From positions 1 through 64,000 of IMG/VR virus record IMGVR_UViG_3300042468_000945: 64,000 bases of DNA, one strand, 5' to 3'. The notes beneath the pieces are model-generated. The model had not been told where the DNA came from and made no database searches. It worked only from the letters and a program-made list of their open reading frames with translations. Each line of letters begins with the position of its first letter. Position 1 is the stretch's first letter. Made by a program: the position numbers and the translations under genes. The DNA comes from a virus. Positions 1 to 64,000 of the stretch are shown in pieces.

Positions 1-138
1 AACGGTCCATTTGTTATATCTAATCAAGGAAAGAATTTAAGAATTGTTTCTTCAAGACTAATCAATAAAATGAAAAATTATGGAGGATTCCCTAAAAATT
101 ATAGTTTTTATTCCTCTTATGAACCTAATTTAAAATGA
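1..138 (+). CDS. partial hypothetical protein (C-terminal end, runs off the left edge)
   Basis: Frame +1 is open from base 1 to TGA at 136-138, which overlaps the next ATG (ATGA). Confidence 0.55.
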   Translation, partial: NGPFVISNQGKNLRIVSSRLINKMKNYGGFPKNYSFYSSYEPNLK

Positions 139-362
139 TTTGTAAATCATGTTATAAGGCAAGTGTAGACACTTTTGTTGTTATAGTATACTCTGGTAAA
201 GAAGTATATAAAACAACATCAAAGTTAAAAGCATTAGACTATTATAATGCTAATAAAAGCCTTTTTCTTGATTTTGATTTTATTATTATAGAAGTTATAG
301 ATGAATGTCCAAGATGTAAAAAACGAACAACCAAACAACGGGAACCACACTCAACAAACTGA
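135..362 (+). CDS. small hypothetical protein with two CxxC pairs
   Basis: 75-aa ORF with CKSC and CPRC; ATGA-coupled to the upstream ORF. Confidence 0.55.
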   Translation: MICKSCYKASVDTFVVIVYSGKEVYKTTSKLKALDYYNANKSLFLDFDFIIIEVIDECPRCKKRTTKQREPHSTN

Positions 363-792
363 TTTTATAGACCTAAATAGTCTCTTAGATGATTATATTG
401 AATGGGCTAGTATTTCCTATTCATATGAAGGTATTTCTTATGCTCATATTACTTTAGCTAGATTAAATTATCTAAAAAAACTTGAGAACAAAAGAGAAGA
501 TTTAGCGTTATATAGTATACTGTGGGATATTTCTTTATGGATTCATGGGTACTGCTATTTAGAGCATCCAAAAGAAACCTTTTTTGAATTACTTAAAGAC
601 TCTGGTGTTCAAGAAGTAACTGAATCAGAAATTGCTTGTTTCTACGTATTTGATGATATGCTTCATAAAGGAGAAGCACAAAAATATATAAATACAGCAA
701 TTGATTCAATTAACTTTGCACCAATAGCTAAGAATAAATTTAAAAAAGTCCTCTTTAGTATAGTAAATTATAATGGCAAAAGTAAAGTTTGA
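301..792 (+). CDS. hypothetical protein
   Basis: 163-aa ORF, co-directional with and overlapping the polA start. Confidence 0.7.
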   Translation: MNVQDVKNEQPNNGNHTQQTDFIDLNSLLDDYIEWASISYSYEGISYAHITLARLNYLKKLENKREDLALYSILWDISLWIHGYCYLEHPKETFFELLKDSGVQEVTESEIACFYVFDDMLHKGEAQKYINTAIDSINFAPIAKNKFKKVLFSIVNYNGKSKV

Positions 793-2956
793 AGGTATTA
801 GAGAAAGTAATAAATCTGAGAAGAAACCATACGCGGCTGGAATTAGTAGAGACTTAGATGGTAAGTTTATTGGTAAGTATGTTTACTTAGAAGGTGAACA
901 AGACCAGGAAAAATTATATAAATTACTAGACTCATTTTTAAAAACTTATGAGTCTAATAAAAACTTTTATTTAACATGTGACTTAGAAACTCAGAGTTTG
1001 GATTATATTAATAATCAAATTCTTTTAATATCTGTTAGTTGGAATGGCTCTAATGCTGTAGTTTGGTCTCCTTACTTCTTATGGGGTAAGAAGGATAGTA
1101 CTGGAAGTGATGCTTCTTACTTTAAGTGGTTAGAAGTTCTTGAAACCATTCCTATTAACAATCAAGCTACAAAGTTTGATGCTAAGTTTTTACTTGCTAA
1201 GTATGGTAAGAGAATTAATATTGGTTTTGATACTTTAACAGCTTGTCAATTAGGTTGGGCAGGTACTTGGCCAGGTAAGTTATTTAACTTAGGTAACATA
1301 TCTAAAAATTTATTACCGTATAACTTAGATAAAGAACTACAAACATCGTTTGTAGGTCAACCTGTTGAACAAGAGTTTACAAATGAGCAAATAAGTTATG
1401 CTGCTGTTGACACAATGGCAGTACATAAACTCCCAGAAATAATCCAGAAAAGATTTAAGAATACTGGATTAGATTGGGTTTGGGAACATGAAGATTTACC
1501 TATGTTAAACTCTCTTCTTAAGAGTGAGTTTAGAGGTATATACATGGATACTCCTTTACTTGAATCTATTAGAGAAGAACAGCTAAATAAGATTCATTCT
1601 ATAAATACTGAACTTCAAGATATTTTTGATAATTTGGATCCAGCAATTAAACCGAAAGAAGTAAAAAATGGGTTATTTAATGCAAACAGTCCCAAACAAA
1701 AAGTTGCTTTTTTAAATGCTGTTGGTATTAAAGTTAAAGGTACTGGAGTTGAGGTATTAGAAGAAGTTAGAGTCAACTATCCTCACAGAGTAATTGACTT
1801 ATTTATAGAACATGCTAATATCTATACAAGATATATTAAAACTATAAATAAGATGTTGGATGAGGAAATTAATCCAACTACTAATTGCTTCCATACTAAC
1901 TACTTTCCAAACGGAGCAGCATCTACTGGGCGTTTGAGCAGTAGCCCCAATAGTCAAAATAAGCCGCCACAAGTTCGAAATGCGTTCATTGCTAGGCCTG
2001 GTTATAGTCTAATTACTGCTGACTATTCTCAGTTTGAATTTAGAGCATGTGCTGGTTTAGTTCAAGAAGAATACTTATTAAGTGTTTTTGTTGAGAGAGC
2101 CAAAGTTATTGATGAAGCAAGATCAATAAGTTTAAAATATGGGTATATTGATCCAGATGCTTGTGTTAAAGATCTTAACAAAGGTAAGATACAAGTTGCA
2201 CCTGGTGATAAAGAATTCTTAATTCATTTTGGAACACTAGACATTCATAAAATGAATGCTGCTCTGATCTTTAATAAAAATGTTAAAGATGTTACTGATG
2301 AAGAAAGAAAGATTTCTAAGCAATTAGGTTATGCATTACTTTATGGGTCTGGAGAAGGTACAATCTTACAACAACTATTGGGAGAAGGTATTACTCACAT
2401 TAGTTTAAGAGAAGTTGGAGAACACAAAAAAACATTCTATAAAGAACTTCCTAAAGTTGAGAACTTTATTAAGAGTGTTCATGAGTCTGTTACTAGACCT
2501 GGTTATGTAGTTAATACATTAGGTAGAAAGAGATGGTTTGCTTTACCTCCTAAGTATAAAACCTCTATGTATGAAAAAGCTCTTGCAGACGCAAGAAGAG
2601 AAGCAGTAAACTGGCATTTCCAATCTAGTAATGCTGATGCTTTGAAACTTGCTATTCCTTTAATGGATGAAGTATTTGAAGAAAGATTTGATATGGAATT
2701 TTCTTTAAACTTTATAAAAGAACATCCAATTGAATTTCCAACTAAGCACGATGAAAACTACTTTAATATATTTGGACTTGCTCCTGTAGTTCTTTTAAAC
2801 GTTCATGACGAAGTTTGCGTAGAAGCAAAAGATGAAATAGTTGAAGATACAACAAAGATAGTTATAGATACATTGGTAGAATCTGGTAGTAGAGCAATTA
2901 ACCATACTTGCCCTATAGAATGTTCTCTCGTAGTAGGACCTTGCTGGTCTAAATAG
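773..2956 (+). CDS. polA: family A DNA polymerase with 3'-5' exonuclease, no 5'-3' exonuclease
   Basis: Exo motifs DLET, KFDAKFL and YAAVDT; TGRLSS; motif A ADYSQFEFR; motif B KQLGYALLYG; TLGRKR; motif C NVHDEV. Confidence 0.97.
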   Translation: MAKVKFEGIRESNKSEKKPYAAGISRDLDGKFIGKYVYLEGEQDQEKLYKLLDSFLKTYESNKNFYLTCDLETQSLDYINNQILLISVSWNGSNAVVWSPYFLWGKKDSTGSDASYFKWLEVLETIPINNQATKFDAKFLLAKYGKRINIGFDTLTACQLGWAGTWPGKLFNLGNISKNLLPYNLDKELQTSFVGQPVEQEFTNEQISYAAVDTMAVHKLPEIIQKRFKNTGLDWVWEHEDLPMLNSLLKSEFRGIYMDTPLLESIREEQLNKIHSINTELQDIFDNLDPAIKPKEVKNGLFNANSPKQKVAFLNAVGIKVKGTGVEVLEEVRVNYPHRVIDLFIEHANIYTRYIKTINKMLDEEINPTTNCFHTNYFPNGAASTGRLSSSPNSQNKPPQVRNAFIARPGYSLITADYSQFEFRACAGLVQEEYLLSVFVERAKVIDEARSISLKYGYIDPDACVKDLNKGKIQVAPGDKEFLIHFGTLDIHKMNAALIFNKNVKDVTDEERKISKQLGYALLYGSGEGTILQQLLGEGITHISLREVGEHKKTFYKELPKVENFIKSVHESVTRPGYVVNTLGRKRWFALPPKYKTSMYEKALADARREAVNWHFQSSNADALKLAIPLMDEVFEERFDMEFSLNFIKEHPIEFPTKHDENYFNIFGLAPVVLLNVHDEVCVEAKDEIVEDTTKIVIDTLVESGSRAINHTCPIECSLVVGPCWSK

Positions 2957-2968
2957 CATAAAAATTAT

Positions 2969-4108
2969 ATGTCAAGTGAATTAAATAACATTATAGGTAA
3001 GATTAATAAAAAGTTTCTGAAGGGATCACCTCACAGTAAACCTATTATTGTAAGAGGTGAAGATGTAAAAGAACACCTAAAACCAAAATTTCAAACTACT
3101 GGTATTCATGAGCTAGATACAGCATTAGGTGGTGGCATACCTCATGGTGCTATTACTACTTTGTTTGGTGATCCAGGTGGTGGTAAGTCTTCTGCTGCAC
3201 TAATGCTTGTAAAAGAAGTTCAAGCAAGAGGTGGTACTGCTGTTTGGGTAAATGCAGAACCTCCATTCCCATATCTAGTTGCTACTATGATTGGAGTAGA
3301 TTTAGATAATCTAATCCTTATTGACTGTAGGGATTATGGTGAGCAAATCCTTGACGTTATTAGGGAACTACTTTTTGATAGTGATAATAGGATTACTAGG
3401 CAAATTGTTGATCTGGTTGTTGTTGACTCACTTAATGGTTTGATTCCTAAAGCTCAGGTTAATAGTACTGAAGAAAAAGGTTCTGAAGGTCATACAATGG
3501 GTCGTAGAGCAGCTATGCTTTCTAAGTGGCTAGAAGAGCTTTCTGGACGTGGTATGCTTAGAGAGGGTTGTATACTACTCAACGTTGCACAAATGCGTGT
3601 AGACATCAATGCTTACGGTGCGCCTAAGAAAATGAGTGGTGGTATGGCTGTAGAGTTCTTTTCAAAAGTTGCTATTAAGATGCTTAAGAAAAGAACAGAT
3701 GGAGTTGATAGAGATAAAGGCCATACTGTAGAATGTGAAGTAACTAAGAATAATATTCTAGGTAGGCTAGGTAATTTTAGTTACGATGTACTGTATGGTA
3801 GCGGAGTTAATGATTCTGAAAAGGTTATTGCTCAAGCTATGGAACTTGGTATTGTTAAAAAGATTAAAGGTAAACTACATGAAATTACCGTACAAGAAGA
3901 AACAATAACCGTAGAAGATGGTATTGCTGCTGTAAGATCTTTAATTAAGTCTGATCTTAATGTAAAGAATAAGATTAAAGAACAGATTGAACATCTTCAA
4001 AAAGCACAACCAGAAGAAGAAAAAGATTTATTAGACATAGCTGAAATTCCTATTTCAGAAGATCTATTAAAAGAAGAAGTTAATACTTCAAACGTCGGAG
4101 AAAAATAA
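2969..4108 (+). CDS. recA: RecA/UvsX-type recombinase
   Basis: LDTALGGGIPHG, Walker A GDPGGGKS, Walker B LVVVDS, GRRAAML, AQMR...GGMAVEFFS. Confidence 0.96.
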   Translation: MSSELNNIIGKINKKFLKGSPHSKPIIVRGEDVKEHLKPKFQTTGIHELDTALGGGIPHGAITTLFGDPGGGKSSAALMLVKEVQARGGTAVWVNAEPPFPYLVATMIGVDLDNLILIDCRDYGEQILDVIRELLFDSDNRITRQIVDLVVVDSLNGLIPKAQVNSTEEKGSEGHTMGRRAAMLSKWLEELSGRGMLREGCILLNVAQMRVDINAYGAPKKMSGGMAVEFFSKVAIKMLKKRTDGVDRDKGHTVECEVTKNNILGRLGNFSYDVLYGSGVNDSEKVIAQAMELGIVKKIKGKLHEITVQEETITVEDGIAAVRSLIKSDLNVKNKIKEQIEHLQKAQPEEEKDLLDIAEIPISEDLLKEEVNTSNVGEK

Positions 4109-4113
4109 TATAA

Positions 4114-4521
4114 ATGATACAAGCAACTGTAATTGGTAGATTAACAAGAGACCCTGAAACAAAGACTGTAGGTAATAGTACAGTTACAAAGTTTTCAGTG
4201 GCTTCAAATAACTACACAAAAGGTGATGGAGAAAGTTCTGCAACTTATGTCACATGTAATTTGTGGGGTAAGAGAGGAGAAGCAGTTCAAAACAACTTCT
4301 CTAAAGGTGATGGAATCATTGTGTTTGGAACTTTAGAAGTTAGAACATATGATGCTGGTGATGGTAAAGGAATTAAGACTAGTTTAGACTGTAATGTTAC
4401 AGAGTTTCAATTCCCTCAAGGTAAAGTAGCTGCTGACAGTGTAACATTAGTTGGTGCTGCTGCTAAAGCAAAACCAGCTTCTGCTGCTACTATTGATGAC
4501 TATGATCCATTTGCTGATTAA
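4114..4521 (+). CDS. ssb: single-stranded DNA-binding protein
   Basis: IGRLTRDPE, FSVA, CNLWGKRGE, KGDGIIVFGTL; acidic aromatic tail DDYDPFAD. Confidence 0.95.
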   Translation: MIQATVIGRLTRDPETKTVGNSTVTKFSVASNNYTKGDGESSATYVTCNLWGKRGEAVQNNFSKGDGIIVFGTLEVRTYDAGDGKGIKTSLDCNVTEFQFPQGKVAADSVTLVGAAAKAKPASAATIDDYDPFAD

Positions 4522-4937
4522 TGACTAATATAGGAAAGGTTATTGAGATACGAACTCCTGTTGTAGGAACAACTTATATAAAACAAGGTTACGAGTTTTG
4601 TTTAAGCCTACAAAAAGGAGATATTGTGGAACTTGTTCCTGACCCAAAAAATCAATATGACGAAGACGCTATTAAGGTCTTTGTTAAAGATACTCAAATA
4701 GGATTCATTCCTAACCAAGGCTTAACTTGTGGACATTGTTGGCATGCTGTAAGTACACAGACTTTTATGTGCAATAATTGTTCAGAATCAGATAATATAG
4801 TTTCTAAGGGTTTAGCCACTCGAATAATCAAACAAGGCCTGTTAACTAAGAATTACGGTGCCATTGTTGATGTAATAAAATCTTCTTCAAAAACTGCTCC
4901 AGTTATTATAAAACTGGTAGTTGTTCCTGAAAACTAA
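4521..4937 (+). CDS. HIRAN-domain protein with C-terminal zinc ribbon
   Basis: VVG...LVPDPKNQYDEDAIKV...IGFIP is the HIRAN signature; it is followed by CGHC-x9-CNNC. Confidence 0.85.
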   Translation: MTNIGKVIEIRTPVVGTTYIKQGYEFCLSLQKGDIVELVPDPKNQYDEDAIKVFVKDTQIGFIPNQGLTCGHCWHAVSTQTFMCNNCSESDNIVSKGLATRIIKQGLLTKNYGAIVDVIKSSSKTAPVIIKLVVVPEN

Positions 4938-4952
4938 ACTTCTCTATATGTC

Positions 4953-5002
4953 TTACAAATTACATATGGTACAAACTTTATCGTACCATATGTAGTTTGT
5001 AA
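4953..5002 (+). promoter_or_regulatory. 20-bp stem-loop directly upstream of nrdA
   Basis: TTACAAATTACATATGGTAC / 10-nt loop / GTACCATATGTAGTTTGTAA; one G-U wobble. Confidence 0.7.
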
Positions 5003-7281
5003 TGAGAGATTTATTTATGTCAACGAAAAGTATAAGAGTAATAAAAAGAGACAATACATTACAAGAATTTGATATTGAAAAGATTAATAATATCTTAAAA
5101 TGGGCTACAGATAACGTAGATAACGTTAGCCTTTCCGATATTGTTATTAACGCGCAAATTAGTATTTCAGATAAAACTAAAACTTCTGATGTTCATGAAA
5201 TTTTAATTAAGGCAGCATTAAATTGCTTCTCTGAAGAGTATCCTAATTATCAGTATGTAGCTTCAAGGTTACTGAATTTTAGTTTAAGAAAGAACGTATG
5301 GGGTGGTACAGAACCACCTAAATTTTTTGATCATATTTCAAAATTAGTTAATCTAAATTTGTATGATAAGAGAATACTAGAAGAGTATACTGAGGAAGAA
5401 ATTAGAGAGCTTGAGGGTTATATTGAACATGATAGGGACTTTATTTTTACTTATGCTGGTATTAAGCAATTAGTAGATAAGTATCTAGTTCAAGATAGAG
5501 AGTCAAAGGAAATTTTTGAAACACCACAATTTGCATATATGTTAATTGCAATGGTGGGTTTTTCTAAGTATCCGAAAGAAACTAGATTAGTATTTGTTAA
5601 GAACATGTATGATCTTTTTTCTCAGCATAAGGTTAACTTACCTACACCACAAATGGCAGGTATTAGAACACCTCTTAGATCTTATGCCTCCTGTATGTTA
5701 ATTCAAACTGATGATACTAAGGAAAGTATTTTTGCTACAAATACAGCTATTGGATTAGCTACTTGTGCTAGATATGGTATTGGTTTAGATATTGGAAGAA
5801 TTAGAGCTATTGGTTCATCAGTAAAGAATGGCGCACTGCTTCATACAGGAGTTATTCCTTATTTAAAGATGTACCAAGCAACTGCAAAGTCTTGCCAGCA
5901 AAATGGTTTAAGAGGCGGAGGAGCAACTGTTTATTTCCCTTGGTGGCATTTAGAATCGGAAGATATGTTATCATTAAAGAATAATGGTGGCACTGAGGAT
6001 AATAGAGTTCGTTCTTTAGACTATGGTATTTGTGTAGATTCTTTATTTTATGGTAGATTCTTAAAGGGTGAGGATATTACTTTATTCTCTCCTCAAGAAG
6101 TACCAGACTTATATGAAGCTTTTGGAACTCCAAAGTTTGATGAGATCTATTTAAAGTATGAAAGTAATCCTAAACTTACTAAGTATAAGAAAACTATTTC
6201 AGCTGCTTCATTATTTACACACATAATGAAAGAGCGTGTTGAAACTGGAAGGATTTATATTTTCCATATTGATCATGCTAATTCTCATGGTGCTTGGGCA
6301 GATACAGTTACTCAAAGTAATCTATGTATTGAAATTTTCACTCCTACAGTGCCTTTAAAATCTTTAGAAGACCCAGAAGGTTTGATTGGTATTTGTACTT
6401 TAAGTGCAATAAACCCATTCTTAATTAAGAATGATAGAGAACATGAACATGCTTGTTACATGACTGTTGCTTTCTTAGATGAAGTTCTTGATTTACAAGA
6501 TTACTTCTTACCAGCTGCTAGTAGATTTGCTCAAGATTATAGAAGCTTAGGTATTGGTGTAACTAACTGGGCAGCATATATGGCTAAGAATGGGGTTAAG
6601 TTTACTGATGAAGAAGCACCAAACTTTGCTGCTGCTTTCCATGAAAAACAACAATACTTCTTACTTAAAGCATCAAACAAATTAGCTGAACTGAAAGGAC
6701 CTTGTGCTGCATTTAGTACAAGTAAGTATTCAAAGGGTATTTTACCTATTGATACTTATAAGAAAACTATTGATAGTGTTATAACTCAACCTTTACAAAT
6801 GGATTGGGAAAAGCTTAGAAAGGATATAGCTGAGTTTGGACTTAGAAATTGTACTCTTTCTGCACAAATGCCAGTGGAATCATCTTCAGTTATAACTAAT
6901 AGTACTAATGGTATTGAACCACCAAGAGAATTATTAAGCTATAAGAAATCTAAAGCTGGTACCATTCCTATCTTAGTTCCTAGTTATGCTAAGTTAAAGA
7001 AGAACTATCAAACAGCTTTTGATATTAAGAATAACAAAGCTATTCTAAACATTGTTGCTGCTCAAGTTAAGTTTCTGGATATGGGAGTATCTACTAATCT
7101 TTATTATAATTATAGAGATTATCCAAATGGATTACTTCCAGATAAGGAACTAATTGGCGACACACTGTATGCATACAAGATGGGTATTCCATCATTGTAT
7201 TATTTAAACACTTCTTCAGAAAGTTCTTTTGGTTACGCTGAAGAAGAAAGTAACTGCGCTGGCGGAGCTTGTACGCTCTGA
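5002..7281 (+). CDS. nrdA: ribonucleotide reductase class Ia alpha subunit with ATP cone (likely start ATG 5017)
   Basis: N-terminal VIKRD ATP cone, TPQMAG, SCML, QSNLCIEI, CTLSAIN, SSSVITNSTNGIEP, C-terminal CAGGAC. Confidence 0.97.
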   Translation: MRDLFMSTKSIRVIKRDNTLQEFDIEKINNILKWATDNVDNVSLSDIVINAQISISDKTKTSDVHEILIKAALNCFSEEYPNYQYVASRLLNFSLRKNVWGGTEPPKFFDHISKLVNLNLYDKRILEEYTEEEIRELEGYIEHDRDFIFTYAGIKQLVDKYLVQDRESKEIFETPQFAYMLIAMVGFSKYPKETRLVFVKNMYDLFSQHKVNLPTPQMAGIRTPLRSYASCMLIQTDDTKESIFATNTAIGLATCARYGIGLDIGRIRAIGSSVKNGALLHTGVIPYLKMYQATAKSCQQNGLRGGGATVYFPWWHLESEDMLSLKNNGGTEDNRVRSLDYGICVDSLFYGRFLKGEDITLFSPQEVPDLYEAFGTPKFDEIYLKYESNPKLTKYKKTISAASLFTHIMKERVETGRIYIFHIDHANSHGAWADTVTQSNLCIEIFTPTVPLKSLEDPEGLIGICTLSAINPFLIKNDREHEHACYMTVAFLDEVLDLQDYFLPAASRFAQDYRSLGIGVTNWAAYMAKNGVKFTDEEAPNFAAAFHEKQQYFLLKASNKLAELKGPCAAFSTSKYSKGILPIDTYKKTIDSVITQPLQMDWEKLRKDIAEFGLRNCTLSAQMPVESSSVITNSTNGIEPPRELLSYKKSKAGTIPILVPSYAKLKKNYQTAFDIKNNKAILNIVAAQVKFLDMGVSTNLYYNYRDYPNGLLPDKELIGDTLYAYKMGIPSLYYLNTSSESSFGYAEEESNCAGGACTL

Positions 7282-7302
7282 TTTAATAAAACAAAATAAT
7301 AA

Positions 7303-7890
7303 ATGACAAAAACTAAATACATACGAAATATAAATCAACTAATCAAAAATACTAAAGAAGAAGATATTCGTAATGGTTTAGAGTGGTATGATAATGCTTA
7401 CTCTTTCTGCACTGAAATTGCAAACAAATATAATAAAGATTCTAAGGTTGTGGCAGCTGTTTTAGCTGTCACTTCCCCACAACAAGCTTGGGAAAGAAAT
7501 AAGCAAATAACTGATGAGATGTTTGCTGTTAACTATTCTAGGTTCTTATCTCAATCAACAATAAATCAATGTAAGCAAATACTTGAGGGTCAAGATATAC
7601 ATACTGTATCAAAAGGATTAAAGGTACTAAATTTCTATGAGTCTATTATAGGAAATAAAGATGTTGTTTGTGTAGATACTCATGTAATTAATCTAGTCAA
7701 TAGGGGCATCGCTAGTCCTGAATTTAAAACTAAGATATGGTCTAGTAAAGCAAGGTATAATCTAATTGTTGATAGCTATAAACACGTAGCAAAGAAGATT
7801 GGGTATTCACCAAGAGACTTACAGGCAATTACTTGGACAAGTTGGAAAACATTACTTGATTCTAATATAGCATTAAAACCTTTAAAATAA
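7303..7890 (+). CDS. conserved phage protein, HhH-glycosylase-like (DUF7178-like)
   Basis: GLEWY, AVTSPQQAWERN, KVLNFY, VCVDTH and QAITW match a widespread phage family as I recall it; VDTH resembles the EndoIII catalytic segment. Confidence 0.6.
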   Translation: MTKTKYIRNINQLIKNTKEEDIRNGLEWYDNAYSFCTEIANKYNKDSKVVAAVLAVTSPQQAWERNKQITDEMFAVNYSRFLSQSTINQCKQILEGQDIHTVSKGLKVLNFYESIIGNKDVVCVDTHVINLVNRGIASPEFKTKIWSSKARYNLIVDSYKHVAKKIGYSPRDLQAITWTSWKTLLDSNIALKPLK

Positions 7891-7899
7891 TGAAACTTA

Positions 7900-8070
7900 A
7901 TGAAATTTGAATATTGGGATATTAACTTTAATCAGTACTCTTACAAAATAGGTTTTCCCCACCATAATTTTGTGGTTCAATTTTTGTATGATAGTGAAGT
8001 AAATTTTAAATATTATAGTTCATCAGCTTGGGGATGTACTTTTAGCAAAGAAACAAATATTTTAAACTAA
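7900..8070 (+). CDS. small hypothetical protein, 56 aa (below the ORF track cutoff)
   Basis: ATG 7900 to TAA 8070 (MKFEYWDINF...) fills the gap between neighbours. Confidence 0.55.
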   Translation: MKFEYWDINFNQYSYKIGFPHHNFVVQFLYDSEVNFKYYSSSAWGCTFSKETNILN

Positions 8071-8076
8071 CTCAAA

Positions 8077-8262
8077 ATGAAATCTAGTTTTACTAAAGGC
8101 AAAATATACTTATACTCTGAAAATTACTTGTGTAATTTATCTATTCTTTACGTAGAAGGATATATTCGAATTCACTTTTCTGATTGGGTTGCTCAATCTC
8201 TTTGTTATTATTATAACATTAACACCGATATTCTAGACTTAAATTACAATGAAATTAATTGA
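8077..8262 (+). CDS. small hypothetical protein
   Basis: 61-aa co-directional ORF overlapping the rIIA start. Confidence 0.55.
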   Translation: MKSSFTKGKIYLYSENYLCNLSILYVEGYIRIHFSDWVAQSLCYYYNINTDILDLNYNEIN

Positions 8263-10339
8263 AACAAATCTCAAAACAGAATCTGCTGGTATTATGGCAG
8301 AATCATTCTTTAACATAGACAAAGATAATATACCTTTTATTATGGGTATTCTTAGAAACAATTTATATTCTAACAAGCCACTAGCTTTAATTAGAGAGTA
8401 TAGCTGTAATGCTTTAGATGCTCACAAAGATGCTGGAATTCCAGATAGGCCATTTACTGTACAACTTCCGACAAGGCTTGCTAATGATTTAACCATTCGT
8501 GATTACGGTAAGGGTTTAAGTGAAGATGGTGTTCTAAATGTATTTTCTTCTTATGGTATGTCAACTAAGAGAGATACTAATGAGCAGATTGGTGGATTTG
8601 GTATTGGTTGTAAGTCTGCTTTCTCATATACAAATACTTTTAGAATTACTAGTTATTTTGAAGGAGTTAAGTCAATTTATGAAGCGTATATTGATGAAAC
8701 TAATTTAGGTAAAATTTCTAAATTGTATTCCGAACCTTCAAAAGAAGAGTCTGGTTTAGAAATAAAAATTAATATTCAACCTAAAGATATACAATTATTT
8801 CATGACTGTGCTAAAGAGTTTTTTGTTAATTTTGATGTAATTCCAGACATTAATGAAGATGTTAAGAATCATATTATTACAAGTAAAGAAATATTAGAGA
8901 AGTCAACTTTAGTATCTTTTGAAAACTGGAAATTTTTAGGTTCTCGTTCAAACTACACATGTTTTAAAGTTATTGTAGGAAGTGTTTGTTATCCTGTTAA
9001 TTTAAACTTATTAGGAAACAACAAAGAAATTCAAGATATTGAACGTTCAATTTCTAGCTCGACTATTTTAATTAATTTACCTATTGGTTCTGTTCAGGTT
9101 TCAGCCAGTAGAGAAGCTTTAGAGTATAACACACAAACTATTGAAGTTCTTACTGACAGTCTTATTAAGGCTTATGGTCAGTTAAATACTAAATTACTAG
9201 AAAAAGTTAATTCGTTAGAAACACTCTGGCAAAAAAGATTTTTTATTTACAGAACTAGAAAACATGTAAACAAGTTTTTAACTACGGGCGATAATTATGG
9301 TTGTGTTGATCATTATATGAATCATCCGTATAGTGGTTTTACTAGAAAGTTTGGTGGTCAATTAAGAATAAAATATTCTTATGCTTCTAATTTTAACGAT
9401 GCTAATGGTTTGGCAACTGATAATGAACCTACTCTTTTAATAAATGATAAATCATTTTCTCAGGCAACGGTAGTTAGAAGAGCTAATGCTTGGATAAGAG
9501 ATAATCCAAATGAAAGGTATTATTACATTTGTACTATAGATCAACCTATAGATGAATTTTTAAGTCACGAAGAAATTGTGGGTTGTAAATATGTAAACTT
9601 AGCTGAAATTGTTCCTACAGGTATTAGTAAAAGAACTTATTCTTTACAAGTAGCAGCCGATGAAATTAAAGTATACAAAGGTTGTTCTTATAGTGATAGA
9701 AAATCTGAGAAATGGATTACAGATACCATGAAAACTGATTCTGATCCAAATAGTTTCGTTTATGTAACTACTATTAATAAAGCAACACTAGGTGAAAATA
9801 AGTATGATGAGTATCTTATGTTATACTCATGGCTAAAACTTGAGTTAAAAGATGCCCCAACTTTAATAGCAGTTCAATCTGAAAATGTTCAACCTAATTG
9901 GGTTTCTTTTGAAGCTTGGATGTTAGTAAGAATTAATCAGTTAATGAATGCAAATATTAATTTTAAAGCTGATCTTTATAGGCATTACTTAAAAATTAAT
10001 ATGTCTATTGAAAATTTTACTGTTTTACAAACTCTTGATATTTTAGGAGAGTATGAAAATATATCTAAATTATTAAAAGAACCAAGCCCAGGATTTCCTC
10101 CTGTTTACAAAAGATCAAGTCCTATGTATCTTATTCATGATTACAACACTTCAAGAATAATACATAAGCATATTCCTTTTGATACATTAGATAAGCAACT
10201 TTCCGAACAAGTTACTAAACTAAATAAAGTAATGAATGACACTATTAATAAGTACCCAATTTTGAGATTAATTAATAGTACTAATTTAAAAACATCTCAA
10301 CAATCTATTGACTTTTTAAAACAACATATAAAACTATGA
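8249..10339 (+). CDS. rIIA: rIIA-like protein (N-terminal GHKL/Hsp90-type ATPase)
   Basis: LIREYSCNALDAH, IRDYGKG, STKR...GGFGIGCKS, SREAL; immediately followed by an rIIB-like gene. Confidence 0.88.
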   Translation: MKLIETNLKTESAGIMAESFFNIDKDNIPFIMGILRNNLYSNKPLALIREYSCNALDAHKDAGIPDRPFTVQLPTRLANDLTIRDYGKGLSEDGVLNVFSSYGMSTKRDTNEQIGGFGIGCKSAFSYTNTFRITSYFEGVKSIYEAYIDETNLGKISKLYSEPSKEESGLEIKINIQPKDIQLFHDCAKEFFVNFDVIPDINEDVKNHIITSKEILEKSTLVSFENWKFLGSRSNYTCFKVIVGSVCYPVNLNLLGNNKEIQDIERSISSSTILINLPIGSVQVSASREALEYNTQTIEVLTDSLIKAYGQLNTKLLEKVNSLETLWQKRFFIYRTRKHVNKFLTTGDNYGCVDHYMNHPYSGFTRKFGGQLRIKYSYASNFNDANGLATDNEPTLLINDKSFSQATVVRRANAWIRDNPNERYYYICTIDQPIDEFLSHEEIVGCKYVNLAEIVPTGISKRTYSLQVAADEIKVYKGCSYSDRKSEKWITDTMKTDSDPNSFVYVTTINKATLGENKYDEYLMLYSWLKLELKDAPTLIAVQSENVQPNWVSFEAWMLVRINQLMNANINFKADLYRHYLKINMSIENFTVLQTLDILGEYENISKLLKEPSPGFPPVYKRSSPMYLIHDYNTSRIIHKHIPFDTLDKQLSEQVTKLNKVMNDTINKYPILRLINSTNLKTSQQSIDFLKQHIKL

Positions 10340-11160
10340 ACACACCTCCATTCAATTATGTAGAGAATTTCTCCCTTACCGTTATTTTTGATGGTACTCC
10401 TTTTACTGTAAAGAACACTGATCCAAATTTCAATACTTGTGTAGAGCATTTAAAGAATCAAGATTTTGAGTCTCTTAAAGATTCTATTTCTATTGTAAAT
10501 AGTTTTAATAAAACACTATATACTTATGAAAATATTGAGATTAGAGGTAACTCTGTTTACTTTGGTGGACAAGAAGTATCTAGTTTCATTACTGAAAAGA
10601 TTATAGATTTCTTCTATCAAGGGTTACCTTATGAGCCTTTAGTTAAGTTCTTTGCAAAGTTGCAAGAGAATCCATCTAAACGTGCTGTAGATGAGCTTTA
10701 TACATTCTTACAACATAAGCATATGCCTATTGCTGAGAATGGAAACTTTTTAGCTTACAAAGGAGTAGGAAATGACTACTTTTCAATTCGGAGTGGTAAT
10801 GCGGTACTATTAAAAGGTATTTCTTATGGTGGAAAGATTTATAATGGTATTGGTAGTATTATTGAAGTAGTTAGAAATTATGTAGATGATGATAAGAATA
10901 GGGGATGTTCTCAAGGTCTTCACGTTGGTAGTTACGATTATGCTAATAATTGGAGAGGTTCTACTGGTAAGCTATTAATGGTTGAGGTAAACCCTAAAGA
11001 TGTTGTTAGTGTTCCATTAGATTGTGAATGTCAAAAACTTAGAACTTGTAAGTATAAAGTTATTTCAGAAATTGAAGCACCTTATCCTGATCTTGTTTAT
11101 TTAAACAATTTAGATAACTATAACGAAGACGAAGAAGAATATGAAGATTATTCTTATTAA
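10336..11160 (+). CDS. rIIB: rIIB-like protein
   Basis: ENPSKRAVDELYTFL, GNFLAYKGV, CSQGLHVG, VNPKDVVSVP, KLRTCKY. Confidence 0.88.
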   Translation: MNTPPFNYVENFSLTVIFDGTPFTVKNTDPNFNTCVEHLKNQDFESLKDSISIVNSFNKTLYTYENIEIRGNSVYFGGQEVSSFITEKIIDFFYQGLPYEPLVKFFAKLQENPSKRAVDELYTFLQHKHMPIAENGNFLAYKGVGNDYFSIRSGNAVLLKGISYGGKIYNGIGSIIEVVRNYVDDDKNRGCSQGLHVGSYDYANNWRGSTGKLLMVEVNPKDVVSVPLDCECQKLRTCKYKVISEIEAPYPDLVYLNNLDNYNEDEEEYEDYSY

Positions 11161-11163
11161 GTA

Positions 11164-11388
11164 ATGTTTATTGACTACGACGAATACGATACTAAGACTG
11201 CCTTATCCTCAGAATCTTTTTATTATAAAAATAATCTTAGTATCCATTTTTGTAGGGGTGATGTTGAGATTTCAAGAACTGAATATAACCCCTACAGGTT
11301 TATAATACATACATTAAATACTTATACTAATGAACTAGAAGTTTGTATTCATAAGGGAACAGATTTTTGGGAGGATTTTAATTTATGA
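11164..11388 (+). CDS. small hypothetical protein
   Basis: 74-aa ORF in the operon. Confidence 0.6.
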   Translation: MFIDYDEYDTKTALSSESFYYKNNLSIHFCRGDVEISRTEYNPYRFIIHTLNTYTNELEVCIHKGTDFWEDFNL

Positions 11389-11645
11389 TTCTTAGAAATT
11401 TTTATAGTAAACTTCGTACAGCTTATAGGTATATGAATAGTACAGATTTATTAGACATAGAATATAATAATAACTCAAAATTTATAGAGCTTATAATTGT
11501 TGATACTACAAAAACATCAGCAAATTTTCAATATAAATACTATATTGAAACAGAAAAAACAACCTCAACTAAAAAATGTTATGTTTATAGTCATATAAAT
11601 GACTGTATAGCATACATACCAAAATATAAGATTGTAGAGAAATGA
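11385..11645 (+). CDS. small hypothetical protein
   Basis: 86-aa ORF with ATGA overlaps at both ends. Confidence 0.65.
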   Translation: MILRNFYSKLRTAYRYMNSTDLLDIEYNNNSKFIELIIVDTTKTSANFQYKYYIETEKTTSTKKCYVYSHINDCIAYIPKYKIVEK

Positions 11646-12706
11646 AAACTGTAATGAATTTTAACAATGTTGATCCAAGATCAGAACCTCTTTTCTTGGG
11701 CGAATCTTTGTCTTTACAAAGATATGACCGTCTAAAGTATCCAACATTCTATAAATTAGCTCAAGCTCAAGAGAAACAATATTGGCAAGCAGAAGAGGTT
11801 AGTCTTTTAAAAGATAGAAATGACTACAAAGCTTTAACACCAGTTGAGAAGTTTATCTTTGATAGTAACTTAAAATACCAAACGCTTGGCGATAGTTGTC
11901 TTTCTAGGTCTATTGATACTATCAAGGCATATGTTAGTAACCCAGAATTAGAAGCTTGTTTTGGTGTATGGAGTTTCTTTGAAAGTAATATTCACTCTAG
12001 AAGCTATTCTCACATTCTAAAGAATGTATATGCTGATGAAAGTGTGTTTTGGGATTCCATTTTAGAAGACAAGGAAATTATAAATAGGTTAACTAGATTT
12101 ACTAGTTCTTATGATAATATCTTTGAAGATGATGCTAAGTCATTAAGACATAGAATTTTTAATGCTATCGTTGAAACTAATGTAACTGAAAGCTTATCAT
12201 TCTATGTATCGTTTGCTTGTTCATTCTTCTTTGCAGCTAAGGGTGTAATGGAAGGTAATGGTAAGATTATCAAGTTCATTGAAAAAGATGAAATTCTTCA
12301 TGCTGCAATTACAACTGAACTATTAAAAATATTTAAGGATGTCCCAGAAGAAGGATTCCAAGACATTTATGATGAAGCTAAGATTGTAGAATCATTTAGA
12401 GTTGGTGTTGAAAATGAAAAGCAATGGGCAGATTATCTATTTTCCCAAGGTGACTTATTAGGTTTAACTATTGAACAGTTTAAACTATTTGCAGAGTATA
12501 GAGCAAACGAAAGATTAGCTATTTTGAAAATTGATCCAATCTTTGAAAAGCAAAAGCAAAATCCATTAGGTAGCTGGTACCAAGAGTTTATTAGACCTAA
12601 AGCAGTCCAGGTGGCTCCACAAGAGTCTGAATTAGGAGCTAACTACTTAATTGGGGCAAGAGACTCTTCTATTGCTAAAGACGATTTTGAAGGATTTGAA
12701 CTATAA
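11642..12706 (+). CDS. nrdB: ribonucleotide reductase class Ia beta subunit
   Basis: WQAEEVSL, FESNIHSRSY (ExxH plus radical Tyr), FYVSFACSF, KDEILH, APQESE. Confidence 0.96.
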   Translation: MKTVMNFNNVDPRSEPLFLGESLSLQRYDRLKYPTFYKLAQAQEKQYWQAEEVSLLKDRNDYKALTPVEKFIFDSNLKYQTLGDSCLSRSIDTIKAYVSNPELEACFGVWSFFESNIHSRSYSHILKNVYADESVFWDSILEDKEIINRLTRFTSSYDNIFEDDAKSLRHRIFNAIVETNVTESLSFYVSFACSFFFAAKGVMEGNGKIIKFIEKDEILHAAITTELLKIFKDVPEEGFQDIYDEAKIVESFRVGVENEKQWADYLFSQGDLLGLTIEQFKLFAEYRANERLAILKIDPIFEKQKQNPLGSWYQEFIRPKAVQVAPQESELGANYLIGARDSSIAKDDFEGFEL

Positions 12707-12710
12707 GTTA

Positions 12711-13100
12711 ATGGAACTTAAAGCATTTAAAGATCGAGTATTTGATCCTACTGAACCTGTTGAAGTTTATAGGAACTTACATTTAAAAGGTAGAGTATAT
12801 TCTATTAGACAAAAAGGAAAGGTTATAGGACATACAAGTAATATAAACCTTATCCATTGTAAGTTTATTGTAGGTCAAAAGTCTAGAGAACGTGCAGTAA
12901 GGGCTGCTGGTAGGAATGTCCATGCTTGGATTAAGGGGTATGTTGATGAAACTAATGTACCTTTTGTCAAACATAAAAGAGTTGGATATAATCCTTTTAA
13001 ACACACATCTTTTGTAGATATCTTTAATGCTCCTGTTACAGAATCAGAACTTGTAAAAATAATAGAAGGAGATGTATTAGTTAATGTCAAATTGGATTAA
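12711..13100 (+). CDS. conserved hypothetical phage protein (track start 12651 overlaps nrdB; ATG 12711 preferred)
   Basis: VYRNLH...YSIRQ...RNVHAWIKG...YNPFKH pattern recurs in phages as I recall it. Confidence 0.7.
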   Translation: MELKAFKDRVFDPTEPVEVYRNLHLKGRVYSIRQKGKVIGHTSNINLIHCKFIVGQKSRERAVRAAGRNVHAWIKGYVDETNVPFVKHKRVGYNPFKHTSFVDIFNAPVTESELVKIIEGDVLVNVKLD

Positions 13101-13422
13101 AGTAGACGATTTAAATAACTATAAAGATGTAGCAGAGAATAAGAAACATGTTTTAATTAGATACTACAAGTCTGGTAAAAGTTATCGTACTAAGCACTCA
13201 AAGATTTATGTCATTACTGAGGGGTATTATGATCCTTTGACAGTAAGAGTGTATACTAGAAATGATGGTTCTACTTATAGTGTTGAAATGTCAGGTCATT
13301 GGAATGATGCTTTAGGTAGATTAATACAAGATACGAAAGCAAAGAAGTCTGTTAGTATTGTAAGCCATTTTATGGAGTTACCAGAATTTAAAGAAGAGAA
13401 AAACAATGTCAAAACCAACTGA
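13084..13422 (+). CDS. hypothetical protein
   Basis: 112-aa ORF overlapping both neighbours. Confidence 0.65.
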   Translation: MSNWIKVDDLNNYKDVAENKKHVLIRYYKSGKSYRTKHSKIYVITEGYYDPLTVRVYTRNDGSTYSVEMSGHWNDALGRLIQDTKAKKSVSIVSHFMELPEFKEEKNNVKTN

Positions 13423-13636
13423 ATACACTATTGATATAATTGCCCCTTTTGGGGATTATAAAGGAACTAGACTTCTTACAATAACGTACTACGATGATGT
13501 TGTTACTAGTATTAAATTTCGTGAAAGAGATGGGTCAATGGGTTCACTAGTAATTTCTTCTTTCCAAACTGATCCATGTGAAAATTGTGAAAATTGTGAA
13601 GGTTGTGCAGATTGTGTTCCAGGAGAACCATATTAA
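13406..13636 (+). CDS. small hypothetical protein with a C-terminal (Cxx)5 repeat
   Basis: Ends in CENCENCEGCADC. Confidence 0.65.
   Translation: MSKPTEYTIDIIAPFGDYKGTRLLTITYYDDVVTSIKFRERDGSMGSLVISSFQTDPCENCENCEGCADCVPGEPY
13577..13615 (+). repeat. 9-nt in-frame tandem repeat (TGTGAAAAT x2 plus degenerate copies)
   Basis: tgtgaaaat tgtgaaaat tgtgaaggt tgtgcagat tgt. Confidence 0.8.
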
Positions 13637-13638
13637 AT

Positions 13639-13875
13639 ATGATAACAAACGATAAAATAAATAAATTAATTGAAGCTATTGAAAAAAATACTTCTAGAAG
13701 AACTCTTAGTGATAATGACGACTACGTATATGAAGCATGTGGTGGAAATTTTGACGATGCTTATAGCCTTGGTAGAGAAGATGGTATAACTGATTTTTCT
13801 CGTGACTTAATGAATATATTAGAATTACCATATACTATTGAAGAGGAAGAAGACTACGAAGGAGAACAAGAATAA
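13639..13875 (+). CDS. small acidic hypothetical protein (ATG 13639 preferred to track start 13603)
   Basis: MITNDK...GGNFDDAYSLGREDG. Confidence 0.7.
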   Translation: MITNDKINKLIEAIEKNTSRRTLSDNDDYVYEACGGNFDDAYSLGREDGITDFSRDLMNILELPYTIEEEEDYEGEQE

Positions 13876-13876
13876 T

Positions 13877-14233
13877 ATGAATATTCAAGATCAAATAACT
13901 GGAGCGTATGTTACTCCACTAATAACAGCAGAAAAGGCATTAGTAAAAACCAATGAAAGACGTAAATATTTTGAAGTTGTAGATAGTCAACTCAATAAAA
14001 TTTCAAAGAAAATAAACTATGAAACAAAATACAGTGGAGCAAAGAATATTAAGTGGAAAATTACTTCAGGAAGTACTAGAAGTTTATTGGATGCTGTAGA
14101 AGAATTAGTCAAAGCTGGTTACTTAATACTTGATAATAGTTTTAAACCAATTGATACAGCAGATCCTTCTTGGCCTTTAGATAAGGAAGAAATAATTATT
14201 AGTTGGGAATTAGATAGAAAAGAGGAAGAGTAA
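13877..14233 (+). CDS. hypothetical protein (ATG 13877 preferred)
   Basis: Starts 1 nt after the upstream TAA (TAATATG junction). Confidence 0.65.
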   Translation: MNIQDQITGAYVTPLITAEKALVKTNERRKYFEVVDSQLNKISKKINYETKYSGAKNIKWKITSGSTRSLLDAVEELVKAGYLILDNSFKPIDTADPSWPLDKEEIIISWELDRKEEE

Positions 14234-14235
14234 TA

Positions 14236-14790
14236 ATGTGCTATATGAAACCAGACTACGGACCATTTAATGATCCTTTAAAAGGAATTCCTAGAAATCC
14301 TAATCAACAACCTATTAGAGATTTTCCTAAAAATGTTCCTTGGAGACTTAATCCAAATGAAAAGAAATGGCCTCCAACTCATCCAAGTCCACTAGATGAT
14401 GCACCTCTAAATGTTCATGACAAATTAAATAATTTAATTTATACCAAGTGTTCAATTGAAGAAGCTACGCACCTTAAAAATTTAAAAACTAATAAGCTTT
14501 ACTTAAAAAGTCCTCAGAGAACAGATAAAAATACTTTTAAAGTAGTTAAAAATGAGGTGTGGGTTAGTGAGGGTTTATCATTAATTTGTGCTATTAATAT
14601 TAATGATATAAATTATAGTGTTTACGAGCCTTTAAAGGATAGGTTTAAAAATATTAACCTTGAAGGTAACATTATATCTACTGATTATGATTCAATCAAT
14701 TTTACAACTAAAATAACTATAGTAGTAAATGGAAACCATGTTGGTCTTGATCTTTCAACTGATAAAGTAAAAATAACTTCATTAGATTAA
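14236..14790 (+). CDS. hypothetical protein with Pro-rich N-terminus
   Basis: 184-aa ORF. Confidence 0.7.
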   Translation: MCYMKPDYGPFNDPLKGIPRNPNQQPIRDFPKNVPWRLNPNEKKWPPTHPSPLDDAPLNVHDKLNNLIYTKCSIEEATHLKNLKTNKLYLKSPQRTDKNTFKVVKNEVWVSEGLSLICAININDINYSVYEPLKDRFKNINLEGNIISTDYDSINFTTKITIVVNGNHVGLDLSTDKVKITSLD

Positions 14791-14830
14791 ATTTTCATAA
14801 GAATAAAAGTAAATAAAATGAAAAATTATT

Positions 14831-15112
14831 ATGGAAAAAACACCAATTTATTATGCTAGAGTTAAGTATGTAAATACTGTAACTCAAGTAGCTGATGTCC
14901 TTGTTCCTATCTATGAGGAAGATTTAAAGGACAGTACTATGGTTGAAGTTGTAGAAGCATCTGAAAGGGTTGCTTTAAAGAACCAACATTTACTTGATAA
15001 CAAAGACTCAGTACTAAAAATAGAAAAAGTTTCTACTTACCACCAAGTTCTTGGATTTGCTCCTGTTGATTCTAATGGGGAAGTAATAGAAGAAGAGTTT
15101 GTTGAGTTGTAA
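14831..15112 (+). CDS. acidic hypothetical protein
   Basis: 93-aa ORF. Confidence 0.7.
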   Translation: MEKTPIYYARVKYVNTVTQVADVLVPIYEEDLKDSTMVEVVEASERVALKNQHLLDNKDSVLKIEKVSTYHQVLGFAPVDSNGEVIEEEFVEL

Positions 15113-15114
15113 TT

Positions 15115-15375
15115 ATGTCTATTTCTGAATATGCAGATCTACAACACTTTGTGTTAAGAACCTGCCCTTACTATGCATTCTTATTAAATCTTCCAAGTGA
15201 TTCAGAATTTTTGTGTTACTCTTGGAAGAAAAAATACAATGATTACCCTATCCTAGAAAAAGAACCCATATATCAGGGAAAAGCAATCGTCTCTAGAAAT
15301 AAAATACCTCTGGTCTTAGTTCCTTTTTATATAAAAGAACAAGATAAATATATTTTTGGAAGTCTGATTACTTAA
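15115..15375 (+). CDS. hypothetical protein
   Basis: 86-aa ORF, TAATG-coupled to the next gene. Confidence 0.6.
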   Translation: MSISEYADLQHFVLRTCPYYAFLLNLPSDSEFLCYSWKKKYNDYPILEKEPIYQGKAIVSRNKIPLVLVPFYIKEQDKYIFGSLIT

Positions 15376-15659
15376 TGAATATTATAAATGTGCTATTAGC
15401 ATTTCTGTCCTTTTTACTTTCCTTCACTAAAAAAGTTTTAGATGAAGACTACTCTGATTTAAATAAAATTAAATCTGCTATAGTTAACTTAAATGAGATA
15501 ACTATGTCTTGCTTCTCTTTTATTTCTTTCTTTGTTGCTTCTTTTAGAATTCTTATACAAGATATTTATGAAAACAATGTTTCTAATTTTTTTCATTATC
15601 ATTTAAATAAGAATCACCCTAAAATTTACTTCCTATTTAAAAATAACTACAGCAATTAA
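15375..15659 (+). CDS. putative small membrane protein
   Basis: Hydrophobic stretches IINVLLAFLSFLLSF and FSFISFFVASFRILI. Confidence 0.55.
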   Translation: MNIINVLLAFLSFLLSFTKKVLDEDYSDLNKIKSAIVNLNEITMSCFSFISFFVASFRILIQDIYENNVSNFFHYHLNKNHPKIYFLFKNNYSN

Positions 15660-15673
15660 TTGCTGTAGTTATT
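15639..15673 (-). terminator. perfect 32-bp palindrome (15642-15673), probable intrinsic terminator for the - strand block
   Basis: AATAACTACAGCAATT|AATTGCTGTAGTTATT; ends in a U-rich run on the - strand; lies at the convergence of the two gene blocks. Confidence 0.65.
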
Positions 15674-15686
15674 GACTTTCACTATA

Positions 15687-15713
15687 ACCCTACTTTTTAG
15701 TGGGGTATTTTTT
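15687..15713 (+). terminator. intrinsic terminator for the + strand block
   Basis: Stem ACCCTAC/GTGGGGT (one G-U), 6-nt loop, followed by ATTTTTT. Confidence 0.65.
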
Positions 15714-15728
15714 AAGCGGAATTTTTTC

Positions 15729-16109
15729 TTACTTGCTTAATTCCAGACCAACCGTAAGATCAGCTGTTACGCCTCTTACATTATTGAGCCTGATTCTAAG
15801 ACCAGGTGTTTTAAGGGTTTTAAGATCTACTTTGACGGTCTGAGTATAGAGAGGAAGTCCAAATCCGTCTAATACCAGAGAAGCTTCAAAGTTTGCTTCC
15901 TTGTCGTCAACAGAAACAATTTTAAGGACAAGATCAACTGGTCCAGGAATACCAACTACTCTTGATGTGGTAGAAGGTAAGTTAACCTTTCCAAGATCAA
16001 CTGTTTCGTTTACTTTAGTCGTATATGTTCTGTTTATTTTAATTCCAAATGGGAGATTAACTCTAAACTTAACACTTAAGGGGCCAGTAATAGTTACTTT
16101 TGCGTTCAT
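15729..16109 (-). CDS. hypothetical beta-rich protein
   Basis: 126-aa ORF; upstream AAGGA. Confidence 0.7.
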   Translation of the reverse strand: MNAKVTITGPLSVKFRVNLPFGIKINRTYTTKVNETVDLGKVNLPSTTSRVVGIPGPVDLVLKIVSVDDKEANFEASLVLDGFGLPLYTQTVKVDLKTLKTPGLRIRLNNVRGVTADLTVGLELSK

Positions 16110-16150
16110 TTATTTTGTTCCTTATAGTGGATTATATTACACTACTAATT

Positions 16151-16393
16151 ATGGGCGATGAAAAAATTGTAAGAGTTCTTAAGAGCGAATTTAAAAAAGC
16201 AAAAAGAAAGGAAATATATTTAAGAACTCTTATGTTGTGGTTAAAAAGATTTGTTGATAAAAATGTTCAATGTGTTGAAAGTTCTAGTGAGTATGTTTTT
16301 TCTTTTTCTGAAGAAAGGCAAGCTATGTATGGTACTATGTTGTTGAATCAGGTTATAAGGGATGGGTATCCGTCTAGAACGTTGTTTAGTTAA
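16151..16393 (+). CDS. small basic hypothetical protein, the only + strand gene inside the - block
   Basis: ATG at 16151 (MGDEKIV...) fills an otherwise empty gap; the track start 16100 overlaps the divergent gene. Confidence 0.55.
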   Translation: MGDEKIVRVLKSEFKKAKRKEIYLRTLMLWLKRFVDKNVQCVESSSEYVFSFSEERQAMYGTMLLNQVIRDGYPSRTLFS

Positions 16394-18401
16394 ATTGTCT
16401 GCTTTTAGGTACTTGAATGTTCCCTTTATTTAGTGTACCAAATGTGCTGCTAAATAGAACACCACTTGCTGTGTTAAAGAAACTGGTATCAACACTCATA
16501 AAGTTTTCTTTACAGTTTTGATAATCATTTATGGGTCCACTAAGATATGCTGCAAGTAATGGATATCTTGTACTGTAAGGAGGTTTGTCGTAGTTAACAT
16601 CTTTAAGAAGCTTAAAGAATTCCCATACCCCTTCAAGTTTACCTATAGAGTTATTTGCTAAATTCAGTGTAGCTGATGTAATAGGAATGTTAGTTCCATT
16701 AATGGCTACGTCTGCTGTTACTTTAACTCTAGTATCGCCAAACCATAAAAACTCACCAGTACCAATAGCTCCAGTTATCGGTAGGGTTGTTAGTGCAGAT
16801 ACTGTACCATTAACCGCACCAGAAAGCTGAACAGCTACACTTAGTGATGACTTATCTGGAACCATTGTTCTTCTTTGAGCCCACGTATTGAGTGCATTAT
16901 CTAAATGGAATCCTACAAGACAATCTTTAAAAGTATTTTCGTCTGATACAATATAACTACCACCATTTGTTCTGATTGCAAAGTCAATGTTTTCAAATAA
17001 GCAGTTACTAATTGTGAAATCACTTACACCATCATCCAGATAAACTCCAGCTAGTACGTTACCTGCATACTTAGCATTTTCAGAGTACATAGTTGTTTTG
17101 TGATTTTTAATTGTAGAATTTGAAATACTGTTTCCTCTGAAAGATGGGTCTCGTCCACTATAGACTGTACCGTTGTCTGCATTATTTCTTGCTGTATTAT
17201 CTATGTACAAATTGGATAGTTTACACTCATTACCCCACAAGAAACAAGCTGCTCCATTAGAGTTTTCAAACCTACAGGTTTTAACAGTTAAACCACAACC
17301 ATAAAAAACGATTCCAGCACCGTGAACTTGAGCAAACCTACCACTACCAGAAAACTTAACATTTTCAAATAATGTACCACTATCTAGTAATGTTTCTCTT
17401 GAAGTTGTTGTAATATAGAATGATTGTGCTCCAATATCGTTAATAGTTGAGTTTGTTACCTTCAAGCCCGTACCAGTATATACAACACCAGCATTACCTA
17501 TAGCTGTAAGGTATGAATTATTAAAAGTAAAGTTAGTACAATTATTACAGGTTATAGCTGTGCCTCTAAGCCCTCTAATTGTAATTTCTAGGTTAACGTT
17601 ATTACAGTTATTAAAAGTAATAGCTGACCCAACAAACTCTCCACCAGTCAACGCTGTTTTTTGAGTATTAGGATTAAACCCTACAGGAGCAACATAATAG
17701 ACTTTACCGTAGTTACCAAAACTAGAAATTCTATCAATCCAATAATAACCTGCTTGGGTTAGGTATTCTGGAAGATTAAATGCGTAATATTTAGCTGTGT
17801 TTGATATTAAGTTAGTTACACCATTACTTACAGATGAGATTGTTAAAACATTCGTACCTGTATTAATAGCTGAAACTGTTTTCAATTCACTTGCATACAG
17901 TACTCCAACATTACCAATAACACACATACCATTAACATTAGTTAATGTATCAAACTCAGAGTTGCTGTAACCAAGAGAAACAGCATCTCCAGGAGATGTT
18001 GTATTTGCTACCCAAATATTTTGTCTTGCACACTCTGCAATGTTGTCTTGAATAATTAATTCTGCTGGTGGGATTGAAGTAAATGGAGTTTTTTGAAGTC
18101 CACCATGAACAACATTACTGTATGTCCCGAGACTAGCTCCATCCTTTAAAGTTGTAACCCAAACTTGTCCAGTTACACTTGCTGGAATCCTAGAAAAGAT
18201 TGGGTCTTGTGCTGTTAACTGTGTCCAGGTATTTAGACTATAAGAATAGTCTAAAGTACCTTTAATTGTAATATTGCTTTTGTTTGATATTACAATTTGA
18301 CGATCAGTATTTATTACACCAATATCAATTGATGTATTGTTTGCAAGCTGTTCAAGACTGAACTCAGCTTTACCTCTAGCTGCTCCTTTTATAGTTCTCA
18401 T
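16386..18401 (-). CDS. right-handed parallel beta-helix (pectin-lyase-like) protein, putative tailspike/depolymerase
   Basis: Beta-helix rungs ITFNNCNNVNLE, ITCNNCTNFTFNN; DNGTVYSGRD...RGNSISN and GVYLDDGVSDFTISNC resemble a bacterial beta-helix glycan-hydrolase family. Confidence 0.8.
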   Translation of the reverse strand: MRTIKGAARGKAEFSLEQLANNTSIDIGVINTDRQIVISNKSNITIKGTLDYSYSLNTWTQLTAQDPIFSRIPASVTGQVWVTTLKDGASLGTYSNVVHGGLQKTPFTSIPPAELIIQDNIAECARQNIWVANTTSPGDAVSLGYSNSEFDTLTNVNGMCVIGNVGVLYASELKTVSAINTGTNVLTISSVSNGVTNLISNTAKYYAFNLPEYLTQAGYYWIDRISSFGNYGKVYYVAPVGFNPNTQKTALTGGEFVGSAITFNNCNNVNLEITIRGLRGTAITCNNCTNFTFNNSYLTAIGNAGVVYTGTGLKVTNSTINDIGAQSFYITTTSRETLLDSGTLFENVKFSGSGRFAQVHGAGIVFYGCGLTVKTCRFENSNGAACFLWGNECKLSNLYIDNTARNNADNGTVYSGRDPSFRGNSISNSTIKNHKTTMYSENAKYAGNVLAGVYLDDGVSDFTISNCLFENIDFAIRTNGGSYIVSDENTFKDCLVGFHLDNALNTWAQRRTMVPDKSSLSVAVQLSGAVNGTVSALTTLPITGAIGTGEFLWFGDTRVKVTADVAINGTNIPITSATLNLANNSIGKLEGVWEFFKLLKDVNYDKPPYSTRYPLLAAYLSGPINDYQNCKENFMSVDTSFFNTASGVLFSSTFGTLNKGNIQVPKSRQFN

Positions 18402-19183
18402 GCTGAGTATGACCAGAACCAGTCAATAGCTGCTGGGGAAGCAGCACCTTGTATTTCTGTAAAACCAGTAGCGTTAAGTGATGCAAAAGAAGTTGGGAAG
18501 TTAAAAGCAGCAAATTCAGCTTGTGTATTAAACATGTTAGTGGCTAGTCCTGCGTTAAGATTAAAGCCCCTATTTGTCCAACCTGCTGGGTATACGTTAA
18601 AACCAGCTGGTGACCCCAAGTTAAGAAGCCGGGTTGCGCTGAAAGTCCCAGCTGAAGTTACACCAGATGCTGCAAACCTATTTGTAACCCATGCAATAAC
18701 ATAATCTCCAACATAAGGAAGTGCAGTTGGTGTTAAACAACCTGTACCAGACATTGTGTAAGCAGTACCAGACACAACAGAAAAAGTATTTTCAATTCCC
18801 GAAACTTTTGTATTAGGCAAACCTTGAGCGTTTAATGTATACAACGCAAACTTAATTTGAGGTTGAACACCCCCTGTTACAGAGTGTGCTGTAGCATCGT
18901 GTTGAATACCTACCTTATCAATTGGTTTAAGCGTAGGACTAAAAATTCTTTTACAGTATACTGTAGATTGTGAGCCTGTGGTTGGAAGAACACCTGTTGT
19001 TAGTGTGCTTTCAATAGGCATAAAACCAAATGCTCTTGAGGAGAAAAATCTTACGTTATCACTAAGTGCTCCAGTCACATTAGCGAGTAGGCTACTAAGT
19101 CCAACAACTTCGCTAACCAAAATCTGTGGGTAGTCCGGTGTTGTTGGGGTTCTAAAACTGTTAGGATCGTTAATTAGTGACAT
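18398..19183 (-). CDS. putative tail/receptor-binding structural protein
   Basis: 261 aa, rich in G/T/A/S; coupled to the beta-helix gene. Confidence 0.55.
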   Translation of the reverse strand: MSLINDPNSFRTPTTPDYPQILVSEVVGLSSLLANVTGALSDNVRFFSSRAFGFMPIESTLTTGVLPTTGSQSTVYCKRIFSPTLKPIDKVGIQHDATAHSVTGGVQPQIKFALYTLNAQGLPNTKVSGIENTFSVVSGTAYTMSGTGCLTPTALPYVGDYVIAWVTNRFAASGVTSAGTFSATRLLNLGSPAGFNVYPAGWTNRGFNLNAGLATNMFNTQAEFAAFNFPTSFASLNATGFTEIQGAASPAAIDWFWSYSA

Positions 19184-19190
19184 GTCAAAG

Positions 19191-19200
19191 TAAATAGAGG
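19191..19200 (-). promoter_or_regulatory. candidate phage late-promoter motif CCTCTATTTA
   Basis: Lies in a 20-nt intergenic gap; near-identical copies at 20965, 53326 and 58131. Confidence 0.45.
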
Positions 19201-19203
19201 AGT

Positions 19204-19791
19204 CTAAGGTCGTAAATAAGAAGATAAAATTGACTTTAATTTATCAGGTATTTTTACCTTCTCACCAGCTAACACACTTTCAATTATTTCTTGATGTTCT
19301 GGTGTTTGTTGGCTTATAAATATAGATAAAAGAGTATCATCTTCTAAATCTATTGAATGGTCTAGTGTTTCGTAATCTGTATGTGTTGTAGGAACTTTGT
19401 CTTTAATTGTTTGAGTTATTTGTTCTTTAAAGCAATAAACAATAGTGGAAGCCAAATTGGTTTCACACCTAATAATGGCTTCCATAACTGCTACTTGCCC
19501 TAAAGTAAATAGTTCATCTTTATCATAACAAGATAACTTATGCTTCAACATCATAGCTGTATTTTCTAATGGTGTTGATTTACTTGCAAAGGTCCTTAGA
19601 AATGCTTTTTGGTAAGAAGAAAAAGGATTAATTTTTCCTGTCAAACATACGCTTACCAAAGAAACTATAAGTCTTTGGAACATATATAAAAGTAGGTCCC
19701 TAGCTTCCATATCCCCCGCCTTTGCTTTTTCAATCAAAGGCGGGATTGTTAGTGGGTCAAACCGTTCATTCTTTGCTTTAGTTTTTCTCAT
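19204..19791 (-). CDS. sigma-70-like factor (regions 1.2/2; region 4 apparently truncated)
   Basis: LIEKAKAGDMEARDLLL...LIVSLV and DELFTLGQVAVMEAI match sigma region 2 patterns. Confidence 0.7.
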   Translation of the reverse strand: MRKTKAKNERFDPLTIPPLIEKAKAGDMEARDLLLYMFQRLIVSLVSVCLTGKINPFSSYQKAFLRTFASKSTPLENTAMMLKHKLSCYDKDELFTLGQVAVMEAIIRCETNLASTIVYCFKEQITQTIKDKVPTTHTDYETLDHSIDLEDDTLLSIFISQQTPEHQEIIESVLAGEKVKIPDKLKSILSSYLRP

Positions 19792-19796
19792 TAAAA

Positions 19797-20963
19797 CTAC
19801 TTTCTTCTTCTAAAATTTTTCTTGGGGCTTTTAGATTCTTCAGTTGAAAATCTATTAGATCTTCTTCTTTCAAACGATTCTCTGTTTGGTTCCGAGAACA
19901 TTTCAAAAGTATTAGTTTCTTCGTTTTTGACTTCAATTTTAGGTTCAGACAATTTTAGAATCCTACCATTAACAATTCTTCTTGTTTCTGGGGTAATCTT
20001 TTTACCTGTCAAAAATGCGTCAACAACTGCTGTGGTGCTGTGGTGAATTGCAATTTCATCATGCGAATGAATTTCTACAATACAGTCAAAAGGAGGATTA
20101 CCTTCTCTTTCTTGAATAGTTTTTTGAGTTCCTCTCTTTGTTGCCATCTCGTCTGTGAGAGTAACGGTTTTTACACCACCAATAAGTTCTGAAATTGATT
20201 TGTTTCTAATAATATCTTCTATTGTATTACCGTGTGCTGTAACTATGATTTGTACTCCTCTTTGAGATATAGTTTGGGCGGCAAGGCTCTCAGTATTGGT
20301 AGAGACTTCATCAACAATAATAACTTGTGGCATATGGTTTTCAACAGCTTCGATCATTACTTCATGTTGGTTCTTACTTCGGGGTACTTGCAATCGTCTA
20401 CTCTTTCCAACTGCCAAGTGTGGAACATCTCCTTCTCCAGCAATTTCGTTTGATGTATCAACAATCACAACTCTTTTTTGCATTTCAACAGACAGAATCT
20501 TTGCAGCTTCTCTTAGCAAACTCGTTTTTCCTACGCCTGGTGGCCCTACAATTAATAGGCTCTTTCCTTCATGTAACAAATCTTCAATAAGTTTTGCGTT
20601 TCCAACGTGGGGTTTTCCAATACGAATAGTTAAGCCAATAATATCCTCGTTTCTATTAACAATGACACTTATTCGGTGAAGGGTACCATCAATACCACAA
20701 CGATTATCAATATTAGGTTTACTTAGGTTACTAAGTATGTCGTTAATTAACTTTCTATCTGTAAGGATGTCTGTCTCATAGGCACTATCATTTTCATATC
20801 TAAACTCAACAAACCTACCTAAATCAACAACAATTTCAATTAATGTGTCAATATCAGTAATGCTATCTGAGATTTGATTTGGTAAGGTATCAAGTAATAA
20901 CTCAATGTCAGCGTAAACTGCTTCGTCAAAATTAGGGTTCATAAGTTTCCTTTGGTTTCCCAC
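19797..20963 (-). CDS. ycf45: Ycf45/SpoIIIAA-family AAA ATPase (ATG 20942 is an alternative start)
   Basis: LIEIVVDLGR, GIDGTLHRIS, Walker A GPPGVGKT, IVDTSNEIAGEGDVPH, QHEVMIEAVENHMPQVIIVDE, TAHG. Confidence 0.88.
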   Translation of the reverse strand: MGNQRKLMNPNFDEAVYADIELLLDTLPNQISDSITDIDTLIEIVVDLGRFVEFRYENDSAYETDILTDRKLINDILSNLSKPNIDNRCGIDGTLHRISVIVNRNEDIIGLTIRIGKPHVGNAKLIEDLLHEGKSLLIVGPPGVGKTSLLREAAKILSVEMQKRVVIVDTSNEIAGEGDVPHLAVGKSRRLQVPRSKNQHEVMIEAVENHMPQVIIVDEVSTNTESLAAQTISQRGVQIIVTAHGNTIEDIIRNKSISELIGGVKTVTLTDEMATKRGTQKTIQEREGNPPFDCIVEIHSHDEIAIHHSTTAVVDAFLTGKKITPETRRIVNGRILKLSEPKIEVKNEETNTFEMFSEPNRESFERRRSNRFSTEESKSPKKNFRRRK

Positions 20964-20964
20964 T

Positions 20965-20974
20965 TAAATAGGGG
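20965..20974 (-). promoter_or_regulatory. candidate late-promoter motif CCCCTATTTA
   Basis: Intergenic, upstream of the Ycf45-like gene. Confidence 0.45.
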
Positions 20975-20982
20975 ACTAGAAA

Positions 20983-21846
20983 CTAAGTTACAATTACAGA
21001 ATTAGTAGCGCGATCAAGGAAGGATTTTCCTTTTAAATTGCTATCTGTGAAACTTAATGCTTCTCTAATCCAAACATATAATATATTCCCATCCATAAAT
21101 GAATCTTCTATAGCTGTACCGCCATAATAATGCTCTTCTGAGGAGACAAAATGGAATTTACTGTCAAATTTTTCTTTTGTTAAATTATTAATAAATTCTC
21201 TAAAAGGAACATAAATTTTATCTCCATACATCCTTGCTGAAGAAATTTTAGTTTTTTTCAGGAAACTAGATTTTACTACATTCCAATTTTCATATTTTTC
21301 TGGTTGGGCTTTAGGTTTTGAAGCCTCTTTCATAAGATTCAATACAAATGTTTTTGTTACCCGATTACCAGGACAAGACTTTGTTGTTTTAGGGTCATCT
21401 CTATGAAATAGGATAGTCTTTGTAGTAACAGGTAAACCTAGCCACTCAGCTAAGATAACACCCAATTCAGTTGCTGTTTTCCAGCAAGCTAAACCCCTTC
21501 CTGATGATGGATTTTCTGTATCATAATCTCCCAGTACTTCAATACCTATACTGGATGAGTTAAAACTTGCAGCATGGATACCTTTTTCAGTAACTGATGT
21601 CATACCAAAAATTTGGTCTTCATCCACAAAGAAGTGAGGACCTCGATCCCATCGCTTCTCATTTTCATAAAAACTTTTAATATTAGCAATGTGTTGAATT
21701 GTAAAACCTTTAGGCCTGTCTTTTAATGCTGGAAACCATGTGTGGTGAAACGTAATACTTTTTACCCAGCCAGGTTTTGGCTGGGTTTGTAAATATGTTT
21801 TTAATGTTTCTGGTGTCCAGACTTTGCCTACTTCTTTAAAACCCAT
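20983..21846 (-). CDS. N-acetylmuramoyl-L-alanine amidase (Amidase_2), probable endolysin
   Basis: ITFHHT, HFFVD, GIHAASFN, SIGIEVLG, FHRD, KSCPG; C-terminal twice-repeated YVP/WxRE segment. Confidence 0.9.
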   Translation of the reverse strand: MGFKEVGKVWTPETLKTYLQTQPKPGWVKSITFHHTWFPALKDRPKGFTIQHIANIKSFYENEKRWDRGPHFFVDEDQIFGMTSVTEKGIHAASFNSSSIGIEVLGDYDTENPSSGRGLACWKTATELGVILAEWLGLPVTTKTILFHRDDPKTTKSCPGNRVTKTFVLNLMKEASKPKAQPEKYENWNVVKSSFLKKTKISSARMYGDKIYVPFREFINNLTKEKFDSKFHFVSSEEHYYGGTAIEDSFMDGNILYVWIREALSFTDSNLKGKSFLDRATNSVIVT

Positions 21847-22414
21847 TATGCATTCCGTCCATTACTGTACCAACAAGTACATCACTTTCTTTTTCAACTA
21901 CTGGTGCAAGGAGTGCGACCAACATAGCAAGGAATCTCTTTTCTTGGATTGTTGGTTGGAAAGGAAGCCTTGCTTTTGTAAGTTTAGCAATGGTTCCAGA
22001 AGATTCTAAGAAGGAATCAAGAGCATAGTTCAACTTCTCTGAAGATCTAAGTACTTGAATAAAGAGTTGACTATCTTCTAAATTAGCTAAAGCCTCAGAA
22101 CCAAATGATTCTAACTCTTCATTTGTCAAACTTCTAATTGCAATCTTGTCACAATACTTTTGAAATTCTTCATTAGCATCTTCCCAAGTAACGTTAGGAC
22201 TACCAGTATCAAAGTTTTCTGGGAGAGTCAACTTTTGAAGTGCTTTCATTAAAGGTGCAATAAAAGCTTCATGTGCAGTAATACTTACAACTGCATCGTT
22301 TTGAGCAAGAGTGGCTACAATAATGCCTTGTAAGTCTTTTCTAAGTGCCTCTTCTTGTTCGTCTTCTGTTAACTTGTAAAGGGCAAAATTATTTAGTCTT
22401 TCTTGAATCGTCAT
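21836..22414 (-). CDS. hypothetical protein
   Basis: 192-aa helical/acidic ORF. Confidence 0.7.
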   Translation of the reverse strand: MTIQERLNNFALYKLTEDEQEEALRKDLQGIIVATLAQNDAVVSITAHEAFIAPLMKALQKLTLPENFDTGSPNVTWEDANEEFQKYCDKIAIRSLTNEELESFGSEALANLEDSQLFIQVLRSSEKLNYALDSFLESSGTIAKLTKARLPFQPTIQEKRFLAMLVALLAPVVEKESDVLVGTVMDGMHNGF

Positions 22415-22525
22415 CTTTATTATTCCTTTTCTTCTTCTTTTTCTCTTGTGCTTTAGTAATTTCTTCTTCTATGATTTTGGTGCTTTCAAGGTTACCATCT
22501 AACCCTATAAATTTAATTTCTTCCA

Positions 22526-22996
22526 TTATTCAGACCACCCAGCAATTGTTTTTGGATTAGAAAAGTCTGGTGAGTATTGTCCTTCTAGTACTTTGAAGAT
22601 GTGTTTGTCTTTTTCCTTTAGTATTGTAATTCTTAGTGTACCAGGTTTGTTAGTTTCTTTATCTAATGCTTGTAATTCCCATACACATTCTTCACATAAT
22701 TTACCTACTTCATTAATATACTGTAGGAGCTTTTTATAATTTTTTCCAACAAATGCGACATAGTATCTTTCATTAACAGTAACAAAGTTTACAGGATCGG
22801 AATCAATTTTATTACTTGGTACTTTAATTGAATCACTAATTGGTGAAAAGATCATATCTGAATCAACATAAAGAGCAGGGTCTTCTGAGTTGTACTTATG
22901 TAGTTTTTGCTTGTTTCCCCAACCCCCGTCTACCTTTACTGAACCAATCCATACGTTTGGTTCAATGTATTTTTTAATTAAATCTTTATTAGTCAT
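22526..22996 (-). CDS. hypothetical protein
   Basis: 156-aa ORF. Confidence 0.7.
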   Translation of the reverse strand: MTNKDLIKKYIEPNVWIGSVKVDGGWGNKQKLHKYNSEDPALYVDSDMIFSPISDSIKVPSNKIDSDPVNFVTVNERYYVAFVGKNYKKLLQYINEVGKLCEECVWELQALDKETNKPGTLRITILKEKDKHIFKVLEGQYSPDFSNPKTIAGWSE

Positions 22997-22997
22997 A

Positions 22998-23207
22998 CTA
23001 CACGCACATCACTATATCACTATCTAGTTGTAATAAATATTTTGCTTTCTTTCTACCTTTTGGGTAGGTTAAAAAATATTTATACTCGTAATAAGCTGAG
23101 TTATATTCCATCCACTCATGGACAGCACATTTTTCTCTGTCAATACTATTCTTTATATTGGCTAGATTTATATAACCAAGTTTAGTATTAATCCATTTTG
23201 AACTCAT
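22998..23207 (-). CDS. small hypothetical protein
   Basis: 69-aa ORF in the operon. Confidence 0.55.
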   Translation of the reverse strand: MSSKWINTKLGYINLANIKNSIDREKCAVHEWMEYNSAYYEYKYFLTYPKGRKKAKYLLQLDSDIVMCV

Positions 23208-24255
23208 TAATTAACCTTACAATTTCTTTTCTTTGCTCTTTTGTTACCCAGAAACCATTTGGTATTGATATTTGAGTTTTGTCAAAATATTCTGTATTTG
23301 GAAGGTCAATCTTAGAATCTTTAAAGACTGTGTGTTTGTCGTTTCTTGCGTGGACTTGTGAAGTTGATACACCATTGATTTTCATGTAATCAATAAACCC
23401 ATCCCTGAGTTTTTGATTTTTTAATTGTAGTGTATAAATCCAATAATTACATGTTGGATCATACTCATGTAAAATAACATCTGAGTTTGTAATCTTATCA
23501 CAATAGTATTTAGCATTTTTTCTTGATTTGACAACTGCTTTCTTAGCATTTTCAATATTTCCTAAACCAATAGCTGAACCGACATCATGTGGTTGAAATT
23601 TGTATCCTGGAATTTTAATATCTTGTTTACAGCGGAAGGATTCGTTTGCATCACGATTTAATCCAAACCATCTCATAAGCTTGGCATTTTCATACTTATC
23701 TTGTGGAACCATTAATGCACCACCATCTACAGTAGTTAAGAATTTAATTGCTTGGAAGCTCCAGCAAATGTAGTCGCCACAGTTATCAGGATCAACGTAC
23801 AGGCAATGTGCGGCATCTTGAATAATAGGAATACCAAACTTCTTTAAAGCGTTGTAATCACAAAATCTTCCTGCCCAATCAACAGCAATAATTGCTTTGG
23901 TTTCTGGAGTTATTTTCCTTCCAACATCTTCTGGATCAATCAACCCAAACTCATTAATGTCTGCCCATATAATGCTTGCGTAATGGTGAAGAACAGGTAG
24001 GTTTGAGGCGGTGCAGGTCTGTGCAGTTGATATAACTTGTGTTCCTGGTTCAACCCCACAAAGAGTCAAAGCCATTGTTATTGCACTTGTACAAGAGTTA
24101 ACAGATAATGGTTTAACAGGAAGGTTTGGATTCAAAGCATAGAAAGCTTCTTCAAATTCTTCAACAACTTTTCCTTGTCCAATATATCCAGACTTAATTA
24201 CTTGATTAAGTAATTTACTTCTAGAATTCATGTTAACTTTAAATAGTGGTATCAT
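23188..24255 (-). CDS. DegT/DnrJ/EryC1/StrS PLP-dependent nucleotide-sugar aminotransferase
   Basis: GQGKVVEEFE, VNSCTSA, IIQDAAH, SFQAIKFLTTVDGG (Schiff-base Lys), RWFG. Confidence 0.93.
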   Translation of the reverse strand: MIPLFKVNMNSRSKLLNQVIKSGYIGQGKVVEEFEEAFYALNPNLPVKPLSVNSCTSAITMALTLCGVEPGTQVISTAQTCTASNLPVLHHYASIIWADINEFGLIDPEDVGRKITPETKAIIAVDWAGRFCDYNALKKFGIPIIQDAAHCLYVDPDNCGDYICWSFQAIKFLTTVDGGALMVPQDKYENAKLMRWFGLNRDANESFRCKQDIKIPGYKFQPHDVGSAIGLGNIENAKKAVVKSRKNAKYYCDKITNSDVILHEYDPTCNYWIYTLQLKNQKLRDGFIDYMKINGVSTSQVHARNDKHTVFKDSKIDLPNTEYFDKTQISIPNGFWVTKEQRKEIVRLINEFKMD

Positions 24256-24968
24256 TATTGTTTGTCTACTACATTATATGTGTTAGTTCTTCCACCTAGT
24301 TGGTCACTAAAAAATGCTTTGTACTGGGAGGTAATTGAATTAAAAGGACATAAACCTAAAGAATTATATAATTGATCATATATAGATGCATCTAAATTTC
24401 TTGTCCCTTGTGGGTAGTGTAATTGATTATCATTAAAAGCATTTATCCTATAACTTACTTGCGTAGAATCAACTGTACAACTTGGTATTAAATTATGGGT
24501 GTGGTTTAATCCATGACCTCTAGTTATATTATTATCTACTAATTCTCGATAAGTTTCTATATACGGGTCAAATGGAATTATATGTGAATAAGAATAGTTT
24601 ATATTAGGATTGTCTGTATAAAATTTATTGAGGTTTTCTAAATAGTCTGGAAGAAGTGCATCATCGTCACACAAACAAATAAATACATCTTCTGTAGAAG
24701 ATCTTATAGCTTCAGTCATAAACAAACCATGTCTACTACCGCCCTGTGTTTCTTTTTGTTCAATACTATCTTCAATGTAGATAAACTCAATTTGATCAAG
24801 GTAATCTTTTAAAACTTCTTCTACAATTGGTCTACCTTTGTTAGTAGAACCGTCATCAATAAATACTAATCGCCAATTTTTATATGTTTGATCTCTTATG
24901 GACTCTAGAGCATTTAGAAACATTTTGGGTCTCTCAAAATAAACTAAACAAATTAAAAATTTTAACAT
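24255..24968 (-). CDS. GT2 (GT-A fold) glycosyltransferase
   Basis: ERPKMFLNALESIRDQTYKNWRLVFIDDGS; LCDDD. Confidence 0.9.
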   Translation of the reverse strand: MLKFLICLVYFERPKMFLNALESIRDQTYKNWRLVFIDDGSTNKGRPIVEEVLKDYLDQIEFIYIEDSIEQKETQGGSRHGLFMTEAIRSSTEDVFICLCDDDALLPDYLENLNKFYTDNPNINYSYSHIIPFDPYIETYRELVDNNITRGHGLNHTHNLIPSCTVDSTQVSYRINAFNDNQLHYPQGTRNLDASIYDQLYNSLGLCPFNSITSQYKAFFSDQLGGRTNTYNVVDKQ

Positions 24969-25585
24969 TGTCCACCATCTAATTTTAGTGTAGATGCATT
25001 AAAGTACTCTGTGTTTACAATAAATTCAATTGCATTACAAATTTCTTCTACATTTCCTAGTCTTTTTAATGGATTAGTTGATAATACTTTTTCAAGAATC
25101 TTTTCAGGTACTTTGTTTGTAAGACCACCATTAAAGTAACCAAGAGCAATTGAGTTTGCAGTTATACCATATTTAGCATTTTCTAATCCAATTGTCCTAG
25201 TAAGAGTTTCACAAAACTTCTTACCTGCGGCATAGATAGATGTACCTTTAATTGGATTATCTCCTAATATAGACGAGATATAAATAATTCTACCATACCC
25301 TTTAAGTTTCATGTAAGGTATACAAGCAGCACAAACATGAGAGTGACCAATAACATTTACTTGAATCATTTTCTCAATATCTGAATCCATTAAATTTGTA
25401 AATAGACCATCAATATTGATCGTTGCAAGGTTGATTACAATGTCATAGTCTAGTCCCATCTTTAATGGTTCTTGAATACTCATATCTGATCCAAAAGAAT
25501 CTACATGATATTTGTCTTTAAGAATATCGTAAACTTGTTTTCCTAATCCGCCCGTACCCCCAACTAGAAGAAGTCGTTTAGTCAT
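24962..25585 (-). CDS. short-chain dehydrogenase/reductase, FabG-like
   Basis: GGTGGLG, IIYISS, YAAGK (YxxxK), NSIALG, PLKRLG. Confidence 0.9.
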   Translation of the reverse strand: MTKRLLLVGGTGGLGKQVYDILKDKYHVDSFGSDMSIQEPLKMGLDYDIVINLATINIDGLFTNLMDSDIEKMIQVNVIGHSHVCAACIPYMKLKGYGRIIYISSILGDNPIKGTSIYAAGKKFCETLTRTIGLENAKYGITANSIALGYFNGGLTNKVPEKILEKVLSTNPLKRLGNVEEICNAIEFIVNTEYFNASTLKLDGGQC

Positions 25586-25718
25586 TATAAAACTCCCCGT
25601 ATTTAGGATCGAACTCAGTGATCCATAAAGGAATGTTTGTATTCTGAATTGTAGCTGACTGTAGTTCCCAGAAAGTTTCTGCTAATTTTATTTGACCCAA
25701 CCAATTAATGTAATTCAT
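25578..25718 (-). CDS. small hypothetical protein, 46 aa (below the ORF track cutoff)
   Basis: MNYINWLGQIKLAETFWELQ...GEFYND* overlaps both flanking genes and fills a 119-nt gap. Confidence 0.55.
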   Translation of the reverse strand: MNYINWLGQIKLAETFWELQSATIQNTNIPLWITEFDPKYGEFYND

Positions 25719-26619
25719 AGTCTCTTATATTTTTAGATTTAACATCTTTTAGTACGTAGTGTCCTTCTCGATAATCAGAATAAAAAGGAGTATAGTATTT
25801 TAATTTTGAATCATCAAAAGCAACGTGAGTAGCCTGGCTCCATCTTGTGCTTTCTGGATTTGTGATTTCTGACCCACCATGCAAAAGATTTGCGGCCCAT
25901 ATTAGTGCAGAACCTTTCTTACCTAAAAACTGTTCTTGTTTATATTGTTTAGCTTTAATCAAACTAGAAACAAAGTTCTCGTATTCAGTATAGTTATCTT
26001 TCTCTTGTTTATATTCTGTGTGAGCCATGTTTAAATCTTGAAACTCAAATATAGGTTCTTTATGTGATTTAGGGTAATAAACTAAAGGACCCTGTTCTGG
26101 ACCGATATCTTCTAAGGCAGTCCAAAAACCACACACCCACCTATGTGGCATAGAAGCAAAATGACAATGATCAGAGTGGGTCGGCTGATTACTACCTAAC
26201 TTAAAATTAATTGTTTGGAATGGCATAGCTGGTCTCCCATATAAAAACTCAATTATGCTCATAGCTCTGGCATTTTTTGCAAGATTTAAAACGTTTTGGT
26301 TCCACTTCCAAGCCTCAAAAATTCTTGGGCCATCGTTATAATGGAAATGACCTTCTTGAGTTTTTACTGCACCTTCCATGAGTTTATTGTCTAACTCTAA
26401 AACTAAGTCATCAATAAAAGTTTCCTCTAGATCTAAATCAATTACAGCATACCCATCAGAGTTAAAGTTTCTAGCTATTTTCTCTAATTCTTTAATATCA
26501 ACGTTAGTCGTGTTTTTTTGTTTTTCTTCTTCTAGTTTTACTTGTAGAAGGGTTTCAAAAAATGGTGATTCTACCCAAGGAATGTTTAGTGCTTCTGGGT
26601 CTATATTATAATTCTTCAT
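25705..26619 (-). CDS. phytanoyl-CoA dioxygenase (PhyH)-family Fe(II)/2-oxoglutarate dioxygenase
   Basis: QPTHSD (HxD), WTALEDI...GPLVYYPKSH, KKGSALIWAANLLHGG, TRWS. Confidence 0.9.
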   Translation of the reverse strand: MKNYNIDPEALNIPWVESPFFETLLQVKLEEEKQKNTTNVDIKELEKIARNFNSDGYAVIDLDLEETFIDDLVLELDNKLMEGAVKTQEGHFHYNDGPRIFEAWKWNQNVLNLAKNARAMSIIEFLYGRPAMPFQTINFKLGSNQPTHSDHCHFASMPHRWVCGFWTALEDIGPEQGPLVYYPKSHKEPIFEFQDLNMAHTEYKQEKDNYTEYENFVSSLIKAKQYKQEQFLGKKGSALIWAANLLHGGSEITNPESTRWSQATHVAFDDSKLKYYTPFYSDYREGHYVLKDVKSKNIRDYELH

Positions 26620-26620
26620 A

Positions 26621-27901
26621 TTAAAATCCTACTTTATATATGTGTGGTAATGTTAAATCAAAATTGTGTATGTGGTTGCATTGTGATTCGTGAGACATGT
26701 AATTAGAACAAAGTGGGGACACTCCCCTAAGATTTTCTATTGTCATACCGTGTTGGTAGTATATAGACGTAAATTTTTGTTCAATATATTCAAAGTCTCC
26801 ATAGCTAGTATTGTTGTTATGTGGTAAAGAACCTGTTTCTTTAGAAATAATATTTAAATTTTTAGTCGAAGCATAGCCACAACCCCCACCAGAGTGCATT
26901 CCTCCAACACAAGAAACTATAGGGGCTAAACTTACAAATCCGATATTAGGGGAAGATTCTAAAAGATTAATTGCTTCTTTAAACACACCCTCTCTCGTAA
27001 TAATAACATCATCCTCTAAGAAACAAAAGTAATCATAATCATTCTTATGTTTTTGATAAGCAAAATTATACCCAGCAAATGACCCACCTGTGTTTTCTCT
27101 GGTGTAACACAAATACTTTCCATTTTTTGAATTTGTGTTATTTAAAGAATCAACGTACAAATTACCTTCGTGAAATCCAGCTTGATTGTTAATTATAATT
27201 GTATCACAACTGACGCCAGGATCAATTTGTTCATCTGTATCAATATGGTGTTTCAGTAACTCCAATGTATTCTCGGGTGTGGTGGTATTGTTATTTCTTG
27301 GTCTTCTTGAACCAAAGTACGTTACAATAACTTTACAACATTTAGCATTATTATTCTTAGAAGTTTTTAAAATATTTTCTTTGTTTCTATCTTTTATGTG
27401 TTTTATTGGGTTACCAAACCAAATACTCCAAGGAGTTAATTGATTTTTAGTATATACAAAAGATTTTGCACCAATTGTACACCCAATAGGTAGTGTAACA
27501 TTTGGCATTACAATTACATCACTTGCAACTCCAGAGTAATCTTCAAATGTAATATCTCCTCTGTTTATTTTGTTACTACCCCAAAACTCATTAACAGGTC
27601 CAAAGTCCCCACTATAATCTTCGGAAGCACAAAATAACTTTGAACCATAACCAATAAAAGTCCAGTTACCTAAAGTTATTGTATGTTGATTTCCACCCCC
27701 GAGCACACAGTGGCTGGTTATTTGTATATTGTCTCCTGTCTTTAATCCTGTTGTTATCAAAGTAAAAGGATCAATTCGTACATTATTACCAAGAAAAACT
27801 TTACTTGGATTAGTAAAAATCACGTTTTTACCGATATAAACATTCTCACCACAGGAACCGAGTTGTGGTCTCCAATATTCAGTATCCCAGCCAATGCTCA
27901 T
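26621..27901 (-). CDS. hexapeptide (LbH) acyltransferase fused to a C-terminal GT-A-like domain
   Basis: N-terminal VYIGKNV/VFLGNNVRI/ITLGNWTFIG hexapeptide repeats; C-terminal NTGGSFAGY...FCFLEDDV. Confidence 0.85.
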   Translation of the reverse strand: MSIGWDTEYWRPQLGSCGENVYIGKNVIFTNPSKVFLGNNVRIDPFTLITTGLKTGDNIQITSHCVLGGGNQHTITLGNWTFIGYGSKLFCASEDYSGDFGPVNEFWGSNKINRGDITFEDYSGVASDVIVMPNVTLPIGCTIGAKSFVYTKNQLTPWSIWFGNPIKHIKDRNKENILKTSKNNNAKCCKVIVTYFGSRRPRNNNTTTPENTLELLKHHIDTDEQIDPGVSCDTIIINNQAGFHEGNLYVDSLNNTNSKNGKYLCYTRENTGGSFAGYNFAYQKHKNDYDYFCFLEDDVIITREGVFKEAINLLESSPNIGFVSLAPIVSCVGGMHSGGGCGYASTKNLNIISKETGSLPHNNNTSYGDFEYIEQKFTSIYYQHGMTIENLRGVSPLCSNYMSHESQCNHIHNFDLTLPHIYKVGF

Positions 27902-28290
27902 TATATATTTACCTCTAAGTAATTATTTCTTGTATTTGTTTTATATTGATCTGAAACTTGTTTGAGGAAATTTAAATTGTTTGACTCTAGATAAATTTTA
28001 TTAATTGAACCATATTCAATTGCTTTGGTTGAGCCAATTAAGAGTGGAATAATATCTTTGTTATAATCATCAGAAGATACATAACAACTAGCAACTACAG
28101 TATTAGGAGAATCAATAGGAGTTATAAACATAGCCCCCTGAACTTTTCCATCTATTTTTACTACATAAGAGAACTTTTGTGTTGTCACAAAATGAACCCA
28201 CTCAGTATAATTTAAAGAAGTGTTAAGCTTTTTGTGTATATTCTTTAAAGCACTATCGTTACAGCCAATTTTATCCAGTGTTATATTCAT
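27901..28290 (-). CDS. hypothetical protein, possible degenerate GNAT fold (ATG 28290 preferred to track start 28368)
   Basis: YVVKIDGKVQG...SCYVSSDDYNKDII loosely follows GNAT motif A. Confidence 0.5.
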   Translation of the reverse strand: MNITLDKIGCNDSALKNIHKKLNTSLNYTEWVHFVTTQKFSYVVKIDGKVQGAMFITPIDSPNTVVASCYVSSDDYNKDIIPLLIGSTKAIEYGSINKIYLESNNLNFLKQVSDQYKTNTRNNYLEVNI

Positions 28291-29140
28291 TTGAACCCCC
28301 AAATAATGGTTTAAGTAAAGGTGTAATAAAGTTAACATCAATATTTGTAACTGGCATATTAAGTTCAATTCCTAGTTGATTTGGAAATTGTGGTTTTGCT
28401 GATACTAACCAATTAGGTAAAGCACATGAAATAACAAGGAAATTTGCACCCACAGCAGCCGCTAAGAATCTTAGTCCTGTATCAACACTTAACACACCAT
28501 TAGATAAAGTCATTAAAGCAGCTATATGTTCAATAGGCTTACCGTACATTTTTGTATAGTTCCAATCACTAAACCTATCTTCTTCAAGTTCTTTTAATGA
28601 TCCCACTGCTACAGGTATAATTCCCATTCCATTCAAATAATCTGCAATCTGTTTCCAGTACATATTACTAAAACACTTGTTTGGTTTGTTTCCTTGGTCG
28701 TCATTATGTGAAGTACATGACCAACTATGTCTGCCAATTAAAATAAATGGTTTACCACCTAATTCTGTTTCAAAGATTTGTTTTGCGGCATCTAAATCTT
28801 CTTGTGTCGGAACATAAATATAATCCTTATTGATTAAAGGAATACTTAATTGTGAAGCAAACGCGTCTATCATAGGTACGTGTGCTTGTAAACCAACATC
28901 CATTGCTTTAACACAACTTAAAACTACATCTGATTCTTGTTTATCACCAATTAAAATATTATCAATGTAAGGATTTCTTGAATGAATTAGGGAACTTACA
29001 CTACCTTCTTTACACCTATAATTAATTTCTAAGTCTGGACGATATATTTTTAAATTCCTAATTGTAGGTGACTGCATAATAGCATCACCAATAAGATCAT
29101 CACTAAAGAATGTTAAAGATTTAATTAGTTCGTTATTCAT
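28271..29140 (-). CDS. GT9 (heptosyltransferase-like, GT-B) glycosyltransferase
   Basis: IGDAIMQSPTIRNLK, W..IADYL, IAALMTLSNGVLSVDTGLRFLAAAVG. Confidence 0.88.
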   Translation of the reverse strand: MNNELIKSLTFFSDDLIGDAIMQSPTIRNLKIYRPDLEINYRCKEGSVSSLIHSRNPYIDNILIGDKQESDVVLSCVKAMDVGLQAHVPMIDAFASQLSIPLINKDYIYVPTQEDLDAAKQIFETELGGKPFILIGRHSWSCTSHNDDQGNKPNKCFSNMYWKQIADYLNGMGIIPVAVGSLKELEEDRFSDWNYTKMYGKPIEHIAALMTLSNGVLSVDTGLRFLAAAVGANFLVISCALPNWLVSAKPQFPNQLGIELNMPVTNIDVNFITPLLKPLFGGSNEYNTG

Positions 29141-29930
29141 TAATTGCTCCAATAAATTTGGGTTCAAGTAAGCCAGGGACAACTAGTTCATTAGTAGGTT
29201 CCCACAGAAGCTCTAAATTAAAATTGGCTAACCACCCCAGGTCATGATTCCATGATTTACCTGCTTGGTGCTCTACACCAGGATAATTTACATATACTGT
29301 TTTAAACCCAGCTTTCCTAGCATCATTAGAAAATAGTCTATCACTTCCTATATGTGCAAGCCCTTTAAATGGTGCAAACTCTGGGTATGTGGTTGTTGGA
29401 CCACCTAAATCAGTTTCACAAAAGACACCAATCGTTTCAAAAACCTCTTTCTTAACACAGAACATATGTCCAGTTACATATCCAGGATCTTCTACATATG
29501 TTAATAATGGGTCGCCATGTTGAGGAGAATCAGTATACCCAGCAATACCAATAGTAGGATCATCTTCAAATGCTTTTAATAACATCTCAAAACAACCTTC
29601 TTTTAAATCACAATCACTATTAACAATAAAGTAGTGAGTTAATTCAGGGTCCCACATGTATAAATTTCTTATTCCAATATTAACAGTACGAGTGAATAAT
29701 TGTTGCTGTTTCCACGATACACCATAAAATTTACCATTTTTTTTAGTTTTTATTACAGCCATTGTCCTATCTAAAGTTTCTTGGTTTGATGCATCTTGTA
29801 CAGTTATACCTGTCATACCATACTTATTACTATAGTTTTCAACAATAAAAGATAAAGATCGTTCTACATAATCAGGAGCATTATGTATAGGCATTACCCA
29901 ACCGCAATTACTTAATTTGTTATTATCCAT
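29133..29930 (-). CDS. GT2 glycosyltransferase
   Basis: VMPIHNAP, IVNSDC, GHMFCVKKEVFETIG, GSDRLFS...AGFK...VEH. Confidence 0.85.
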   Translation of the reverse strand: MDNNKLSNCGWVMPIHNAPDYVERSLSFIVENYSNKYGMTGITVQDASNQETLDRTMAVIKTKKNGKFYGVSWKQQQLFTRTVNIGIRNLYMWDPELTHYFIVNSDCDLKEGCFEMLLKAFEDDPTIGIAGYTDSPQHGDPLLTYVEDPGYVTGHMFCVKKEVFETIGVFCETDLGGPTTTYPEFAPFKGLAHIGSDRLFSNDARKAGFKTVYVNYPGVEHQAGKSWNHDLGWLANFNLELLWEPTNELVVPGLLEPKFIGAINE

Positions 29931-29931
29931 G

Positions 29932-30615
29932 TTATTTTCTGTCTATAACTAGTGTAGGTTTATATAAAATTGATTCATCAATTTCTATCTCTTTAAAACG
30001 ATTTTTTATTTGTTTTGATACAACAGAACTAACTCTATTTAATTCTTCCCACAGTCTGGTGGAAGAGTTTAGCTCTACTTTAATGTATTTGGGTTCTTTT
30101 CTATTTCTAACAATGTTAGTTATTTTTTCAACTAACTCTTCTGAGAATTCTACTTCAAAATTATTTGGAGTTTTTAATTTTCTTCCATATAAACCAAAAA
30201 CAATATCAACTACTGGGAGATCTTTATGGAATCCCAGCATATTATCAATACTGCATGCTCTAGCCCATATCTTACAAGACGTGGTATAGTTTGTAACTAC
30301 AACAGGACCTATCTTTAAAAGGTTGGCTATTTCAATCCTTTTTTCCTGTATGTTTGCGGCATACATATGGAACCACCAATGCTTTTCTTTTTCTAGGTTT
30401 TTTGGGTTTTTGGACATGATCTCAATCAATGCCCTTCCAGTATAACTACCGTAATCAAGAAAAGGAAGACATACAACATTCCCGCCAATCTTCTTGGCTA
30501 TTAGCTGTGCAATAAGCCTTTTACCGCAATCAGGAGTTCCTGTTATTTCAATTAGGGGGTGTTGAGGTATCGGACTCTTTAACCCATGCAGTTTTTTTGT
30601 TCGTCTTTTCCTCAA
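29932..30615 (-). CDS. thymidylate-kinase-like P-loop protein, catalytically degenerate
   Basis: IEITGTPDCGKR, MYAAN, VVVTNY and LPVVDIV follow the dTMP-kinase layout, but the key residues are changed. Confidence 0.65.
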   Translation of the reverse strand: MRKRRTKKLHGLKSPIPQHPLIEITGTPDCGKRLIAQLIAKKIGGNVVCLPFLDYGSYTGRALIEIMSKNPKNLEKEKHWWFHMYAANIQEKRIEIANLLKIGPVVVTNYTTSCKIWARACSIDNMLGFHKDLPVVDIVFGLYGRKLKTPNNFEVEFSEELVEKITNIVRNRKEPKYIKVELNSSTRLWEELNRVSSVVSKQIKNRFKEIEIDESILYKPTLVIDRK

Positions 30616-30874
30616 TTATATCTTCCTCAATGTTAAGTTCTTTTTTATATCTTTTAACAATTGTAATTACAGGTATTGCACTAATTATGTATCTGTTAGC
30701 TGTTAGTACAATTAAAGTAAATGCTCTTCTTCCTTTTGTAAGGTTAAGGATTGCTGTAGGTCTTTCAAGTTCTACTAGTTTAATTATCTTCTTAATTGCG
30801 CGAACCTTGTAATCAAGAATAGCTACAATTTGATCAGCTGGTATGAAGTTATTAAATCCGACATGTATTAACAT
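30548..30874 (-). CDS. remA: RemA/DUF370 family (extracellular-matrix regulator homologue)
   Basis: LIHVGFNNFIPADQIVAI...LNLTKGRRAFTLIVL..NRYIISAI aligns end to end with RemA (LINIGFGN...IIAI...DATYGRRTRAVII...ILSA). Confidence 0.82.
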   Translation of the reverse strand: MLIHVGFNNFIPADQIVAILDYKVRAIKKIIKLVELERPTAILNLTKGRRAFTLIVLTANRYIISAIPVITIVKRYKKELNIEEDIIEEKTNKKTAWVKESDTSTPPN

Positions 30875-31290
30875 TAAAGTAAACCATTCAATTTTGCTTT
30901 GTCAACATCAGAAAGTTCCATGTACACATCTTCCTCTGTGACTCTACCACCCCATTGCTTGAGTACTTCAACTGATTCTTGGTACTCTTGGTAGTCTCCA
31001 GGAGACATGCCCATAGAAGTAGGTGTTGCGTCTGGGTGAGAAAAAGGATTATTTAATGCTTTCTGAATTACTTTAATAGCTTTTTGAATATCTGGTTGGA
31101 ATTCTCCTTCTGCTAAATACCCTCCAAGCTGTTGTGCTGGTCTAACTCTTGATTCACATACATTACACATTAGCATATGCTTATCATAGTTTTGGCATTT
31201 ATTAGAGACAGTACAACGAGAAAACATTGGACACCTGTTCTTTAGGTTTGTAGGGTAAAAATATCCTCTTGCTATACTAGGTAGTTGCAT
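30874..31290 (-). CDS. hypothetical protein with five N-terminal Cys (putative metal-binding)
   Basis: CPMFSRCTVSNKCQNYDKHMLMCNVC. Confidence 0.7.
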   Translation of the reverse strand: MQLPSIARGYFYPTNLKNRCPMFSRCTVSNKCQNYDKHMLMCNVCESRVRPAQQLGGYLAEGEFQPDIQKAIKVIQKALNNPFSHPDATPTSMGMSPGDYQEYQESVEVLKQWGGRVTEEDVYMELSDVDKAKLNGLL

Positions 31291-31721
31291 TAAATTTCCT
31301 CAACGGTTCCTGGATTAGAAAGCTTCTCAATCCCGTCAATTTGATCTTCAAGTTCTTGTAATCTAGCTACAATCCTTCTTAGTGATTGTGTAAGCCAATC
31401 ATAAGTTACTGGTTGAAGTGCTACCTCATTTTCAGGGAGCGTATCAAGATTTGTTCTCCAGTCTGAGAGATACTGATAGAAGTCAGTTAGGAATTCTTTT
31501 TCCATTACTAAACCAATAATCGTAGTACCTTCAAATTCTTGAAGCATTTTATTAACTACATTTACACCCTCATGTGCGGTATTCTTTGAAAGGGTAAAAG
31601 CACGTTCAATTAATTGATCTCGATTTTGTGGAGACCATGAATCTTTATTTGCAAGTTCTTCTATATCTTCTTTGAAGATAGGAAGAGTTTCATTTAACAA
31701 AATTTTATCTAGTGTTGACAT
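31290..31721 (-). CDS. hypothetical protein
   Basis: 143-aa ORF, TAATG-coupled. Confidence 0.7.
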   Translation of the reverse strand: MSTLDKILLNETLPIFKEDIEELANKDSWSPQNRDQLIERAFTLSKNTAHEGVNVVNKMLQEFEGTTIIGLVMEKEFLTDFYQYLSDWRTNLDTLPENEVALQPVTYDWLTQSLRRIVARLQELEDQIDGIEKLSNPGTVEEI

Positions 31722-32023
31722 TATTTTACCCAGCTGTGCTCATATTTTTCATGAAGAGTTTTTACATTCTGGAAGAGGTGGTTTTCTAATTTCTGTGCTG
31801 ATTCAATACTCTTTCTTTTTGTAATAAACCAGTATAGGCTCTGTAGGAATGGTTTTGGAAGTGGAGGTTGATTAGGAATAGTATTTTGATTTAAAACTGT
31901 TGTTAATGTTTCTAACAACAGTTCTGCTTCACTATACTTTTTTGCAACCATTAACCTAGTAATTTGAGAATTGATTTTATTAATATATTCAACAACACGA
32001 CGGCTATTAATCATTACTAACAA
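31721..32023 (-). CDS. hypothetical protein
   Basis: 100-aa ORF, TAATG-coupled. Confidence 0.65.
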   Translation of the reverse strand: MLVMINSRRVVEYINKINSQITRLMVAKKYSEAELLLETLTTVLNQNTIPNQPPLPKPFLQSLYWFITKRKSIESAQKLENHLFQNVKTLHEKYEHSWVK

Positions 32024-32600
32024 GTTCTCCGTAAATATCTGTGTGCATTATGAGGTATCTTTTTTCATTGAAACCTAATGGCTCCAAATCAACAATTAAA
32101 GTATTATATGGGTTAAACACAACAGTAGAGCCTACTGATACTTGGTGCTCAATTGGATTACCTGTTGCATCAGTCCAACCATAACCTAAACTCTTTACAA
32201 CACCCAAAGCAGGTGGGACAGTTTTTGAGTCTGGCATTAAAATTAAAGAGTCTTCTTCTTTTGTTTCAATCTTTTCAATTTCAATGTAGTTACCCAAAGG
32301 TTTGAGGGTTAAGTTTTCTAAGTCTATTTTACACATTATATCTAATTCAGAGGCAACATAAAAAGGATCAGAATTTGGTAATTCAACAACTTCTTTTCCG
32401 TGTGCCATTACATAAACTGTATCTTCTTGTTTCAGTTGAGAGGGTTGAATCTTACCATTAAAGTCAGGGAAGCCAGGACCAACATCTAAAACTTTACCCC
32501 ATCTATATTCTTTCTTTGCACTGTCAATACTAACAATGTCAGGGTTTGCGTCGTCTATAAGATTAAATGTCAAATAATTATTAACAGGTTTGATTTTCAT
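32007..32600 (-). CDS. groES: co-chaperonin with two tandem GroES (Cpn10) domains
   Basis: KIKPVNN...GKVLDVGPG...DTVYV (domain 1) and LKPLGN...GVVKSLGYG...VSVGSTVVF (domain 2). Confidence 0.9.
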   Translation of the reverse strand: MKIKPVNNYLTFNLIDDANPDIVSIDSAKKEYRWGKVLDVGPGFPDFNGKIQPSQLKQEDTVYVMAHGKEVVELPNSDPFYVASELDIMCKIDLENLTLKPLGNYIEIEKIETKEEDSLILMPDSKTVPPALGVVKSLGYGWTDATGNPIEHQVSVGSTVVFNPYNTLIVDLEPLGFNEKRYLIMHTDIYGELVSND

Positions 32601-32606
32601 ATTATT

Positions 32607-33035
32607 TTATTCAGAATCCATATCCTCAGATTCTTCTGGAGGAAGAGGTTTTGGTTTCTTCTTATTTGTTGGTTTCTTTTTTTCAGTTGCTTCTGCTTCT
32701 TCTTTTGCAAAATCAGCTGAAATCATTTCTTGAATTTTGCTAAATTCAGCATCAACCCTTCTCTTTTCTACTGTAGTCATAATTTGAACTGTGCTATTTA
32801 GAAGAGTTGCTAACATAAACAATGTATCTTTTGGTAGAGAAGTTGACAAAATAGTTTCCAACATCTTAGCATCTCTGTAAGAGTCTGCTGTTGAGATATT
32901 TCCTGTAGGAGAAAACAGGACTACTTGTGGGTTGTTTCTTGTTGCGGAAACAAATACAGATTCTACGCTTACTGTAACGGGTGTGTTGTTAGGAATGGCG
33001 TCGCCATCTTCGTCGTAAAGTGCATCAAAATTCAT
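32607..33035 (-). CDS. hypothetical protein
   Basis: 142-aa ORF. Confidence 0.7.
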   Translation of the reverse strand: MNFDALYDEDGDAIPNNTPVTVSVESVFVSATRNNPQVVLFSPTGNISTADSYRDAKMLETILSTSLPKDTLFMLATLLNSTVQIMTTVEKRRVDAEFSKIQEMISADFAKEEAEATEKKKPTNKKKPKPLPPEESEDMDSE

Positions 33036-33403
33036 TAACTTAAAACCTCATAACTAAAAGCTCTATTACCTTTTACAGAAATATCTTTTACAGCTGGTCC
33101 AATACCTTTTTCAATGTATTCTCTCCAATCTTTATAACCACTAGCAACCCCGTTAGAGGTTGTCCAAACAAATGCAGTATCAAGATACTCCGTTAAGTTT
33201 AGTGTTGGGATTCTACTTGGATTTTTAATTGACCTAATTGTTTCTGAAATACCAAAAGCGGTTATACTTACTTCTGGTTTATCAGCACCATTAAATTTAA
33301 CAGCCAATTTAACTGTGTCACCCTCTTCAGTACTAATAGTTAGAAACCTAGTAAATGCTTCTTCTATTGTTGGTCTAACTAACTTTCTATGAAAATTACT
33401 CAT
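33035..33403 (-). CDS. hypothetical protein
   Basis: 122-aa ORF. Confidence 0.7.
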   Translation of the reverse strand: MSNFHRKLVRPTIEEAFTRFLTISTEEGDTVKLAVKFNGADKPEVSITAFGISETIRSIKNPSRIPTLNLTEYLDTAFVWTTSNGVASGYKDWREYIEKGIGPAVKDISVKGNRAFSYEVLS

Positions 33404-34082
33404 TTATATTATTTAAAACTTCCTTTATTTTCTCAATTGACTGTTGTAATTTTTTTGTTGACAATTTTAATTCTCTTTTAATGTCAATCCTAGTGTAACC
33501 TTCAGACAACATAATTGATACTATTCTTTCTAAACTTTCATTTTCAAATAAACCAGGATATGGTTCACTCCCATAATTCTTTAAATCTTGAACTAATGAG
33601 GAGCTTTGAGCATAATCAAATTCTTTAATTTTTAAAATTTTCTTCTTAGCATTAATTTTATTTCTAACAAGAAAACGTAAACTAATAGTAATATAGTTAT
33701 ATACTCTTTTATTTAAATCTCTTAAATTTAGTTCTTGATCTGAAAGAGAAGTTGTTGATTTTGGAATTAGTGTTGGATAAACAGAACAAAGCTCCGAACA
33801 TGGATTAGTCCTTACAGATTGAATATAATCAATTAACTCATTATAAGATAACTTCTTACAGATTATATTATAAACCATACTCTTTGCTTCTTGTACGAAA
33901 TCATCATTATCCTCTTCAGTCTGAAAATATAATTTACCTGCTTTTCTGAAGGAAAGGTTAATTAGTTTATTGACTGTTTCAATTGTCTGAAAATCGTTAT
34001 TTAAAGGGTCCAGTTTAAATTTAAGTATTTGTAGAATTAACTGTGTTTCTCTACTAATTGGCTTACTCTTTAATTTTGTCAT
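33396..34082 (-). CDS. ECF-like sigma factor or HTH transcription factor
   Basis: EDNDDFVQEAKSMVY (region-2-like); C-terminal EGYTRIDIKRELKLS...LQQSIEKIK (region-4 HTH-like). Confidence 0.55.
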   Translation of the reverse strand: MTKLKSKPISRETQLILQILKFKLDPLNNDFQTIETVNKLINLSFRKAGKLYFQTEEDNDDFVQEAKSMVYNIICKKLSYNELIDYIQSVRTNPCSELCSVYPTLIPKSTTSLSDQELNLRDLNKRVYNYITISLRFLVRNKINAKKKILKIKEFDYAQSSSLVQDLKNYGSEPYPGLFENESLERIVSIMLSEGYTRIDIKRELKLSTKKLQQSIEKIKEVLNNINE

Positions 34083-34186
34083 AATACTGTTGTGTTGTTA
34101 TTCTTTAGTATATATATACTATATACGTTTAAAATTACAAAAATTGCTGAAAAACAACAAAAATTGTGAAAAAACTGGTAATTATA
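34083..34186 (-). promoter_or_regulatory. largest intergenic gap: AT-rich putative promoter with phased A-tracts, a 20-nt-period direct repeat and a 16-bp palindrome
   Basis: ACAAAAATTGCTGAAAAAC (34137) and ACAAAAATTGTGAAAAAAC (34157); TAGTATATATATACTA at 34106-34121. Confidence 0.55.
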
Positions 34187-35257
34187 CTAGGCTAATTCCA
34201 TCACAATTCTAGAAATGACAGGGGTAGAGTATGTTGAAGGTGATGATAAATCAAGCCTTGCTTTTGTTGTAGTAATGACAGTTGGAATCAATGCAAGATC
34301 AAGTGGGTCCTTACCATAAATAGTTATGGTATCTAAATCCCTTGTAGCATCTTGTACAGTTAATGTTGCATTTTGATTATACGTATTACTTAAAACCCTT
34401 AAATTATAAAGTCCAGGTTTGTAACTTCCAACAGGTTCCATCTTAAACATTATTTCATTTATTGGTTCCCCGTCTAAATGAATTTTTAATGGTCCAGCAT
34501 TTTTAACTTTACTTGTACCAGAATCATAACCTGGCAGATAAGTAATATCTATATCTTCCCAGACAGCACTACCAGAAGACTTTCTAACTTTAACATCAGA
34601 AATGTGACAACCAAAAGCAGGGAAAGGATAAATTTCAAGAATATTAGGATTTAATCCTAAATACTGTAATGGGGCTTTAACCTTAATCCACACAGACTCT
34701 CCAGGCTTGTTAATGACCCACACACCTCTTCTGAGCAGCATATCTAGTCCATCAGAAGCACTTACAAACAAACCGTCAGCTGGTGTCGTTACAGAGGTTG
34801 AATAACCCAAACTAACTTCTGATGATACTTGATTAAAACCAAAGGAATCAGTTTGAACCAGTAGATCAGAAGAACTTGTAACAGGTAGAGTTACTTGTCC
34901 AAATAAATTATCTACGTTAGCAGTTGTGTTACCAGAATCAACGTAATCAGATTTAAAGAAGTCTGCCATTACATAGTTAGTATCTGTTAGTAGTGTGTCA
35001 ACTCTTGTTGTTAGGGTTGTTAATGGAGCACTTAAAGCAGCACCTTGCGATGCAGAAGCATCTGCAATCTTTGAAGACCTGTCAAGTAACTTATTTAAAT
35101 AAATAATAATTGAACCAATATCTTTAACAATACTTTGATTAAACCTATTTAAAACGGAGCTACTAGAAGATCCGCCCCCTTTAATACTAGGAGTTTCTAA
35201 GCTGTCCACAGTTAAAGAAACTGTATTAATGGTATCTGTAAATTTATTTTTATTCAT
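34187..35257 (-). CDS. putative virion structural protein (paralogue family A)
   Basis: Coiled coil, then DFF...YVD...TTANVD...GQVTLP; C-terminal TPVISRI. Confidence 0.65.
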   Translation of the reverse strand: MNKNKFTDTINTVSLTVDSLETPSIKGGGSSSSSVLNRFNQSIVKDIGSIIIYLNKLLDRSSKIADASASQGAALSAPLTTLTTRVDTLLTDTNYVMADFFKSDYVDSGNTTANVDNLFGQVTLPVTSSSDLLVQTDSFGFNQVSSEVSLGYSTSVTTPADGLFVSASDGLDMLLRRGVWVINKPGESVWIKVKAPLQYLGLNPNILEIYPFPAFGCHISDVKVRKSSGSAVWEDIDITYLPGYDSGTSKVKNAGPLKIHLDGEPINEIMFKMEPVGSYKPGLYNLRVLSNTYNQNATLTVQDATRDLDTITIYGKDPLDLALIPTVITTTKARLDLSSPSTYSTPVISRIVMELA

Positions 35258-36102
35258 TAATTAAACCACCTGGTTTTAATTTTTCTTCCTCTGACATCTT
35301 CATAGAATTTAACTTGTATTAAATTGTGTTGCATGTCTTGAATGATTGCGTCGCTAGGGTACGTTGATAAAAGATTTGTAGAAGAGTCTTCAATTCTAAA
35401 TCTAAGCAAATCTAACATTGTAAAAAATATGTATTGAAGTTTTTGCTTGAACAAAAGATATTTTGTGGATTCTCTTGCACCTCTGTATCTATGGTTTAAT
35501 TTAAAAGGAACTATAGAAACTCCAAGGCTTTTTGGTGCGCTTAAATAGTTTACTGCACCCCTGTTTCCACTACTTAAATCAGACCCAGGTATTTCAGTTG
35601 ATGTATTTGTGTTTCCTGGAGTAGTATTAGAAACTGTAGTTAATCCTCCTTGTGAGGTGTTACTAGTATTACTACTTCCTGGATTTGTAACAACTCCAGC
35701 ATTTGAAATTGGTGTTTGAGTATTATTAATTGGTGTTTGAGTATTGGATATGTTTCCAATACTAGGTGTATCAGAACCTGTTGTTGGATTTGCTACTGGT
35801 ATATTAGAACCAGTAAAATCAATCCCTGTGTGAGCACCAATAGTTTCTATTTCAATTATGGCTGGTATTTTACCATTACTATTTCCATAATTGTATTCTG
35901 GAGGTGTTGAAGGTGTAAGACCAGGAATAGTAAAAGTTACATCAACAGTACTGCCTGTATCAACACCTGATCCTGTTTCATTAGTTGGAGGTTCTGGGGG
36001 TCCTGGAGGTTGACTACCTTCAGGTAGTCCAATAATAGGAGGACCATCACCTAAATCATCACCACTGTAATATAGTTTATCGTCAAACCCGTCTCTTGGC
36101 AT
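35257..36102 (-). CDS. putative virion protein with a long Pro/Thr/Ser/Asn/Gly-rich region
   Basis: Low-complexity N-terminal ~190 aa; C-terminal RYRGARES. Confidence 0.65.
   Translation of the reverse strand: MPRDGFDDKLYYSGDDLGDGPPIIGLPEGSQPPGPPEPPTNETGSGVDTGSTVDVTFTIPGLTPSTPPEYNYGNSNGKIPAIIEIETIGAHTGIDFTGSNIPVANPTTGSDTPSIGNISNTQTPINNTQTPISNAGVVTNPGSSNTSNTSQGGLTTVSNTTPGNTNTSTEIPGSDLSSGNRGAVNYLSAPKSLGVSIVPFKLNHRYRGARESTKYLLFKQKLQYIFFTMLDLLRFRIEDSSTNLLSTYPSDAIIQDMQHNLIQVKFYEDVRGRKIKTRWFN
35707..35745. repeat. 18-bp direct repeat with 21-nt period (encodes NTQTPI twice)
   Basis: AATTGGTGTTTGAGTATT at 35707 and 35728. Confidence 0.85.
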
Positions 36103-36103
36103 A

Positions 36104-38347
36104 TTATCTCACTGTTATTTTGTAATCTTCAAGAATAGGACCAGAAAAAGTTAATGGTTCCTTAATTAAATCAAAACGAAGTTTTACAGAACTAATAGAG
36201 TTCAAAGTTTCAGGACTACTTGTGTACTCAAGTTCATAGTTGGGGTTGCTTCCTTTAATATAACCATCAACACTAACAGTATCCCACGCATTGAACAAGA
36301 TAGCTTTTCCTTGTGTATCCCACGCCCAAAAGTTAAAATCTTGTGGTGTGTTCCACATAAGCTCAAATTCTGAGTTTGCTTTAGACTCTCCACTTGCTAC
36401 TACCTTGGTTATTCCAGCATCAAGTTGAAACTTCTTGTCAAAGAAAGATGGGAACATAGAAAACTGTAACATTGGTTTAAAACCACCTGCTCCATTATCG
36501 TTTCCGTATAAATCAGGGTCTAGTGTGTGTAGGTATGTTTCAATAAGATTCCAACCTTTTCTAAGAGTAAAGTTAAAAGATGATCCAAGATTACCAATTC
36601 CATTTACCCCACCCTCAACAAAACAACCATTTGTATCAGCTGTTGTGTAAACTGTAAAAGGTTTGTTAGATGTAATAACAGTAGACTTGTTAATGTCCAA
36701 AGTAAAACCACCATAAACCTTACTAACTTCAGTAAAGGATTTAAATGATCTATCTCTATATCCTTGTAGGAAAGAATACTTAGCTTGGTCAACAAAAAAG
36801 TCATTCTCACAGTAAACAAAGTAACTTACTTTGTATGTAAAGTTTGGTTGACATACATTCTTTGTTTTACCGCCACCTAACATTAAATAACAAAGATTTT
36901 GGTATTTATCTCCTGTTACTTGAAACTCAAACGGAAGAATTTCTGCTCCCTTAATTGCAGATGTATTTTGTGAGCTTGTAGGTGGTAAGAATAATTGAGT
37001 TGTATTTGTTCTTTCATTAAGAGTAGGTACATTAAGCCATGTTCTAAACTTCTTAATGTCCTGACTTAGAAAATCATTTTCTGCTGGTGTGTGTGGGAGT
37101 TCACCTAAAGCTGTATAATCTTTTTTGAAAGCAGTTACTTCAACTTGATTTTTACCAACTAAAAGAGATCCTTCTGTATAAGTGGTAGGTGCATTAGTTA
37201 CATCTACAACCCAGAAACTTCCTTCCTTTCTTACCTTTGATTTATCAATTTTAACAATATTGTTTTGATTTAGTTGCAGATATTTCCATGCTTGTTTTTT
37301 AATTTCAGTCCAAGTAACCCCAGAGTCGTTTGATATGTATGACTTAATGTATGTACCAGCTGGAATTTTAGATGTAAAATCTAAAAGTATTTGAGAATAG
37401 TTTATTGGTATGTTAATATCTCTACTACGAAGAGTAGCTATATCTACGGTATTCTCTGTAAACAATCTGATATTTCTGATACCAACTGTTTTAGGTAACA
37501 CAGCTGATGCTGGCTTGTATGTTATTTTTAATTTGCGTACATTACTATGTCCAACAATAAAAGTAGTTGTCTTGTAGATAATCTCAGTATTAACAAGTTC
37601 AAAACCGTTTCCTTTATTTACTTCAATTTTTACTTCACAACCAAAACCTGTTGGGTCAATTTGAATGTTAGATATATTATACTCCTTATCAAAAGAGTAC
37701 ACAGCATAGCTTTCTGCATTAGCTGTTACAAACATGGTCTTCCAACTGGTATTCTCTAAACCATCAACAGCATCAAGAGGAGATGAACCTAGAGAATCTG
37801 ATCCTTCATCATTATCAACAGAATCCACTCTAATATTTTTAGGGTCTATTGAACTTGAAACTACTGAGTTAGGTAAAAATACAATTCCTTCACTAACATC
37901 AAACCATGCTGAGGTGTTTGTTAAATCAATATTCTCGGCACTTGTAAAACTATCACCAAAAACAAACGTCCCATTATAACCAGACTTGAATCCTTCTAGG
38001 TCTGCTGTTGCTTTTAAATATTTGGCTTTGTTTTTTAAATTCTGAGATCGCACCCAAAATTCATTCTTTATATAAAGAATTTTTTGCTCAACTTCACTTG
38101 CAGCTTGGTTACCAACTTTCAAGTCTCTTCCATAACCTACAAAGTATTCTGAAATCTTCTTTATATTAATGCTTTCGTTTGATACTGCAATATACTGATT
38201 TACTAAAGGCAAACCAAAAGATTTCTTTTCAATTGATCCCAACATTCTTTTAAATGTCTCAGGAGTTGACAAAATTTCAAATCGAGTAAGACCCAATTTT
38301 GCCGCATCATCAAAAAGAACTTTCTTTTGTGTGTTATCAATTATCAT
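36104..38347 (-). CDS. putative virion structural protein with a discoidin/F5-8C-like domain (family A)
   Basis: GDSFTSAENIDLTNTSAWFDVSEGIVFLP; DAVDGLENTSW; C-terminal GPILEDYKI. Confidence 0.7.
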   Translation of the reverse strand: MIIDNTQKKVLFDDAAKLGLTRFEILSTPETFKRMLGSIEKKSFGLPLVNQYIAVSNESINIKKISEYFVGYGRDLKVGNQAASEVEQKILYIKNEFWVRSQNLKNKAKYLKATADLEGFKSGYNGTFVFGDSFTSAENIDLTNTSAWFDVSEGIVFLPNSVVSSSIDPKNIRVDSVDNDEGSDSLGSSPLDAVDGLENTSWKTMFVTANAESYAVYSFDKEYNISNIQIDPTGFGCEVKIEVNKGNGFELVNTEIIYKTTTFIVGHSNVRKLKITYKPASAVLPKTVGIRNIRLFTENTVDIATLRSRDINIPINYSQILLDFTSKIPAGTYIKSYISNDSGVTWTEIKKQAWKYLQLNQNNIVKIDKSKVRKEGSFWVVDVTNAPTTYTEGSLLVGKNQVEVTAFKKDYTALGELPHTPAENDFLSQDIKKFRTWLNVPTLNERTNTTQLFLPPTSSQNTSAIKGAEILPFEFQVTGDKYQNLCYLMLGGGKTKNVCQPNFTYKVSYFVYCENDFFVDQAKYSFLQGYRDRSFKSFTEVSKVYGGFTLDINKSTVITSNKPFTVYTTADTNGCFVEGGVNGIGNLGSSFNFTLRKGWNLIETYLHTLDPDLYGNDNGAGGFKPMLQFSMFPSFFDKKFQLDAGITKVVASGESKANSEFELMWNTPQDFNFWAWDTQGKAILFNAWDTVSVDGYIKGSNPNYELEYTSSPETLNSISSVKLRFDLIKEPLTFSGPILEDYKITVR

Positions 38348-38349
38348 TA

Positions 38350-40404
38350 TTACTCTGGAACCCCTTGTAGTGTGTAGTGGTTTAAGTATGGTGACCTGAA
38401 AGGATCATCAGGGTTCCCCTTTAAAACTGCTTTAAAATAAATGTCTTGAGAGGGTTTTTCTAGTTGGAAAGAGCTTTCCAATGTAGTATCTGAAAGAGGA
38501 ATAACTGGACTCCAATTTGTACCATCTGTAGATAAGTAGAAACTAATCCAATCTCCTTGACCCCACTCAGAAGGTACTGTATAATCAACAATAAGACCTA
38601 CAAGCCTTACAGGACGACTAAAAGATCTCTTCTTAGATAAGACTTCACTAACTGTACTATATACACTTCGTGTTAATGTAATATCTCGTATAGCAACATA
38701 AGATCTGAAACCACTAAAAATATCGTAACCTGTAACCTTTTCTAGTGTTTTGATCGTTTTACTTGTACCAAACGCATTTTTAATTAAATCAACAACCGCT
38801 AACCCAGCACCTATGTACGGAGTTACTTTTGATAAGAATGCACCAGCTTTTCCAAGTGCGGCACCGACTTTTGATTGTTGTAATTCTGGTAGTCCGTACC
38901 TACCCCTTCCAGCAACAATTCTTGGTGCAAGTCCAGGTAAGTTACTTAAGCTTGTTAGAATATTCCCACTGTCTCCATTTAGTATAGAGTTAGTTCCGCC
39001 ACCTAATTCATAAATACTATTAAAGAATGGTTGAGTTGAACCTAGTAAGTTTAATTGTTTACTTTCAACTGAAATTGTTGGAGTCTCTTCTGTTGTTGGT
39101 TTTCGTTCCCATGCCTTGCGTCTGTCTACTGAGGAGAATAGTCCATACTTTCTAACTGTTCTTTTCTCAACGAACTCTTCTGAAAATTGGTGAGCAAGTC
39201 CAGTTGTTACTTGATAAGGTTTACCACTGAACACCATTTTAATTTCACTAATGTCTCTGTTTGTAGGAACTGTAAAGACTGCGCCAATACTACTTGATCC
39301 AGTTCTTCTTAAAATTTCCTTTTGTAATGTTTTTGTTGATTTAGCTTGTACTGTTAAATCAACATTTCTTGCTATTGGAATAGTCTGACCATCTGTTACA
39401 ATGTATAAAGTTTCTAAAGCCATTTGACCTTGATTACTTCTTATAAAAGGAACAATCTTAACTTCTGAAACTGGTTGTGGAGTTAGCAAAGTCATTTTAA
39501 CTTCTAGCTTTGCATTATATGTTGCACTGTTTAGAGGATTTACATTATCCTCTAACCATTCCACAACATATGTCCCCGCCTTGTCTGGTCCAGCATCAAC
39601 AAAACCATCAGGGTAAACAATGGTTGCTTTCCAATCGTAATCTGAGGTTATTGCTTTTACGTTCTCTTTGTTTGCACCTAAGTTATATACCCAAGCCCTA
39701 CCTGCTCTTCTAACTGGTTGGTTTAAAGGTACTAGATTTCGTTCAATCTCAAACCAGGTTTGATTATTATTATCAGCAAGACCAGCTAAATCTTTAACCT
39801 CAGTTTTTTCTAAAGTAGGAGAAGGTTCTACATCAATATTAGATAAAGACTTAGAATCTAAAGCTAATAAATTACAACCTGGAATACCCACAAGACCATC
39901 TCTTTCTAGGTCAACTGTTACGTTAGGAATACTATAAAATTCTTGAACCCCTAAAGATGTGTTACCCATATCTGTGTCAACTAATGTAGTTGATTTGTCA
40001 AGGTCTACATAAGAGTTTGTATTAAAACTATCGCTTACCCACAAGTAATTTGAATCTTGGTCTTGTGTTAATGCAGTAATGTTTTGAACTGCATCTGTAG
40101 TTTCTAAAATAGTTTTCTCAGCACTTTCAATATCAGCCATGTAGCTGTTATTAGTATTTGACAAGTCTGAGTAAAGAGAGTCTACTTTTTGTGCTAGGCT
40201 TTCAATTTCCTGTATTGAGTATTGAATTGAATCATCAACTAACTCTCCAATATTTACTGGGTCAGCTAGTGGTGCAATCGGTGGTGGAGTAAGTTTATTT
40301 GTTTCCCTGTTAACATGTTTAGAAAGTGCTTGTATAATAGCAAGCTCACTTTCAGAAACAAAAGGAGAATTAAAATCAATATTTTTTAGTGGGTCGTTAT
40401 TCAT
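38350..40404 (-). CDS. putative virion structural protein (family A)
   Basis: SDSFNTNSYVDLDKSTTLVDTDMG; LADNNNQTWF; C-terminal SPYLNHYTL. Confidence 0.7.
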   Translation of the reverse strand: MNNDPLKNIDFNSPFVSESELAIIQALSKHVNRETNKLTPPPIAPLADPVNIGELVDDSIQYSIQEIESLAQKVDSLYSDLSNTNNSYMADIESAEKTILETTDAVQNITALTQDQDSNYLWVSDSFNTNSYVDLDKSTTLVDTDMGNTSLGVQEFYSIPNVTVDLERDGLVGIPGCNLLALDSKSLSNIDVEPSPTLEKTEVKDLAGLADNNNQTWFEIERNLVPLNQPVRRAGRAWVYNLGANKENVKAITSDYDWKATIVYPDGFVDAGPDKAGTYVVEWLEDNVNPLNSATYNAKLEVKMTLLTPQPVSEVKIVPFIRSNQGQMALETLYIVTDGQTIPIARNVDLTVQAKSTKTLQKEILRRTGSSSIGAVFTVPTNRDISEIKMVFSGKPYQVTTGLAHQFSEEFVEKRTVRKYGLFSSVDRRKAWERKPTTEETPTISVESKQLNLLGSTQPFFNSIYELGGGTNSILNGDSGNILTSLSNLPGLAPRIVAGRGRYGLPELQQSKVGAALGKAGAFLSKVTPYIGAGLAVVDLIKNAFGTSKTIKTLEKVTGYDIFSGFRSYVAIRDITLTRSVYSTVSEVLSKKRSFSRPVRLVGLIVDYTVPSEWGQGDWISFYLSTDGTNWSPVIPLSDTTLESSFQLEKPSQDIYFKAVLKGNPDDPFRSPYLNHYTLQGVPE

Positions 40405-43400
40405 TATAATGTTCCCTCTCTAACAGGAGCCGCTGAACCTTCTTTTGTTCTTAGATTAAATCCAGATAACTTAGGTGTCGTGTGTGCACCTGATGATCTT
40501 ACAACACTTACTTCAACTCTTGGTGCTACACCTAAAGTCTCATACTCAACAGATATTTTTGCAGGTAAATCTCCGTATGTAAAGAAGTCTCTTGAAAATA
40601 TAATATCACCGTCTGGTGTAATGTAGTATTCAATAACAGGATAGTATTCTGTACTTAATGTATCAAAATTAGGTTTCTTCATATTAGGAACTTCACCAGT
40701 AATGTAGTTTGTCATATTTCTACATACAGGGAAATATTTAGATCCAATAATAACATCTTCTGAAGTTGACTCAGTATTAACAAGAGAAAGAATATCTGCA
40801 AACTGAGAATTTTCGTCTACTTTATTAATGTACTTGTAACTAGCAATTACCTTGTCATAGTTTTCTGGTTTTGGAATCCTAATAATTACTGTTCCATTAT
40901 TAGAGTTTAATTTATAATCGTTAGGAGAGATAATTAACTTACTACCGTCCTCAGAATTAAACCAATATAGTTTAAATAAGCTACCACTTTCTCCAGCAAC
41001 GATTGGACTAAATTCTGTCTTATACGCATTGCTTTCTTTTACAGTAGTTGTTTTTGATGTAACAACATCTCTAGTTTTAGGTAATTGCTTATTTGCTTTT
41101 AAGTTATCGTAATCTTGGTTAATAAGTCTTGTTATATTGTTAACCAAATTACTTGTATTACCAGCATTTCTAAGTTGTGTTTTGATTCTGTTTTTAAGTG
41201 TTAGTTCTTTTAAGAAGTTTGAACTGTTGAAGTTTAATTCTTCAACAAATTGATTGATGTTATTTGATTTAAGAATATCAAGAACTTCTTTGACAGACCT
41301 GGTAGCTAGTACTGTTCCAGTAAGTCTGGAAGATGTTAGGGTTAAAGACCCGATTGTTGTCGGATATTTGCTAACAAAATCACTCATCTTTAAAACAGCC
41401 ATGTACTGATCTAAAGTAACATAGTCTGCATCAGATTCAACTGATGTAGTTACAATTTCGGTTTCATTAAGAACCTCTTGATCTATGCTTCTAAGAGTTA
41501 CCGTGTCTGGTTTACCATAAATATCTTGGGAAGCTGTCCACTTTGCAGTTGACACAGTTACTTTAATAGGTAAGTAGCCATTTGAAGATGCTACATCACC
41601 CTGGGAAATTGTACTTGTCAAACTTCCGTTTCTTATGTTTTCTTTTAATACAGAACTAGTTATACCGTTAATTGTTTCAGAGTTTGGATCAAAGAAATTT
41701 GGCCAAAGAGAATACAAACCAAACCACTCATTGATTCTTCTAATTTGAACTCTTCTTGTGTGGGGTACTTTATCTAAAACTACTTTGCCTTCTCTATCGG
41801 TACCATCAAATACTTCTTTTAACTTGATAGGTTCAGTAACTATTTTCAGTCCTGTGCCTCTTGCCCAACCAGCTGCTTCTTCCTCAGCTGTAAAGATATT
41901 AAGGACAGATCCTTCACTGTAAACATTCTGTCCAGAAGAGTCTTCTTGACTTACTTTATAAGCTTTTAAAGGAACCTTAAAAGTATCATCTTTATCAAAT
42001 GGAATAACATTAAAACCGATTCCTGAACTATACAGGGGATCAACATCAGCACTAATCCATAGTGATCTAATCTCTTTTCTTGTAAGAAGAGGAATAGATG
42101 TTAATGAACCTCTAGGTACGTATTCTCTATACCTTAAGTCTAACTCTCTTAATCCAAATTTATATGCAAAAACAACATGTCCAGGACCACTATTTAGTTC
42201 CTGTTCTCTCGCAAGCTCTATTGCACTAACTAAAGTTGAGTCTATATAATCAGGAACAAAGTCTGAAAAGATATCTGTTTTTTGAGCTTGGTTTTTTAAA
42301 GTTTCTCTTCGTGGAGAAGTTTGAGTTAGAGTAAAACTAACTCTTTGACTTGTTATTACTTTTGGAAGTGGTATTGTAGTTGTGTTATCTATTCTTTGAT
42401 TACATACCCACTTTTCTTCACCAGCAAACAGTTCAACTTTATTGATAAAGGCAGTGCAACCTGATGTTAATGAGTTAATATAAAAATTAATTTTACCGCT
42501 AACTGCATTTTGTGGTGCGTAGTCTGAAAACTTAAAGCTTTGATAAAAATTAGCTAATGTCTGTTGTTGTCTTGTTGTTGAGATTTCTGCTCCAAGACTA
42601 TCTAACCATGTAAAGCCAAGTGTTAGAGGCACATCACCAATTGTCTTTGCGCTGTAATACAACTCAAAACGTTGACCAACAGTAATTGAACCAGAAGCCA
42701 CGCTTCCACTAAGGCTTGTAGAAATAGCATTGTTAATACCAAAAGTTTGAGATATAAGTCCAGTAGGGGCTAATATAACTCCAAGATTATTAACAGTATC
42801 CCTATAAGCTGTACCAGAGTATGCCCATCGTGATGACGCATTAAACAGCGGTGTGTTTAAAGCATTTTGTATTGTTTGTGGTGTCCAACTTACTCCTAGT
42901 AAAGTAAAAGATTCTGTAGTAAGGGGATCTAAATAAACCTCACCAACAATTGTTGGTCTATCCATAAAGTAGGATAACAATACAGCAGAACCTTGTGTGT
43001 ATTGTGCTGGTAACCACGGAATAGATCCACTAGACGCTTTAACTAATGAAGGCAAGTATGAGGAAGCTAACCAGTAAGATTCTCTAGACCCATCAGTAAT
43101 ATTACTAATAGTTCCAACCTGTTCTAATGGTGTTAAAGTCTTTTCAATGGCGGCATAGCCACCCATAGCGTTGTTAGACCTAATAGCACTAAACCAACCA
43201 GTATCTGGAAGCCTATAACAACCTTCCTCAGACACAAATTGAAGGGGGTCTGAGTTTGTGTAATACTTAGAATTTAAATCAACCCAACTAGTGTCACCAC
43301 CAGAAATTGAAATTGTATTGGTAGCTGAGTTTGCTAAGACAGTTCTAACAGATCGTATAGATGCTTCAAGACTACGAAGTTTCTTTTCACCTTCTTCAAT

Positions 43401-43682
43401 ACGAGCTAAAAGCTTTTGTCTAAGTGTATTAGTATAATCATCTAACTTACTGATGGATACATAAATACCAGCTATGTCAGATACTAATTGACTTGTTGTT
43501 TGGTTCCAATCTGAAGCTGAGTTAATATCTTTTACGTATACAGACAGACTATCAAGTATGTTTTTATTTAAATCAGAATCCTGAATTGATACATTAGATG
43601 AAGTATCTTCTGATAAAATACTATTAAAAGCATTTCTTGCCCATATAAATGGCATATTATAAGCTGTCAGATATTCGTTCAT
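40404..43682 (-). CDS. large putative virion structural protein (family A)
   Basis: 1092 aa; coiled coil, SWVD...EGCYRLP, ITDGSRESYW; C-terminal TPKLSGFNL. Confidence 0.7.
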   Translation of the reverse strand: MNEYLTAYNMPFIWARNAFNSILSEDTSSNVSIQDSDLNKNILDSLSVYVKDINSASDWNQTTSQLVSDIAGIYVSISKLDDYTNTLRQKLLARIEEGEKKLRSLEASIRSVRTVLANSATNTISISGGDTSWVDLNSKYYTNSDPLQFVSEEGCYRLPDTGWFSAIRSNNAMGGYAAIEKTLTPLEQVGTISNITDGSRESYWLASSYLPSLVKASSGSIPWLPAQYTQGSAVLLSYFMDRPTIVGEVYLDPLTTESFTLLGVSWTPQTIQNALNTPLFNASSRWAYSGTAYRDTVNNLGVILAPTGLISQTFGINNAISTSLSGSVASGSITVGQRFELYYSAKTIGDVPLTLGFTWLDSLGAEISTTRQQQTLANFYQSFKFSDYAPQNAVSGKINFYINSLTSGCTAFINKVELFAGEEKWVCNQRIDNTTTIPLPKVITSQRVSFTLTQTSPRRETLKNQAQKTDIFSDFVPDYIDSTLVSAIELAREQELNSGPGHVVFAYKFGLRELDLRYREYVPRGSLTSIPLLTRKEIRSLWISADVDPLYSSGIGFNVIPFDKDDTFKVPLKAYKVSQEDSSGQNVYSEGSVLNIFTAEEEAAGWARGTGLKIVTEPIKLKEVFDGTDREGKVVLDKVPHTRRVQIRRINEWFGLYSLWPNFFDPNSETINGITSSVLKENIRNGSLTSTISQGDVASSNGYLPIKVTVSTAKWTASQDIYGKPDTVTLRSIDQEVLNETEIVTTSVESDADYVTLDQYMAVLKMSDFVSKYPTTIGSLTLTSSRLTGTVLATRSVKEVLDILKSNNINQFVEELNFNSSNFLKELTLKNRIKTQLRNAGNTSNLVNNITRLINQDYDNLKANKQLPKTRDVVTSKTTTVKESNAYKTEFSPIVAGESGSLFKLYWFNSEDGSKLIISPNDYKLNSNNGTVIIRIPKPENYDKVIASYKYINKVDENSQFADILSLVNTESTSEDVIIGSKYFPVCRNMTNYITGEVPNMKKPNFDTLSTEYYPVIEYYITPDGDIIFSRDFFTYGDLPAKISVEYETLGVAPRVEVSVVRSSGAHTTPKLSGFNLRTKEGSAAPVREGTL

Positions 43683-43687
43683 TATGC

Positions 43688-46066
43688 TCAGTCTTCAGTA
43701 ATTGTGATGTCAGATATTGTATGATACTCAGAACCAAAAGTTTTAGCCTCAACATAGATAGAAAGAACATTTCTTCTATACTCCATTGGAAACTTGGTTA
43801 CAGGCAATACAACGTTAAGAACTGGGTTGTCATTAAAAATAGAGTGTCCAATAACGTGTTCTAGTGGAATTTCAACTTGACCAAATTTTGTTAAGTCAAT
43901 TGTAACTGGGTTTATGTTAAAACTAGAATCATTAGCGTTTGAAAAATCTAATTCTATGTTTTGACCTATTTGTGTTGGCCAAAGAGCAGTAGCACTTCTT
44001 TCTGGGCTAAGACCAATTTTTATTTCATTAGCATCCCAACTCTTGCCACCAGGACTAACGACTAAATCAGTAAGAGTAAATTTAAGTTTCAAGTTGTCAT
44101 TAGTCAAATCAATTGTACCTGGTAATCTAATAAACAAACTAAACCTTGCACCACCAGTACCAGTTGATGTTCTTCGTACTGTAACTCCACTAGGTGAAAA
44201 AGTAATGGGATTATTACCTATTTGCCAGTAATGTTGTTGTGGTCCTACGCTATCATAAAAACCTGGGAATGGTATAGGAGGATCATAATCTGAAACACTC
44301 CAAGTAACATCTCTACCCCTTTGAATTGTGCTTAAAGGATCATCCCATTTAATTACTGTAGTAACAGGTTGGGTAGTAGTGCCACTACTGCTGTACGTTT
44401 CTATGTTGTCTAGTGTTATTTGACTATTAAGACCAGCTTTAACAAATAACGTATTTAAAGAAATACTTATAGGAGAAAAATCTGTTCCTGATGTAAAAAC
44501 AACATCATCAAATAAAGTGAATCTATTTCCATTATGCCCCTCACCAACTATTCGTTTAGGACAAGCAAACACACCAGGAGCACCAGTTGAGATGCCAGTA
44601 ACACTATCTGTGTAACTTAATAAAGTGCTCCAAGCTCCCCCACTTACTGATTCATTCAATGAAATAACATCGCCTTCTGCTTTAAATTGATACTTATAGT
44701 CGTCGGTTAAGGTACTAAATTGAAGAAGCTGAGAATTAGTCAAAATCTCCATTGACCCTGTTTGATTTCCAGCTGGTGTCTTAGCCTCTTCCATAACTAA
44801 AGACAATCCAGGTACACCACCACCAACAGTTGTTGACAATAATACATTTGAAGTTAAGTCTACTGTATTTGGGAATGTTCCCTTTATTGCAGATAAAACA
44901 CAATTATTGAACTTGACTAGTCTTGCAGTCCTAGGAGCTTGTTCAGTCAAAGGCGTAGCTGTGGTACTGTTAGTACCATTACTATCACCTAAAAGTACAC
45001 CATAACCGTTTACCTTTAAACTTCCACTGATTGGGTCTTTGCTTTGAACATTCCTTAACAAGAAACCAACAGCACCAAACGGAGTATTATAAAACGTTGT
45101 GTTAGACCAGAATCCTGTCAATCTAAACGTAACTGATTGATCAGAATCAAAGTTATTATCAAAAAAGGTATAAGACCCATAACGTCCAGCGGCCCTAAAA
45201 GCTGACGACATTGCTAGGGATGGTTTGCCGTTAGATACACCAAAACCATAACCACCAAAAGAACTGTTTGCCGGGAACCAACCAACAAATGGCCAAGGCT
45301 GTCCAGAATTGCCACTAGTCCCATAAAACCAATCGTATTTACTATGATCAAGGAAACCAAATTTTCTGTGAAGGTCATACTCTAAAGTGTTTCCTACAAG
45401 GTATACTGTAGTAGCTGGGAAACCAGGAACATCAACTTCTCTTCTCGGCCATTTCAATGAATCATTAAGCGACCTATTACTATCGTCTTGTTTAGAAAAC
45501 GAACCAGTTTTTAAGTTCTTGTTTAAAGTAGAAATATAGGCTACGTACTGTCTACCACTAACAGGGGTGACTGTACATTGAAAACTATTTTTACCTAGAA
45601 GAGTATTCCATGCTTCCCTACTTGAAGGGGAAGATGTTGCATATATTCCCTTTACTGTTGAAGGCGATGCTGAAACTTCATCTGCTCTAATAGCTAAAGA
45701 AAATCCTCTATCAAGGAATGGCGTACTTCCAAATAATGCTGGTGTTGTAAAAGTAAAACTTTCGTTATTAGTATTTAATGTTATTCCTGTGACTACTTGA
45801 CTAATGTATATATCTGTAGGTTGTATTGTGTTTCCACTTGGGTAATAACTTATTAAATTAGATCCGCCTAACGTTGTCAGGTTATTTTGTAAAGTAATAA
45901 CAGCATCAAAATAATGATTGATATGGTCTGCCAACTCTAAACTATCAGGAGCTAATGTGATATAAGACTGTTTTATTGCGAACTCATCTAGTTCACTTTC
46001 AGTTGGGTTAAAAGTTGATAATTGTCCTGTTCTATATCCTGCCATTATTTCATTCTCCCCATACAA
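43688..46066 (-). CDS. putative tail fibre/receptor-binding protein
   Basis: 792 aa, beta-rich and rich in G/S/T; GAWSTLLSYTDS segment shared with the next gene. Confidence 0.6.
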   Translation of the reverse strand: MYGENEIMAGYRTGQLSTFNPTESELDEFAIKQSYITLAPDSLELADHINHYFDAVITLQNNLTTLGGSNLISYYPSGNTIQPTDIYISQVVTGITLNTNNESFTFTTPALFGSTPFLDRGFSLAIRADEVSASPSTVKGIYATSSPSSREAWNTLLGKNSFQCTVTPVSGRQYVAYISTLNKNLKTGSFSKQDDSNRSLNDSLKWPRREVDVPGFPATTVYLVGNTLEYDLHRKFGFLDHSKYDWFYGTSGNSGQPWPFVGWFPANSSFGGYGFGVSNGKPSLAMSSAFRAAGRYGSYTFFDNNFDSDQSVTFRLTGFWSNTTFYNTPFGAVGFLLRNVQSKDPISGSLKVNGYGVLLGDSNGTNSTTATPLTEQAPRTARLVKFNNCVLSAIKGTFPNTVDLTSNVLLSTTVGGGVPGLSLVMEEAKTPAGNQTGSMEILTNSQLLQFSTLTDDYKYQFKAEGDVISLNESVSGGAWSTLLSYTDSVTGISTGAPGVFACPKRIVGEGHNGNRFTLFDDVVFTSGTDFSPISISLNTLFVKAGLNSQITLDNIETYSSSGTTTQPVTTVIKWDDPLSTIQRGRDVTWSVSDYDPPIPFPGFYDSVGPQQHYWQIGNNPITFSPSGVTVRRTSTGTGGARFSLFIRLPGTIDLTNDNLKLKFTLTDLVVSPGGKSWDANEIKIGLSPERSATALWPTQIGQNIELDFSNANDSSFNINPVTIDLTKFGQVEIPLEHVIGHSIFNDNPVLNVVLPVTKFPMEYRRNVLSIYVEAKTFGSEYHTISDITITED

Positions 46067-48045
46067 ATAAATCTTGCTTCAAACACCACTTCAGGTCTTG
46101 TTTGTCCTTGCTTTAATCCAAAAACAAGATCTTCAAAGATTAGGTTTGTTGCGGTATTTACTTGGGTAGTAGGTATTGGTAAAGTTGCTCCAATGTTGAT
46201 TAGTCCAGATTTTGCTGGTACAGTTATTGGAGATGATGAGTCTGCGTAGGTTAGTAATGTTTCCCATTCACCAGTATCAGTATTAAATTCTTTTAGATTT
46301 AATGTACTAACTGCTCCACTTGTAGTTACAGAAAATTCATATGTTGGCCTATCACTTGTCCAATCATCGTCAGGATAACTAGTCAAAAGAGTTGCTGATG
46401 TTAGTGCAGTAATATTAGTAACTGAAGGGAATGTAGACCAGCTTGCAGCATTACTATAATTTGCATAAGCATAGTTAGAACTAATATTCCAACCAGAAAG
46501 CTTAACTAACCAAGCCGCAGTAGTTGTGGCTGTTTCTGTATTTGAGCCTCTTGTGAACAATACAGCATAAGCATTTAAGGTGGATGCTGTTGGTAATGAT
46601 CCATACAGGAAAAGACCTCCTCTAAAGAAGTCGCTTGTAGATGAACCTATCCCTTTAAGGATATTAAACCTTGCATACTCATAACCTATTGTCGTATTTG
46701 TTTCTCTTATGCCTTTGCTTACTGTATCATTATCAAGCACAATAGCTTTAATACCTTTTTTATAAGTTACTTCTCCATCTACATCTGTTTTTGTAAGAAG
46801 AGCTACCCTGAAAGGTGCGGCTACGCTATCACCAACATAAGCTGATATATATGTTCCAAGCAATCCAGAAATTTTAGTACTATTGTTAACGTTTTCTGGT
46901 ATAGTCATTAGCTCACTATAACCTTGAATTGCACTAGCGGCTCCGTCATTTGGTATGAATAAACCAGAATAACCATTAGCCTCAATTTCATCTGCTAAAC
47001 TTAAGCTATCGTTTGATCCAAGCCTAAAAGAAAGTCTATGTTTTGATGTTCCGTTTTTTGTATTTAAATTGTAATTGTTTAAACTACATACTAATGGTTT
47101 TTTAGTTTCAATTAAGTTTTTAGTTGCAACCCACCCGTAACCTGAAAGAAAATCAAAATCAATTTCTTTACCATCTGGAATTTTAATTAGATTTCTATTT
47201 AATGTTTTAATTCCTGTTGAAGTTATTTTTGATTCTGCCCCATTTTTAACTTCATCATATATTAAGTCTGATGAAAAGTCGCTTACTGTACCAGAAACAA
47301 ATAACGTAGTTAAAATTAAGTTCTCCCCAGACAAACCACCGACAGCCTTTAAGTTTGTACTGGTTTCGTTTTGATCTACAAAAATTCTTTGTAGGTTATA
47401 TAAACCATCACCAAGCAAGTTAACATCTGCACTTCTAACAACAGCAGAATCATCCACACCATTATTCTTTACTGGAAATATAACATCGGCTTGAGTTGCT
47501 AATACAGTTTTTGGTACAGGTGCTCGTGATCCTACAAGATGATCTTCTAGTGTGTAGTATGCTATTACTTTAATGTTTGATAAAGTAATTTGGGATGTTC
47601 CTTCTCTTCTAAAAGAAACAGCAAAACTACTGCTGTTAAAATCAAACCTAGACCAAAAAGACCTTGACCAATTATCGCTTACTGAACCAGTAACTACAGT
47701 TGAACCGCTAAGACCAGTTAAAACAATTGATTTTTCTGTCCCACCCTCTACAATTACGTTTGTATTTGAAAGTGCTCCAATATTAATTTTTAATATGTCA
47801 GAACCTGTAAATGTTCCAGATGTAGATACATCAAAACTTACAGCAACACCACTTACTTTAGCATCTAATGGCACTCCAGCAGTAAAGCTTTGAAGAAACA
47901 TAATCGCCTCTCCAGAAGTTGAGTGCCCAGAACCTAAACTCCAAGTTCCTCCTAATCCAAATCCAGGGACGCCTGTACCAGTCCAGGTATTTGGACTAGT
48001 CGGAGAAGCAGCCACTGCTTGAGGAATTAAATCTATGTTTGCCAT
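46045..48045 (-). CDS. putative tail fibre/receptor-binding protein
   Basis: 666 aa, beta-rich; GEWETLLTYADS. Confidence 0.6.
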   Translation of the reverse strand: MANIDLIPQAVAASPTSPNTWTGTGVPGFGLGGTWSLGSGHSTSGEAIMFLQSFTAGVPLDAKVSGVAVSFDVSTSGTFTGSDILKINIGALSNTNVIVEGGTEKSIVLTGLSGSTVVTGSVSDNWSRSFWSRFDFNSSSFAVSFRREGTSQITLSNIKVIAYYTLEDHLVGSRAPVPKTVLATQADVIFPVKNNGVDDSAVVRSADVNLLGDGLYNLQRIFVDQNETSTNLKAVGGLSGENLILTTLFVSGTVSDFSSDLIYDEVKNGAESKITSTGIKTLNRNLIKIPDGKEIDFDFLSGYGWVATKNLIETKKPLVCSLNNYNLNTKNGTSKHRLSFRLGSNDSLSLADEIEANGYSGLFIPNDGAASAIQGYSELMTIPENVNNSTKISGLLGTYISAYVGDSVAAPFRVALLTKTDVDGEVTYKKGIKAIVLDNDTVSKGIRETNTTIGYEYARFNILKGIGSSTSDFFRGGLFLYGSLPTASTLNAYAVLFTRGSNTETATTTAAWLVKLSGWNISSNYAYANYSNAASWSTFPSVTNITALTSATLLTSYPDDDWTSDRPTYEFSVTTSGAVSTLNLKEFNTDTGEWETLLTYADSSSPITVPAKSGLINIGATLPIPTTQVNTATNLIFEDLVFGLKQGQTRPEVVFEARFICMGRMK

Positions 48046-48047
48046 AA

Positions 48048-48740
48048 TTAACTTAAGCTCTGTATTGTAATTTTAAGTTCGGGTCTTTGAATAGTACTAC
48101 TTTTCCATATGTCTAAAGTGTTACCATATTCTGCATCACCTGAACTTATTTGATAGTCTATAACAACACCCCTAATTAAAATAGTATTTGTCCCTACAAA
48201 AGCAGATACTATAACTTGATTTTTGTTGGGTGCTTTTGTAGTAAGACTAAATTTTTGAGTGTCGTTTATTACTAAATTTCCACTAACAAGTGTTTTAGAA
48301 CTTATTGGGGAAACAGCACCAAAAACTTTGCTTAATTCTAGTGAACTAGATTTCTCCAATAAAAAGTCAAATTCTGTCCTATTCTTTTGAATAAAATAAG
48401 GATCACCCGAGAATGTTACTACAAATTCAAAAGGAATAACATTACCTGGAAGTCTTAAGTCTGTCCCAACAGAAGCATCATAAGCACTATAAGTTAACAC
48501 ATCTTTTAAACTAACTCTAAAAGTATATGGAAAACTTAATCTTTTAACAGAACCATCACCAACACCAGCTTGACCATCTACAAGCAAAAGATAAGCTTTA
48601 ACAACAAAGTTTCTTACTTTATTGTAATGTTCCGCATAAAACTTTTCATCTTCATCAACAACAGATGATTCATTATTAAACACTGTTGGAAAATCAATGT
48701 CTTTAGACAGGGGCCAATTTATTCTATCATTGTATGGCAT
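48048..48740 (-). CDS. putative structural protein
   Basis: 230-aa ORF in the structural operon. Confidence 0.6.
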   Translation of the reverse strand: MPYNDRINWPLSKDIDFPTVFNNESSVVDEDEKFYAEHYNKVRNFVVKAYLLLVDGQAGVGDGSVKRLSFPYTFRVSLKDVLTYSAYDASVGTDLRLPGNVIPFEFVVTFSGDPYFIQKNRTEFDFLLEKSSSLELSKVFGAVSPISSKTLVSGNLVINDTQKFSLTTKAPNKNQVIVSAFVGTNTILIRGVVIDYQISSGDAEYGNTLDIWKSSTIQRPELKITIQSLS

Positions 48741-50302
48741 TATGTTACATCCTCAAACACCAGCTCAAATTTGATGCCCGGCGGTATTCTTTGTCTTACA
48801 ATTTCATCAACTTCAGGTTCTGTAAACTCTCCGCCATTGACTACTAATACAGATGGGTCTATTTTAACCGTGATTAATCCACCCTCTTGAACAGGTTGAC
48901 CATCCCAAATACCTAAATCGTAATAACTCTTCAAAGTAGTCAGAGCATCTGGTTCTGAATTGATTTTATTGAAATCAAATTCATCAGGTACACCACCACC
49001 TCTCACACGAATATCAGCAATCTTAACAGCATTAACATTTAACGGTGCTCTTAATAAAGCTCTACCTAGGGGAAGCATAGACGGAATTTTTCTTGAAAAA
49101 ATATCTCTCTTAGGTACACTGTTCTCATCATAATAGTTTCTACCAAATAAAGCAAAACCATATGTGTTAGCTGGGCCTTCTGAGAGTTTAGGAATAATTT
49201 CTTCTACCTGAGCACCAACAGCATGCCTTACAAAATGAGTCTCCCCATAACTGTATCCGCTATAAAACTTTATTTCAAGTGTCTTTAAACCGCTAGAGTC
49301 TAGTGTATCATCAACTGAAAATGTTGCTACAGCTGAGGGTATTGCAAAGATTGTTACGTGTTCTAGTAAACAAGTAGAAGATGACCTTATAATATTAAAT
49401 CTATCATCACCAATTACATGTCCATATTCTGGATTTAAATCCAATGGGAAATAAGTGTTTTTAACATTGTCCCTATATCCCAGATACACATACTCATCAA
49501 GATAAGTTAGATACTCAATAAAAATTGAACTGTCTGAGTCTAAAGTATCTTTTACTTCAACCTTGCCAAGATCTTGATCTATGCTTTTAATATACTCAGC
49601 ACCTACTGTACTGTTATATTTAATTAAATTATTAACAGTAATGCTTAATATTTTTGAGCATTTGTTTGGTAATTCAATAGTGCTAGGACCAAGGGCAACT
49701 ACTTTACTAAGTAGTTTTTTGTACTTAACATCCGTACCAGGAAAAGTATCATCATTTGATGATTGTGTTAAACAATAGTTTGCCTCTGGAACGGAATAAA
49801 TTAAAAGACATTGTTTTCCTATTGCACCACTTCCTGCTAGTTCAGGTATGCTTCTAAACCATATATCTGATTGTTCATATTCTGGAATAGTATATGTTCT
49901 GTAAACGGTTCCTGGAGTAATACCAACTCCCCAACTCTCAGAATTTGTTCTTTGAACTCCATTAACTGAAATTGTAGAGTTCAATGCTTTTAATACGTAG
50001 TTAGATTTTACAACGGGAATTTGATTTGCCGTATCACTAATACTGAAAGCACCTAAACCTGTTGTAGTAGTTAATAAGTTAGTCCCATCATACGTTAACT
50101 TTAACTTAATTTTTGTTGAGTTAAAAGAGTTTGCTAATACGTATTCTCTTAATGCGTCAGAGTTTTCCTTTGCAAACTTAAAAGATTCTAGCAATGCAAC
50201 GCTGAAATCTGGTTGCATCATTGGTGCGGCAATAAAACCTATACCAACGGCAGACTCTTTATCACTAGGTGCGCCTCCAAACTGTAAATTTAGGTTGTTC
50301 AT
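48740..50302 (-). CDS. putative baseplate/tail structural protein
   Basis: 520 aa; LDLNPEYGH, DIRVRGGGV...YYDLGIWDG. Confidence 0.6.
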   Translation of the reverse strand: MNNLNLQFGGAPSDKESAVGIGFIAAPMMQPDFSVALLESFKFAKENSDALREYVLANSFNSTKIKLKLTYDGTNLLTTTTGLGAFSISDTANQIPVVKSNYVLKALNSTISVNGVQRTNSESWGVGITPGTVYRTYTIPEYEQSDIWFRSIPELAGSGAIGKQCLLIYSVPEANYCLTQSSNDDTFPGTDVKYKKLLSKVVALGPSTIELPNKCSKILSITVNNLIKYNSTVGAEYIKSIDQDLGKVEVKDTLDSDSSIFIEYLTYLDEYVYLGYRDNVKNTYFPLDLNPEYGHVIGDDRFNIIRSSSTCLLEHVTIFAIPSAVATFSVDDTLDSSGLKTLEIKFYSGYSYGETHFVRHAVGAQVEEIIPKLSEGPANTYGFALFGRNYYDENSVPKRDIFSRKIPSMLPLGRALLRAPLNVNAVKIADIRVRGGGVPDEFDFNKINSEPDALTTLKSYYDLGIWDGQPVQEGGLITVKIDPSVLVVNGGEFTEPEVDEIVRQRIPPGIKFELVFEDVT

Positions 50303-51993
50303 AGTTCTTCTAAAAATGTAATAATTGGAGATTGTCCACTATCTGAAAGAGCAATTAAATTATCAGTTTTATTTACAACCACTCCAAGTTCTTCATAAAC
50401 ACCGCCCAATGAAAACGGATTAGTAACATTAGAATTTATTTTGTGGGTAGCTTGATTTGTAGAAATAGTTTCGTTTCCGTTTGTATCTACAAATTGCAAT
50501 GTTGAACCGTTCTTAGATTTAATTTTAATTCCATTTGATGATTGTTTAGGGATACCATCAGCGTAGGTTGCTCCGACATAGAATTTAGAATAGCCTTTAC
50601 TTGTCCTAAGTTTTGATTGAACTATGTTTGCAACTCCCTGTATATACTTTGTACTGTTCAATGCACTTGAGGCTGGAAGAGCTAGGAAGTTTGCTGTTGC
50701 TGATATGTTGTTACTGGTTAAAGCTGATAAAAGAACTTGTCCAGTAACTCCAACATTTGGAGCTTGCATTAACCAATGGACTTCTCCTCTATTATCTGTT
50801 TTGGTTATAAATGACCCACTAGCTGTGGTTGTAGGTGTGGGTAGTACAAACACCGACCCAGAACCAGGAGAAAGATTAAACCCTAACCTAATCTGTGTCT
50901 GTGGTATAGGTAAACCGTCTCTATCCCATACCCTTACTGTAGCCTTTACCATTTCCTTCCAAGAACCAACAGCAGACACCTTATCAACACACAACTCAAC
51001 CTTAGTAGGCACTGCTACAGTACCTGTCAAAGAGTGGTATAAAAATCCAACCCTAAAAGCGTCTGAAAATAGTGGATTAAATTGTAATACTTGTCCAGTA
51101 ACAGGATTGGCAAGCATAACCATTGAAGGATATTCTGGAACTGATCTCTCGTAGTGTACGTTTAATGTTGCACCTGACGCTTCTGTATTGTATACATGAA
51201 TTGTAGAATGATCAATTAAACAGTAGCTTCTATCAATGTAGTATTCTAAACAAACCCAATCACCTTTACTTGTGTCTAAAGTGTGAGTAACTAATCCGTC
51301 GTTAACATCAGTGCAAGTAACAACAGTACTTCCCCTGCTTGCCTTAATATCTCTTGCTTTAAGATAACTAGCCCTAACAGTGCTATCACCCTCGTCAACA
51401 ACTACTTCCCTAATTTTTAGATTAGGAGTATAATTCATTGTGTCTAAGAAAACATTAACAGGGCTTGTTAACGAGTAAGCTGTAACCCTACCAGTATTAT
51501 GATCAAAGTGGTATGATTTGGGACTTTGTACATGTCCACTAACAGCTTCACAAGCAAGTGAAATGTTTGTAAGATCACGAGCACCTATTACAACTACACC
51601 TGTAGGTACTACGGTTGTGTAGACATAAGAACTACCTACTTGTGTCCAAGTGGCTGTTAAAGCTGGGAAGTATGAGTTTCTATGTTCAGTATATACATGC
51701 TCACTTGTATCGTCAATTACATAGTTAGGACCCCAACTAGGTCTAAATGAGCTTGAAGCATTAATAACACCACTAAGAGAGGCAACCGCAAAAGTTTCTT
51801 CTCCCTTTGATATATAAGAGTATTGTTCAATACCCTGATCATAAAAAAATCCTGGTTTGATGTATGAAATCCACTTGCCAGCATTACCGACACCTATGAC
51901 AAGTTTAAGATCATCTAAGTCTCCAATTCCATTAGAAGGATAACCTGTATTGTCTCTCCAGTTTAGGTAAGTAGTGTTACTCATATCAATCAA
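50299..51993 (-). CDS. putative baseplate/tail structural protein with an Ig-like (Big-like) C-terminal domain
   Basis: 564 aa; ATVRVWDRDGLPIP...TDNRGEV. Confidence 0.6.
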   Translation of the reverse strand: MIDMSNTTYLNWRDNTGYPSNGIGDLDDLKLVIGVGNAGKWISYIKPGFFYDQGIEQYSYISKGEETFAVASLSGVINASSSFRPSWGPNYVIDDTSEHVYTEHRNSYFPALTATWTQVGSSYVYTTVVPTGVVVIGARDLTNISLACEAVSGHVQSPKSYHFDHNTGRVTAYSLTSPVNVFLDTMNYTPNLKIREVVVDEGDSTVRASYLKARDIKASRGSTVVTCTDVNDGLVTHTLDTSKGDWVCLEYYIDRSYCLIDHSTIHVYNTEASGATLNVHYERSVPEYPSMVMLANPVTGQVLQFNPLFSDAFRVGFLYHSLTGTVAVPTKVELCVDKVSAVGSWKEMVKATVRVWDRDGLPIPQTQIRLGFNLSPGSGSVFVLPTPTTTASGSFITKTDNRGEVHWLMQAPNVGVTGQVLLSALTSNNISATANFLALPASSALNSTKYIQGVANIVQSKLRTSKGYSKFYVGATYADGIPKQSSNGIKIKSKNGSTLQFVDTNGNETISTNQATHKINSNVTNPFSLGGVYEELGVVVNKTDNLIALSDSGQSPIITFLEEL

Positions 51994-53311
51994 ATATAGA
52001 TGTCGTTTTACTTGGGAACTTAATTGAACCCCAATTAAACTTTTCTAGTTTTACTTCCTTTTTAATTAACTCTACGGAAGTTGGTACTATACCATAAAAT
52101 AGAGTGGGTGTTAAGTTATTATTTACAATAGTTAATCCATTAACTGTTGTTTCTACTTTAAAATTTTCCGTAAGATACTCAACATTTATTTGATTTCCTA
52201 CTCCTGTAAATAATTCCGCATTTAGAGGTTGAATAAGGTTTCCTGATACTGAATAATTTATTGGGTCTAAAACAGTACCATTAATTAAAATCTTAACTCC
52301 ACCATAAGGTTTCTTTGTAAGAACAAAATTACTACCTATTAAACTAGCTTTTTCTGTGAATGTACCATATTTATTTAATGATACTAAATTAGGTTGAGAC
52401 CATCCAGTTGCGTTGATAGTTAACGAATCCGTAGACATCCAAGAAATTGGTACTGATCTTCCAAGAGCGGAACTGATGTGTTGTTCAGGTTTAATAGAAA
52501 ATGCAGATGTCTGATATCTTTTCCTAAGAGATAAATTATCCTCACCAGAAAACCTAGTAATGTTAAATAAAGAGCTAGTTGTATCAAGTATGTTTTTATT
52601 GTCAATACTTGTAACTTTTGAGATTCTATTGTTTACTGAAACTTTTGAATCGGCATTTAACAATGCACTAAAATTAATACAACTATACCGTATGCGATAG
52701 TTACCAGGGTATTTAAAAAGTATTGAGTTATTATTTAAAACAAATTTTTCTGGTGAGATAGTGAAGACTTCACCAAAAACATTTGAATAAGCTACAATAG
52801 TATCTTTAATAGGTGGGTTTTCTGTAAAGATACTAGAAAAATTAAAAGCTCCAGAACTGTTTGTAGTTATTGAGTATTCTATTAAGTCAAGATTTTTTGC
52901 TATGACTTTGTTTTCGTGGACACAAAAAACAGGTTCATGGTTTATTTTTAGTAGATCTGAGAAAGTTTTTACTTGTCTAACTTCTCCAAATACGTGTCCA
53001 CTTGTTATCTGTCCGAGATTTAAAGATAGTTGCTCATAACTAACATCAGAAGTTACAAGAAAACAATTCCTTGTAACTTCTAACGAGTGAAAAAATTTTG
53101 TTGATACATCAACTAATTTAACATCTTCTTGTGTTTTTGTAATACACGTATGGTAGATAGAAGATAAATTAGTTGGCTTATTTTGAGGGTTGCCGGGGTT
53201 GTTTGTCTCAACTGCGGAGTCCATCCATCTAGGAATCCAAGCAGATGGGGTATTTACAAATCTATATGTTTCTTCAAATTGTTCAGAAATATTACTTGTA
53301 AATTCAGACAT
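51986..53311 (-). CDS. putative baseplate wedge protein (paralogue family B)
   Basis: IPRWM; LFNITRFSGEDNLSLRKR; ends in SIFD. Confidence 0.6.
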   Translation of the reverse strand: MSEFTSNISEQFEETYRFVNTPSAWIPRWMDSAVETNNPGNPQNKPTNLSSIYHTCITKTQEDVKLVDVSTKFFHSLEVTRNCFLVTSDVSYEQLSLNLGQITSGHVFGEVRQVKTFSDLLKINHEPVFCVHENKVIAKNLDLIEYSITTNSSGAFNFSSIFTENPPIKDTIVAYSNVFGEVFTISPEKFVLNNNSILFKYPGNYRIRYSCINFSALLNADSKVSVNNRISKVTSIDNKNILDTTSSLFNITRFSGEDNLSLRKRYQTSAFSIKPEQHISSALGRSVPISWMSTDSLTINATGWSQPNLVSLNKYGTFTEKASLIGSNFVLTKKPYGGVKILINGTVLDPINYSVSGNLIQPLNAELFTGVGNQINVEYLTENFKVETTVNGLTIVNNNLTPTLFYGIVPTSVELIKKEVKLEKFNWGSIKFPSKTTSIFD

Positions 53312-53325
53312 TCAACCCCTAACAT

Positions 53326-53335
53326 TAAATAGAGT
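53326..53335 (-). promoter_or_regulatory. candidate late-promoter motif ACTCTATTTA
   Basis: In the 27-nt gap between groEL and the first structural gene. Confidence 0.45.
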
Positions 53336-53338
53336 CGT

Positions 53339-55024
53339 TTATTCCTTTGAATCTGGTAAATTATATACCAATGCTTCTGTAGTTAGGATAGTACCAGCCA
53401 CACTTGAAGCACTTAATACAACCTGTCTACTAACAAATGCAGGGTCAATGATTCCAAAATCAAACATATCACCGTACTCTCCAGTTCTGGCATTAAAACC
53501 ATACGTAGATTGTTTAGCTAGTGCCAGATTCTTTTCCTTATTAGGTCGTCCCCTCTCCCCAGTCTTTTCATTGTGTTCCAAGACTTTTTGATATACAACA
53601 GAACCATTATAACCAGCATTAGTTGCAATAGCAAGAAGAGGTGCCTTTAGGGTATCTAAGAATAGATTATAACCTACCTCAACATCACCATCCTTGAACT
53701 TTCTTGTTTGATTTGCCTTAACAACTTGTGCCGCTCTAATAAAGGACATCCCACCACCAACAACAATACCATTCTTTAAAGCAGTCTTTACAGCAGCAAC
53801 AGCATCTTCAAATCTGTACTTCTTTTCTTTCATTTCTGCTTCAGTGTTTGCACCAATACTGATAATACAAATACCACTTGTAAGTTTTGCTATTCTAAGT
53901 TCTAAGTACTCTTTCTGGAAAGGAGGTGTTTCTGGATCATTTTGCTTTTCCTTCAACTTATTTACATGAGCAGCAACAACCTCATCAGATGCAGAGCCAA
54001 TTAAAGTTGTAGTTTCTAAATCAATAATGATTTTCTTCGCCTTCCCTAATGAACGGAAGGATACATTATTAACCCTTGTACCTGATTCTTTTCTAATAAA
54101 TTCAGCACCAGTTATAACTGCCAAGTCTTCATACCAATCCTGAACCCTAGCACCATAGCCAGGAGCCTTAACACAAGCAAACATGTAACCTCTTTCTGCC
54201 CTATTCTTTGCCAATGTCATAAAAGCATCTTGACTGGTAGGTACGTTTCCAATAATCAAAAGATTACCTTCATGTTTTCTTGGGTTTTCTTTTAAGTATA
54301 CAGTAAGGAAGTCTGCCATTTCAGGTGCTGTCTTAATATCATCTTCAAAAAGCAAGATATCAACATCTTCCATAACGCACTCTAACTTGTCACGATCTGT
54401 AATAAAGTAAGGACTGAGGAGACCACTATCAAAATTCATGCCCTTACTATGCTTTAAAACCGTTTCTAGACCTCCTGGATGGAAAGTAACAAAACCATTA
54501 CCCCCTACCGAAGTAAACGCATCAGCGACTGTTTTACCAACATGTTCATCGTTACCAGAAATAGTAGCAAGATTCTCAATTACAGCATAATCCTCAGCTG
54601 TAATTGGTTTAGCCATTGAGTCAATTACTTCAACAACATCCCTAGCAGCTTCTTCAATACCTTCTTTAATTCTAATACCGTTTCTATTTAGGCCAACTTG
54701 CTTGTTACCTTCGTGAACCACTGCTTGGGCTAACACAATACTAGAGGTTGTCCCATCACCTACAGTATCATTAGTTCTAATTGCAGCTTGTTTTAGTAAT
54801 TGTGCTCCAATAGATTCAGCTGGGTCTGCTACCTTAATTGATCTTGCAACAGTTACACCGTCTTTTGTGACAATTGGCGGAACCCAAACATTGTCAGATT
54901 CAATAACAACATTAGAACCACCAGGACCTAACGTAACTGATACTGCTTTAGCAACCTTATCTACGCCTCTAATAATAGCCTTTCTAGCGTCATCTGAGTA
55001 CATTGTCTCGTTCTTATTATTCAT
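53339..55024 (-). CDS. groEL: group I chaperonin GroEL
   Basis: TLGPGG, TKDGVTVA, GDGTTS, GMNFDSG..SPYF, KAPGYG, FEDAV, GGG, GIIDP. Confidence 0.96.
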   Translation of the reverse strand: MNNKNETMYSDDARKAIIRGVDKVAKAVSVTLGPGGSNVVIESDNVWVPPIVTKDGVTVARSIKVADPAESIGAQLLKQAAIRTNDTVGDGTTSSIVLAQAVVHEGNKQVGLNRNGIRIKEGIEEAARDVVEVIDSMAKPITAEDYAVIENLATISGNDEHVGKTVADAFTSVGGNGFVTFHPGGLETVLKHSKGMNFDSGLLSPYFITDRDKLECVMEDVDILLFEDDIKTAPEMADFLTVYLKENPRKHEGNLLIIGNVPTSQDAFMTLAKNRAERGYMFACVKAPGYGARVQDWYEDLAVITGAEFIRKESGTRVNNVSFRSLGKAKKIIIDLETTTLIGSASDEVVAAHVNKLKEKQNDPETPPFQKEYLELRIAKLTSGICIISIGANTEAEMKEKKYRFEDAVAAVKTALKNGIVVGGGMSFIRAAQVVKANQTRKFKDGDVEVGYNLFLDTLKAPLLAIATNAGYNGSVVYQKVLEHNEKTGERGRPNKEKNLALAKQSTYGFNARTGEYGDMFDFGIIDPAFVSRQVVLSASSVAGTILTTEALVYNLPDSKE

Positions 55025-55025
55025 A

Positions 55026-55532
55026 TTAATTTTTCTTAATTTCCTTTTCTAGTGCAATAAAAACTGCAACTGAATCTGATATGTTATACAAGTCTTTAAG
55101 TTTAGTTTTTTGTAGTCTGTCTCCAAACCCGTCAAATCTTAATTTAACAGCTTCTAAAATCTCTGTTTTTTCTGCTGTTCTATTATTACAAACTCTTTTT
55201 TTAACTTCTGATGCTGTGATATATTTAAATTCTATTTTTCTTGATATACACATAGATATAATACTACCCTCAACTAAAGCTAAAGCTTTAGCTGCTAGGC
55301 TGCTTTTAGATCCTAAAGGTATTTCAAAAAGAATGAGGTTAATAGAATAATCATCAATTAGTTTATTTAAGGTTGTAATTATATTTGATATTCTTTCAAT
55401 ATAATCGTCTTTTTGTTTTTTAGTTGAATCTTTTTTGGATGATATACACCCAAAGTCTTTGATTAAATCTCCAATAATAACTGACCATCCAAAGCCAGTT
55501 AGACTAGGATCTAAACATAAACAATTTCTCAT
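55026..55532 (-). CDS. ruvC: RuvC-like Holliday junction resolvase
   Basis: CLDPSLTGFGWSVI, ILFE, ASEVKK...AEKTEI, SDSVAV. Confidence 0.88.
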   Translation of the reverse strand: MRNCLCLDPSLTGFGWSVIIGDLIKDFGCISSKKDSTKKQKDDYIERISNIITTLNKLIDDYSINLILFEIPLGSKSSLAAKALALVEGSIISMCISRKIEFKYITASEVKKRVCNNRTAEKTEILEAVKLRFDGFGDRLQKTKLKDLYNISDSVAVFIALEKEIKKN

Positions 55533-55544
55533 TCAGTATTAGTG

Positions 55545-56972
55545 TCATTCAAATATGCTTAAACCTTTACTATATTTTATATAATTATCTGAAAAAGTCC
55601 ATTTTGGTGCTTTTTCTTTTCTTATATTAGTAATGTGGTCTGTTAAATTGTTATTAATAATATTAATGTTTCTTGTTTTTAAAACTTCTATAGGTTTTTG
55701 AATAGTTTTTATGTGATTATTAAAAACTACTCCACTCCCATTAGATGTCCAGTTATTAAGTCTCCATTCTACAATAATATCATCGGAAGCTTTTGGAATC
55801 ACATTATTAAATGATAGGCTACCACTTGTATTTGTAACTTGACAACTTAAACCATTTATAATTGCAATACCATTATCTACATTTGTGTATCTACTAACTA
55901 CACCAGTTCCTACAAAAGTAAGATTAGTTTCTAGTATTGTTGAGTATTCAGGAACATCCCTTACAGAAAAATTAGAATACGTTGCATCGTATGTACCAGA
56001 ACTAGTAGCTGATAATGCTTGGTACTCATAACTATCTAAACAAATACCTAATGATGCTTTAACATCTTTAGTATTTTGAGTTTTTGAAAACCAACTAGAA
56101 AATAAAATCTTATTTCCCAGGTCTAAGTTATCATCGTTGTTCTTTCTTTTAAGTAAGAAGTAAAGTCCTTTTTCATCAGCACTTGACCATATAGGAACCC
56201 TAGTTGCTTGGTAGTTACTACCATTAAGAACAACATCAACTTTTTTTAATTGTTTAGCGGCAGTTCTATTTACAGACCTTACCTTTAAATCTTTACTAGA
56301 CCTAAAACCTAAAAACCCATCTTCTCTTACTTTTGAAGGGGGAAGAGGAATCCATGACTTACTGTTTGGATGAAGCCAGAAAGATAAGGTAGAGTTATTG
56401 AACTTAGAAAAATCAGAGATATAGTGCCAGTCATCACTATTCTTTATTGTATCTTGTTCTTGTAAAGAAAGATTACAAATTAAAATATCATCATTTATCT
56501 TTTTGTATGTCCAAGTGTCTGAAAAGAATAGATTTAAATACGAATCAACTTGTTTGGGGGTTGTTGTAGTGTCGTCACTTAATCTAACACCAATAGTATC
56601 TAACTTTTCATTGAAGTTAACATACCAAGCAAAGTCAGGTTCACTTACATCAAAACCCCATGACTTAGCTGAATAAACTGAGTTAATACTTGGTAACAAG
56701 TATTGGAACTCACAAAACAAAGAATTAACTATTCTTTGTATATTATAATCTGTAAAATCTGTTGTGGGGTAATTAGTAAGATTCCACGATAAAGGAATTA
56801 CTGTACCACTAGCTGAAATTAAATTGTTTGAAAGCCCTATTGTTAATACTGATGGTATTTCTTGTACTTCATTAATTTGAGGGTATGAATTAGCAGACAT
56901 CCACCTCGGGAGATTTATTAGAGGTGGTGTCCAGGTATCTTGAATATTAGAGCTATAATAGTTCCAAACCAA
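55545..56972 (-). CDS. putative baseplate wedge protein (family B; TTG start)
   Basis: LPRWM; FLLKRKNNDDNLDLGNKI; ends in SIFE. Confidence 0.6.
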   Translation of the reverse strand: MVWNYYSSNIQDTWTPPLINLPRWMSANSYPQINEVQEIPSVLTIGLSNNLISASGTVIPLSWNLTNYPTTDFTDYNIQRIVNSLFCEFQYLLPSINSVYSAKSWGFDVSEPDFAWYVNFNEKLDTIGVRLSDDTTTTPKQVDSYLNLFFSDTWTYKKINDDILICNLSLQEQDTIKNSDDWHYISDFSKFNNSTLSFWLHPNSKSWIPLPPSKVREDGFLGFRSSKDLKVRSVNRTAAKQLKKVDVVLNGSNYQATRVPIWSSADEKGLYFLLKRKNNDDNLDLGNKILFSSWFSKTQNTKDVKASLGICLDSYEYQALSATSSGTYDATYSNFSVRDVPEYSTILETNLTFVGTGVVSRYTNVDNGIAIINGLSCQVTNTSGSLSFNNVIPKASDDIIVEWRLNNWTSNGSGVVFNNHIKTIQKPIEVLKTRNINIINNNLTDHITNIRKEKAPKWTFSDNYIKYSKGLSIFE

Positions 56973-56983
56973 TAATTAATCCC

Positions 56984-58096
56984 TTATTGTACTAACAATG
57001 TTCTTAGAATAATTTGTTCTCCAACACCCACATTAACTTCCCTATCAGGAGAAAGTTGAATACCATCAAGACTTGCTGTAATTGATGCATCAATTACAGC
57101 ACTATCAGAAGAAGCTGCAATAGTTCTAAGTTGAGATATAAATAAGGAACTACTGCCTCCACCTGTTTCTATTGGTAGGGCATTAATTAATGAAGATATT
57201 TGAGTTCTAACAGATGCTCTAATATTTTCTTGGTTAGTTGCAGTAGGTTTAAACCTTAAAGAAATTTTAACATCAAGGTTTCTTGCTGTTGGGACTCTAA
57301 CTACTGCGTTAATTCCTACATTAACTGCATCATCTAGTACAGCCTGGCATTTTTCAACAATATCGTTTGCCTGGTTCTGGTGGTAAGGTGTTACAATAAT
57401 GTCAAAAGTACCACCACCACGATTTAGATTTAAAAGAACAGCATCCTTAACACCAACAACACCCCTTACAAGTGCAATAACATTATCAGTATTTAATACG
57501 TTTCTTCTTCTAAACCCTTGTAGAATTCTTTCACGATAACTATCGTCAGACTCTTGTAAACTACCATTTGTAATTGGTAGAATATTACTTACTCGTACAT
57601 TGGGGTTAGGCACATTATGGGAGTCAATTTCTCCTGCACCTACATTATATGCTGGACCTGTTTGTGCCGCTGATACGTGAACATCAACTGATTGACCAGC
57701 ACCAACAGAAGCACCTTCAACAGTGAAGAAAGCATTATTTATATTACTAGAAACCCAAACCCGAGTACTAAAAGGTATTGAAACAGAAGAACCACTTAAG
57801 TTAGTAAATCTGATTGACTTTGTTTGACCTAGTGTAGTGGCTTTACTTTCTTCTTTCCTAGCCACCCCTACAATTAAACCTATTTGATCTAGGGATGGAC
57901 CTGTCGCAGTTGTTAAGTTAGATTGATTATTTAAATCTTCTAGGTATTCCCAAATACCATCTAACTCCTCAGCGACTAACCTTAAAAGAGTTCCAATTAC
58001 TGTGCCATTTAAGCTGGCAGTGATACTTGTTTCAGAGACAATTCTGCTGTATAAACTATTTAAAATTTCCTCTTTAGACGGTCTTGCTATGTTCAT
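56984..58096 (-). CDS. baseplate J/gp47-like wedge protein
   Basis: ATGPSLDQIG, GPAYNVGAGEI, ESDDSYRERI, GGGTFDIIV. Confidence 0.88.
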   Translation of the reverse strand: MNIARPSKEEILNSLYSRIVSETSITASLNGTVIGTLLRLVAEELDGIWEYLEDLNNQSNLTTATGPSLDQIGLIVGVARKEESKATTLGQTKSIRFTNLSGSSVSIPFSTRVWVSSNINNAFFTVEGASVGAGQSVDVHVSAAQTGPAYNVGAGEIDSHNVPNPNVRVSNILPITNGSLQESDDSYRERILQGFRRRNVLNTDNVIALVRGVVGVKDAVLLNLNRGGGTFDIIVTPYHQNQANDIVEKCQAVLDDAVNVGINAVVRVPTARNLDVKISLRFKPTATNQENIRASVRTQISSLINALPIETGGGSSSLFISQLRTIAASSDSAVIDASITASLDGIQLSPDREVNVGVGEQIILRTLLVQ

Positions 58097-58098
58097 AA

Positions 58099-58437
58099 TT
58101 AAGTTCCAAAAATAATGCTGTCTCTAAACTTAAATAGAGGATTAATTTTTAGGTTAATAATTGCTTTAGTTAATTCTTCGTTATAATCAATTTCATAACT
58201 AATTAAACCAAAGTAAGCATACTTCTTGTCTTTAGATGTTTCAGATTCCAAAATTAAAGTTTCATTTAATTTTAAATGCGTTAAGTCTACTTTATCAATG
58301 TCTAATGTTAAAATTAATGTGTTTTTCTTTGTTAGTTCCACATTATTAACACTAAAACAAAGTTTCCTATCAAGATAACCTTCCTCACCAGGGTTTCCTT
58401 TCTTTAACAAATATAAATAATACTTTAAATTATCCAT
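58099..58437 (-). CDS. hypothetical protein
   Basis: 112-aa ORF. Confidence 0.65.
   Translation of the reverse strand: MDNLKYYLYLLKKGNPGEEGYLDRKLCFSVNNVELTKKNTLILTLDIDKVDLTHLKLNETLILESETSKDKKYAYFGLISYEIDYNEELTKAIINLKINPLFKFRDSIIFGT
58131..58140 (-). promoter_or_regulatory. candidate late-promoter motif CCTCTATTTA
   Basis: 34 nt upstream of the baseplate J ATG, inside the 3' end of the upstream ORF. Confidence 0.35.
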
Positions 58438-59722
58438 GACTTTCTCTACAACACTTCTTATATTTTAATCCAGAACCACAAGGGCAAAGTGCATTTCTAT
58501 CTACTTGACCCCAAACTCTACCACTTATTTTTTTATTAGGTCCTAGTTTTCCTTTTTGTGCTCTATCAATAATATCTTTCCAAGCATAAGGCCACTTATG
58601 AAAATTATTTTCTAGTGAGTATTCATTAATTGCAAGTTCTCGATTTTCCTTTTGCATCTTCTCTCTTCTTACAGTATTGGTTACAAGTTCTTCTAAAGCA
58701 GAAAACCATGTACTATAGTTACCCTCACCACTACCCACAATTAAAACACTTTCAGGGTGCTTTCTTTGGAGCTTAGAATATGGAGCAACATTACTTGCAA
58801 TCATGGCTTGACCAGCTGCAAAACCTTCAAGAAGTTTTAAAGGGGATTTTGAAATATTAAATTCACAAGGGTGAACAGGAGCTAAACCAATATCTGCACC
58901 AAACAATCCTGTTGGGTGATCCATAAAGTGTCTTGGTTCCACCAATTCATATCTACCTTCTGGAATGATATTATCTTTATTAAGGTGATTAAAGATGTCT
59001 GGCGCACCATAGTAAGCAAAAATAGTTTCTGGATATTTCTGTAAGATTCTAGAAATAGGAACCATTATCTGCTCTAAATCAGTAAGGTGCGAACTACCTC
59101 CACTCCATTGGATCACAACTTTATCTTTCCATCTATCTGGTTTTTTAATTTTTATAGGTTCAAAGAATGGTTCTCCGTCTTGCCAAGAAACATTAACCTT
59201 CCAATCTCTAAAACTAAAATCAATATAGTTAGGCAGGATTGCGTAGTTTGTGTTAAACTCAGAATAAGCACCAGCTAACTCCTCAGTGGTTACAGTCAAA
59301 CCGTGACAGTTTTCCATAAACTTCTCTAGCCACTTTAAAGTATCTGAACCAGGATAATATGCAGTATAGGCTGGACTTGTTTTTAAAACTTTATGCAGGT
59401 CGTCATCAACCTCAAAAACAATTATCTTTCCATCCCATTGAAGTGTTCTAAACATTTCATAGGCTTCTGGGCTATTTTGTCTTGGTGCAATAATAACATC
59501 TGCATGTATGAATTGATTCAAATTTTGAGATGTTCCATATACAACATCTGCTCCATGCATTTTTAACATGTGGAGCGGATTAATTACCCTATAATGCCCA
59601 CAAGCACCATTATCAGCAACTAAACCAACAACTTTAAGTCCAGCATACTTGTCGCTTACTTTGTAGTCTGGAAGTTTCCTAGATGTTGTGGATACTTTCT
59701 CAATTAAACTGTTTGTTTCCAT
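58430..59722 (-). CDS. GT-B (GT4-like) glycosyltransferase with a C-terminal SEC-C zinc-binding motif
   Basis: ACGHYRV..P, FEVDDDL, WSGGSSH..DL, DIGLAP...FNISKSPLKLLE; C-terminal RNALCPCGSGLKYKKCC. Confidence 0.88.
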   Translation of the reverse strand: METNSLIEKVSTTSRKLPDYKVSDKYAGLKVVGLVADNGACGHYRVINPLHMLKMHGADVVYGTSQNLNQFIHADVIIAPRQNSPEAYEMFRTLQWDGKIIVFEVDDDLHKVLKTSPAYTAYYPGSDTLKWLEKFMENCHGLTVTTEELAGAYSEFNTNYAILPNYIDFSFRDWKVNVSWQDGEPFFEPIKIKKPDRWKDKVVIQWSGGSSHLTDLEQIMVPISRILQKYPETIFAYYGAPDIFNHLNKDNIIPEGRYELVEPRHFMDHPTGLFGADIGLAPVHPCEFNISKSPLKLLEGFAAGQAMIASNVAPYSKLQRKHPESVLIVGSGEGNYSTWFSALEELVTNTVRREKMQKENRELAINEYSLENNFHKWPYAWKDIIDRAQKGKLGPNKKISGRVWGQVDRNALCPCGSGLKYKKCCRESHG

Positions 59723-59742
59723 AAACTACAGATAGTGTAACG

Positions 59743-60153
59743 TTATATAGTATAATTTACCCTATCAAAAACTAAACCTTTCTGTAAGTCTAATTGACTG
59801 CTAACTTGAATTACTTTATCTGGATCATCTTTTGATGGTAATTCAATAAGTATAAATACCTCATCTTTATCTAAAGGGATACACGTAACTTCAACACTAG
59901 ATAATGATAAGTCAAACAAGAGAGCACTTCTTACCCTGTTTTCAATTCTTAGCCTTGTTGCTGTAGAGTTCTCTTCACCTATAAAATCTTCTAAGCTTAC
60001 ACCAATTTCAGGTTCAAGTAAGTTATCACCTGCTGTTGTTTTTAGTAAAAATACAATTTGTTGTGCTAACTGCTCATCACCTGAAACAACAGCTAAGTCT
60101 CCGTTTGCTCCAATAATAAGATCTCCGTTATCTGTTATTTTTAAATCTGTCAT
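59743..60153 (-). CDS. gp25/GPW-like baseplate wedge protein
   Basis: TDLKITDNGDL...GDLAVVSG..QLAQQI...G..LEDFIG. Confidence 0.82.
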   Translation of the reverse strand: MTDLKITDNGDLIIGANGDLAVVSGDEQLAQQIVFLLKTTAGDNLLEPEIGVSLEDFIGEENSTATRLRIENRVRSALLFDLSLSSVEVTCIPLDKDEVFILIELPSKDDPDKVIQVSSQLDLQKGLVFDRVNYTI

Positions 60154-60692
60154 TTTAAGTTCTCCATGTAATAAGTTAAGTGATCCATTTCTGGTGAGTC
60201 TACTAAATCATAATCAACAAATAAAGTATCATTATTGCAGTAATTAGATAGGGGCTTTTTATTTATAATTTCCCCTGTTTCTGGAATAACTCTTGTTGTA
60301 TCATCCATAACATATATTTTACTAATATCAACATCTTTTTTAATTAGTAAAACATTATAGTCTTCATTTATTTTGGGATTAAAAACTTTATTACCTACAG
60401 GTAATGAAAACCAATCAGTATTTGGAAATGAAATAAACTTAGAGGTTACAATAGTTGAATTAGAAAGAAGGTATAATCCACCACTCATGTCCCCAAGCAT
60501 TCTTACCTGTCCAGCATAGATATCAAACTGACCTTGATCTCTAAATATAGCACCTACAGGAAGATCAGGGTGTCTTAATCCAATATCACTATCTGAATAA
60601 GTTAATTGATTTGATCGTATAGTATCATTCGTAACTTCTTCACTATACCTATCAATAGCTATCCTTGTTTGATCAAACATACTTAAACTCAT
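60150..60692 (-). CDS. putative baseplate spike-associated protein
   Basis: Position upstream of gp25; IGLRHPD...DIYAG. Confidence 0.5.
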   Translation of the reverse strand: MSLSMFDQTRIAIDRYSEEVTNDTIRSNQLTYSDSDIGLRHPDLPVGAIFRDQGQFDIYAGQVRMLGDMSGGLYLLSNSTIVTSKFISFPNTDWFSLPVGNKVFNPKINEDYNVLLIKKDVDISKIYVMDDTTRVIPETGEIINKKPLSNYCNNDTLFVDYDLVDSPEMDHLTYYMENLK

Positions 60693-61390
60693 TTTATTGT
60701 TGTCCCTGGCCCAAACGGATTCATTGGCTTAACAATGTTTCCTGTATTTGGTTTATTTATTTTATCTAATACTGATGGTAAGAATAAAGAAGTACCAGTT
60801 GCATTATTAGTCCCCTGAGAGGTTTTTGTTAAACCAGGTGTTTGTGGTTTTTCTTTATTACTTTTCCAGTTTTCAGGTACTTGTTGTGCTCCAAGTTTAC
60901 TGCCTTCAGGTGTTGGTCCTATGTCCCCAACCATAGGTGCAGGTGTACCAACATCGTTTGTTAAAGTACCACCTCTAGGTTGCTTCTTGGTCCTACCAGC
61001 AATAATAGTAGGCATTTGTATTCTACCAGCTGCAAAGTTAATTTCTGCCTCAATAAAATTATCACGAAGAAGCTCAGAATTAAAGTCACCGGTTTTTCCA
61101 GTATTGCCAGCTAGACCAGCCCAAGAAACTTTAGGGTTGAATATGGTACGATAATCCACCCCTTCAGAACTTCTACAAACAACTGCAAAACCTATTTTAG
61201 ATGCTTTAGCTTTCTGTGCCCAACTCTCCTCACTATAAAGATTAATACTAGTCGTAGACCTCATCCAAGGACTCTTGGCAAACTCTGCAACGACATCACC
61301 AGCATTTACCAAAATACCGCTAGTATATGTTAAGTTCTCTCTAATATTCTTTATATTATTCTTATCTAATTGATCTTTATAGTCGCTCAT
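60689..61390 (-). CDS. putative baseplate spike/OB-fold protein (ATG 61390 preferred to track start 61468)
   Basis: Position between the lysins and gp25; ends in EINF..G...PTIIAG followed by a low-complexity tail. Confidence 0.5.
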   Translation of the reverse strand: MSDYKDQLDKNNIKNIRENLTYTSGILVNAGDVVAEFAKSPWMRSTTSINLYSEESWAQKAKASKIGFAVVCRSSEGVDYRTIFNPKVSWAGLAGNTGKTGDFNSELLRDNFIEAEINFAAGRIQMPTIIAGRTKKQPRGGTLTNDVGTPAPMVGDIGPTPEGSKLGAQQVPENWKSNKEKPQTPGLTKTSQGTNNATGTSLFLPSVLDKINKPNTGNIVKPMNPFGPGTTIK

Positions 61391-61395
61391 AATAA

Positions 61396-62100
61396 TTAAC
61401 CAACAAATTCCCAGTGCCAGCTCTCGTCTAGCGAACGCCCATCTCTCAAAAGAGGTGGGTTTTCCCAACCATACTGTCTACCAACTCTATCCATCCACTT
61501 GTATGTAGGTGTTTGGCGCATTCTTGCTGAACCTGCTACTGATTGTGCTCTTGAACCACTAAAATATAGTTCAGCAATATCTACTGCCAATGCCCAACCA
61601 TGCGGTGACCTTCCTGGTTTAGCTGCTCTTCCACCACCTATTGATGCTTGGTGATTATAGGTTCTATATGCTGATGTAACAGTTAAACGAACACCATCTT
61701 TTCTTGCATGCTCCATTAGTTTTAACCATGCGTCAGCGGCATCAGGTCTTAACCAATGAAAACCTTTATATTCTGCTGTTCTCGTACTTCTTTTACCTAT
61801 GGCTTTTAGTGCAGATAATGGCAACCTACCATTACTATAACCACCCCAAGCAGAGGGTCTTTTACCTGTAGGGTAGTTTGTACTTGATTGAATTGTATTT
61901 TCTTGTGGTACTTCAGCAAACTCTTCTGGGTCATCAAAAGACAATCCAAGCATATCAGATATGCCCTGGGAATCTCTCAATGATTGGTAGCTTAATTCCT
62001 TACCAAAACCCATATTTGATCGCTGCTCATACAAATACCTTGTAAAAGTAGCTTCTAATTCATCCATGTCTGGAGGGATATTTGATGAAAATTGTTCCAT
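61396..62100 (-). CDS. M15B/VanY-like D,D-peptidase with a shared N-terminal tag
   Basis: SAYRT, PGRSPHGWALAVD (SxHxxxxAxD), ESWHWEF. Confidence 0.9.
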   Translation of the reverse strand: MEQFSSNIPPDMDELEATFTRYLYEQRSNMGFGKELSYQSLRDSQGISDMLGLSFDDPEEFAEVPQENTIQSSTNYPTGKRPSAWGGYSNGRLPLSALKAIGKRSTRTAEYKGFHWLRPDAADAWLKLMEHARKDGVRLTVTSAYRTYNHQASIGGGRAAKPGRSPHGWALAVDIAELYFSGSRAQSVAGSARMRQTPTYKWMDRVGRQYGWENPPLLRDGRSLDESWHWEFVG

Positions 62101-62101
62101 A

Positions 62102-62779
62102 TTAATATTGATACAGATTATTAGTTCTCATTAAATTAATTAATTTAGATGCGTATTCTGTATTTGTACCAGCATATCCAGCTGCCTGTAAAGCTCTAGC
62201 TACGTCATCTGCATTTTGTAATTTACCAATGCCTTGTTTCTTATACCTTGGTCCTGTAAGAAATCTTCCATGATCCATAATACTTTCTTCCCAGTTATGG
62301 TAAACCCTAAAGTTTGCTGTAGTAACAAACTGATTACTACCCGATCCTTCTCTTGTTCTTAAAGCAATTGTACCAGCAGGTCCAGAACCTTTAATACCAA
62401 ACAAGTTATTATATTTAGAAGCTAAATCACTTTTACCCCAACCGCTTTCTTCACACGCTTGTGCAAGTATAACAGCTACAGGAATATTGTATAGTTCAAA
62501 AGTTTTTTTAGCTCCTGGAAGTATTTTATCAATAAAGTCTTTCTTTGTTTTAGGTATGGGATTAGTATTTACAGGAGTGTTGTTATTTGTTGGCCCATTT
62601 GCAGCATTGATTATTTGTTGAAAAGCATTACCTACAGCCTGGAAGTAATTATTTGTTGGACCATATGGGAGTTTACTTTCAAACCCCATATTTGCACGTT
62701 GTTCAAATAAATACCTTTCAAGGAGCTTTTCAAGGTGTGAAGGGTCTTCTGGAATTATACTACTAAAATTTTCATTCAT
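62102..62779 (-). CDS. GH73 glucosaminidase/FlgJ-like muramidase with a shared N-terminal tag
   Basis: ILAQACEESGWG, NNLFGIKG, FRVY..WEESI.DH, LQAAGYA. Confidence 0.92.
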   Translation of the reverse strand: MNENFSSIIPEDPSHLEKLLERYLFEQRANMGFESKLPYGPTNNYFQAVGNAFQQIINAANGPTNNNTPVNTNPIPKTKKDFIDKILPGAKKTFELYNIPVAVILAQACEESGWGKSDLASKYNNLFGIKGSGPAGTIALRTREGSGSNQFVTTANFRVYHNWEESIMDHGRFLTGPRYKKQGIGKLQNADDVARALQAAGYAGTNTEYASKLINLMRTNNLYQY

Positions 62780-63998
62780 TTTTAGCTCCTATATTTTTAA
62801 TCCTCTTTAAGTATTCAGTGTCAGATTGTGTGTGGCCATAATCTGGAACTTCTATACCAACTAGAGCCGCTAAGATAGTTGTACCTTTAGCCGCTAGACC
62901 ATCATGTTGTCCACCTAACCAACCACCCAAGAAATTATCAAAAATAGATAGATCATCTCCTACAACACAACCTTGGTGTCCTCTAATACCAGCAACATAA
63001 GGAAGGGATGTACCATTACTATCTCTTGTTCTCAGAGGAATAATTGTTACAGCTTGTCTAGCTCTTAGTGTAGAGTTAGCATAGTCTATAATAGAAGCAC
63101 CAACTGTAAACCTAATAACCTCAACAGCAGCCCTTAAAACAATAGCAGGAGATAGCCATGATACTGCTTTAATAGACGGAGCAATTACTTTCTTCATTCT
63201 ACTTGCAGCTATGGCGACTTTTTCATTTTTGAAAACAACTCCCAACTCCTTAGCAGCTAGAAAATCATCAACTTTTTGTCCTGTTGCTTTAAGCGCATTC
63301 TCAGCAATTTTAATTCTTTCAACTAATCTAACAGGATTAGAGGCTTCCCTTACAACAGCTTTCAGTTCATCATCGGCAGTTGCAATACCAGCTGCCTGAG
63401 CAGCAGTAAATTGTTGTGCTGTTAAACCTTTTCGATCAGTAAGTAACTCAACAGTATCTAGTTCCTTAATAAAGTCATTCAACCTACCCGCATCATTAGG
63501 TAAGTCTGTTTCAATCATATAGTTTAAACTTTCAACGTCTTTTAAAAGATCATTCAGTCTCTTTTCAAGAACTATTTTTCCTTCAACTGTAGTAGCTGCA
63601 TTATAAGCAGTTTCAGCTTCTTTAATTTGTTCTGCCCTCTTAGCAATTAATTCATAGGCATTTTTTATCTCTTCTTTAATTTCTGGTTCTATTAATTTAA
63701 GCTGGTCCTTGAGTCTTTTTGCCACAATACTATCAGCAATCTCAATAACTTTATCTCTATCTAATGTGTCTTCAAACTTAGCTCCTAACTCTTTTAGAAG
63801 ATCAACATAATAAAGTTGACTTTCTACAGCGATGTTTAAAACCTTTTTCTGTAGGCCAGATGCTAGTCTTAAAGCTGGTAACTCAAGGTCTAAGTCTCTT
63901 GATCGTCTTAAAATATCAAATAAGTTATTACTTGATTTGTCATTAAGAATTCTTTTTAGTTCGTTTAATTGTTTTCTTCTTTTTGCCCCATAAAATGG
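62772..63998 (-). CDS. C-terminal part of a large helical virion protein (tail/hub); 5' end lies beyond the window
   Basis: The track's GTG at 63725 is internal: the frame stays open to the window edge (PFYGAKRRKQLNELKR...). C-terminal IIPL...PYVAGIRGHQGCVVG. Confidence 0.75.
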   Translation of the reverse strand, partial: PFYGAKRRKQLNELKRILNDKSSNNLFDILRRSRDLDLELPALRLASGLQKKVLNIAVESQLYYVDLLKELGAKFEDTLDRDKVIEIADSIVAKRLKDQLKLIEPEIKEEIKNAYELIAKRAEQIKEAETAYNAATTVEGKIVLEKRLNDLLKDVESLNYMIETDLPNDAGRLNDFIKELDTVELLTDRKGLTAQQFTAAQAAGIATADDELKAVVREASNPVRLVERIKIAENALKATGQKVDDFLAAKELGVVFKNEKVAIAASRMKKVIAPSIKAVSWLSPAIVLRAAVEVIRFTVGASIIDYANSTLRARQAVTIIPLRTRDSNGTSLPYVAGIRGHQGCVVGDDLSIFDNFLGGWLGGQHDGLAAKGTTILAALVGIEVPDYGHTQSDTEYLKRIKNIGAKNE

Positions 63999-64000
63999 TC

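Follow-up and report, generated by a model that had tools for sequence, protein, structure and literature searches.

[quoted passage not shown] Tail lysins are usually described as domains in hub, spike or tape-measure proteins. In phage T4, the gp5 lysozyme sits on the gp27 hub in the middle of the baseplate, where it digests the wall locally at entry (PMC2147016). The gp147 protein of Bacillus phage 0305phi8-36 has been assigned as homologous to the T4 gp27 hub and described as hyperplastic, and the wall-degrading domains fused to it lie where the tail lysozyme is found in T4 (PMC2147016, Hardies, Thomas and Serwer 2007). We confirmed NlpC/P60 and M23 domains at the C-terminus of gp147. The phage BtI1, a relative of 0305phi8-36, carries separate lysin genes just downstream of its hub gene, for which an endolysin role was considered and left undecided (PMC2147016). 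A separate ‘LT-like structural protein’ is also encoded directly after the hub in Bacillus phage KLEB27-3, for which our literature search found no published paper.

N-terminal segments that load or anchor enzymes have been described in several systems. At the N-terminus, effectors of PVC carry roughly 50 additional residues that are absent from their homologues and required for loading (PMC9054023). N-terminal cargo signals are needed for loading in both the PVC and the Afp eCIS (PMC9054023; bioRxiv 10.1101/2023.11.13.566157; PMC11495950), and PVC loading also requires the AAA ATPase Pvc15 (PMC9054023, PMC11495950). The depolymerase tailspikes of Klebsiella phages combine a conserved N-terminal anchor with an exchangeable C-terminal enzymatic module that is swapped between phages (PMC6872550, PMC8262889). 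These tailspikes are large trimeric receptor-binding proteins of the outer baseplate, and their anchors are folded. T6SS machines use specialised effectors that are fused to VgrG, as well as cargo effectors that are bound via N-terminal markers or adaptors such as MIX.

The window analysed here is a stretch of 64,000 nucleotides (bases 1-64000) from a 118-kb viral record in IMG/VR that is estimated to be 66% complete. Its source is an uncultured myovirus, one of a rare group of uncultured giant phages. Within its tail/baseplate module, this phage encodes two small peptidoglycan hydrolases from different families that carry a common N-terminal tag. The gene immediately upstream codes for a giant baseplate-hub protein, whose C-terminal 408 codons lie at 62772-64000(-) and whose full length of 2634 codons (62772-70676 of the record) extends past the window edge. 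The hub gene product matches phrog_20474 (4.1e-74) and is collinear with 0305phi8-36 gp147 in four segments, and its C-terminal block is conserved in five lineages. No lysin domain was detected with Pfam in the stretch of the hub that matches the position of the gp147 lysin. A dead SLT domain in the hub was considered and rejected, as no Pfam match was obtained even at E 10. The junctions between the hub, lysin and downstream genes are tight, with an 8-nt overlap of the hub stop and the start of the first lysin gene, a 1-nt gap and a 5-nt gap.

Downstream of the lysins, the gene order is a 233-aa protein, a 180-aa protein, a gp25-like protein, a glycosyltransferase and a Baseplate_J protein. 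The conserved 233-aa protein (60689-61390(-)) is possibly the central spike by its position, and its orthologues are found after the lysins in all seven lineages described below. Comparison with these orthologues places the true start of the 259-aa ORF at 60689-61468 at the ATG at 61390. Profile searches with this protein gave no match in Pfam, PHROG or PDB sequences, an hhalign comparison with the gpV-like protein of 0305phi8-36 was negative, and its AlphaFold2 model is poor (pLDDT 42). The first-pass annotation had placed the two enzyme genes between a large hub-like protein and spike/gp25 genes. The hub-like protein upstream and the gp25-like protein downstream are both borne out, but neither hhalign nor the PDB profile search supported a spike label for the 233-aa protein, whose model was too poor for a structure search, and the comparison with gp149 described below did not support one for the 180-aa protein.

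The next gene codes for a conserved 180-aa protein of the baseplate module (60150-60692(-)), and an orthologue occurs in every lineage whose sequence extends this far. It has no Pfam or PHROG family, and its comparison with gp149 of 0305phi8-36 was not significant. It is followed by a gp25-like sheath initiator or baseplate wedge protein (59743-60153(-); Pfam PF10934, 3.2e-9; phrog_120, 2.2e-16) that matches 0305phi8-36 gp150 with a BLASTP E of 1e-8. A Baseplate J-like wedge protein (56984-58096(-); Pfam PF04865, 4.7e-26) marks the baseplate module. Nuclease-like and phosphoesterase domains occur in giant proteins that are also encoded in the tail module.

The locus therefore resembles those of 0305phi8-36 and BtI1 in that the hub is homologous and collinear, and gp25-like and gpJ-like genes are syntenic downstream. 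As in 0305phi8-36, peptidoglycan-cutting domains are tied to the C-terminal end of the hub. However, whereas NlpC/P60 and M23 domains are fused to gp147, the clade of the window phage has a separate GH73 or SLT enzyme plus an M15B enzyme. The BtI1 lysins have the layout of endolysins, with C-terminal wall-binding domains and no shared tag reported, whereas the enzymes described here carry tags that co-vary.

The first lysin gene (62102-62779(-)) codes for a 225-aa protein composed of a tag, a linker and the catalytic domain of a GH73 N-acetylglucosaminidase. Residues 90-222 match PF01832 (Glucosaminidase) at 3.9e-33 and 115.2 bits, well above the cut-off of 30.2, and the orthologue in lineage L003 scores 114.6 bits. 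The window protein contains the motif A-C-E-E-S-G-W-G, and the L003 protein has L-E-S-G-A-A-G. The catalytic Glu presumably lies in the E-S-G-W-G region, a placement that we carry over from FlgJ/Auto-type enzymes. In relatives of the GH73 protein that do not belong to the clade, the alignment starts only at about residue 75.

The second lysin gene (61396-62100(-)) codes for a 234-aa protein with the same three-part layout and an M15B (VanY/LdcB-fold) zinc peptidase domain, which matches PF02557 (VanY; MEROPS M15B) at 1.4e-16 and 60.9 bits, with a cut-off of 25. Thus, the M15B and GH73 identities proposed in the first-pass annotation are both confirmed. The H-x6-D and E-x2-H residues H167, D174, E226 and H229 are invariant among 12 aligned sequences. 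An AlphaFold2 model of the M15 protein built with a 12-row alignment includes a folded catalytic domain from about residue 90 (pLDDT 70-93), on which the tag is not packed. The best Foldseek matches for the model are LdcB 4jid and 4mph (E 3.5e-8), VanY 5hnm and Ply500 2vo9, and the phage endolysin LysB4 is also among the fold matches.

In both proteins, the catalytic domain is separated from the N-terminus by a disordered linker, which measures 40-55 residues among the tagged enzymes. The GH73 linker (approximately residues 40-85; 62525-62662(-)) is rich in N, T and P on reading the sequence and lies outside the Pfam match. The M15 linker (approximately residues 39-88; 61837-61986(-)) is acidic, Ser-rich and predicted to be disordered, with pLDDT below 50 at residues 29-83. 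An N/T/P linker had originally been assigned to both proteins, and this description holds for GH73 but not for M15. In homologues that do not belong to the clade, the alignment begins only at residue 69-141, and the N-terminal segment of about 70-100 residues is missing. No signal peptide or transmembrane stretch is present in any tagged enzyme, and the highest hydropathy over 19 residues is at most 1.23.

The shared tag spans residues 3-39 of the GH73 protein (62663-62773(-)) and residues 2-38 of the M15 protein (61987-62097(-)), where a 21-residue core corresponds to residues 13-33. BLASTP aligns the two segments without gaps at 21/37 identities (E 2e-10), exactly as had been noticed from the sequence alone, and nothing else aligns between the two proteins. 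The 118-kb record holds exactly two copies. The codon is shared at only nine of the 21 identical positions, and the two tags are 54% identical in nucleotide sequence; the Ser-Ser pair, for example, is encoded by AGT AGT in one tag and TCA TCA in the other. Because the codons have diverged to this extent, conservation must act at the protein level, and the claim of synonymous divergence made in the first reading is upheld.

The module of about 38 residues is composed of a short variable lead, a helix of about 16 residues, an N-M-G-F turn and an L-x-Y element. AlphaFold2 places the helix at residues 14-29 of the M15 protein with low confidence (pLDDT ~53) and predicts residues 29-83 to be disordered. 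The hydrophobic moment of the helix ranges from 0.04 to 0.42, so it is only weakly amphipathic. We considered whether the tag might be a membrane-binding amphipathic helix, a signal peptide or a SAR (signal-anchor-release) domain, and rejected these options given the lack of a hydrophobic stretch and the low and variable moment.

The exact tag is confined to two phages. A profile made from the four tags of the window phage and its nearest relative recovered only those two phages, plus repetitive junk, from 1.84 billion representative proteins. A scan with the tag pattern found one other contig in IMG/VR and none among metagenome contigs. When relatives were instead fetched by synteny via the hub gene, five further lineages of the same layout were recovered, giving six lineages in total with the order hub, glycan cutter, M15 peptidase. 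The peptidase is of the VanY family in every case, whereas the glycan cutter differs. It is GH73 in the window phage (G000, from IMG/VR) and in L003/L038 (IMG/VR), and SLT in L040/L041 (IMG/VR; 1.6e-27), in L042 (IMG/VR; 4.1e-24) and in L053 (metagenome; 1.6e-6). In L050 (metagenome), the glycan-cutter slot is filled by a 219-aa domain with no family match, for which there is a weak Atlas lead to phage tail lysozyme. The suggestion that interchangeable enzymes occur behind the tag is thus supported: the cargo is GH73, SLT or an unmatched domain, while the tag and the gene position are kept. A seventh lineage, L039, has a single enzyme of 222 aa with SLT-like Atlas look-alikes, and this enzyme has no recognisable tag core.

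A search of 5.8 billion proteins, all exceeding the tag in length, with a profile made from 12 tags found only VanY, GH73, SLT and L050-type proteins of 189-246 residues. In addition, an HMM of the core gave no match beyond the known tags among 1624 reading frames from the phage record and related loci. These outcomes indicate that the tag is restricted to the wall hydrolases encoded beside the hub in this clade. The tag is not a general payload signal, and the first-pass proposal of a modular payload-loading signal is not supported in that form. The profile search for other cargo that was suggested with this proposal gave nothing beyond peptidoglycan hydrolases of this clade.

In six of six lineages, both enzymes share an N-terminal segment, and this segment varies among the lineages. 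The 12 tags align without gaps across the 21-residue core. Core identity between the two enzymes of a phage is 9-14 of 21 positions (mean 11.2), whereas the mean between phages is 4.7 of 21. Orthologous M15 tags likewise agree at a mean of only 4.5 of 21 positions, in proteins whose catalytic domains are 44-73% identical between phages. When all 720 possible ways of matching glycan-cutter tags to M15 tags are scored by summed identity, the actual pairing ranks first. Because paralogous tags are closer to each other than orthologous tags are, independent decay cannot be the source of this pattern.

A comparison of the window phage with L003 reveals six lineage-specific positions that are common to both paralogues (F/Y, I/L, P/G, L/V, E/Q and M/L) and only one or two that are gene-specific. 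The shared tag residues at these positions are mostly encoded by different codons in the two paralogues. Recent gene conversion of the tags was considered and rejected, since nucleotide identity is 54-57% and the proportion of identical residues with a common codon ranges from below one half to roughly one half. The tags may still resemble each other through an older conversion event whose synonymous sites have since become saturated. What maintains the likeness of the two tags is either selection imposed by a shared partner or sporadic conversion on which selection then acts.

Homology of the tags, a three-part architecture, synteny, co-variation and domain exchange are observed across these lineages, and the genes are encoded within the tail/baseplate module, from the gp27-type hub to the gp25-like and Baseplate_J genes, in all six. 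We favour, with moderate confidence and from sequence comparisons, a model in which tail lysins encoded by separate genes are docked on the hub or the tail tip by the tag, a co-evolving peptide. According to this model, the GH73 and M15B proteins would be tail-tip peptidoglycan hydrolases that breach the cell wall at infection, the former cutting the glycan strand and the latter, a zinc peptidase, cutting the peptide stem. The N-terminal module would serve as an assembly handle, for which a structural protein of the central baseplate would provide the binding site. Both enzymes might then hang at the tail tip by flexible tethers, with the linker giving them reach, and the catalytic domain behind the handle would be exchangeable. 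If this proposal is correct, the handles change together in each lineage because both enzymes must fit one site.

We infer both the presence of the enzymes in the virion and the identity of their partner. The likeliest partner would be the giant gp27-type hub, which is encoded upstream and appears translationally coupled to the first lysin, and a hub-spike complex is the alternative. Against docking on the hub, the C-terminal domain of the hub is well conserved and does not co-vary, and a sliding-window comparison gave no signal. The single enzyme of L039, which has no recognisable tag core, and the low model confidence of the tag helix also count against the docking model. In favour of a tail-lysin role, the PHROGs that best match the tagged SLT proteins are those of lytic tail proteins and virion proteins. 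The location of the genes, where 0305phi8-36 has lysin domains fused to its hub, and the separate LT-like protein behind the KLEB27-3 hub point the same way. Functionally, the separate lysins might replace in trans the domains that are fused to the 0305phi8-36 hub, as well as the T4 gp5 lysozyme. In T4 the lysozyme forms an inserted domain of the spike protein itself, whereas here two enzymes are apparently attached non-covalently via a common peptide. A more far-reaching version of the docking model, which we regard as speculative and would not yet bet on, is that the peptide is portable, is necessary and sufficient for binding one site on a gp27-type hub, forms an orthogonal tag/socket pair in each lineage, and is independent of eCIS signals.

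Several other systems share features with this arrangement. As in PVC and Afp, an extra N-terminal segment is common to different cargo and missing in homologues, and here this is seen in six phages. However, PVC and Afp toxins reside in the lumen, whereas a true phage is involved here, its cargo is limited to peptidoglycan hydrolases, and the hub is the probable site. Unlike the Klebsiella tailspikes, the enzymes described here are small and probably monomeric hydrolases, and their peptide of about 38 residues diverges fast and in step on two genes. The split between fused enzymes and enzymes supplied in trans on a gp27/gp5-like hub-spike is also reminiscent of T6SS. That machine is a different one with other markers and is mostly adaptor-dependent, and we draw the likeness without any claim of homology.

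The co-variation of the tags would be accounted for equally well if the tag helices bind each other, forming a parallel hetero- or homo-oligomer and hence a bifunctional lysin complex, whether on the virion or not. In a symmetric parallel helix bundle, like positions are in contact, so parallel substitutions in the two paralogues are expected, and the changes from L to V, E to Q and M to L seen in both fit such a bundle. The two lysin genes are always adjacent and tightly coupled, which also fits an oligomer, and multimeric lysins such as PlyC exist. However, the helix is short (about 16 residues) and weakly amphipathic, lineage L039 has one enzyme only, and oligomerisation leaves unexplained both the position between hub and baseplate genes and the fused arrangement in 0305phi8-36. 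We therefore judge this explanation unlikely, though it is the main rival to docking and deserves to be taken seriously. Even less probable, in our view, is that both proteins are soluble endolysins whose shared N-terminus is regulatory, acting through a holin-like or inhibitory partner or in timing. Their catalytic domains do resemble Ply500 and LysB4 and match PHROGs labelled endolysin, but many of the matched ‘endolysin’ PHROGs represent giant hub or tape-measure proteins with lengths of 1400-1950 positions. Among eight families searched, the tagged enzymes are the sole peptidoglycan hydrolases in the relatives G002 and G003, whose records are 84% and 94% complete. None of the five records examined contains Phage_lysozyme, Amidase_3, GH25 or M23, and GH19 was not found either, although the GH19 search was silent in control genomes too and carries little weight. 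Amidase_2 is absent from G002 and G003, and in these two phages the tagged enzymes could be endolysins, alone or as a second role. By contrast, the window phage has an untagged Amidase_2 gene (20983-21846(-)) with an orthologue in a 95%-complete relative, and this gene is a separate candidate endolysin in the window phage and L003. The genes under study have no holin- or spanin-like neighbour and lie within the hub-to-baseplate block in six lineages, and the enzymes carry no transmembrane, signal or export segment, all of which weighs against an endolysin function.

A further explanation is that the tag acts as an eCIS-type signal by which the enzymes would be loaded next to the tape measure in the tail-tube lumen and ejected on contraction. 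PVC effectors are recognised likewise by an extra N-terminal segment (PMC9054023), a long disordered segment follows the tag, and the giant tail-module proteins with nuclease-like and phosphoesterase domains suggest that enzymes are delivered. However, no Pvc15-type AAA ATPase was found with Pfam and PHROGs among the tail-module proteins scanned, and the only AAA ATPase seen (19797-20963) is about 40 kb away, outside the tail module. Moreover, the 12-tag profile meets the tag on peptidoglycan hydrolases only, and because such enzymes act outside the cytoplasm, delivery via the lumen is not needed. We consider this explanation very unlikely. The resemblance to leaders of contractile injection systems drawn in the first-pass annotation thus survives only in principle. 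Finally, the similarity of the tags might be a functionless relic of duplication or due to chance, which the shortness of the segment alone would favour. The E value of 2e-10, the recurrence in six lineages with saturated synonymous sites, and the greater likeness of paralogous than orthologous tags refute this idea, and we give it almost no credence.

In the literature that we searched, no separately encoded small tail lysins were found that share a short, fast-evolving and co-varying peptide with an exchanged catalytic domain. Here, the job usually done by domains of larger tail proteins seems to be done by small separate enzymes that are clipped on via a short peptide. If the tag does bind its proposed partner, the locus would be a compact natural example of phages modularising the chemistry of cell entry, and its diverged tag/socket pairs could be used to study the co-evolution of a peptide with its partner. 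The same finding would provide an annotation rule for orphan lysins that are encoded beside giant hubs in metagenomic phages. Should the tag prove to be a trans-acting mounting signal, it would constitute a natural plug-and-socket system for tail-tip enzymes that parallels eCIS signals.

Using the 180-aa protein as a second marker returned the same five IMG/VR contigs and zero new lineages. Three of the lineages co-occur in one metagenome.

The 21-residue core of the N-terminal tag differs between lineages. Three divergent clade members, whose tag variants all differ, come from metagenome 3300020576: the IMG/VR contigs L038, which carries GH73 and VanY enzymes, and L040 and L042, which both carry SLT and VanY enzymes. 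Because these three members with differing tags share one metagenome, the idea arises that diverged tags prevent cross-assembly between co-occurring relatives. In another metagenome lineage with SLT and VanY enzymes (L053:4617-5859, plus strand), the SLT tag is nearest to the window type (9-10/21) and the M15 tag is nearest to the L040 type (10-11/21), yet the two are still identical to each other at 10 of 21 positions. Judged from these sequences, the L053 tags look mixed in type.

The seventh lineage, L039, has a sole post-hub enzyme of 222 amino acids (L039:16638-17306, plus strand), and no VanY is found anywhere in its 100-kb record. Only an N-L-G-F-G motif is present in this enzyme at the place where the tag core would end. 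L039 may be a reduced or diverged version of the two-enzyme tagged system.

A catalytically dead SLT domain has been suggested for residues 1180-1340 of the giant hub protein (L031:4658-5140, minus strand, in a stretch of the window phage's record reaching beyond the window). This region does contain R-R-S-G-F-G ... G-D-G-G-Y-F-N-L, but it has no Pfam match even at an E value of 10. Further tail-module proteins, some of them giant, are encoded beyond the window at record bases 70679-83796 (L031 and L032). One of them, 2062 aa long, has a region resembling RecE/Cas4 nucleases; the others are a metallophosphoesterase of 384 aa and two proteins, of 1572 and 244 aa, with no family match.

Amid the baseplate and fibre genes of the window, two minus-strand ORFs, judged by eye, resemble a GroEL-type chaperonin (561 aa, 53339-55024) and RuvC (168 aa, 55026-55532). 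In L039, L040 and L042 this pair comes after the baseplate genes. The gene for a glycosyltransferase (phrog_7162) with a SEC-C zinc motif at its end (58430-59722, minus strand) separates the gp25-like gene from the Baseplate_J gene, a position kept in L003, L039, L040 and L042. L003, a relative with GH73 and VanY enzymes, also has a 212-aa ORF (L003:7486-8124, plus strand), whose N-terminus appears GIY-YIG-like by eye, inserted after the M15 gene and ahead of the baseplate gene that comes next. The same site in the window phage is without this ORF, which looks like a homing endonuclease insertion.

Outside the tail module, an untagged 287-aa Amidase_2 protein of the T7-lysozyme/PGRP type (20983-21846, minus strand) is a candidate endolysin, and a 235-kb relative has its orthologue. 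The gene adjoins one for an AAA ATPase like Spore_III_AA (19797-20963).
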